The notes under the pieces are model-generated. The model worked only from the letters and a program-made list of their open reading frames with translations. It made no database searches and was not told the DNA's origin. A stretch of DNA of 37,786 nucleotides from Planctomycetaceae bacterium (GTDB taxonomy: Bacteria > Planctomycetota > Planctomycetia > Pirellulales > UBA1268): NCBI GenBank assembly GCA_046094845.1, contig JBJTIE010000183.1:1-37786 (forward strand), written 5' to 3'. Every line of letters starts with the position of its first letter. The first letter of the stretch is position 1. Both the position numbers and the translations under genes were made by a program. Of this stretch, positions 1 to 37,786 are shown one piece after another.

Positions 1-170
1 GGCTCGTTGAGCGTTTCGATCCGCGCCGGCAGCCTCATGAGCGGCCGCGGCGGTGCGGCCGGCTCGGCGGCCAGGGCCTGTGGCACGAGGCACACGAGGC
101 TGGCGAGTGTCAGGGGGATTGCGATGCCCGCGCACCTCACACATGAAGACGCATACCGCAGCATGGCCAC
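1..170 (-). CDS. 5' part of a secreted hypothetical protein (runs off the window edge)
   Basis: On the minus strand, AGGAG is followed by GTG at 170. The frame reads MAMLRYASSCVRCAGIAIPLTLASLVCLVPQALA|AEPAAPPRP..., a signal-peptide-like N-terminus with an ALA cleavage motif, and stays open to the edge. Not in the ORF track. Confidence 0.6.
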   Translation of the reverse strand, partial: MAMLRYASSCVRCAGIAIPLTLASLVCLVPQALAAEPAAPPRPLMRLPARIETLNE

Positions 171-386
171 GATGATTCTCCTGGAACGAAACGGGGCGGC
201 CGCTGCACGGTCTCGCCCCAAGGCGGGGGGACAGTAGGCGTCGCGGCCCGTCGCGTCCAGACCAGCCTCGCGGCCCGCTGTCGGGGCCCCCAGCCTGCCC
301 AGTGTGACGGGCACGGCGGGGCGTGACACGCCCGCGCGTGGGTACACTTCGGCAGATCTCTCCACGCCCCGCCTCGCGTCGCACCC

Positions 387-1814
387 ATGCCCTTTCCTCT
401 CCGCATCGCCGTCATCGGAGGTGGCATGGCCGGACTGGCCGCCGCGGAAGAGGCCGTGGCGTTGGCGGCCTCCGCCGAGCAGCCCGTGGAGATCACGCTG
501 GTCGAGGCGGCAGGGCGAGTGGGGGGCGTGCTGTCCACGGTCCGTCAGGACGGCTGGCTCATCGAGCGATCGGCCGACAATTTTCTGGCGGCCCGGCCCG
601 AGGCCGTGCAGTTGGTGGAGCGGCTCGGCCTGCAGGGTCAGCTCGTGGGCGTCGATCCACGCGTCCGGCGGGCGCTCGTCTGGCACGAGGGCCGTGCCGT
701 GCCGGCACCGCACGGGTTTCGGCTGCTCGCGCCGGGGCGAATCGGGCCGATGCTCTCCACGCCGCTGCTGTCACCCGCAGGGCGGTTGCGGCTGCTCATG
801 GAGCGGTTCGTGCCCCGGCGATCGACGCCGGGCGACGAGTCGCTCGAGTCGTTCGTCGTGCGGCGACTCGGCCGCGAGGCCTTCGAACGGCTGGTGCAGC
901 CCCTGGCGGCCGGCATCTGGACGGCCGACCCCGCGCGGTTGAGCATGGCCGCGGCCTGCGGCGAGTTTCTGGCGATGGAACGGGAACAGGGGAGCCTGTG
1001 GGCGGGTGAGCAGCGGCGGGCTCGGGCTGCCGCGGCGCCGTCGGCGGCGGGAGCCCGCTACGGACAGTTCCTCACGCTGACGTCGGGGATGGAAACGCTT
1101 CCCGCACGGCTGGCGGAGCGGTTGCGTGAGCGCGGCGTGCGGTTCGTCGATGCGGCTGCCGCCGGGCTCGAGCGGCTGCCGGGCGGCTCGAGGCGGGTCG
1201 CCCGCGCCGGCCGGGAGGGGGCCGGCACCGTGATCGACGCCGACGCAGTCGTGGTCGCGGTGCCTGCGACCGTGGCCGCACGGCTGATCGCGTCGATCGA
1301 GCCGGCTCTGACCGCTGACCTGTCGGGCATCGAGTATGCCGGTTCGGCCGTGATCTCACTCGGCTTCGCGCGGGCCGACGTGACGCACCCGCTCGATGCC
1401 GCCGGCATGGTGATCCCACGTCGGGCTGGGCGACGGATTTTGGCGGTGAGCTTCTCGAGTTCGAAATATCCCGGACGCGCGCCGGAAGGCAGCGTGCTGC
1501 TGCGGGTGTTCGCCGGAGGCGCGCTCGATCCCGATGTCGTGCGACGGGATGACGCGACGCTCGAGACCATCGCACGCGAGGAGGTGGCGGAGCTGCTCGG
1601 CGCCCGCGGCACGCCGCGCGTGGTGCAGATCGACCGCTGGCATGGTGCCATGCCGCAGTATCATGTCGGCCACGCGGAGCGGGTCGCGCGGATCATGGAG
1701 CGGACGGCGGCGGTCCGCGGGCTCGGCCTGGCGGGGGCCGCCTTCACGGGCGTCGGCATTCCGCAGGTGATCGCGTCGGGCCAGGCGGCGGCCCGCCAGG
1801 CCTGTGCCGGCTAG
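387..1814 (+). CDS. hemG: Protoporphyrinogen/coproporphyrinogen III oxidase (HemY/HemG family)
   Basis: N-terminal FAD motif IAVIGGGMAGLAAA, plus RVGG, ERSADNF, DESLESFVVRRLG, RW..AMPQYHVGH and C-terminal GVGIP. Confidence 0.93.
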   Translation: MPFPLRIAVIGGGMAGLAAAEEAVALAASAEQPVEITLVEAAGRVGGVLSTVRQDGWLIERSADNFLAARPEAVQLVERLGLQGQLVGVDPRVRRALVWHEGRAVPAPHGFRLLAPGRIGPMLSTPLLSPAGRLRLLMERFVPRRSTPGDESLESFVVRRLGREAFERLVQPLAAGIWTADPARLSMAAACGEFLAMEREQGSLWAGEQRRARAAAAPSAAGARYGQFLTLTSGMETLPARLAERLRERGVRFVDAAAAGLERLPGGSRRVARAGREGAGTVIDADAVVVAVPATVAARLIASIEPALTADLSGIEYAGSAVISLGFARADVTHPLDAAGMVIPRRAGRRILAVSFSSSKYPGRAPEGSVLLRVFAGGALDPDVVRRDDATLETIAREEVAELLGARGTPRVVQIDRWHGAMPQYHVGHAERVARIMERTAAVRGLGLAGAAFTGVGIPQVIASGQAAARQACAG

Positions 1815-1818
1815 GCCG

Positions 1819-2064
1819 CTACTTCTTCTTCGCGGCGGCGCCGGCGGCCGGCTTGGCTGCCGCACCTTCGGCGGCCTCGTCCTTGGCCTTCTTCTTTTTC
1901 TTCATCGCCATCTTCTGGACGCGAACCTTCGGCAGGCCGATCGGGCTGCGGCCTTCCTTCCAGATCTCCTGCTCCTTCATCTTGGCGATCCGCTCGGCAC
2001 GGGTAAGCACGCCGCGGGCGTTGGTGCCCCCCTTGCGGACCTTCAGGCTCTTGTCCATCGTCAT
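1819..2064 (-). CDS. PVC-superphylum small basic protein
   Basis: MTMDKSLK...RGVLTRAERI...W.EGRSPIGLPKVRV with a Lys-rich tail matches the Planctomycetes/Verrucomicrobia/Chlamydiae small basic protein pattern. Start reassigned to ATG at 2064. Confidence 0.85.
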   Translation of the reverse strand: MTMDKSLKVRKGGTNARGVLTRAERIAKMKEQEIWKEGRSPIGLPKVRVQKMAMKKKKKAKDEAAEGAAAKPAAGAAAKKK

Positions 2065-2178
2065 CGGAGTCGATCCTCGTCGCTGTCCAGAAACCGCGGC
2101 CGGGTCGGCCACGCGAGCCTTGGAAGGTACGAACCGCCGCCGGCCCGATCAAGGGCGGCCGGGCGAAGCCGCGGCATT

Positions 2179-3036
2179 TCAGGCCTTCACGCCCGCCACC
2201 AGTTTCAGGAAAGCCTCCATCGTGGGTGGCCGCCTGGCCGGGTCGGAGGCGAGGCAGGCCACGATCGCATCGGCGAGGGCCGCCGGGATCTCGGGCCAGA
2301 GGGTGCGGATGTCGGTGGGAGGCGACTCGTGCGTGAGGGCGGCCTGTGCGGACGAGGAGCGTGGCCACGGCGGCTGCAGCGTGCAGATCTCGTAGGCGGT
2401 CACGCCGAACGAAAACACGTCGAGCCGGCGGTCAGCCTGCCGGCGACGGATCACCTCGGGCGCCATGTAGTTCGGTGTGCCGACACGGTTTCCCGGCTGA
2501 AGAAAGGCCGGCTTGTCGGGCACCGTGAGCCCGAAGTCGAAGAGCACGAGCCGGCCGTCCGGGCGGAGCAGAAAGTTCCGCGGGCAGATGTCGCGGTGCA
2601 CGAACCCCGCGGCATGCACGGCGGCGATGGCCGCGGCTGCCTGCCGCACGAGGTCGAGCCGCTGCGCGGGAGCGAGTGGCTTCTTCGCCGAGATGACCGC
2701 ATGCAGCAGCGTGCCCTCGATGAACTCCTGGAGAATGAAGGCGTCGCCGGTCGTGGACGTGCCCGACTCGAGCGTCCGCACGATGTTCGGCCCTGTGATC
2801 CGCGTGCCGATCTCGCCTTCCGACGGCTTGTCGAGCCCCTTGTAGCGGGCCTCGACGGGATCCTGCTTGCGGCGGTCGATCAGCTTGAGCCCCGCCACGG
2901 CCCCGGACTTCGTGTCCCGCACCTTGTAGAAGGTCGACATCGTGCCGGAATTGCTCTCCTGCAGCCGCTCGAATCGCCGCCAGAGATCGACCCGATCCGA
3001 GCCGAAGAGTTTCGTGAAAAACCCGCCCACTGCCAT
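2179..3036 (-). CDS. Ser/Thr protein kinase, catalytic domain only, atypical motifs
   Basis: HRDICPRN, DFG, GTPNYMAPE and DVFSFG motifs. Start at ATG 3036 (MAVGGFF), because the longer ORF extension overlaps an upstream small gene. Confidence 0.88.
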   Translation of the reverse strand: MAVGGFFTKLFGSDRVDLWRRFERLQESNSGTMSTFYKVRDTKSGAVAGLKLIDRRKQDPVEARYKGLDKPSEGEIGTRITGPNIVRTLESGTSTTGDAFILQEFIEGTLLHAVISAKKPLAPAQRLDLVRQAAAAIAAVHAAGFVHRDICPRNFLLRPDGRLVLFDFGLTVPDKPAFLQPGNRVGTPNYMAPEVIRRRQADRRLDVFSFGVTAYEICTLQPPWPRSSSAQAALTHESPPTDIRTLWPEIPAALADAIVACLASDPARRPPTMEAFLKLVAGVKA

Positions 3037-3070
3037 CCCCGTGTCATGTGTCTCGACGATGAACCACCGC

Positions 3071-3241
3071 TCAGGCCTTCTTGAGGGCGGCGAGCTCGGT
3101 ATGGGCGGCGGCAAGTTCCTTCTCCAGCCGCGGCACCTCGGCGGGATCGTCGGGCTGCTTCTTCGCGCCGGCCAGAAGCTGCTGCAGCTTCGCGATCTTC
3201 TGCTGCAGCACCTCCATCCGCTTCTTGTCTTTCTTGTCCAT
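3071..3241 (-). CDS. Small (56 aa) coiled-coil hypothetical protein
   Basis: MDKKDKKRMEVLQQKIAKLQQLLAGAKKQPDDPAEVPRLEKELAAAHTELAALKKA*. GAGGGAG RBS upstream, strong GC3 codon bias, and it fills the gap between two co-oriented genes. Below the ORF-track cutoff. Confidence 0.8.
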   Translation of the reverse strand: MDKKDKKRMEVLQQKIAKLQQLLAGAKKQPDDPAEVPRLEKELAAAHTELAALKKA

Positions 3242-3283
3242 CGGAAGACTCCCTCGCAGGTCGCGCAGGCCTCGTCGGAAAGG

Positions 3284-3847
3284 CTATTCCTCGCGAGCGG
3301 CGGCCGGCTGCTGCGCGTCGCCGGTCGCATCGACACCAGTTTCCATGCGCACGCCGCCGTCGAACATCACATTGGGCCCGGTGTGCAGCTGCCGCATCCA
3401 GCCTGAAATCATCACGACGGCCAGCGCGAGGCCGAGCGTGACGGACAGCCAGGTGGACCGGGCGTTGCGGATCCACTGGGTGCCCTGACCGCGGCCCACC
3501 AACGCACTGGCAAAGTAGAAGATCACGAGTGCGAGCAGGAACTTCGCTCCGAAGAGCGCGTGATAGCTCGTCTGCCGCATCCACATGCCGCCGCCCCAGC
3601 CCTCCGCCTTCACGCGGGCGTTGAACAGGAAAAAGTTTGCGAGGCCGCTGGCGAGCAGAAGCGTGATGGCTCCGATCACCCACGGAAGCCAGCGGCGGCG
3701 GATCGCATCGTGGAGCCGGTCGCGGGTCGTGGCATCGAGTTCGGACATCGCAGGCAGCAGGCCGAAGCGGGCGAAGGCCAGGCCCCCGACGGCGACGATC
3801 GCGGCGAGGATGTGAGCCCAGCGGAGAAGGAGCAGCGTCGGGTCCAT
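3284..3847 (-). CDS. Membrane protein with about 4 TM helices (CopD/DUF4149-like)
   Basis: MDPTLLLLRWAHILAAIVAVGG..., LLLASG..N, K.LLAL and several hydrophobic segments. Start reassigned to ATG 3847. Confidence 0.75.
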   Translation of the reverse strand: MDPTLLLLRWAHILAAIVAVGGLAFARFGLLPAMSELDATTRDRLHDAIRRRWLPWVIGAITLLLASGLANFFLFNARVKAEGWGGGMWMRQTSYHALFGAKFLLALVIFYFASALVGRGQGTQWIRNARSTWLSVTLGLALAVVMISGWMRQLHTGPNVMFDGGVRMETGVDATGDAQQPAAAREE

Positions 3848-4016
3848 GTGGGGTCCGGATGGTTTCTGAAGGTGAGGAGCGGTGGCGATCAGCCGCCGGA
3901 TTGCCAGAGCGTACCTGATCCCGTGGGGCTTCCCAAACGGCCGTGCCCCGAGGCGCGTGTGGCGGCGCCGACCGACCCCGCCTACAGTGACTCGTCCGCC
4001 ACCATAGGTGAACCGC

Positions 4017-4529
4017 ATGGACGACCCATTCGACCCCGACGACGATCCCTTCGACGACACCGCCGCCGCCCTGCCCGGGACTCGGCCCGACGAGCGGTGG
4101 ATGCGGCTGGCCCTCGACGAAGCGCGGGCCGCGGCGGCCGAAGACGAGGTGCCGGTGGGGGCGATCGTGGTGGCGTCCGGCCGCGTGATCGCCAGCGCCC
4201 ACAACCAGCGGGAGCAGCTCTCCGACCCGACGGCTCACGCCGAGATGATCGCCCTCACCCAGGCGGCGGCCCAACTCGGCTCCTGGCGGCTCGAGCGGTG
4301 CACGCTCTATGTCACCCTCGAGCCCTGCCCGATGTGTGCCGGCGCGATCCTGCAGGCCCGGGTGCCGCGGGTGGTGTGGGGTGCCGCCGATCCGAAGGCG
4401 GGCGCCGTGGAATCGCTCTACCGGCTCTTCGAGGATTCCCGGCTCAATCACCGCGTGGACCACGTCGGCCGCGTGCTCGCCGACGACTGCGGCCGCATCC
4501 TCACGGAGTTCTTCCGCGGCAAACGGTGA
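4017..4529 (+). CDS. tadA: tRNA-specific adenosine deaminase
   Basis: [36 protein letters not shown] and C-terminal FF motifs. Confidence 0.93.
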
Positions 4530-4539
4530 ACGGCGCGCC

Positions 4540-5895
<1,356 letters not shown>

Positions 5896-5956
5896 GGTGC
5901 AGTCTCCGAACGCGGGCAGGACAGGCGCCAGAACAGCCCGTCGATGTGAATACCGA

Positions 5957-5985
5957 AGCTTAGCCCGCGCCGTGAGGTCCGGCAA
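5957..5985 (-). promoter_or_regulatory. Putative sigma70-type promoter of gltA
   Basis: Minus strand TTGCCG-N17-TAAGCT, about 60 nt upstream of the start codon. Confidence 0.45.
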
Positions 5986-5999
5986 CGAGGCTGCGTCAC

Positions 6000-6138
6000 C
6001 CTGGGGCTTAGGCCGGCAACCGTCTGAAAGTGGCGCCGGCTCGGGGGCGGTACAAGTCGCGTCGCTGAACCTCGAAGACTCGGTTCAAATGCTCCTCGAG
6101 CTTGCACCGACCCCCTCGCCTCCACAGAAGCCCCCAGG
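6000..6138 (-). ncRNA. Candidate structured ncRNA (long rod-like hairpin), family unknown
   Basis: Nested complementary blocks: CCTGGGGGCTT/AAGCCCCAGG, GGGGG/CCCCC, CGGTGCAAG/CTTGTACCG and TGAACC/GGTTCA. The G-U pair is possible only on the minus strand. Confidence 0.4.
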
Positions 6139-6189
6139 CGCAAGCCGGGGGATCGTGCGCCGCTATCCCCTCGCTCGCGCTCAGGGCTT
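6128..6189. repeat. Imperfect inverted repeat (REP-like, family C) just downstream of the PPIase gene; could also act as a terminator
   Basis: aagcccccaggcgcaagccgggggat (6128-6153) versus atcccctcgctcgcgctcagggctt (6165-6189); each arm is itself a small palindrome. Confidence 0.6.
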
Positions 6190-6199
6190 GTCTGGGATT

Positions 6200-7642
6200 T
6201 TATCGGCGGGTGGTGTCGTCGGCGGTCGGGCGGGCGGCGGTTACGGCGTCGGCGGGCTGGCCGTCGAAGATGGTCCACACGGGGGTCCGCTCGCGGAGCC
6301 GTGCCAGGTAGTCGTCCACCTGCCGCTGCCGACGCTCCTCGTGGAGCTTGTTGCGGATGTCCACCTGCGCCTCGACGAACGACGTGCGGCCCGCCTCCTT
6401 CCGCTCGGTCACGCGGACGATGTGCAGGGCGTTTTCATCGGCGAGGATCGTGCTCAACTGGCCGACCGGCAGCGAGAAGATGGCCTCGTCGAGGACGAGT
6501 GATGAGAGGCTGCCCTTCGTCGTCCAGTCGAACTGGCCGCCGGTGGCCGCGGTCGGCCCTTCCGACTTGGCCTTGGCCACGTCGGCGAGGGGGCGGCCGG
6601 CGAGCACCTCGTTGCCCATCTCGGCGAGCATCTGCCAGGCCTGCTGCCGCGAACGCTTGAGGCCGTCCTTCACGGTGAGCGCCTCGAACCGGGCCTTGGC
6701 GGGGTAGTCGTATTCGGCGAGATGATTTTGATACCAGGCGATCATGTCGGCGTGCGGGATCTCGCCATCGGCGCCGGCGTTCTTGCGCATCCACTCCTGG
6801 GCGATGCCTCGCTCGAAGAACATCTTCCGCATCCGATCGAGCGACTGCCCCTTCGCTCGCAGCGACTGCTCGTACTCGATCGTATTGGCGGCCTTTGACT
6901 CCTGCATGAGCTTCGGCAGAAACTGCTCGTCGAAGGCCTTGTCGACGTTCGTGCGGATCTCTGGCAGCTTATCCTCGGGAATCTCGCGGCAGGCATCGAC
7001 GTAGACGAGCAGCGTTTCGATGTGCTGGTCGATCACCTGCTTGCAGATCTGGAGCTTCAGCTGGCGGAGCTGCTCGGGCTTGAGGTTCGCCGACACGCTG
7101 TCGAGCCAGTCGAGGGCCTTGGGCGTGAGCAGGTCGCTTTCCAGCACCACCTCGGGGCCAACGCGGGCCACCACGAGCGCGGTCTCCAGCGACACGGCCT
7201 GCGGCGCCGGGGGCGCCGCACCGCCGCTCGGCGTCTGCTCGGCGGCGGCCTGTTCGAAGGCGGTCTGGATCACGCCGGCATCGGCAGCCGGTGCGGCCGG
7301 GGCGGTGGCGGCTGCGGGCAGTTTCAGCGGCGCGCCGGGCGTGGTGCGAATGCTCGAAAGCACGTGCTTGTCTTTGTCGACGGCATCACGAAAGAGATCG
7401 GTGGCCGCCGGTGCCTTCCCTTCTGCTGCCGATGTCGCGGCGGAATCAGCTGGCTTCGTGGCCGTCGGCCAGTCAGCCGGCCGTGACACGGCCTCCGGCA
7501 CGTTCGGCGCGAGGCCGGGGCGGATGGCCTGCCGCGGATCGACGTCCTGGGCGCAGGCACTGTCGATGGCGCAGCAGACGGCGAACGCGACGGCGAGGTG
7601 CCGTGGGCGGAGCCGGCGCGGGCGTGGGAGCGAGGCGTGCAT
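6200..7642 (-). CDS. Secreted PpiC/parvulin-type peptidyl-prolyl isomerase (SurA/PrsA-like)
   Basis: Signal peptide, low-complexity linker, VVARVGPEV, and a C-terminal rotamase pattern (VAKAKSEG.TA..GG.FDW, AIFSLPVGQLS, LHIVRV). Confidence 0.85.
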   Translation of the reverse strand: MHASLPRPRRLRPRHLAVAFAVCCAIDSACAQDVDPRQAIRPGLAPNVPEAVSRPADWPTATKPADSAATSAAEGKAPAATDLFRDAVDKDKHVLSSIRTTPGAPLKLPAAATAPAAPAADAGVIQTAFEQAAAEQTPSGGAAPPAPQAVSLETALVVARVGPEVVLESDLLTPKALDWLDSVSANLKPEQLRQLKLQICKQVIDQHIETLLVYVDACREIPEDKLPEIRTNVDKAFDEQFLPKLMQESKAANTIEYEQSLRAKGQSLDRMRKMFFERGIAQEWMRKNAGADGEIPHADMIAWYQNHLAEYDYPAKARFEALTVKDGLKRSRQQAWQMLAEMGNEVLAGRPLADVAKAKSEGPTAATGGQFDWTTKGSLSSLVLDEAIFSLPVGQLSTILADENALHIVRVTERKEAGRTSFVEAQVDIRNKLHEERRQRQVDDYLARLRERTPVWTIFDGQPADAVTAARPTADDTTRR

Positions 7643-7751
7643 CGGTGCGGCCGCAGAGGGAGCGGGACTCTAGGAGCACCCCACCGCCGCCGCAATGCCG
7701 AAAAAGCCACGGCGAACTCGTTAATTGAAGCCCGCAACGCGATCGGAAGCA

Positions 7752-9608
7752 TCACGCGGCGTACGAGACGAGCGTCTCACCGATGGCGTCTGAAGTCTCG
7801 TGACCCACGACGTGCCGCAACCAGACTTCCAGCCCGACCATGAGAAACAGAAGGTCCGTGTCGTGCCGCAGATCATCGACGATGAATTCCGTCGTCGCCT
7901 TTGACCACTGCAACTGATCGGCCAGAAGCCCGTCGAGCAGGATGCGCTCGGTGCCGCGCGTATAGGCAGGCGGGATCGGGAAACCTTTCTTGCGGGCAAA
8001 GACGACGTCGCGCGGAAGACGATCGAGCGCGACTGTTTTCAGCGACCACTTGCCCTGGCCGCGCCGCAGTTTGGCCGAGCGGGGAAGATGCATGCCGAAG
8101 TCAATCATGCGGTTTTCAAGAAATGGAACCCGCATTTCCACCGAGGCGGCCATGCTCATGTGATCGTGGCGGTGCAGAACCCACGACAGGTGTTCGACGA
8201 GGTCGGCGAGGCCGGAAACGACCAGGGCACGATCGGAGAGGCTGTCTATGCCCGACAGGCTCTCGAAAAGCCGGCGTGGCAGAAACTCTCGCTCGGCATC
8301 GGCGGCGAGCGCCATGCGGGATCTGCAGCGATGGAAGCGGCTACTGATGCTGGGCCGCTGCAGCGGAAAGCCGCACTGCCGGGACGGTGATCGCCCCCCG
8401 AGAAAACGCGTGACCGCCCGCAACCATGCCTTTCCTCGCCAGTACCGGTGAGCAGCGGAGTGCCACGCATAGCCTCCGAAGAGTTCGTCGGCTCCCTCGC
8501 CGGTGAGCAGAACCTTGATTCCGTCCGCTCGGCAGGCGCGAGCGACGGCGAGCAGTGCCGGCTCACTGTGATGATGGGTGGGGCCGTCCAGATGCCGGAT
8601 ACAGACCGGCCATAGCCGGAGGTAGTCCTCGCGGGGAACCGCCACCTCACGGATCGGGATTGTGATGTGGCGACCGACACGCTTGGCTTGGGCAGCCTCA
8701 CCACGGCCCACAGGTGCTTCGGCGACATAGCCGACAAGGCCCGGCCTGTCGTCGCCGGCATATGCCGCAATCAGGCTGGAGTCGACTCCACCGCTGCACA
8801 TCGCGGCGATCGGGGCGTCACTTGCGAGATGGATGCGGACACTCTCCTGAAGGCTGCTGCGCAGGGTTTCCGTGACATGCCCCAGATTGATCGACCGGTG
8901 GTTGTCCGTCAGGCGTATGCGATCGATCGCGGTCTCGACGTCGAAGTAGCGATGCTGTGCGATGCCATCGACGGTCACCTTCCACCAACTGCCGGGCGGC
9001 ATACCGGCGATGCCTGCGTACAGCGTGTCGTGACACCGTCGCCTCACGAGGAATGCCCTGCTCAGCGCCGCCTCATCGACTCGCGTGGTCACCCCGGGAT
9101 GGGCGAGTATGGCCTTTATCTCGGAGGCAAAGATCACGTCCTGGCCGGTCTCCGCGACATACAACGGCTTGATGCCGAGCCGATCGCGGGCCAGCCACAA
9201 GGCTCCGCACCGGAGATCGAGGTAGGCGAAGGCAAACATCCCGTTCAGCAGGGGTATGGTTCGCTCCGGTCCCCAGGAATGGAGGGCCGCAAGCAGGATC
9301 TCCGTGTCACTCTTTCCAGCGAAAGAAACCCCTTCCTTCTCCAGTTCGCTGCGGAGTTCGAGGTAGTTGTAGATCTCACCGTTGTAGGTGAGCACGCCGC
9401 GGCGATCGGAGCTCAGCATCGGCTGGTGTCCAGCCGCCGACAGGTCGATGATCGAGAGCCGACGATGCCCCAGTGCGACACGACCATCCGCCCAGACGCC
9501 CCCACCATCCGGCCCGCGATGCAGGATCGTCGCCAGCATCCGCTCAACGAGTTCAGGGTCGGCTCGATCTCCGTCGCGTCGCCGCCAGATCCCTACGATT
9601 CCACACAT
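7752..9608 (-). CDS. asnB: Asparagine synthase (glutamine-hydrolysing) family amidotransferase
   Basis: N-terminal MCGI, HRGPDG, LGHRRLSIIDL, NGEIYN, SDTE, RDRLGIKPLY, SGGVDSS, LTGEGADELFGGY, EMRVPFL and KKGF motifs. Confidence 0.9.
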   Translation of the reverse strand: MCGIVGIWRRRDGDRADPELVERMLATILHRGPDGGGVWADGRVALGHRRLSIIDLSAAGHQPMLSSDRRGVLTYNGEIYNYLELRSELEKEGVSFAGKSDTEILLAALHSWGPERTIPLLNGMFAFAYLDLRCGALWLARDRLGIKPLYVAETGQDVIFASEIKAILAHPGVTTRVDEAALSRAFLVRRRCHDTLYAGIAGMPPGSWWKVTVDGIAQHRYFDVETAIDRIRLTDNHRSINLGHVTETLRSSLQESVRIHLASDAPIAAMCSGGVDSSLIAAYAGDDRPGLVGYVAEAPVGRGEAAQAKRVGRHITIPIREVAVPREDYLRLWPVCIRHLDGPTHHHSEPALLAVARACRADGIKVLLTGEGADELFGGYAWHSAAHRYWRGKAWLRAVTRFLGGRSPSRQCGFPLQRPSISSRFHRCRSRMALAADAEREFLPRRLFESLSGIDSLSDRALVVSGLADLVEHLSWVLHRHDHMSMAASVEMRVPFLENRMIDFGMHLPRSAKLRRGQGKWSLKTVALDRLPRDVVFARKKGFPIPPAYTRGTERILLDGLLADQLQWSKATTEFIVDDLRHDTDLLFLMVGLEVWLRHVVGHETSDAIGETLVSYAA

Positions 9609-9647
9609 CGGATGTCTCGTGCTGTCAGGAGTGCCCGGATCGGTCCA

Positions 9648-10958
9648 TCACCCGTAGATCCGGCGCCGACCCAGCACCTTGTGCTGGAGTTTCTTGAGTG
9701 GCCGCAGCGTCGCCGGCGTGTGGTCTCGCATCCACTCGCAGTTGATGCAGTTCATGTGTCGGCCGCACTTGTCCAGCCAGCACGTGACGGGAGAGACGAA
9801 CGCGTGTGCAATCCTGTCGAGGTGATCCGCTCCAGAGGAGCCCTTCAGCAGGATCACTTCTCCGGGGAGTGCCGTCTCCTGCAGGTATGCGGCGATGTCC
9901 TGCACGGTTCCCAGGAATACCGCACGGCCGTGGGCCACATCCTCCGCTGGGACGCCCACGCGGGAAGACGTGTGACGGAGGAAAATGATCCTGTCGACAC
10001 GGTCCCAGGCATGTTTCAACGCTCTGCGGTAGGCGCGCCGCGCATCGCCGGGGTAATCCGACAGCGTGCCCAGCACGAGCGTCCGTCGCGCAGCGTCCGC
10101 AAACGCGTCCAGCGTCTCGAGGCTCGACTGCATCGACCACGACGGCGACTTGGTCGTGTCGCAGATGAACGACGGGCCACCGGGAATCGAGAGCAGTGTG
10201 CATCGGCCGAACACCGGCTCGAAAGTCGCCATGCGCGACCGAATGTCATGCCAAGACACCCCAAGCCGATGGGCGACCGCGACTGCAGCCAGCGCTGCGA
10301 CGTGGAAGTGACGACCAATGAATGGAGTCGTGAGTAGGACGTGCTCACCGCCGTGGCGGCAGTCGATCGTGAGCCTCCGATCAGCCCCCGTGGTCAGCGA
10401 TATGGCACGGTAATCGGCTTCCGGGCTCACGCCAAACGTCACCACGGGCGCGACGACACCCGACACGCTTCGGCGCAGATCTGCGTCGTCCGCGTTCACC
10501 ACCAGGAAGCCGTGGGCAGGTACGTCGCGGGCGAGCGTGGCCATTTCCGCGGCAGCGCCTGCTGATCCGCGGAAGCTCGTGTAGTGGTCCAGGCCACTGA
10601 TCGTGAACACGGCGACCGTGGGTCGCAGAACCGCGGCGATGGAAGCCAGATTTCCCGCAGGGAACTCGCTTGCCTCGATGACCGCCGCCGAAGTCCGTGG
10701 GCCAAGCTGGATGAACTGACCAAGCGCATCACGCACCGTGTTCGCATACAGCGACACACCCACGCCAGGCGGACCCCCGAGCAGGTGCGCAAGCAATGTG
10801 ACGGTCGTCGTCTTCACCGCGGTGCCCGTGACCGCGATCACGGGGGCCGACCCGAGCAGTTCCCGCCGCACCGCTGCACGACGTACACGAGAGGCATGCC
10901 GGACCGCCCGTACTCGGTTTCGGGCACGGATCAGCATGCGGCGTACGGCCGATCCCAT
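9648..10958 (-). CDS. MurF-like Mur ligase paralog with no N-terminal domain and a C-terminal Cys cluster
   Basis: VIAVTGTAVKTTT P-loop variant, DH, VNADD, GR, LVLG and LLKGS motifs; ends in C-x4-C-x5-C-x2-C. Start taken at ATG 10958 after GGAGG. Confidence 0.8.
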   Translation of the reverse strand: MGSAVRRMLIRARNRVRAVRHASRVRRAAVRRELLGSAPVIAVTGTAVKTTTVTLLAHLLGGPPGVGVSLYANTVRDALGQFIQLGPRTSAAVIEASEFPAGNLASIAAVLRPTVAVFTISGLDHYTSFRGSAGAAAEMATLARDVPAHGFLVVNADDADLRRSVSGVVAPVVTFGVSPEADYRAISLTTGADRRLTIDCRHGGEHVLLTTPFIGRHFHVAALAAVAVAHRLGVSWHDIRSRMATFEPVFGRCTLLSIPGGPSFICDTTKSPSWSMQSSLETLDAFADAARRTLVLGTLSDYPGDARRAYRRALKHAWDRVDRIIFLRHTSSRVGVPAEDVAHGRAVFLGTVQDIAAYLQETALPGEVILLKGSSGADHLDRIAHAFVSPVTCWLDKCGRHMNCINCEWMRDHTPATLRPLKKLQHKVLGRRRIYG

Positions 10959-11094
10959 CGCGTGCGTCCCCCGAGCCTCCGAGTTCCTTTTACGCGGATG
11001 GCTTATAGGTGCGTCCGCCATCCATGGAAAGGGCAGCCTCGTGGGGGTAATCTTTCCCGGAGCGTTTCTTTCGCAGCGACGATCACCCGCAGCC

Positions 11095-11609
11095 ATGAGC
11101 ACCGTACCCGAGACCGCTCGCAGCCGGCTGGCAGTCGGCTTTCGACTCGACTCCTTGTGGGCCGAAACGATGGGCATCGATCCGAGCGACACGAAGGAAC
11201 GGCCGCTCCGGCTCGTGGCCGAACTGCTCAACCGGGCGGGCGTGGCGTACGCGTTGATCGGCGGCGTGGCGGTTCAGATCCGCACGATGGAGCCTCGCAC
11301 CACGCTCGACATCGACGTCGCGGTGCCGTGTGGTTTGCCGACGTTCCGCGGGCCGCATTGCTGGCCGCGGGCTTCGATCACACGGGCCGCCACGAGCACA
11401 GTGACAACTGGCGGGCGCCACCCGCCGGGCCGGGCAGTCTGCGGACGGCGGTGCAGTTCTCCGCCGAGGACGTGGGGATCGCCGACGCCGTTTCCCATGC
11501 GGAGCTGACGGATCTTGCAGATGGCCTCCGGATGCGGGTGGCGACGCCGGCCGACCTGATCGTGCTCACACTGGCGGCCGCCGCCGAGCCCCGCCGCCGC
11601 AAGGCCTAA
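11095..11609 (+). pseudogene. Nucleotidyltransferase (AbiEii/DUF6036-like), frameshifted and probably 3'-truncated
   Basis: The first frame gives YALIGGVAV...PRTTLDIDVAV (GG..A / R.T.D.D NTase motif). Coding-like text continues in another frame from about 11330 (FADVPRAALLAAGF...VATPADLIVL) and stops at 11609. Confidence 0.7.
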
Positions 11610-11619
11610 AAGCCGCGGG

Positions 11620-12255
11620 CTACGTGCGCGCCGTCCAGCCGTAGGGCACATAGCGGCTCTCGACCGTGCCGTCGCCGTGAAGGTCGATGACCGCATAGCC
11701 GAAGTCCGTGCCGTTGTGCGGCCCCTTCCACCAGCCGGCCGAGACGGCGCCGTTGCAGAAGTAGGCCACGCCCCCGTAATCGATCCGCTCCACGACGTGC
11801 AGGTGGCCGCTCACACAGGCCTTCACATTCCGGTGCCTGGCGAAGAGCTTCTGAAACCGCAGGTGGTCGACGTGCACGAGTCCGCCCGAGAGGGCGAACG
11901 ACGGCTTGCCGTCCTTGCCCGGGGCTCCGATCCCGGCCGAGGCGAGCGGATGCACCGAGAGGATCGGGATGTGCGACACGAGCAGGACCGGCGTGGTCGC
12001 CGGAACCGCCGCGAGATCCTGTTCGAGCCAGTGCCACTGGGCGTCGTCGAGCTTGCCGATGTAGCTCTCCCCGTGGGGAAACACGCTGTCGAGCAGCACG
12101 ATATGCCAGCCGCCCCTGTCGAAGCTCTCGTAGGCCACGCCGCGGCCGAACTGCTCGCAGGCCCATGCCTTGCCGTAGAGCGGCTCGTCGCCCGTGGTCT
12201 TCGCCTTCGACTTCGTCCAGCCCCAGACGTCGTGGTTGCCGACCACGCTCCGCAC
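11620..12255 (-). pseudogene. Calcineurin-like metallophosphoesterase, 5'-truncated
   Basis: GNHD, LLDS, SHIP and SGHLH motifs are present. The N-terminal DxH and GD motifs are missing, and the frame runs into a palindrome and the mfd stop with no room for them. Confidence 0.72.
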
Positions 12256-12270
12256 CTCGAGCGAGCGTGG

Positions 12271-12337
12271 AAAAGGTGCCAGCCACCAAATCTGGAGAAT
12301 ATGCCATCTTGCCCAGTTTTGGTGGCTGGCACCTTTT
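12271..12337. repeat. 25-bp inverted repeat hairpin (REP-like, family D; possible mfd terminator)
   Basis: aaaaggtgccagccaccaaatctgg (12271-12295) versus ccagttttggtggctggcacctttt (12313-12337), 24/25 complementary, immediately after the mfd stop. Confidence 0.8.
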
Positions 12338-12338
12338 T

Positions 12339-15300
12339 CTAGCCTTTGAGTAGCGACCGGATGCTCGCGAGGACCTTGTTTGGGTCGGCGAGGGTGTCGG
12401 CCTGGAGCGGTACGACGGCGGTCTTCTGATCCACGACCCGCACCACGCGGCCCTTCTTCGCCGCCGCCTGCCGGAGCTTCTCGATCGCGGTCCGGTTGTG
12501 GTGGCCGAACATGATCATGCCCGGATGCCGCGTGATCGAGTCGATGCCATGAGCCGTGGCCAGCGCCTTGAGCTTTGTGAAGTCGAGCAGCCGGCGGGCC
12601 TCGTCGGGCAACGGGCCGAAGCGATCGGCGAGCTCGCGGGCCAGATCGTCCACCTGGCTCTCCGCCGTGGCCCGCGAGAGCCGGCGGTAGACGTCGATCT
12701 TCGCGCGGAAGTCGGGGATGTAGTCACGGGGCAGCCAGGCCTCGCCAGGCAGATCCACGTTCACCGCCGGCGGCTCGGCCGGCGGCATCTTCTTCATGCC
12801 GCGGACCGCCTGCTCCAACAGCCGGCAATAGAGCTCGTAGCCCACGGTGGCGATGTGGCCGCTCTGCTGCGTGCCCAGGAGGTTGCCGGCGCCGCGGATC
12901 TCGAGGTCCCGCATCGCGAGCGAGAAGCCCGCGCCCATGCTCGAAAACTCCTGGATCGCCCGAAGCCGCTTGGCGGCCGTGCTCGTAAGGCGGGCCGTCT
13001 CGTCGACGAGCAGGTAGCACCAGGCCCGGTGGTGCGACCGGCCCACGCGGCCGCGGAGCTGGTGGAGGTCGGCGAGGCCGTAGTTGTCGGCCTCGTCGAT
13101 GAAGATCGTGTTGGCCCGCGGGATGTCGAGGCCGCTCTCGATGATCGTGGTGGCCAGGAGGATGTCGGTGGTGCCGGCCACGAACGAGAGCATCACCTCC
13201 TCGAGCTCCGTCTCCGAGAGCCGGCCGTGGGCGATGCCGATCGTCGCCTCGGGCACGATCGCCTGGATCTTCTGGGCCACCTTGTGGATGTCGTGGATCC
13301 GGTTGTGCACGAAGAACACCTGCCCGTCGCGGGCCAGCTCCCGCTCGATGGCGTTCTTGATGAGCGACTGATCCCAGCGGGCCACCTTCGTCTCGACCGG
13401 AATGCGATTGACCGGGGGCGTGGTGAGGCTCGAGATGTCGCGGATGCCGAGCATCGACATGTGGAGCGTGCGCGGGATCGGCGTGGCCGTCATCGTGAGC
13501 ACGTCCACGCTCGACCGCAGGGCCTTGAGCCGCTCCTTCACGTCCACGCCGAACCGCTGCTCCTCGTCCACGACCACGAGCCCGAGGTTGGCGAAGTGGA
13601 TGTCGGACTGGGCGAGCCGGTGGGTGCCGATGACGATATCGACCTTCTTGCGGGCCAGGCCTTCGAGCGTGTCCCTCTCCTCGGCGGTGCTCGCCAGCCG
13701 TGAGAGCGAGCGGATCACGAACGGAAATTCCTTGAACCGCGCGGTGAACGTGCGGCGGTGCTGCTCGCAGAGCACGGTGGTGGGCACGAGCACGGCCACC
13801 TGGGTCCCCGCCTCGACCGCCTTGAAGGCGGCCCGCATCGCCAGTTCCGTCTTTCCGAAGCCCACGTCGCCGCAGAGCAGGCGATCCATCGGCCGCGGCT
13901 TTTGCATGTCGTCGCGGATCGCCTCGATCGCCGTCAGCTGGTCGGGCGTCTCGTCGAATGGAAATGACTCCTCGAACTCCCGCTGCCAGGTCGTGTCGGG
14001 GGGAAACGCGATCCCGGGCCGGCTCTCCCGCGTGGCCTGGAGGCGGATCATGTCGGCGGCCATGTCGGCCACCGCCTTCTGCACCGCCTGCTTCTGCCGC
14101 TCCCAGAGCGTGCCGCCGATCTTTGCGAGCTTGGGGGCGAGCTTCGTGCCCCCCACGTACTTCTGCACCAGCTCGATGCAGGAGGCGGGCACGTAGATCC
14201 GCGTGCTCTCCGCGAACTCGACCTCCAGAAACTCCTCGGTGCGGCCATGCTGCTCGAGGAGCTTGAGCCCCTTGTAGCGGCCGATGCCGTGGGCCACGTG
14301 GACGACGTAGTCGCCTTCGTGGAGATCGAGGAACGTGTCGATCGCGCGGGAGAGCCGCTGCTTGGCGGGGCGGGCGGCAGGCGCGTCTTCGCGACGGAAG
14401 AGTTCGCCGCTCGACACGAGCACGAGCTTCTCGGGCACGAGCCGGAAGCCGCCTGACAGATGGCCGCGGGCGAAATGGAGTCGTTTCGTGCGGGCCGGTG
14501 CCGAGTCGGCAAGCAGCTCGCGGAGCCGCTTCTCCTCCGCATCCGACGGGGCAATCACCCACACGTCCTGATCCTTGCCGACGGTCTCCAGCTCCTCCTT
14601 CACGCGGTCGAGCGAGCCTGTGAACCGCTCCACGCTCTCGACGGCGAGTGCGGCGGTCGCCTCCAGGCTCGATGGCGCGATCGCGGAGAGCGTCACCGAC
14701 GCAAACCGGTGCAGCCGCGCGAACACGTCCTCAGGCTCGAAGAGGCCGGCGTCACCCAGCCGGTCGTGCATTCGCTTCGCCTCTTCGGCGAGCTCGCCCG
14801 GCTCGACAAGGGCCACGATCGATCCCGTGGGCAACAGCTCGGCCAGGTGGGCGCGGCGGCCCGAGCCCGCCGTGGCGGCAAGTGCCGTGAGGTCGATCGC
14901 CTCCAGCGTGGCCACGCTCCGCTGCGAGACGGTATCGAACGTGCGGAGCGACTCGATCTCGTCGCCGTAGAGCTCCATCCGCACCGGCCGTTCCCAGTCG
15001 GCGGCAAAGAGATCGATGATGCCTCCGCGGCGGGCGAACGTGCCGGGCGTGTCGATGGCGTCGGTGAGCTGCCAGCCGCGGGCCGTGAGCCAGTCGGCGA
15101 GTTCCTCGGGGTTGATCCGGCCGTCGACGGCGAGTCGCCGCGTGCCGGCTGCGATGTCGCGCGGGTCGGGGAGGGGAGCGAGCAGGGCCTGGATGCTCGT
15201 GACGACGATCGCCGGCCGTGCGGCTGCATCGGCTGCCAGCCGCTTGACCACCGCCAGCCGTTCTGGCTCGGCCGGGTCGGCATCGTCTTCGCCGAAGCTT

Positions 15301-15614
15301 TCGAGGGCGGGGAGCAGGGCCGCGGCAGTGGGGCTGAAGAGCGTGAGATCGTCGACGAAGGCGTCGGCTTCGGCGGCATGGGGCAGCACGACCACGAGCG
15401 GGGCGGGCGGGCCAGGGTGCTCGACGAGGGGCTGGGCGAGGGCACGGGCGATCGCCGCCACGGTGAGCGCAGACGCCGATCCCCAGGTTCCGCCGACCGT
15501 CCCGCCATGCCCCGCGCGGAGGCTGGCGATCACGTCGGCGAACCCGCGGTGTGTCGCGAGCGTGGCGGGCAGGCCAGGCAGCCGCCCGCCGTCCGGTGGG
15601 GCGTGTGGGGCCAC
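12339..15614 (-). CDS. mfd: Transcription-repair coupling factor
   Basis: RRGGIID, GDYVVH..HGIGRY (CarD/RID), MDRLLCGDVGFGKT, DEEQRFGV, TATPIPRT, QLRGRVGR and DLEIRGAGN motifs, plus the TRCF C-terminus. Start set at GTG 15614, since the ORF extension crosses a REP doublet. Confidence 0.96.
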   Translation of the reverse strand: MAPHAPPDGGRLPGLPATLATHRGFADVIASLRAGHGGTVGGTWGSASALTVAAIARALAQPLVEHPGPPAPLVVVLPHAAEADAFVDDLTLFSPTAAALLPALESFGEDDADPAEPERLAVVKRLAADAAARPAIVVTSIQALLAPLPDPRDIAAGTRRLAVDGRINPEELADWLTARGWQLTDAIDTPGTFARRGGIIDLFAADWERPVRMELYGDEIESLRTFDTVSQRSVATLEAIDLTALAATAGSGRRAHLAELLPTGSIVALVEPGELAEEAKRMHDRLGDAGLFEPEDVFARLHRFASVTLSAIAPSSLEATAALAVESVERFTGSLDRVKEELETVGKDQDVWVIAPSDAEEKRLRELLADSAPARTKRLHFARGHLSGGFRLVPEKLVLVSSGELFRREDAPAARPAKQRLSRAIDTFLDLHEGDYVVHVAHGIGRYKGLKLLEQHGRTEEFLEVEFAESTRIYVPASCIELVQKYVGGTKLAPKLAKIGGTLWERQKQAVQKAVADMAADMIRLQATRESRPGIAFPPDTTWQREFEESFPFDETPDQLTAIEAIRDDMQKPRPMDRLLCGDVGFGKTELAMRAAFKAVEAGTQVAVLVPTTVLCEQHRRTFTARFKEFPFVIRSLSRLASTAEERDTLEGLARKKVDIVIGTHRLAQSDIHFANLGLVVVDEEQRFGVDVKERLKALRSSVDVLTMTATPIPRTLHMSMLGIRDISSLTTPPVNRIPVETKVARWDQSLIKNAIERELARDGQVFFVHNRIHDIHKVAQKIQAIVPEATIGIAHGRLSETELEEVMLSFVAGTTDILLATTIIESGLDIPRANTIFIDEADNYGLADLHQLRGRVGRSHHRAWCYLLVDETARLTSTAAKRLRAIQEFSSMGAGFSLAMRDLEIRGAGNLLGTQQSGHIATVGYELYCRLLEQAVRGMKKMPPAEPPAVNVDLPGEAWLPRDYIPDFRAKIDVYRRLSRATAESQVDDLARELADRFGPLPDEARRLLDFTKLKALATAHGIDSITRHPGMIMFGHHNRTAIEKLRQAAAKKGRVVRVVDQKTAVVPLQADTLADPNKVLASIRSLLKG

Positions 15615-15659
15615 GCGAACCGTTATACACGCCGCCCCGGAGACCCGTTGCGCATACCC

Positions 15660-15802
15660 GTAGTCCGCATGCTCCGCATGCGGCACCCGGTGTACATACC
15701 GCAGGCCTCGGCTATTCCCGTGCGAGTCTGCCCGCCGGTGTCCGGCATTCGTTCGGCCTGCGGTATTCATGCCGTGGGCCACACACGGAGTGTGTGGACT
15801 AC
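15660..15802. repeat. REPIN-like doublet, family A (143 bp)
   Basis: GTAGT-CCGCATGC-TCC-GCATGCGG (15660-15683) and an inverted copy at 15779-15802, between the divergent mfd and ilvB genes. Confidence 0.9.
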
Positions 15803-15907
15803 GGGGAGTGACGGGCCTACGGGGGTCTCCCGGTTTTTGGAGCCGTTTTCATCGTGTATGGTTGAGGGACGTCATCCACCTGTTTCACCCCGCCCAGGAG
15901 CCCCCGC

Positions 15908-17680
15908 ATGGCCACCGCCTCCCGCCCGAAAGCCGCCGCCTTCGTGTCCGGAGCCGACGTGGTCGTCGAGTCGCTCATTCGCCACGGCGTAGACGTCATC
16001 TTCGCCTATCCGGGCGGGGCGAGCATGCCGCTCCATCAGTCCCTCACCCGCTACAAGGATCAGATCCGCACGATCCTCCCGCGGCACGAGCAGGGGGGCG
16101 CGTTCGCCGCCCAGGGCTACGCCCGCACGACCGGCAAACCGGGCGTCTGCATGGGCACCAGCGGCCCGGGCGCGCTCAACCTCGTCACGGCGATCGCCGA
16201 CGCCAAGCTCGACAGCATCCCGATGGTGGTGCTCTCGGGCCAGGTGGGCACGAGCGTGATCGGCACCGACGCGTTTCAAGAGACGCCCATGGTGGAGGTC
16301 TGCCGCGGGATCACCAAGCACCACTACCTCGTCACCGACGCCAACGACCTGGCCCGCGTGATGAAGGAGGCGTTCTACATCGCCACCACCGGCCGCCCCG
16401 GCCCCGTGCTCGTCGATCTGCCGAAGAACATCCAGCTCGCGCAGTTGCAGCCCGACTACGACGTGCCGATGAACCTGCCGGGCTACAAGCCCGAGCAGCG
16501 GAAGCCGGCGCCGGCCGAACAGATCGCCCAGGTGGCGGCCGCGATCAAGCGGGCCAAGAAGCCGGTGATCTACGCCGGTGGCGGCTTGATCGCGTCGGAT
16601 GCCTCCGACGAACTGCGGGCGCTCGTGAAGAAGACCGGGATCCCGGTCACGATGACGCTCATGGGCCTGGGCACCTACCCCGGCGACGACCCCCTCTCGC
16701 TCGACATGCTCGGCATGCACGGCAGCGTGTACGCCAACTACGCCGTGGACGAGGCCGACCTGCTGATCGCGGTGGGCGTGCGATTCGACGACCGGGTGAC
16801 GGGCAAGGTGGAGGCCTTCGCCCAGCACGGTTTCATCGTCCACATCGACATCGATCCCTCCGAGATCAACAAGAACAAGCTCGTGCACGTGCCGATCGTG
16901 GCCGACGTGAAGACGGCCCTCGGCCAGCTCAACGCGATCGTGGAGCCGCCCGCGGCCGACCTCGCCCCGTGGCATGCCGAGATCGCCGCCTGGAAGAAGG
17001 AGGATCCGTTCTCGTTCGACACGAGCTACCCCGGAATCCTCGCCCAGGAGGCGATTCACGAGCTTTCGAAGCTGACGGCGAAGCAGGACACCGTGATCGC
17101 GGTGGGCGTGGGCCAGCATCAGATGTGGGCGGCGCAGTTCTACACGTTTCGCCGTCCGCGGACGTGGCTCTCCTCCAGCGGCCTCGGCACGATGGGCTTC
17201 GGCCTGCCGGCGGCGATGGGGGCCAAGGTGGCCTGCCCGAACTCGCTCGTGGTGGACATCGACGGCGACGGCAGCATCCTGATGAACATCCAGGAGTTCG
17301 CGACCTGCCGCACGGAGAACATCCCGGTGAAGGTGCTGCTGCTCAACAATCAGCACCTGGGCATGGTGGTGCAGTGGGAGGACCGGTTCTTCAAGGGCAA
17401 CCGGGCCCACACCTACCTCGGCCCGATCGATCACCCCGAGGCCTGCGGCCAGGGCGACGGCATCTCGCCGAGCGACCGCTATCCCGACTTCGTGGCGATC
17501 GCCAAGGGCTTCGGCTGGCAGGCAGAGACGATCTCCGAGAAGAAGGATCTCATTCCGGCCCTGAAGCGGATGATCGAGTCGCCCGGCCCGGCGCTGCTCG
17601 ACGTGCAGGTGCCCTACCAGGAGCACGTGCTCCCGATGATCCCGTCGGGCATGACGGTGAAGGACCTGATCAAGAAGTAA
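15908..17680 (+). CDS. ilvB: Acetolactate synthase large subunit (biosynthetic)
   Basis: [52 protein letters not shown] and GDGS...NN (TPP) motifs; AGGAG RBS. Confidence 0.96.
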
Positions 17681-17704
17681 TACGAAGTGCCCGCCTGCCG
17701 GCGT

Positions 17705-17949
17705 GTAGCCGCAGAGTGGCACTCTGTCGGAATGCGGGTCGCGGCGTCGTTCGGCTGTCGAGATGTCGGTTGGCGGAACCACCGTGTGCAGACTGCCAGT
17801 CTGCACCTACGCGCTGCGCGGAGGCGTCGTTTCACGCAGGCTCGTAGCCGCAGAGTGGCACTCTGTCGGAATGCGGGTGGCGGCGTCGTTCGGCCGTTGC
17901 GATGTCGGTTGGCGGGGCCACCGTGTGCAGACTGCCAGTCTGCACCTAT
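17705..17949. repeat. Two tandem REP doublets, family B (106-bp units, 139-bp period)
   Basis: Each unit is GTAG-CCGCAGAGT-GGC-ACTCTGTCGG ... GTGCAGACT-GCC-AGTCTGCAC-CTAC. Units are 17705-17810 and 17844-17949, between convergent genes. Confidence 0.88.
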
Positions 17950-17961
17950 CAAGCACCGGGC

Positions 17962-19197
17962 CTACTGTCCGAAGGGATTCACGACCGGTTCGGACCCGTC
18001 GGCGGCGGGCTGTGCTTCGCTGTCGGCCGCCGCCGGTTCGCGGGCTGCGGGCGCCGGACGACCGGTGAGCATCGCGAGTACGTCGAGGATCGCCGTCTCG
18101 TCGGGATTCGTGTCGATCATCGTGGCCGCTTCGCGAAGCGTGCCTCCGAGTGCTGCGGCTTCCTGGGGATCGCCGCCGCGAATCGCCGCGATGCCTCCCC
18201 TGCCATCCGGGCCAGTCAGCGCCTCGGCGAGCGTCATCAGTTCCCAAGCCACGCGGCGATAGGCCAACGTGGACCCGGCCGATGCGGCCGCCGGCTTGCC
18301 CCGTGCCTTCTCCGTCTCCAGGGCCGTCAGCGCCGTTGCACGGCAGGCGGCCACCACCTTGCCCCAGTCGATTCCATCCGCCTTCGCGCCGGCCGCGGCC
18401 GCGGCGACCGCCGCCCGCGCCCGCAGCCTCGTCGGCCGCGAGGCATCTTCCAGAATGGCGATCGCCGGCGGGGCGGCGTCCGGCGGCGCCGCCGTGCCGA
18501 GTTCCGTGACCATCGCCAATGCCCGCGCGGCGAGCCAGTCGGCACCGGCCCGGTCGCTGATCTGGGGCAGGGAGGGCAGCAGCTTCACGAGCACGGGCCC
18601 GGCCGTCGGAGCCGCAGCCGGCCCCGCGGCCTCGACGTGTCGCGCGAGCCCCTCTGCCGCCACGATCCGCAGGGGCAGCGGCAGCTTGGGATCTCCCACG
18701 GCCGCCGCCAGCGGTGCAGCGGCGGCCGGCCACGGCTTTCCGTCCTTGCCCTTCACCTCGCCCACGAAGAGGAGCGAATTGATCCGCACGATCGGCTCGA
18801 CCTTGTCGTTTCGTGACGCCGCCGTCATGAACCCGACGATCGTCTGCAGGGCCGCGTCCAACGCCTTCGGATCGGTGGCGGCGTCGCCACAGAGCAGCTC
18901 CCGCATCCGCCGCCGCACCCGCTCGATCCCGCCGCGATTCGCCGGCAGCCCGAGTTGCGGCAGGGCGCTGTTCGTGAGAAATGCCTTCGTGGCGTCATCG
19001 AAGCTCCCTTCACGGAGCGCGAGCCGGTAGTCGGTGAGCTCCTGCGACGCCTCGAACTGCTTCCAGTCCGCGGCGGCCTGTGCGGCGGCGGGCTGGGCCC
19101 GAGCGACGGCCGCCGGGCCGACGAGAGCGACGGAAAGCCAGCAGTAGACGACCGCGGCTCGCGGTGACGGGCAGGCCATCGGGATTCGCGACGACAT
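17962..19197 (-). CDS. Secreted alpha-helical (HEAT/ARM-like) hypothetical protein, last gene of the pilM operon
   Basis: Signal peptide ending in ARA|Q, Ala/Leu-rich helical repeats, 9 nt from the upstream gene. Confidence 0.75.
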   Translation of the reverse strand: MSSRIPMACPSPRAAVVYCWLSVALVGPAAVARAQPAAAQAAADWKQFEASQELTDYRLALREGSFDDATKAFLTNSALPQLGLPANRGGIERVRRRMRELLCGDAATDPKALDAALQTIVGFMTAASRNDKVEPIVRINSLLFVGEVKGKDGKPWPAAAAPLAAAVGDPKLPLPLRIVAAEGLARHVEAAGPAAAPTAGPVLVKLLPSLPQISDRAGADWLAARALAMVTELGTAAPPDAAPPAIAILEDASRPTRLRARAAVAAAAAGAKADGIDWGKVVAACRATALTALETEKARGKPAAASAGSTLAYRRVAWELMTLAEALTGPDGRGGIAAIRGGDPQEAAALGGTLREAATMIDTNPDETAILDVLAMLTGRPAPAAREPAAADSEAQPAADGSEPVVNPFGQ

Positions 19198-19206
19198 GAT
19201 GCGGTG

Positions 19207-21024
19207 CTACCTCGGCGGCTGCGTCTGAAAGGGATTGAAGGGGGCGGTGTCGAGCGGCGGCCCGCCGGGGAATCCGGGCCCGCCCTCGGCCGCGGCCGCC
19301 GGCGGATAGAGCGTGTCGCGATACCGCACGATTCTCGGCTCCGAGTCGGCGGCCGATACGAACTCCAGGCTGCCATCCCGCTTCACGAAGATCATCTCCA
19401 GCGGCTCGGCCGGTCCCGCAGCCTGCGGTTTCACCTGCCGCCCACCCCGGGCGGGCGCGACCGCCGCCGGATCGGCCTGCTGACCGATCACGTCGAGCAG
19501 CACCCGGTTCGTGGTCGTCTTCTCTCCTTTGAACCGCACGTCGCCCGCTTTGTTGAGCGATTCGTCCACGTTCGCGACGCCACCGATCTCGGTGACGACG
19601 CTTCGGAGCGTGAAGTTGCCGGTGTTCAGCGACGGCGCCAGCACCAATAGTTCGAGCATGCCCGGCTTGAGCTTGAGCCGCTTCACGTCATCGGCGTCGA
19701 GCCGCGCGGCGAGCATCATGACAGGGTCGGGAATCCGCACCGCGGCCGTGGCATCGCTCGGCGACGAGGCGAGCTGCGGGTCGGCCGCCAGGGCCGGCTC
19801 GACGATGGTCTGCGGATCCAGGCCGAAGTTGGGGTTCCGCACCTTCAGCCGCACCCGATACTGATAGCTCTTGCCGGGCTCGACGGACGTGTCGATGAAC
19901 CGAAACATCCGCTGCGGCGGGCCGTGCGGCTGTTCCGCGCCGGACTGCGGCGGCACGGCCTCCGGAGGTGGCTGCGGCGGCGCGAGGGCTGCCGTGCCAT
20001 CGCTCCCCTCCACGAACTCGGCGGGAGGTGTCTGCTGCTCCGTCGCAGGCTGTCCGGGCTGGAGTTCAGCGGCCTCTTTCTTCGTCAGGGCGTCGAGCAC
20101 CAGCGGATGAAACTGCTCCGGCCCCCATGGCTCGTCGATCCTCGTGGGCAACAGGCCGCAGAATCCGAAGGGCGTCAGCTTCCGGTCACGGCCATCCTGG
20201 TCCGACGCGAGTTGGTACTCCGCCGGAACACGATTGGCATCCGCCGCCGCCCACTGGGCGATCCGCAGCTTGAGCACGGCCTGTTGATCGAGCTTCTGCC
20301 ACGCCTCTTTGCCCCCCTCGCCGGTCGAACGCTCGATGTCGAAGTCGGTCCAGACGGCCCGGTCGAGCTTCTCATCACGAAAGCCGACCTCCGCGAACGC
20401 CTGGTCGAATTCCGCCTGCTGCTTCACCGCCGGGATCATGCCCGTCACGATCACGTAGGGCACCACGCGCCCCGGCTTCCCGGCCGGCTCCCGCGGCTGC
20501 GCGGGCTCGGCGGGCTGCTCCGGCGACTGTGGAGTGGCGCCGCGTGGCGGCCGTGAGCCTCGACCCTCACCGGGCTGGCCGGGGCCTGCCGCTCCGGCCG
20601 GCTTCACGTCCAGCACCGCGATGCCGGCCACGGCCCGCAGGTCCTCGAGGGGCAGCACCTTGGGCTTCGAACGTCTGGCGAGATCCTCGAAGAGCGGCTT
20701 GTCGAGCAGCGCGAGATCGCGGGCCTCCTCAGGCTTCGCGTTCCGCCAGCCGTCGATCCGGGCCGTGAGCGAGGCATGCTCCGGGAGCAGATCGGCGGGG
20801 GGTTCGGCCACGCTGCCGATGTGCGCGCTGGCCTGTGCGGCACTGGCTTGAATGGCGGAGGGAAGCTGATTCGACCGCACCGACTCCAGCCGCACGGCAG
20901 TGATGCCGCTCCATGCCAGCCAGATCGCGCCGAGGCCGAGGCCTGCGGCGATGAACTTCTCGCCATGCCGCAGCAGGAAGTCGAGCAGGGCATCCTTGTT
21001 GAACGAGATCGACGGTCGCTTCAT
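19207..21024 (-). CDS. Membrane-anchored hypothetical protein of the pilM operon with an FN3-like segment
   Basis: N-terminal TM helix after HGEK; FRFIDTSVEPGKSYQYRVRL...NPNF is FN3-like; ATGA overlap with the upstream gene. Confidence 0.78.
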   Translation of the reverse strand: MKRPSISFNKDALLDFLLRHGEKFIAAGLGLGAIWLAWSGITAVRLESVRSNQLPSAIQASAAQASAHIGSVAEPPADLLPEHASLTARIDGWRNAKPEEARDLALLDKPLFEDLARRSKPKVLPLEDLRAVAGIAVLDVKPAGAAGPGQPGEGRGSRPPRGATPQSPEQPAEPAQPREPAGKPGRVVPYVIVTGMIPAVKQQAEFDQAFAEVGFRDEKLDRAVWTDFDIERSTGEGGKEAWQKLDQQAVLKLRIAQWAAADANRVPAEYQLASDQDGRDRKLTPFGFCGLLPTRIDEPWGPEQFHPLVLDALTKKEAAELQPGQPATEQQTPPAEFVEGSDGTAALAPPQPPPEAVPPQSGAEQPHGPPQRMFRFIDTSVEPGKSYQYRVRLKVRNPNFGLDPQTIVEPALAADPQLASSPSDATAAVRIPDPVMMLAARLDADDVKRLKLKPGMLELLVLAPSLNTGNFTLRSVVTEIGGVANVDESLNKAGDVRFKGEKTTTNRVLLDVIGQQADPAAVAPARGGRQVKPQAAGPAEPLEMIFVKRDGSLEFVSAADSEPRIVRYRDTLYPPAAAAEGGPGFPGGPPLDTAPFNPFQTQPPR

Positions 21025-22340
21025 GCGCCCTCCTCCGCCCCAGGTGCTGCCGTGGCCGGCGCGTCGGGGGGCGTCGCCAAGGCGATGGTGCCCCGCAGTT
21101 CGACCCGCACGTCATGCCGCCGCTGCGGTGCCGGCGCCCCGCCCACCCCCGCCTCGGGATTGATCCGCACCTCCCGCACGTCGATCGGCAGGCTGGCCGC
21201 AGCGAGCGAGACGAGCAGACCGTCGAGTTCACGCTGATCGATCACACCCTTGAACACGAAGGGCACGAGGTGCACCATCCGCGCGTCGGGCACCGTGGCG
21301 AGCTGGGCTGCGGTGAGCGGCTTGCCGGCAAAGTCGACGTAGATCAGGTTGCGGTAGGCATCCTCGGTCGCCCCCTTCGAGGCCGGTTCAAACCGAGGGT
21401 TCAGGACGCTCTCCCTCTTTCCGCCCGCCGCCATCGGATCGTCCAGCGGCGGCGGCGCGCCGGGGGGCCGCCCGATCGCGAAGCCGTCGGCATCGACGGG
21501 GCCGCCGTCCGCCGCCTGCTGGGCTCCGGCGGGGACGACGATCCGCGTGGCCTCCGCCGCGGCCTGGGCATCCTTGGCCGCCCGGTACCCCACGGCCAAC
21601 TCATCCACCAGGAGAATCGGCAGGTCGCGACTCCCCTGGGCCTTCTTCCGCCCGTTGAACTGCCCAATCACGTCGCAGAGCGCCCCGTAGACCCACAGTT
21701 CCTCCTGGGCCACGAGCACCTGCGTGGTTGTCGGTGGCACGTCCCACACGAACGACTCATAGAGCTCCTTCTGATCGGCGGCATTCCACGTGGTCTCGAG
21801 CTTTGGCGGGATGATTCCATCGGGCCGCCCCGGCTGCCTTCCAGGCTGGACGGCGGGCGGCGCCGCCTCGACCATCTCGTCCTTCACGCCAAGCCGTGCC
21901 GGCAGGCTGCGGGCGAACCGGGGCACGATCTTCTGATACCGCAGCAGATACTTCCGCTCCAGCTTGCCGCCGGTCGCGAGGTTCGCCGCCGCCGGCAGAA
22001 AATCCTCCGTGCCGAGATCGTCGGGCCACTTTCGCAGCCCGGCCTGGCTGTCCCAGAGCTGCTGCCACTCCGCGCGGGTCTCGGCGGCGATCTTCCCGGT
22101 TTCGTTCTCGATCGCCCGGGCCCATTCCGCGTTGGGGTGCGGGGCCACGCGTGTCACGCTGCTGATCTGACCCAGCGTCGCCTGGATCTTCTGCCGCTGC
22201 TGATTGATCCGGGTGGTGATGGCGGCATTGCCGAGCCAGAGCACGGTCAGCGCGATCACCGGCACGACGGCGGCCAGGATCCAGAAGTGGTATTTGGCGA
22301 CGACGGCCAGGGTCTGCCGCGCGTTGTCAGGGAGTTCCAT
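21021..22340 (-). CDS. Membrane-anchored hypothetical protein, positional PilO-like candidate
   Basis: N-terminal TM helix (KYHFWIL...) followed by a coiled coil, directly downstream of pilM. The PilO assignment is inferred from position only. Confidence 0.72.
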   Translation of the reverse strand: MELPDNARQTLAVVAKYHFWILAAVVPVIALTVLWLGNAAITTRINQQRQKIQATLGQISSVTRVAPHPNAEWARAIENETGKIAAETRAEWQQLWDSQAGLRKWPDDLGTEDFLPAAANLATGGKLERKYLLRYQKIVPRFARSLPARLGVKDEMVEAAPPAVQPGRQPGRPDGIIPPKLETTWNAADQKELYESFVWDVPPTTTQVLVAQEELWVYGALCDVIGQFNGRKKAQGSRDLPILLVDELAVGYRAAKDAQAAAEATRIVVPAGAQQAADGGPVDADGFAIGRPPGAPPPLDDPMAAGGKRESVLNPRFEPASKGATEDAYRNLIYVDFAGKPLTAAQLATVPDARMVHLVPFVFKGVIDQRELDGLLVSLAAASLPIDVREVRINPEAGVGGAPAPQRRHDVRVELRGTIALATPPDAPATAAPGAEEGA

Positions 22341-22376
22341 ACCGGTCTCGGGATACGGTGGCGGGGTGGCTGTGGC

Positions 22377-24455
22377 TCATTCGGCCACAGGGGCCGCTGG
22401 GGCAGGGGGAGCGGGCTTCGTGCCGGGCACGGTCGGCTGCCAGGCAAACTGGAGCGTGAAGTTGTAGCGACTCAATTCGACCGTCGGCACGCCGGCACCG
22501 CTCGGCTGGCCGGCCGCGGCCGTCGGCTGCAGCCTCGGCACCTTTTCCGGGCGGATTGGCGACGACTCGACGATCACGGGATAACCGATGCCGAGCTCGG
22601 TCACCGGCACCCGTTGACCAGCCAGCGGCCCGGCCGACACGAGCACCTTGTCCCCCTCGCCCAGCAGGTTCTTCACGAGCGTCGACCGCACGAACTGCTC
22701 CCCCTCGTCGGGCTTGTGGCGGTCCTCGTTGTGATAGTGGTGGGCCGTGATCTGGATCACCCAGCCCGAACCCTTCGGCCCCTCGGCGACGGCTTGACCA
22801 TCGGCTGCAGCCTGACCATCCGCGGGCGTCGTCCCTGCGGCAGGCTCGGACCCCGGCTCGGTCGGGGCGGCGGCGGCCGTCGCGGCCGGCGATACCGGAT
22901 GGGTGTCGTGCCACTGCTTCTTCACGCCGGCGAACCACACGGCCAAATCGGGGAAGTATTGGCAGTCGATGCTCTCGACGTGGATCTCCTGGCGATCGGC
23001 CGGATTCTCGGGCACGTCCCCGGCATCGTCCTGCGGCAGGAGCGACTCCACGGCCCGCAGCATGTCGAGCGTCTGGAATCGCCGTTCGTGCACCTGCGCG
23101 AGGCTGCCCTGCTGGTCGATCGCCGCCTGCCGCTTCGCCTTGGACTCGTCCACGGCCGACGACTCCGCCTGCGACCGCCGCTGGGCCGCCTCGGCGGCTG
23201 CGAAGGCACCGGCGAAGCCGGGGTCGGCGTAGGTCTTCCAGGCGAAGAACAGGCCGGTGAAGCTCACGAGGCCGGCGGCCAGCAGGCCCACGAGCCCGCC
23301 CACGGCCCAGGGCCGCTTCTGCTCGATGATGCGGGCGCGGAGGATCTCCTGCGGCATCAGGTTGGTGGTCATCTGGCCGCCGCCGGCCGCCTGCAGGGCG
23401 AGGCCGTAGGCGGTGCCGAACGCGAGTCGGTTTTCCTTGAAGGCGGGAGCCGAGAGCACGCCGTCCCCCTCCAGGGAGTCGAATTTCTCCGGCCGCTGCA
23501 CATCGAGCTTCAGTTGTTGCGCCACGAAATCGGAGAGGCCGCGAAGCCGTGCGGCATTGCCCAGGAGCAATACCTTGCCGATGGTCGCGGTGCGGTCGGC
23601 GCCGGTGAAGTAGTTGAGCGACCGCTGCAGCTCGGCGGAGAACTCGTTGAACACCGGACGCATCGCCTTGAATACGGCCTTCGGGTCCTCGGCCCGCACG
23701 GCGTTCCGCTTGAGGTGCTCGGCCTTCGCGAACGTGAGCTTGAGATCCTGGACGAGGGCCTTCGTAAACGAGCTGCCGCCGATCGGCATGCTCCGTTGCC
23801 AGATCCGCAGGCCGTTGGTGATCACGATGTCGGTGGCATCGACGCCGATCGACACGACGACGGTCGATGGCGGCGGCGGCCCCAGTTCATCCCCCGGCGG
23901 TGGCGGCGGCTGGTCGAAGAGCACCATGTTGGCCAGGGCGATCGGCGCGAGCTGCAACACGTCGATCGACACGCCCGCAGCATCGAGGGGCGCGAGCGAC
24001 TTGTAGACCTGCTCCCGTTTCATCGCGAACAACGCCACCTCGGCGTCGAGCACGAAGCCGCCCTCCTCCATTCCGCCGGCCAGCCGCTGCCAGTCCCAGA
24101 CCACCTGCTCCATCGGGAAGGGAATCTGCTGTCGAGCCTCGTACTTCACGATGTCGGGAATCTTCTTGGCCTCGATCGGCGGCAGCTTGATGAACTTCGA
24201 AAGTCCCAGCTGCCCGGGCACGGAGAGGGCCACGCGGTCGCCGCGGAGGTCGTTTCGCTTGGTGAACTCCTCGAGCGCCGCCCGTACCAGTTCCGTGGCG
24301 TCGGCCTCGGGCTGCGAGAGCAGCATCGGGTATTCGATGTAATCGAAGCCCTCGGCCACGAACTTCCGCGGGTCGGCGGGCGACAGCCGGCCGCGGAGAG
24401 CCTTGAGGCCGCACTTGCCGATATCGATTCCCCACGTGAATGGACTGCGGGCCAT
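22377..24455 (-). CDS. pilM: Type IV pilus assembly protein PilM with a fused PilN-like C-terminal extension
   Basis: WGIDIG..GLKA, KFIKLPP, YEARQQIPF, GGSSFTKAL and ELQRSLNYF (actin-like PilM). These are followed by NLMP (PilN-type INLLP motif), a TM helix and a coiled coil. Confidence 0.88.
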   Translation of the reverse strand: MARSPFTWGIDIGKCGLKALRGRLSPADPRKFVAEGFDYIEYPMLLSQPEADATELVRAALEEFTKRNDLRGDRVALSVPGQLGLSKFIKLPPIEAKKIPDIVKYEARQQIPFPMEQVVWDWQRLAGGMEEGGFVLDAEVALFAMKREQVYKSLAPLDAAGVSIDVLQLAPIALANMVLFDQPPPPPGDELGPPPPSTVVVSIGVDATDIVITNGLRIWQRSMPIGGSSFTKALVQDLKLTFAKAEHLKRNAVRAEDPKAVFKAMRPVFNEFSAELQRSLNYFTGADRTATIGKVLLLGNAARLRGLSDFVAQQLKLDVQRPEKFDSLEGDGVLSAPAFKENRLAFGTAYGLALQAAGGGQMTTNLMPQEILRARIIEQKRPWAVGGLVGLLAAGLVSFTGLFFAWKTYADPGFAGAFAAAEAAQRRSQAESSAVDESKAKRQAAIDQQGSLAQVHERRFQTLDMLRAVESLLPQDDAGDVPENPADRQEIHVESIDCQYFPDLAVWFAGVKKQWHDTHPVSPAATAAAAPTEPGSEPAAGTTPADGQAAADGQAVAEGPKGSGWVIQITAHHYHNEDRHKPDEGEQFVRSTLVKNLLGEGDKVLVSAGPLAGQRVPVTELGIGYPVIVESSPIRPEKVPRLQPTAAAGQPSGAGVPTVELSRYNFTLQFAWQPTVPGTKPAPPAPAAPVAE

Positions 24456-24530
24456 GCGGGGTGGGCTTCCAGAAGGATCGGCGCTGTGGCGGGAGGAGTG
24501 GAGCGCGGGTGAAACCCGCCTCCATGACGC

Positions 24531-24560
24531 AATTTACGAATGCCGGCGAAGGGGTGTCAA
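24531..24560 (-). promoter_or_regulatory. Putative sigma70 promoter of the pilM operon
   Basis: Minus strand TTGACA-N18-TAAATT, about 75 nt upstream of the ATG. Confidence 0.55.
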
Positions 24561-24612
24561 ACGAGCGGGCGGGTTTGGCCGCGGCATCACTGCCGTGAAT
24601 TACACTGCCCGC

Positions 24613-27162
24613 ATGGAAGCCGAACGCCGCGCCCCAGCCCCAGTCCTCGCCCTGCGGCCCACCGTCTTCCTCCCCTGCCACACGCTCGACGACTTTCCCT
24701 CCTGGCTCGACGAGCAGGACGCCGACGAACTGCTCGCGGCCTGGACGACCGCCTGGCATCCGGCGGTGATCGCGACGGGGGGGACGATGCCGGCGTGGGC
24801 GAGCGCCGACCTGCCGCCCCCGGCCGATGCGGCCCTCCTCGGCGTCGTGCCGGCCTTCTGTGACGACCGCTTCGCGGCCCAGTTCGACGCCGCCGTGGTG
24901 AACGACTCTCGCTGGGTGCGGGGCGTCGCCGGCCGCGCGGCGTTGCTCGAGGCGGTGGCGGTTGCCGCAGACGCGGTCGCGGGGCCGATGGGCGACCTGC
25001 CCGCCGCCGCCTGGGCCGATGATTTTCACGCGCTCGGCCTTGGCGTGCTGGTGTCGGAATTGCTCGCCCGCCGGATGCGTTCGGCCACCGATCTCGACTC
25101 GGGGGGCTTCGCAGCCGCGGTGGTCGCCGCCGCTCGAGCCGCCGTCGCCGGCCGTGATGACGACGCACGGGCCGGCCTGCAGGAGTGCTTCGGCTGGCTG
25201 GAGAGCTGGCGGGCCCGCTACTACCCGGTCGACTTCTGGGTGCTCGATCTCGTTCTGCTGGCGGCCTCGACGCTTGGTCGTCCGCTGGCCGGAGAGCTGG
25301 AGGCCGGCGTGCCGCTGGGCATCGTGGCCTCCTCCGACCTGCTCGCGATGCTGGCCCGCGATCATGCGCCGGTGCGCGAGCGCCTGCGGGAGCGGGTGGC
25401 CGCGGGCACGGTGTCGCTCTGCGGCGGTGCCGCTGACGATCGGCCGCTCGACCCGCTGCTGCCGGAGGAGCTGCAGGCCTGGCTCGCCGCGGGGATCGCC
25501 ACGTGTCGCGAGGTCACGGCCGCCGCGCCGGCCACGTTCGCCCGGTATGCCGGAGGCTCGTCGGCGATCCTGCCGCAGCTGCTCACCGGACTCGGCATCG
25601 ACTCCGCCGTCTGGGGATTGTTCGACGGCTCGCCGCTGCCTGATCCCGGCACGGGACGGATCCGCTGGGAGGGCACCGGTGGCGGGAGCGTGGAGGCGGT
25701 GGCCCGGCCGCCGCTCGACGCCCGCACGGCCCGCGCCGTGCTCACGCTGCCGGAGCGGATCGGCGATGCGCTCGACCATGACCACGTGGCGGTGATCACG
25801 TTTGCCCATCACGCCGGCACGGCCGGTCCGTGGCATGACCTCCTGCGGCGGATCGGCCGCTGGACCACGGCGCTCGGCACGTTCGTCACGCCCGCCGAGT
25901 TCTTCGCCCGCACAGCCGGCTCGGGCACGCCCGCCTCGTTCGAGCCCGACGCCTTCGCGCCGGAGCGTCCGCCCGCGACCGGCCCGGCCACCGCGATCGA
26001 CCGCGGGATCGCGGCGGTGCAGGCGTCGGCTGCGGCCGTCGTGGCTGCCCGGGCGACGCTCACGCCGCTGATTGCGGCGGCCCCGCTCGCCACGCCACGG
26101 CCGGCCGGAGACGCGGCCGCAGCGGGTGACCGCGGCTGGTGGGCCACGGCCGGCGGCTGGTTCGGCCTCGCGCCGCGCGAAACCGCCGAGCGGGTGCTCG
26201 ACAACGGACTCGTGCGGCTGGAGGCGAGCGCGACCACGGGGGGCATGCTCTCGTTCAGGCGTCCCTGTGACCGCGGCAATCGGCTGTCGCAGCAGCTGGC
26301 GCTCCGCAGCGGCCCCGAGGGGCTCACCCGGATGCAGGCGGATGCGATCGTGCGCGGCCGCACGGCGAGCGGCCGCGACGGACTCGTGACCACGGGCCGA
26401 CTACTCGCCGCCGGCGATCGTGAGGCGGGCCGTTTTCGGCAGGGCATGTCGCTCGTGGAGGGGCTGCCGCTGGCCGTGCTCGACATCGAGGTCGTGCCCG
26501 CCGCCGCGCTCACCGGCCCGCTGTACGACGCCCACGCCTGCTGTCGATTCGCCTGGAACGAGAACGAGGCGGTGGATGTCTGCCGCAGCCTGCACGGCCA
26601 GTCGATCGTCACGGAGCGGTCGCGGTTCACGGCACCGCACGTCATCGAGCTGCTCGTCGGGGGCGGCCTGCGGGCGGCGGCGAGCGATGATCGCGATGCG
26701 GTGGCGATCCTCACCGGCGGCCTGCCCTGGCACATGCGGTCGAGTCCGCACGTGCTCGACTCGATCCTCACGGCGGCGGGGGCCCCGACAGGCATGCCGA
26801 TCACACGACGGCTGGCCGTGGGGCTCGGACTCGAGCGGCCCTGGGATCTGGCGCTCGATCTGCTGGCGGGCGCACCGCTCGGGCCGACGCCGGTGCTCGT
26901 GCCCCCCGGCGTCCGGCTGGTCGCGTTCCCGGCAGCCGTGGGGGGGGACGATTCGGCCCGGATGCGGATCGGCATCGTCGAGTCGGCCGGCCGACCGGGT
27001 CCGGTGCGGATCGAGTGGGCGGTGCCCGTGGCGCGGGCCACGGCCGTGGACGTCCGGGGCGAGCCGCGTGACGACGTCGAGGTTGCGATCGTGGGGCGGG
27101 CCGTCGTAGCTTCACTTCGACGCTACGAGTGGCTGCAGCTGGAGCTGGAATTCGGAACATGA
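24613..27162 (+). CDS. Divergent glycoside hydrolase family 38 (alpha-mannosidase)-like protein
   Basis: Segments resemble GH38 (GTVSLCGG, ILPQLLTGLGI, IRWEG.GG.SV, VLDNGLVRLE, C-terminal LRRYE). Start at ATG 24613; ATGA overlap with cmk. Confidence 0.6.
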   Translation: MEAERRAPAPVLALRPTVFLPCHTLDDFPSWLDEQDADELLAAWTTAWHPAVIATGGTMPAWASADLPPPADAALLGVVPAFCDDRFAAQFDAAVVNDSRWVRGVAGRAALLEAVAVAADAVAGPMGDLPAAAWADDFHALGLGVLVSELLARRMRSATDLDSGGFAAAVVAAARAAVAGRDDDARAGLQECFGWLESWRARYYPVDFWVLDLVLLAASTLGRPLAGELEAGVPLGIVASSDLLAMLARDHAPVRERLRERVAAGTVSLCGGAADDRPLDPLLPEELQAWLAAGIATCREVTAAAPATFARYAGGSSAILPQLLTGLGIDSAVWGLFDGSPLPDPGTGRIRWEGTGGGSVEAVARPPLDARTARAVLTLPERIGDALDHDHVAVITFAHHAGTAGPWHDLLRRIGRWTTALGTFVTPAEFFARTAGSGTPASFEPDAFAPERPPATGPATAIDRGIAAVQASAAAVVAARATLTPLIAAAPLATPRPAGDAAAAGDRGWWATAGGWFGLAPRETAERVLDNGLVRLEASATTGGMLSFRRPCDRGNRLSQQLALRSGPEGLTRMQADAIVRGRTASGRDGLVTTGRLLAAGDREAGRFRQGMSLVEGLPLAVLDIEVVPAAALTGPLYDAHACCRFAWNENEAVDVCRSLHGQSIVTERSRFTAPHVIELLVGGGLRAAASDDRDAVAILTGGLPWHMRSSPHVLDSILTAAGAPTGMPITRRLAVGLGLERPWDLALDLLAGAPLGPTPVLVPPGVRLVAFPAAVGGDDSARMRIGIVESAGRPGPVRIEWAVPVARATAVDVRGEPRDDVEVAIVGRAVVASLRRYEWLQLELEFGT

Positions 27163-27824
27163 TCGTCACGCTCGACGGGCCGGCCGGTGCCGGCAAGAGT
27201 TCGGCAGCCCGCGCCCTGGCCGCCCGGCTCGGCTGGTGCTACCTCGATACCGGCGCCATGTATCGCTCGATCACGCTCATGGCGATTGAGCAAGGCATCC
27301 CGCTCGACGACGCGCCGCGGGTGGCCGATCTCGTGGAACGGACGGTGATCGAGTTTCGCGACGGCCGCGTGCTGGCCGACGGCCGCGACGTCTCGGCCGA
27401 GATTCGCACCGACCGGATCACGCAGGCCACGCGGGCGGTGGCCGATGCGGCCGACGTCCGCGCCGCGATGAAACGGGTGCAGCGGCGGATGGCCGAGGGG
27501 CTCGACGTGGTCACGGAGGGGCGCGACCAGGGGTCGGAGGTGTTTCCCGACGCGACACTGAAGGTGTTTCTCACGGCGTCGGCCGAGGAGCGGGCCCGGC
27601 GGCGGCTTCAGGAGGAGCTCGACCGCGGGCGGGCGGCCTCGATCGAGGAGGTGCAGGAGTCGCAGGCACGGCGCGACGAAGGCGACCGCACCCGGCCCGT
27701 GGGCGCGATGCGCCCCGCCGCCGATGCGGTGCTCGTGGAGACCGACGGCATGTCGCGGGAGCAGGTGGTCGAGCGGCTCGCCGCGCTCATCGCCGCGAGG
27801 CTGACCGAGCGGGGCTCGTCATGA
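27159..27824 (+). CDS. cmk: Cytidylate kinase
   Basis: DGPAGAGKSS, YLDTGAMYR, VTEGRDQG.VFP, FLTAS.EERA.RR and RD..D..R motifs. Confidence 0.95.
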   Translation: MIVTLDGPAGAGKSSAARALAARLGWCYLDTGAMYRSITLMAIEQGIPLDDAPRVADLVERTVIEFRDGRVLADGRDVSAEIRTDRITQATRAVADAADVRAAMKRVQRRMAEGLDVVTEGRDQGSEVFPDATLKVFLTASAEERARRRLQEELDRGRAASIEEVQESQARRDEGDRTRPVGAMRPAADAVLVETDGMSREQVVERLAALIAARLTERGSS

Positions 27825-28566
27825 GCGGGCCCGACCCAGCGCGCGAGGCCGAGACAACGCCGAGCCGGCCCGGCGGCGGCCATTCCGCGTTCGGCCGCTG
27901 GCTCTATGCGGTGCTCTGGGTGCTCTGCCGCACGCTGGGCGTGTCGATGTTCGGCGTGCGCACGCGGTTCGCAGAGCCGCTGCCGCAGACGGGGGGGCTG
28001 CTCGTGCTCTCCACGCACCAAAGCCACCTCGATCCGCTCCTCTTGGGGCTGGCCACGGATCGCCGGCTGTCGAGCCTGGCCCGCAGCTCGCTCTACACGT
28101 TCAAGCCCTTCGGCTTCATCATCACGGCGCTCGATGCGGTGCCGATCGACCGCACCACGTCGGCGGTGAAGGCGATGAAGCTGGTGATCGAGCGGCTGAA
28201 GCGCGGGGCGGCGGTGATCGTGTTTCCGGAGGGCACCCGCACGCCGAACGGCCTGATGGGCGAACTGAAGCCAGGCTTCGCGCTGTTGGCCAAGAAGGCG
28301 GAGGTGCCGATCGTGCCGGTGGCGATCGTGGGGGCGTTCGAATGCTGGCCGCGGTCGCGGATGTTCCTGCGGCCGGGACGGGTGCGGCTGGAGTTCGGCA
28401 AGCTGATCAGCGTCGCCAGGCTGCGGCGCTGGACGACCGCGGGCTCACGGCGGAGTGCGACCGCCGGCTCCGCGAGCTCGACGCGACGGCCCGCCGCATC
28501 CGCAACGGGCTGCCCGTCACGGACGTGCCGTCAGCCCGGAAGCGTCGTGAGCGAGCGGATGATTGA
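27821..28566 (+). CDS. plsC: 1-acyl-sn-glycerol-3-phosphate acyltransferase with an apparent frameshift near 28416
   Basis: HQSHLD (HxxxxD), FPEGTR and PIVPVAI motifs. The natural helical C-terminus (QAAALDDRGLTAECDRRLRELD) lies in another frame ending at 28566. Confidence 0.85.
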
Positions 28567-29985
28567 GATGAGCTTGTCCACCAGCACGGGCATCGCGACC
28601 ACCTTGCGGAGAGCGTCAGTGCGAGCGCGGGGGATGAAATCGTGATGGCCCGAGTCGACGAGGAGAATCGCGGGCACGGGGGCGAGCAAGGAATCCTCGG
28701 AGAGTCGGTTGAAGGCCTCGAGGGCATTCTCGGCCAGTGAGAGCGTGCTGATGATGAGGCAGCTGGCAGGCAGCGGCGCGGTCGAAAACCGGGCCAGCGC
28801 CCGCTGCGGGCTTTCCGTCAGCAGCACCCGGTAGCCCATCGAGGTGAAGAACTCGCGGATCTTGTGCTGGGCCGACTCCTCGGCTTCCACGACCATCAGA
28901 CTCGTGCGAGAGTCGGTCGTCGCCCTGCCCCCCGGCATCGCCGTGGACGCCGGTTCCGCCGCCGCATGCTCGGCGATGATCGGTTCCAGGGCAGCGGCGG
29001 CCTCGCCCACGGTCTGGAAGCGTTGCTGCGGATGGATCTGCATCATCCGGCCCACGTAGTCGGCGACGTCACGGGGGAGGTGGGGAGCCCGGACGCGGAG
29101 CGGCTGCACCGAGATGAACCGCCGTGGATCGGCTCGCACCTGCCGGTCGCGGGTGTCTTCCAAGGCGCTCTGTCCGCACAGCGCGAGGTAGGCCACCGTC
29201 CCGAGAAAATAGATGTCGCTCCGCACGTCGTCGTCGCGCACGCCGCCGAGCTTCTCCAGCGCGGCGTAGTCCACCGTGCGCAGGTGGCGGGAATGTGCGT
29301 GGTCGCGGTGCCGTTCGCCCGGCTCGTCGATTCCAGCCAGGCCGAAGTCGGCGATCTTGGCCACGCCGGTCGCCGACACCAGCACGTTCGACGCCCGCAA
29401 GTCGCGGTGGGTCACGCCGCGACGGTGGGCGTAGTCGAGGCCCGACAGCATCTGGCGGGTGAGGTCGAGGGCCCGCGGCAGGTCGATCGCTCCGCGGATC
29501 TTCACGAGCTGCCGCAGCGTCTGTCCTTCGACGAACTCCAGCGTGAGGTAGGTCGAGCCCCAGTCCTGCCCCACGTCTTCGACGGCCACGATGTGCGGAT
29601 GCCGGAGCGTGCGGCCCATCTCGCCTTCGCGTTGGAAGGCCGCCTGCTTGGCGGGGTTGTCGCTGAACCGCTTGCGGAGCACCTTCACGGCGAGCATGCC
29701 GCCGGTGTCGCGATGCGCCGCCCGATAGACGCGGGCGAAGGCCCCGGCGCCGACCTGATACAGGACCTTCGCACGGCCGTAGAAGTAGCCCTTCGTCTCG
29801 CCGCGGAGGAGCCGCTCCAGCTGGTAGCCCGTGAGCAGTTCGCGGCGCACGAGTGCCTGACCGAAGGCGGCGATGTCGGTGGACTCGCCGCCTCCCGTGC
29901 GGAACGCCTCCTCGGCGGCGGCCTCGGACACCAGGTCGAGTTTCACCGCCATGCGGAGCAGATTGTCGGCGGTTTCGGGCTTCAC
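28531..29985 (-). CDS. Ser/Thr protein kinase with a C-terminal receiver-like domain
   Basis: GAGAFARVY, AVKVL, HRDLRASN, DFG and DIYFLG motifs; the C-terminus LMVVE...GYRV..TESP..AL is receiver-like. GTG start at 29985 after GGAGGGGAG. Confidence 0.87.
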   Translation of the reverse strand: MKPETADNLLRMAVKLDLVSEAAAEEAFRTGGGESTDIAAFGQALVRRELLTGYQLERLLRGETKGYFYGRAKVLYQVGAGAFARVYRAAHRDTGGMLAVKVLRKRFSDNPAKQAAFQREGEMGRTLRHPHIVAVEDVGQDWGSTYLTLEFVEGQTLRQLVKIRGAIDLPRALDLTRQMLSGLDYAHRRGVTHRDLRASNVLVSATGVAKIADFGLAGIDEPGERHRDHAHSRHLRTVDYAALEKLGGVRDDDVRSDIYFLGTVAYLALCGQSALEDTRDRQVRADPRRFISVQPLRVRAPHLPRDVADYVGRMMQIHPQQRFQTVGEAAAALEPIIAEHAAAEPASTAMPGGRATTDSRTSLMVVEAEESAQHKIREFFTSMGYRVLLTESPQRALARFSTAPLPASCLIISTLSLAENALEAFNRLSEDSLLAPVPAILLVDSGHHDFIPRARTDALRKVVAMPVLVDKLISIIRSLTTLPG

Positions 29986-30157
29986 TGTCGGGTCGCTCCC
30001 CTCCGGAACCGCGGGCCGCGGCATGTGTCTTATCGCGAGGTTTCGCGGCGGCCGCAAGCCCCTTGGCTACCCGTCTTGCCGGAAACGCCTCGCCGTCGCA
30101 GATGCTCTGGAGTCGGCGGTCCGCCGGCTGCTACAAGCCCCGGTTCGTCAGACCCCC

Positions 30158-30300
30158 GTAGTCCGCACGCTCCGCGTGCGGCCCCCGGTCAGAACGCCAG
30201 GGGGCCGTGCTACTGCCTCGTGGATTCGCGAACCTCTTCACTGCAGCCATTCGGCCTCTGGCCTTCATGCCCACACCCGCACGCGGAGCGTGCGGACTAC
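30158..30300. repeat. REPIN-like doublet, family A (143 bp)
   Basis: GTAGT-CCGCACGC-TCC-GCGTGCGG (30158-30181) and its exact inverted copy (30277-30300), between divergent genes. Confidence 0.9.
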
Positions 30301-30360
30301 GAACGAGCGGCCACAGTCTCTCTGCCAGTCGATCGTGGCATGCAAGGTAGGCGGAGGTGT

Positions 30361-33300
30361 ATGCCGTTCGCCGCTCTCCTCCTCGGGCTCGTGACCGCGG
30401 GCGGCCTCTCGGCTGCCCAGATCGACGAGGGGTTCGAGGGGCCGGAGCCGGCGTGGGCTCTCGCCGAATCCGATGCCGCGGCGAAGCTCGCGGCGCACGA
30501 GCGGATCGCCGCCGCGCCGCATCGCGGCGAGCGGTGCGAGCGGTTGCGGTTCTCCGCCGGCACGGGCACGACGCTCCGCCTGCAGATGCCGATCGGCCGG
30601 CTCGCGGTGATCGACGAACTCGCATGCAGCCTGTGGGTGCGGGCGAGTCGGCCCGATGTCCGCCTGTCCGTGCGGGTGCTCCTGCCCGGTTCCGTGTCGC
30701 GGAAGACGGGGCGGCCCGTCGAGACACTCGTGCCCGGCACGCTCTCCACCGACATCGACCGCTGGGAGCTGCTCGAAGTGAAGTCGCTGCCACCGCGGCT
30801 CGCCAGCCAGTTGCCCGCGCTGCGGATGGAGCATGGCGCGGCCGTCGAGGCCACGGGTGCGGTCGCCACGCACGTGGTGCTCGACGTCTACACCGGCCCG
30901 GGCGGCTACGACGTGTCGATCGACGACCTGCTCGTCGAAGGCGCGGTGCCGGCTGCGGCCATGGCTCCGGCGCGACCTACGGCGCCGTCTCCCGCGGTCA
31001 TTTCCGACCCGGCTGTGCAGCCGGCTGGCGCGCAGCAGATCGCTGGCGTGGTCTCGTCGGCGGCCGTGGTCGATCCGCCGGCCGGCGTCACCCGCGGCGT
31101 GATCGAGGTCGATGGACTGCCCTTCTTTCCGCGGGCGCTCGATCACAATGGCGAGCCGCTCGACTCGATCGCGGCGCTCGGATTCAACTGCGTGCGGCTC
31201 GCGACCCCGGCCGGGAGCGACCTGCTCGCCGAGGCCCGCCGGGCAGGGCTGTGGGTGATCTGCCCGCCGCCGGAGATTCCCGACGTCGATGTCCGCGACC
31301 TCGAATCGATGCCGGTGTTGCGGAACTGGGATCGCGTGCTGATGTGGGACATGGGCAGCGGCCTCGCTGCGGGCGATCTCGAATCGCTCGCCGAGCGGGC
31401 GCGGCGGGTGCGGGCCTGCGACGTCCGCGAGGGGCGGCCGCTGATCGCCGCGCCGGATTCGAGCGTGCGGTCACTGTCGCGGCACGTCGACCTGCTCGTC
31501 GCCCGTCGCACGGTGCTCGGCACGAGCCTCGAACTCATCGACTACCTGCGCTGGCTCCGCGAGCGGCCGCGGCTGGCGCGGCCCGGCACGCCCCTGCTCG
31601 CCGAACTCGCCACGGAGATCGATCCGCGGGCGGCCCGGCAGGCCGCGGCGATCGCCGGCGTGGGCGGCCAGGGGCTCGCGGTCGATCCCGAGAGCCTGTC
31701 GCTGGCGGCGCTCTCCGCGGTGGCTGCCGGGGCGCGGGGCATCCTCTTCACGTCGAGCGGGCGGATCGACGGCGACGACGCCGAGGCGCGGAAGCGGGCG
31801 GCGGCGGCCCGCGAGATGAATCTGCGACTGAAGGTGCTCGAGCCCTTCGGTGCGGCGGGACGGTTCGCGGCCCAGGCCCACTCGTCGGATCCGGAGGTGC
31901 AGGCGGTGGTGATGGAGGCGGCCCGGGCGCGGGTGGTGGTGGCCTGGCGGTGCGTGCAGGGGGCGCAGATCGTGGCCCGACGCTACGGCGGCGGCGACAT
32001 GCCCCGCGACGACGTGCCGCTCACGCTGCTCGTGCCGGGCGTGCCCGAGGCGCATCAGGCCTGGGAGATCGCAGCCGGTGGGCTGAAGCCGCTGCGGCAG
32101 AAGCGGGTGACCGGCGGCGTGGCCGTGACACTCGATCACTTTCTCACGCATTCGCTGGTGCTCGTCAGCGGCGAGCCGGCGGTGACGGCCCACGTGCAGG
32201 AGCGGCTGCGGGAGCTGGCGCCGGTGGAGCTCGTGTCGGCACGGTCGCTGGCGGCGGTGGCGCTCGCCGATGCAGCCACGCTCCTGGGCAAGCTGCCCCC
32301 CCAGGCCTTCAGCGGTCCGCCACCGGTGGCCGCAGGGCCGATGCTCTCGACGGCCAACCAGCTGGCGACGGATGGGGAGGCGTATGTCGGCCGCGACGCG
32401 GGCGAGGCGATCGCGCGACTGCGGAAGGCGGCGGCGATCGCGGGGCAGTTCGAGCGGCGGATTTGGGAGAACGGCGTGCATGCCGACGGCTCGATGGTGG
32501 CCAGCCCGTTGGTGTCGTCCGATGCGGCGCTCGCGGAACACTGGCGGTTCGTGGAGGCCCGTGCGACGGCGCTCCCCGGTGCGGAGATGCTCCGTGGCGG
32601 CGGCATGGACGCGATCGAGGATCTTGCCGGCAACGGCTGGCGACACTTCGCCCAGCCGCTCTCCGACATCGTGACGGCCGTGGAGATTTCGAAGGCAAAG
32701 CCGGCGGCCGGAGCAGGCAGCCTGCGGCTCGTGGCCGGGCCGAAGGATCCGAAGGCGTCGCCCGTGGTGGTGGAAACGCCGCCGGTGTGGGTGACCACGC
32801 CGCCGATCGCGGCGCCGCCGGGACGGCTGGTTGAGATCTCGGCGCAGGTGCGTGTCGACAATCCGATCGTTGGGAGTGTCGATGGGCTGTTGGTGTTCGA
32901 CTCGGTCGGCGGGCCGGCGCTCGCGGAGCGGGTGGGGCCCACGAAGACCTGGCGACGGCTCGTGCTCTATCGGATCGTGCCCCCCGACGCGGCCGACGAG
33001 CCGCTGACGGTGACGTTCGCACTCACGGGCCTGGGCGCGGCGGAGATCGACGAGGTGTCGATCAAGCCGCTGGAGCGGGCGGGTGCGGGCATCGTGGCGG
33101 TGCCCCCGGCTGATGCACCGGCGGAGAGGGGGGCGTTTCCGTCGCCGCAGCAGCTGCTCGTGAGTGCACCGGTGCCGCCGGCGGTGAAGCCCGCTGCGGT
33201 TCCGGAGCCAAGTTCGGCGGCCGCACCGGCTGCGGCCGCCCCGCGCTGGCCGGGCATGACGCTCGACTGGCCGCAGCTGCCCTTCGGGCAATCGTCGAAT

Positions 33301-33375
33301 GCGCCGCCGCCGGGGCCGGGCGGCGGCACGATCGACCCATTCAAGCGGGCCCGCTCGGCCACGTCTGCGCCGTAG
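30361..33375 (+). CDS. Large secreted hypothetical protein (possible carbohydrate-binding-like domains around a GH-like barrel)
   Basis: Signal peptide MPFAALLLGLVTAGGLSA, then EGFEG..W and SIDDL (beta-sandwich-like), VDGLPFFPR / LGFNCVR (GH-barrel-like), and a C-terminal GSLRL...IDEVSI segment. The upstream part of the 1503-aa ORF is antisense shadow of the kinase. Confidence 0.75.
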   Translation: MPFAALLLGLVTAGGLSAAQIDEGFEGPEPAWALAESDAAAKLAAHERIAAAPHRGERCERLRFSAGTGTTLRLQMPIGRLAVIDELACSLWVRASRPDVRLSVRVLLPGSVSRKTGRPVETLVPGTLSTDIDRWELLEVKSLPPRLASQLPALRMEHGAAVEATGAVATHVVLDVYTGPGGYDVSIDDLLVEGAVPAAAMAPARPTAPSPAVISDPAVQPAGAQQIAGVVSSAAVVDPPAGVTRGVIEVDGLPFFPRALDHNGEPLDSIAALGFNCVRLATPAGSDLLAEARRAGLWVICPPPEIPDVDVRDLESMPVLRNWDRVLMWDMGSGLAAGDLESLAERARRVRACDVREGRPLIAAPDSSVRSLSRHVDLLVARRTVLGTSLELIDYLRWLRERPRLARPGTPLLAELATEIDPRAARQAAAIAGVGGQGLAVDPESLSLAALSAVAAGARGILFTSSGRIDGDDAEARKRAAAAREMNLRLKVLEPFGAAGRFAAQAHSSDPEVQAVVMEAARARVVVAWRCVQGAQIVARRYGGGDMPRDDVPLTLLVPGVPEAHQAWEIAAGGLKPLRQKRVTGGVAVTLDHFLTHSLVLVSGEPAVTAHVQERLRELAPVELVSARSLAAVALADAATLLGKLPPQAFSGPPPVAAGPMLSTANQLATDGEAYVGRDAGEAIARLRKAAAIAGQFERRIWENGVHADGSMVASPLVSSDAALAEHWRFVEARATALPGAEMLRGGGMDAIEDLAGNGWRHFAQPLSDIVTAVEISKAKPAAGAGSLRLVAGPKDPKASPVVVETPPVWVTTPPIAAPPGRLVEISAQVRVDNPIVGSVDGLLVFDSVGGPALAERVGPTKTWRRLVLYRIVPPDAADEPLTVTFALTGLGAAEIDEVSIKPLERAGAGIVAVPPADAPAERGAFPSPQQLLVSAPVPPAVKPAAVPEPSSAAAPAAAAPRWPGMTLDWPQLPFGQSSNAPPPGPGGGTIDPFKRARSATSAP

Positions 33376-33742
33376 TCCACATGCTCCGCGCCGTAGTCCA
33401 CATGCTCCGCATGTGGCAGACGGTGTGAAAGCCGCAGGCCCGAGCTACTGGCGTCTGGGTTCGCGTACGTCTTGCGGAATAGCCAGCGACTCGGCCTTCG
33501 TGCCGTGGGCCGCACACGGAGTGTGCGGACTACGGCGCTTCGCAAGCGGCCACGTCTGCGCCGTAGTCCACATGCTCCGCATGTGGCAGACGGTGTGAAA
33601 GCCACAGGCCCGAGCTACTGGCGTCTGGGTTCGCGTACGTCTTGCGGAATAGCCGGCGACTCGGCCTTCATGCCGTGGGCCGCACACGGAGTGTGCGGAC
33701 TACGGCGCTTCGCGTGAGCGACGCGTGTCGTGCGCGGACTAC
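33356..33742. repeat. Tandem array of family A REP doublets (two 141-bp units, 170-bp period) plus partial copies
   Basis: Units 33393-33533 and 33563-33703 are nearly identical. There is a 21-bp slippage duplication at 33369-33410 and a degenerate REP end (cggactac) finishing at 33742. Confidence 0.92.
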
Positions 33743-34701
33743 GGCGTGCCGCGGACGACCGGTCGCAGGGCGAAGAACGTGTCGTGGATCGCCTCACTCG
33801 TGCGGTTGAGTCGCGTCTGAAAGCCGTCGATGAAGCCGTGCAGGCCGCCGGCCCCCGTGAGCACCTCGTCAATCGCACCGTAGTCGAGCTTCGACCGCAG
33901 CCGGCCCAGCCGCTGCTCGGCCGGATTCGTGTAGGCCCCCTTCGCTCCCCCCGTCACCGCCAGGAGCGACTCCTCCGCCTTCGTGAGGCAGAAGAGGATC
34001 GCCCGCGGAAACTGCCGGTCGAACACCAGAAACTCCGCCACGTCGCGCCGCGTCACCACGCCATACTTCTTGCGATACATCTCGAGCGCACTCGCGCTCT
34101 CGAGCACCGCCGACCACTGCACGGGATCCGCCGCGTCGCCCGCCGCGGTTGGGTGAAAATAGTGTTCCACGTCCAACACCAGGCTCGTCTTGTCGGCCCG
34201 CTCGATGAGCCTGCCCATGCGGGCGAAGTGCCAGGCCTCGCCGTGCGACATCGTGGCGTCGGTCACGCCCGTGATCAGCTGGCTGGCCCGCTTCACCTCG
34301 TCGAGAAACTCCCGCGGGTTGTGGAGGTGGGCCCGGCCCGAGGCCGCCGACCGCACGAACAGGTGCGCCTTGTTGATCTCCTCCCACATCGGCGTCGAGA
34401 TCAGATCGCGGATCGTGCGGGCGTTCTCGCGGGCCGCTTGCAGGCAGGCCGAGATCGAGTTGGGGTTGAGCGTGTCGAATGCCAGGAACGTGATCACGTT
34501 GTCCTGGTCGGCGAGGCCGTGCCGCCCCCAGAAGTCGGCCTCGTCGCCGAACGTGCAGACGAGGGCGTTCCAGAGCCGGCCGTGGTCGATCGTGCCCTCG
34601 AGCGCGAGGTCGAGCGTGGTCTCCGCCGCGCGGGCCACGTCCTCGGCCCGCTCGATCTGCCGGTTCATCCAGTAGATGCTTTCGGCCACCCGCGAGAGCA
34701 T
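33739..34701 (-). CDS. Alpha-E domain protein (DUF403)
   Basis: MLSRVAESIYWM.R.IERAE..AR, ARENAR.IR, ERADKT and FPRAI motifs; sits next to the ATP-grasp gene. Confidence 0.92.
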   Translation of the reverse strand: MLSRVAESIYWMNRQIERAEDVARAAETTLDLALEGTIDHGRLWNALVCTFGDEADFWGRHGLADQDNVITFLAFDTLNPNSISACLQAARENARTIRDLISTPMWEEINKAHLFVRSAASGRAHLHNPREFLDEVKRASQLITGVTDATMSHGEAWHFARMGRLIERADKTSLVLDVEHYFHPTAAGDAADPVQWSAVLESASALEMYRKKYGVVTRRDVAEFLVFDRQFPRAILFCLTKAEESLLAVTGGAKGAYTNPAEQRLGRLRSKLDYGAIDEVLTGAGGLHGFIDGFQTRLNRTSEAIHDTFFALRPVVRGTP

Positions 34702-34702
34702 G

Positions 34703-36145
34703 TCACGACCTCCCCGGGTGCACGACCCACGTATCTTTGCTGCCGCCCCCCTGCGACGAGTTCACCACGAGCGAGCCCTTCACGAGGGCCACGCGGGTGA
34801 GGCCCCCGGGCAGCACGAAGATCTCCTCGCCGTAGAGGATGAAGGGCCGCAGATCGACGTGGCGGCCCTCCAGCGAGTCGCCCACCACCGTGGGCACCCG
34901 CGAGAGCGAGAGCATCGGCTGGGCGATGTAGTTGCGGGGATTCGCCTTGATCTGTGCCCGCACCTCGTCGAGTTGCGCCTTCGACGCCCGCGGCCCGAGT
35001 ACGATGCCGTAGCCGCCGGATGCATCGGCCGGCTTGAGCACGAACTCCTCGAGCTTCGAGAGCACGTGCTGGCACTGCTTCTCCTCGCCGCAGACGAACG
35101 TGGGCACGTTGGGGATGATCGCATCTTCGCCGAGGTAGTAGCGGATCATCTGCGGCACATAGGCATAGACGGCCTTGTCGTCGGCGATGCCCGTGCCCGG
35201 AGCGTTGACGAGCGCCACGTTGCCCGCGCGGTAGGCCGCCATCAGGCCGGGCACGCCCACGACGGAATCCTCACGGAAGGCGAGCGGATCGAGGAAGTCG
35301 TCGTCGATCCGGCGGTAGATCACGTCCACCCGTTCGAGGCCGCGGGTCGTCCGCATGAAGACGACGTCGTTTTCCACGACGAGGTCCGACCCCTGCACGA
35401 GCTCCACGCCCATCTGCCGGGCGAGGAAGCTGTGCTCGAAGTAGGCCGAGTTGTAGATGCCGGGCGTGAGCACCACGACGTTCGGATCCCTTGCCTGCGG
35501 CGGGGCGATGTATTGCAGCATCGCCAGCAGCTTTTCGGGGTAATTCTCGACGGGGCTGATTCTCTGGCCGGCAAAGAGCTGCGGAAACGTCCGCTTCATC
35601 ACCTCGCGGTTTTCGAGCACGTACGACACGCCCGACGGCGTGCGGAGGTTGTCCTCCAGCACGTACATCACGCCGTCGCCGCCGCGGACGAGATCGGTGC
35701 CGGTGATGTGGCACCACACGCCGCGGGGGGGCTTTAGGCCGGCGCACGGGCCGCGGAAGCACTTGCCCGAATCGACGAGCCAGTCGGGCACGACGCCGTC
35801 GGCCACGATCTGCCGCTTGTTGTAGACGTCGTCGATGAACAGGTTGAGGGCCTGGATCCGCTGCTTGAGGCCGCGTTCGATCACGGCCCATTCGGCGGCG
35901 TCGATCACGCGGGGCACGATGTCGAAGGGCCAGATCTTCTCGGTGCCGGCCTCGTGGCCATACACGTTGAACGTGATGCCCATCGTGAGCAGGGCCTTGT
36001 CGGCGGCCCGTTGCCGCTCGGCGAGTTCACCGTTGGAGAAGCCGGCCAGCCGCTTGGCGAGCAGTTCTGCCCCGGGGCGGGGCAGAAGGTTCGCGTCGAA
36101 GAGCTCGTCGTGGAACCCGTCAGTCTGGTACGCCTGCAGATCCAT
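34703..36145 (-). CDS. Circularly permuted type 2 ATP-grasp protein (DUF404/407)
   Basis: [58 protein letters not shown] and [14 protein letters not shown] motifs. Confidence 0.95.
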
Positions 36146-36251
36146 GGCGAAAGCGGCCGCTCACAGGAGGACCCGCGGCACCGGCCGCCTCTGCACGACA
36201 CGCGGGAACGGGCAGCGTACCGCATCGACGGCGGCGATGAAATCCCCTGCG

Positions 36252-36380
36252 GGGCAGTAGCTCGGGCCTGTGGTGTTTTGACCGTGGGCCACATGCGGAG
36301 CATGTGGACTACGGCGCCGTAGTCCGCACGCTCCGTGTGCGGTTGGAGATGGCAGGCCGAACGACCGGCTATTCCGCAGG
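36252..36380. repeat. RAYT downstream flank: back-to-back family A REP pair with REPIN-arm sequences
   Basis: REPs at 36289-36312 (minus) and 36319-36342 (plus); 36252-36320 is identical to 37171-37239. Confidence 0.9.
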
Positions 36381-37064
36381 AGGCGTGCGGGCCTGCTCGC
36401 TCCCCACGATCGGCTCCGGCCGCAAGTACACCACGTACTCGTCGTCACGGAGCCCGGCCTTGCGTGGGTTGTCGGCGATGTACAGCCGCCATGCCTCCAG
36501 GCCGCGCAGGTTTCGCAGCACGCGGTCATAGCTTTCCGCCTGCCAGAAGCGGCCTCGCAGGCCGAGATCGCGGTGAATTCGAGTCGCCGCATACCGCTTC
36601 CACGAACTGCACTGCTGCCGCATCGTGCCTGCAGCCGCAAACCCGGCCAGCACGTGCACGTGGTTGGGCATCACGACGAACGCATCCAGATCGTACTGCG
36701 TGCCGTCGCCGTAGCGCAGCGCATCGACGACGTGCTGCCGCAGCGATGGCGTTCGCAGCACGCATGCCCCGTGGCAGGCATCCAGCGAGTCGTGCCACGC
36801 TCGGGCGCACTGGCGAGTGAACTCGGTGCGGTCCTGCGGGCTCAGCCGGGCGAGGGAGTCGGCGTCGCGGGTGTCGCTGGTCGCGATTCCGTGCTCGCGC
36901 AGCCATGTGGCCCGCCGCGCCGACAATTCGAGGCAGGTCTGCCGTGGGAGTGAGTCTGCCGTGCGGAATGTGATGAAGTAGCAGGCGTGCGGCTGCTCCC
37001 AGTGGGGCAGCCTGCCGCGGGAGACGGTCGTGGGAACCTCGGGCGTGAAGAAGTGATAGTCCAT
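36369..37064 (-). mobile_element. rayT: REP-associated tyrosine transposase (RAYT; HUH Y1 superfamily related to IS200/IS605 TnpA)
   Basis: LPHW..., YFITFR, VVMPNHVHVL (HUH), WK, FWQ.ESYDR and YIADNP (catalytic Tyr) motifs; flanked on both sides by GTAG-REPs. Confidence 0.9.
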
Positions 37065-37170
37065 GACTCGCTCTCAGTGGACGCGCGGCCTCTGAGTAAG
37101 AAAACGAGAGCGGAGGCACCCAGGGGCAAAATTCCGAGAAAAATTTCCGTGGGGGGTGGGCGGAGCCGGA

Positions 37171-37313
37171 GGGCAGTAGCTCGGGCCTGTGGTGTTTTGA
37201 CCGTGGGCCACATGCGGAGCATGTGGACTACGGCGCCGTGGTCGCACACTTCCCCGTAGTCCGCACACTCCGTGTGCGGGAGCGGGCATGAACGCCGAGT
37301 GACCGGCTATTCG
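37171..37313. repeat. RAYT upstream flank: back-to-back family A REP pair with REPIN-arm sequences
   Basis: REPs at 37208-37231 (minus) and 37256-37279 (plus), followed by gaccggctattc as in the other flank. Confidence 0.9.
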
Positions 37314-37338
37314 TCAGCGGCTGGGCTTCGCAACGGGC

Positions 37339-37786
37339 CTACGGCTTCGCTGGCGCTGCCGGCTTCTTCGGGTCGAACGTGATCGAGGCGGAGTTGATGC
37401 AATACCGCAGGCCGGTCGGGGGCGGGCCGTCGTTGAAGACGTGACCGAGGTGGGCGCCGCAGCGGCGGCAGGTCACTTCCGTGCGGATCATGAAGTGTGA
37501 GCGGTCCTCGTGCTCGGCGACCGTCTTGCCCTTCACGCCGTCGATCGGCGCGTTGAAGCTCGGCCAGCCGCAGCCCGAATGAAACTTCTCACCCGAACTG
37601 AAGAGCGGCTCGCCGCAGCAGATGCAGCGGTAGGTGCCGGCCGTTTCGGTGTCGGTGTACTTGCCGGTGAAGGCCCGCTCCGTGCCTTTCTTGCGGGCCA
37701 CTTCGAACTGCAGCGGGCTGAGCCGGCGCCGCCACTCCTCGTCGGTCTTCGGGAGATCATCGTCGGCGATGCGGCCGGCGATGGCG
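37339..37786 (-). CDS. msrB: Peptide-methionine (R)-S-oxide reductase; the 5' end lies outside the window
   Basis: KTDEEWR..L...QF.V.R..GTERAF, Cxx[16 protein letters not shown].CxxC.AHLGHVF.DGP and RYCINS motifs. Confidence 0.95.

Follow-up and report, generated by a model that had tools for sequence, protein, structure and literature searches.

A stretch of 37,786 nucleotides from a freshwater planctomycete (Planctomycetaceae bacterium), here called the window, carries near its end what is probably a REPtron, meaning a domesticated, single-copy gene for a RayT-type HUH/Y1 nuclease together with the REP/REPIN family that it serves. The RAYT gene and its leader of about 80 nt (about 760 bp together) lie at the centre of one 141-bp REPIN unit, in the linker that forms the apical loop of the long hairpin. 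Half units form the outer members of the short local array to which this gene-bearing unit belongs, and the doublet dispersed through the genome is the same unit minus the gene. In four related species the RAYT occupies the same chromosomal position, and by analogy with known systems it most likely spreads the 141-bp repeat.

Layout of the RAYT Locus

Read on the minus strand from 37231 to 36319, the locus runs from a REP, arm A and linker through the RAYT gene to linker, arm B and an inverted REP, which is the order given in the initial annotation (Table 1). The stop codon of the gene was said to lie within arm B, and indeed the TAG at 36369–36371 falls within ...GGAATAGCC... of that arm. The inner-right piece supplies the last nine codons and this stop, and the C-terminal tail of the protein is absent from the alleles of two relatives, G051 and G013. 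The gene is thereby bracketed by the two halves of a doublet, with homology that passes through the arms into the linker.

The arms were scored apart from the REPs with a profile of 93 positions, made from 90 oriented doublets with both REPs cut off and searched against the whole genome; the profiles exclude ten of the 100 doublets, whose two REP types gave no orientation. Both inner pieces were recovered, the left at 37207 to 37147 (profile positions 1–61, genome-wide E 1.4e-8) and the right at 36397 to 36350 (positions 38–86, genome-wide E 9e-4), so the similarity claimed for the arms outside the REP is formally significant. The same profile matched at 36288 to 36246 (positions 1–43, E 9.6e-7) and at 37326 to 37285 (positions 47–89, E 1.5e-3), in two more half units that lie outside the bracket. 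In full, the minus strand reads arm B and inverted REP, 24 nt, REP, arm A and linker, gene, linker, arm B and inverted REP, 6 nt, and then REP, arm A and the start of a linker. With these extra outer half units, the RAYT is flanked by direct repeats of about 150–180 bp.

The outer-left half unit aligns to positions 71–141 of the doublet consensus, and beyond it the TAG stop of msrB lies inside the GTAG of a second REP type (Y). Within the 24-nt spacer is an 18-nt stretch that is missing in a third relative, G021, where the spacer is 6 nt. The inner-left piece is directly upstream of the RAYT leader, the gene-proximal part of which looks recognisable by eye upstream of the G051 and G013 alleles. 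A 54-bp span from inverted REP to REP, like that around 36313..36318, occurs four times in the genome, and the outer-right half unit ends at flank sequence that is also present in G013 and G051. The two inner pieces overlap by 25 nt in this genome (consensus 63–87). This overlap was considered as a target-site-like duplication and rejected, as the similarity is weak and C-rich and the inner pieces of G021 show no overlap at the same breakpoints.

Table 1. Features of the RAYT locus and free doublets in the window.
Feature	Position	Strand	Remarks
Free doublet	15660..15802	+	Site empty in G013 and G051; different REP type there in G021
Free doublet	30158..30300	+	Same site occupied in G021, 98% identical
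Two tandem free 141-bp doublets	33393–33533 and 33563–33703	+	29-nt gap; one copy in G013
ATP-grasp family gene	34703..36145	-	Downstream neighbour of RAYT
Outer-right half unit: REP, arm A and first ~9 nt of linker	36246..36312	-	Full profile 1–67, E 4.2e-16
Spacer GGCGCC, 6 nt, inverted REP to next REP	36313..36318	.	
Inner-right piece: linker, arm B and inverted REP	36319..36397	-	Full profile 62–142, E 3e-11
RAYT (RayT/TnpA_REP-like HUH/Y1 nuclease)	36369..37064	-	231 aa; H135-V-H137, Y195
RAYT leader or promoter region	37065..37144	-	Part of ~760-bp "cargo"
Inner-left piece: REP (type CACATG), arm A and linker	37145..37231	-	Full profile 1–87, E 1.3e-17
Spacer, 24 nt, between REPs facing away from each other	37232..37255	.	
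Outer-left half unit: linker end, arm B and inverted REP (type GCACAC)	37256..37327	-	Full profile 70–142, E 3.3e-12
msrB, 3' part	37339..37785	-	Runs off window end; upstream neighbour of RAYT on the minus strand

The RAYT Protein

Only one protein family, NCBIfam REP_Tyr_transpos (NF047646), was matched by the RAYT, at 56.7 bits (E 2.4e-15), a score below the curated equivalog cut-off of 80 bits. Against Pfam Y1_Tnp (PF01797) the protein scored 16.7 bits (E 0.008), below the gathering cut-off of 23 bits, and a precomputed PF01797 match is present in many of its homologues. Across the 46 aligned family members, REP_Tyr_transpos matched every one and transpos_IS200 matched ten, weakly. A sequence search of PDB chains returned a weak match (E 0.04) to 4ER8, the E. 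coli TnpA_REP bound to a REP hairpin, and a fold search was therefore needed. Using an AlphaFold model of the protein (pLDDT 92.1, pTM 0.87), Foldseek placed 4ER8 first among PDB structures (E 1.8e-5), followed by the ISDra2, IS200 and IS608 transposases. Nearly all of the 20 best matches were TnpA_REP or IS200/IS605-type transposases (E 1.8e-5 to about 1e-2, target TM 0.45–0.58). Family-model scores and comparison of the predicted fold support the initial view that the protein is nearest to the RAYTs and TnpA_REP.

The His-hydrophobic-His metal-binding motif is H135-V-H137, which aligns to the HMH of 4ER8 and has both histidines invariant in 46/46 aligned homologues. Y195 is likewise invariant in all 46, is followed by an invariant N199-P200 and falls in a predicted helix (186–202). 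It aligns to the Y-I-x-x-N-P stretch of 4ER8, which we take to be the site of the catalytic tyrosine of the E. coli enzyme. A dN/dS of 0.14 against the G021 allele shows the gene to be under purifying selection. Four REPs of its own GTAG-tagged type lie within 200 bp of the RAYT gene. The other Y1-like ORFs of the genome (C225, C231 and C253) are not adjacent to this REP type, and C225 has a REP type of its own.

The REPIN Family across the Genome

The 24-nt REP GTAGTCCRCAYRCTCCGYRTGYGG is present in 265 exact copies on 121 of the 339 contigs of the 3.10-Mb genome, and in 340 copies when up to three mismatches are allowed; the chance expectation for such a word is about 1e-6 by an arithmetic estimate. 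As a control, the REP pattern read backward had no matches in five relatives. Pairs of REPs in plus and minus orientation with GTAG on the outside number 99 at spans of 140–144 bp, with one more at 148 bp. After these 100 doublets, the next close pair spans 913 bp and is exactly 36319..37231, around the RAYT. The 141-bp doublets are REPINs, each an inverted REP pair with a less conserved spacer, of fixed length and in many copies. Their REP ends are conserved and their arms variable, with median mismatches to the doublet consensus of 0 in the REPs and 6–7 of 34–36 positions in the arms (arms and linker together range from 5 to 7). The free doublet reported earlier at 33563–33703 was confirmed, as the second copy of a tandem pair. 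As single-stranded DNA, the region around it (33559–33707, the one copy folded) forms a long hairpin at −41.9 kcal/mol (z −3.8), as against −30.5 ± 3.0 kcal/mol for shuffled sequences, none of which (0/200) folded as well.

When presence and absence were compared at four sites in a 20-kb stretch, a small sample, doublets were found to come and go between relatives (Table 1). The doublet at 15660–15802 appears to lie between remnants of another REP type. A nested insertion at this position was considered and rejected, as these remnants could not be resolved cleanly.

A full REPIN profile of 142 positions gave 219 non-overlapping matches, made up of 104 full doublets, 103 half units away from contig ends, ten partial matches at contig ends and two internal pieces. 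The ends of the half units cluster in the linker, at profile positions of about 66–80. This clustering fits the published activity of TnpA_REP which, in the accessible text of the source, cleaves iREP and linker sites and recombines them (PMC3333891). The abundance of half units also feeds an alternative, considered unlikely here, in which the bracket around the RAYT is a by-product: four independent half units of a local REPIN array, shuffled or truncated at the linker, would have come to surround the gene with no parent–derivative relation between the gene-bearing unit and the doublets. Junctions of a right half, a gap and a left half recur elsewhere (C4:8663-8835), combinations of half and full units are found on contigs C310, C232, C14 and C291, and the two arm B copies next to the RAYT differ considerably from each other. 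TnpA_REP has been proposed to amplify BIMEs locally (PMC3333891, in the part of the text available), and in a survey of the RAYT family the gene was flanked by direct repeats at 57 of 73 loci, so that direct repeats on both sides are the rule. The special status given initially to the bracket is weakened by these repeats, by the outer half units and by half units being as common as doublets. Against a by-product stand the order and orientation of the pieces, which match one doublet, and the conservation of the layout in a relative, as described below.

Comparison with Related Genomes

The order msrB–RAYT–ATP-grasp is found in this genome (G000), G051 and G013; in G021 the RAYT comes after msrB, on a contig that stops short of the next gene. 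The gene was not found adjoining msrB in the other 26 loci read. The amino acid identity of msrB is 99% in G021 and 97% in G051 and G013, and that of the ATP-grasp gene is 94–96.5% in G051 and G013. Between this genome and G021 the layout of the locus is kept, with 92% DNA identity over 1531 bp. In place of the outer-right half unit, G021 has, directly downstream of the gene, a doublet that shows no truncation up to the end of the contig and consists of the left piece (70/73 identical), 2 nt and the right piece (48/49 identical). Since this doublet amounts to the two gene-flanking pieces joined, the comparison supports the view that it and the gene-bearing unit are sister copies. It also argues against four independent half units, as on the adjacent intact doublet of G021 no more than 2 nt separate the end of the left piece from the start of the right one, and both pieces are 96–98% identical to that doublet, whereas unrelated doublets differ at a median of 9/34 positions in arm A and 11/36 in arm B. 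The initial annotation had offered the doublets as internally deleted derivatives of a RAYT element or, alternatively, the RAYT as captured inside a doublet; the sister copies in G021 agree with derivation in either direction.

The further suggestion of an autonomous parent found no support. A live IS200/IS605-like element of 913 bp (or 1.08 kb) that moves whole, with the doublets as its MITEs, would account for a gene between inverted, hairpin-bearing ends, and units of this kind can evidently duplicate, as G029, from another family of the order, has two REP-doublet/RAYT/REP-doublet units on different contigs with 92% identity over 909 bp. Such an element is nevertheless very improbable here. 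The RAYT is present once in this genome (98% complete) and once in G021, no second copy of the 913-bp unit was found in this genome, and the gene occupies the same space beside msrB in four species, whereas an autonomous IS200/IS605 element would be expected in several copies at different sites. The published view, as far as the accessible text of the sources goes, is that a REPtron is not transposed as a whole (PMC3333891, PMC8266576).

Alleles between msrB and the ATP-grasp gene that are empty or hold only a doublet had been suggested as a check. Five more distant members of the genus (L042, L044, L048, L049 and L052) have msrB, a spacer without a RAYT and then an ATP-grasp-family gene that is only 33–35% identical; as that is a different gene, these sites do not count as true empty alleles and were rejected. 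Homology of arm A and the linker to the leader regions of the G051 and G013 alleles was also considered, from short common words visible by eye, and is not claimed here beyond the gene-proximal part of the leader.

The distribution of genes and repeats is less tidy than the REPtron reading would have it. In G013, which holds 109 copies of this REP, the locus is occupied by a broken allele of a different type, and no matching RAYT was found in that assembly. For the 261 copies of a third REP type in G021, no matching gene was found either (assemblies 92–97% complete). Judged from these sequences, the presence of the enzyme and a high number of REPs appear not to be cleanly coupled, which counts against a REPtron. 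As a separate observation, a single chromosomal site in the clade carries three diverged RAYT alleles (X, Y and Z), and each of them has a REP type to itself.

A 1.8-kb stretch of the locus was also compared with the Logan contigs of four public metagenome runs. Contigs identical to the window cover the RAYT and break at the REPs. Apparent joints that skip about 810–850 bp were considered as excision of the RAYT and rejected: they have other letters between their sides, or short sides, and are ordinary dispersed doublets from elsewhere that map by their REPs, and such contigs cannot show rare variants.

Relation to Known Systems

The initial annotation pointed to a planctomycete-like host, and such a host is not new. 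GTAG REPs and tyrosine-transposase genes with flanking repeats are described for the planctomycete R. baltica (PMC3733652), and TnpA-Y1 classes in Planctomycetes are in print (PMC6006769), both as given in the accessible portions of these papers.

One close model is the REPtron of E. coli K-12, with tnpA_REP (rayT) and the y and z2 REPs in BIMEs (PMC3333891, PMC8266576, 4ER8). In what is available of these sources, the two systems share a single-copy HUH/Y1 gene that keeps to one locus and has inverted pairs of GTAG-tagged REP hairpins, of two subtypes, at its borders, and hundreds of dispersed REPs, often in linker-joined pairs and in tandem. They differ in that the proteins have about 14% sequence identity over the structural alignment, the planctomycete protein is 231 aa long and that of E. 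coli 165 aa, and the planctomycete doublet is long (141 bp) with arms of 34–36 nt. The planctomycete gene also lies between the halves of one doublet, whereas the E. coli gene lies, according to the same partial texts, between whole BIMEs.

The REPIN–RAYT systems of Pseudomonas fluorescens SBW25 and its relatives (PMC3116915, PMC3337134, bioRxiv 10.1101/2021.07.10.451892) likewise have inverted-REP doublets with conserved ends and a variable spacer, which fold into a long hairpin and reach copy numbers of about 100 or higher, and a single-copy RAYT that relatives carry in the same extragenic position, with REPs of its own type on its flanks. The present case is set apart from SBW25 by the planctomycete host, by the frequency of half units, which equals that of doublets, and by the position of the RAYT, bracketed by the halves of its own doublet, arms and linker included, with a sister doublet adjoining in G021. 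Among RAYTs in general, Groups 2 and 3 are the ones associated with REPINs.

In TIRtrons, and in RAYT genes with long inverted repeats made of a REP and a further stem-loop (Di Nocera et al. 2013, PMC3733652), a tyrosine-transposase gene also has long inverted repeats on both sides. Such repeats can overlap the gene at its 3' end and are dispersed as single, dimeric or grouped copies. As far as the available text of that paper describes them, these systems differ from the present locus, where the inverted repeats carry canonical GTAG REPs and the dispersed dimer matches the two joined flanks at the nucleotide level.

With the IS200/IS605 elements and their MITEs the locus shares an HUH/Y1 core, subterminal hairpins and a short, cargo-less form that depends on the enzyme in trans. 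Unlike those elements, the planctomycete RAYT is not multi-copy and is without tnpB, its hairpins are inverted relative to each other rather than on the same strand, and the IS200 transposase model finds few of its family, as noted above.

Proposed Mechanism and Origin

By extension from the biochemistry of E. coli TnpA_REP and IS608, the protein of the putative REPtron would bind the GTAG-tagged 7-bp REP hairpin in single-stranded DNA and would cut beside the hairpin and in the linker by means of Tyr195 and the metal site of His135 and His137. Rejoining of strands would then copy 141-bp doublets and half units of about 70 nt in trans to new intergenic sites, and the same activity may amplify both forms locally, while the RAYT gene itself would be immobile.

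Of the two forms, the gene-bearing unit and the doublet, one probably derives from the other, and a MITE-like origin of the doublets, by deletion of the gene in a copy of the larger unit, is weakly favoured over capture of the gene by a doublet. REPINs have been proposed to arise from REPs flanking an IS200-like ancestor, and whether they began as the ends of an ancestral element with a RAYT is put forward as a hypothesis in the REPIN literature and listed there among the open questions (PMC3116915, PMC3337134). It is a tentative possibility that the locus preserves the configuration in which a REPIN family is born, with the RAYT still in the loop of the master unit and the G021 doublet recording the precise loss of the gene from a duplicated unit; in that event, the RAYT itself perhaps cut the gene out at its linker cleavage sites.

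Significance

As an instance of a familiar partnership of repeat and enzyme, here in a freshwater planctomycete, the locus is clear and for the most part expected. Earlier work describes both planctomycete REP/RAYT systems and RAYTs that lie between long inverted repeats, at least in the accessible parts of the papers (PMC3733652, PMC6006769). What it offers in addition is a gene-bearing form and a gene-less doublet that can be aligned base for base, spacer included, and that stand side by side in one relative. These provide concrete substrates for biochemical tests and for population sequencing. If the locus does preserve the birth of a REPIN family, it would give direct evidence, at the level of sequence, that REPINs arose as the ends of a RAYT- or IS200-like element, as has long been proposed, and would offer a system in which the step of gene loss could be re-run in the laboratory. 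Three RAYT alleles with their own REP types at one site would in turn make a natural comparison of the specificity of enzyme for repeat. If the more ordinary reading is right, a well-resolved planctomycete REPtron is added to a known class.

REP hairpins and doublets in the genome

The assembly of this Planctomycetaceae bacterium (G000; 3.10 Mb in 339 contigs, 98% complete, 69% G+C), in which the window is the complete contig C183, holds 265 exact copies of the 24-mer GTAGTCCRCAYRCTCCGYRTGYGG, the GTAG REP of the window (REP X), over 121 contigs, and 340 copies with up to three mismatches. The stem variants covary on both sides (CACATG..CATGTG, GCACAC..GTGTGC and GCATGC..GCATGC), so that the hairpin is kept. 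Neighbouring REP(+) and REP(−) copies with GTAG outward form REPINs, here called doublets, of which 99 span 140–144 bp and one spans 148 bp; the next close pair in this orientation measures 913 bp (36319..37231) and encloses the RAYT gene. The doublet is asymmetric and consists of a CACATG-type REP, an arm A of 34 nt, a linker of 23 nt, an arm B of 36 nt and an inverted GCACAC-type REP (REP'). Profiles were built from the 90 of 100 doublets that could be oriented by REP type, the 10 with the same or unclear types being excluded. Mismatches to the consensus have a median of 0 for the REPs and of 5–7 for the arms and linker, and unrelated doublets differ at a median of 9 of 34 positions in arm A and 11 of 36 in arm B. 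As single-stranded DNA, the sequence around one doublet (33559–33707) is predicted to form a long hairpin of −41.9 kcal/mol, equalled by none of 200 shuffles, with two small REP hairpins as the alternative fold.

The RAYT protein

The protein scores below the cut-off against both Pfam Y1_Tnp (16.7 bits; cut-off 23) and NCBIfam REP_Tyr_transpos (56.7 bits; cut-off 80), the latter being its sole family match. Among 3033 scored candidates, 2134 belong to its family at E ≤ 1e-10; these are mainly from Planctomycetota and Verrucomicrobiota, and the named ones are mostly 'REP element-mobilizing transposase RayT', 'transposase' or 'putative transposase'. Across 46 aligned members, H135, H137, Y195, N199 and P200 are invariant; all 46 match REP_Tyr_transpos and 10 match the IS200 transposase model. 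The AlphaFold model (pLDDT 92.1) is closest to 4ER8, the complex of E. coli TnpA_REP with a REP hairpin (E 1.8e-5), followed by the ISDra2, IS200 and IS608 transposases. Compared with the copy in the related genome G021, the gene has a dN/dS of 0.14.

By tblastn, G000 has one copy of the gene and a 38%-identical paralogue on contig C225, to which a Pfam family search adds two further weak Y1-like ORFs; none of these three adjoins REP X. The C225 gene (C225:2100-3250) is RayT-like, 38–42% identical, and lies between GTAG hairpins of its own that belong to a fourth type (…CACAGAGTG..CACTCTGTG…).

A gene bracketed by doublet halves

The initial annotation had placed the RAYT gene inside an expanded REPIN, as a possible autonomous parent of the 141–143-bp doublets. 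A profile of the 93 inner doublet positions, with both REPs cut off, was searched against the whole genome and matched both sides of the gene, so that the arm similarity beyond the REP is real; it also found two outer pieces that the earlier account lacked. Against the full doublet profile, the four pieces reach E 1.3e-17 to 3e-11.

Features of the RAYT locus and doublet sites compared among relatives (window coordinates)
Feature	Position	Strand	Detail
RAYT ORF	36369..37064	minus	231 aa
Piece 5' of gene	37207->37147	minus	REP-less profile positions 1-61, E 1.4e-8
Piece at gene 3' end	36397->36350	minus	REP-less profile positions 38-86, E 9e-4
Outer piece, ATP-grasp side	36288->36246	minus	REP-less profile positions 1-43, E 9.6e-7
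Outer piece, msrB side	37326->37285	minus	REP-less profile positions 47-89, E 1.5e-3
Doublet	15660-15802		Empty in G013 and G051; another REP type in G021
Doublet	30158-30300		Shared with G021, 98% identity
Tandem doublet pair	33393-33703		One copy in G013

Read along the minus strand, the locus runs msrB, [arm B-REP'], 24 nt, [REP-arm A-linker], leader and gene, [linker-arm B-REP'], 6 nt, [REP-arm A-start of linker], ATP-grasp gene. Two doublet halves thus enclose the gene, as had been proposed, and direct repeats of ~150–180 bp flank it as well. Its TAG stop (36369-36371) falls in a doublet arm, within ...GGAATAGCC..., as annotated; the repeat supplies the nine final codons together with the stop, a tail that the alleles of the related genomes G051 and G013 do not have.

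Alleles at the same site in relatives

The protein was searched against 40 relatives, and the msrB surroundings were examined in 60 genus members. Together these show four genomes in which a RAYT gene separates msrB from the ATP-grasp gene; at the other 26 msrB loci read, no RAYT stands beside msrB.

RAYT alleles at the msrB site and REP counts in the four genomes (REP X, window type; REP Y, G051 type; REP Z, G013 flank type, <=1 mismatch)
Genome	RAYT aa identity to G000	Locus	REP X	REP Y	REP Z
G000	reference		265	20	9
G021	95%	Same REP pairs; contig stops short of ATP-grasp gene	94	17	261
G051	59%	msrB 97%, ATP-grasp 94%	3	193	4
G013	51-57%	Stop codon breaks gene	109	52	73

At this locus G051 and G013 have REP types other than that of the window. 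The G051 gene has one complete 60-bp doublet upstream and three downstream, and its stop coincides with the GTAG of the first REP that follows it. Window 36246-37327, L025 (G051) 250-1520 and L026 (G013) 400-1520 are one site with three diverged alleles, 51–59% identical in amino acids and each with its own REP type, between flanking genes that are 94–99% identical between species. The alleles may have diverged very rapidly in place, be left over from an old cluster after differential loss, or have been swapped by recombination. The TAG that ends msrB belongs to the GTAG of a remnant Y-type REP (window 37339-37345; L025 1480-1520) common to G000, G021 and G051, so the repeat also provides the end of a housekeeping gene. 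In more distant genus members (L042, L048, L049, L052), the interval from msrB to a different ATP-grasp-family gene contains other long inverted repeats, such as GGGGCAGCCCGTGCCA ... TGGCACGGGCTGCCCC.

The initial annotation finds its strongest support in G021, where the sequence 3' of the gene runs into a doublet that is intact as far as the contig end. This doublet equals the gene-upstream piece (70/73 identical), 2 nt and the gene 3'-end piece (48/49 identical), which makes the gene-bearing unit and the adjacent doublet sister copies with a clean junction in mid-linker. In G000 the corresponding outer copy breaks off at consensus position 67, beside flank sequence common to G013 and G051. 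The annotated layout is confirmed, and the reading first given to it is supported in part. The sister copies are compatible with gene loss from a duplicated unit and also with a gene having entered one of two tandem doublets; local amplification followed by linker recombination, a third route, would be less economical. The bolder reading, that the locus preserves the birth site of a REPIN, is less likely than not.

Mobility and REP abundance

The comparison with G021, G013 and G051 covered four doublet sites within 20 kb. Around one of them (window 15620-15850, against L059, L060 and L061), the X-type doublet lies between remnants resembling another REP type, two relatives have nothing inserted and G021 has an array of a third type; several REP families appear to share this intergenic site as a hot spot.

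REP counts differ strongly among the four genomes, and none of types X, Y and Z was found in the search of a further genome, G053. In G000 and G051 the resident RAYT allele matches the commonest REP type; in the other two genomes it does not, which makes the association of enzyme with REP number suggestive and not clean. Two REP families are without a detected matching RAYT, which may lie in sequence missing from the G013 and G021 assemblies (92–97% complete): G013 has 109 X REPs, its sole allele being broken and of another type, and G021 has 261 Z REPs and no detected Z-type gene. In G029, from another family of the order, L009 1329-2236 and L015 1444-2330 are two REP-doublet/RAYT/REP-doublet units on different contigs, 92% identical over 909 bp, with a stop in both RAYT reading frames; L022 is a third, unrelated copy. 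The pair would be a REPtron duplicated as a unit, which is unusual by the published view.

Half units and the wider family

The full doublet profile has 219 non-overlapping matches in G000, of which 104 are full doublets. A further 103 are half units clear of contig ends (59 left, 44 right), 10 are partial matches at contig ends and 2 are internal pieces. Half-unit ends concentrate in the linker (profile positions ~66–80), and [right half]-gap-[left half] junctions and half-plus-full combinations also occur on other contigs. E. coli TnpA_REP has been shown to cleave iREP and linker sites and to recombine them (PMC3333891), which would yield half units of this kind. A solitary [arm B-REP'] 29 nt [REP-arm A] at C4:8663-8835 has the form of both RAYT-flanking repeats and could be the remnant of two such units that once enclosed a gene, since lost.

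Of 80 loci of protein relatives in named Planctomycetota and Verrucomicrobiota assemblies, 7 with short flanks were dropped. Against a threshold of 26.0, the top score between flanks of different loci, direct repeats between upstream and downstream flanks were found at 57 of 73 loci, inverted repeats at 39 and either at 63; the corresponding scores of the window are 72 (direct) and 22.5 (inverted). Repeat-flanked RAYT genes are therefore the rule in this protein family, and together with the half units and similar junctions this tempers the significance of the bracket.

Single-copy, fixed RAYT genes flanked by their own REPs or REPINs (REPtrons) are textbook in E. coli and Pseudomonas (PMC3333891, PMC8266576, PMC3116915, PMC3337134, bioRxiv 10.1101/2021.07.10.451892). 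For Planctomycetes, PMC3733652 already describes GTAG REPs as well as tyrosine-transposase genes that have repeats on their flanks, and PMC6006769 treats TnpA-Y1 classes. PMC3733652 also covers RAYT genes enclosed by long inverted repeats, which are dispersed as singles and dimers too, and flank repeats overlapping the gene 3' end. A gene-less doublet equal, spacer included, to the joined gene flanks was not found in the portions of the REPtron and REP literature compared, in a search aimed elsewhere. The locus is a REPtron of unusually legible layout, and adds a member to an already known class.
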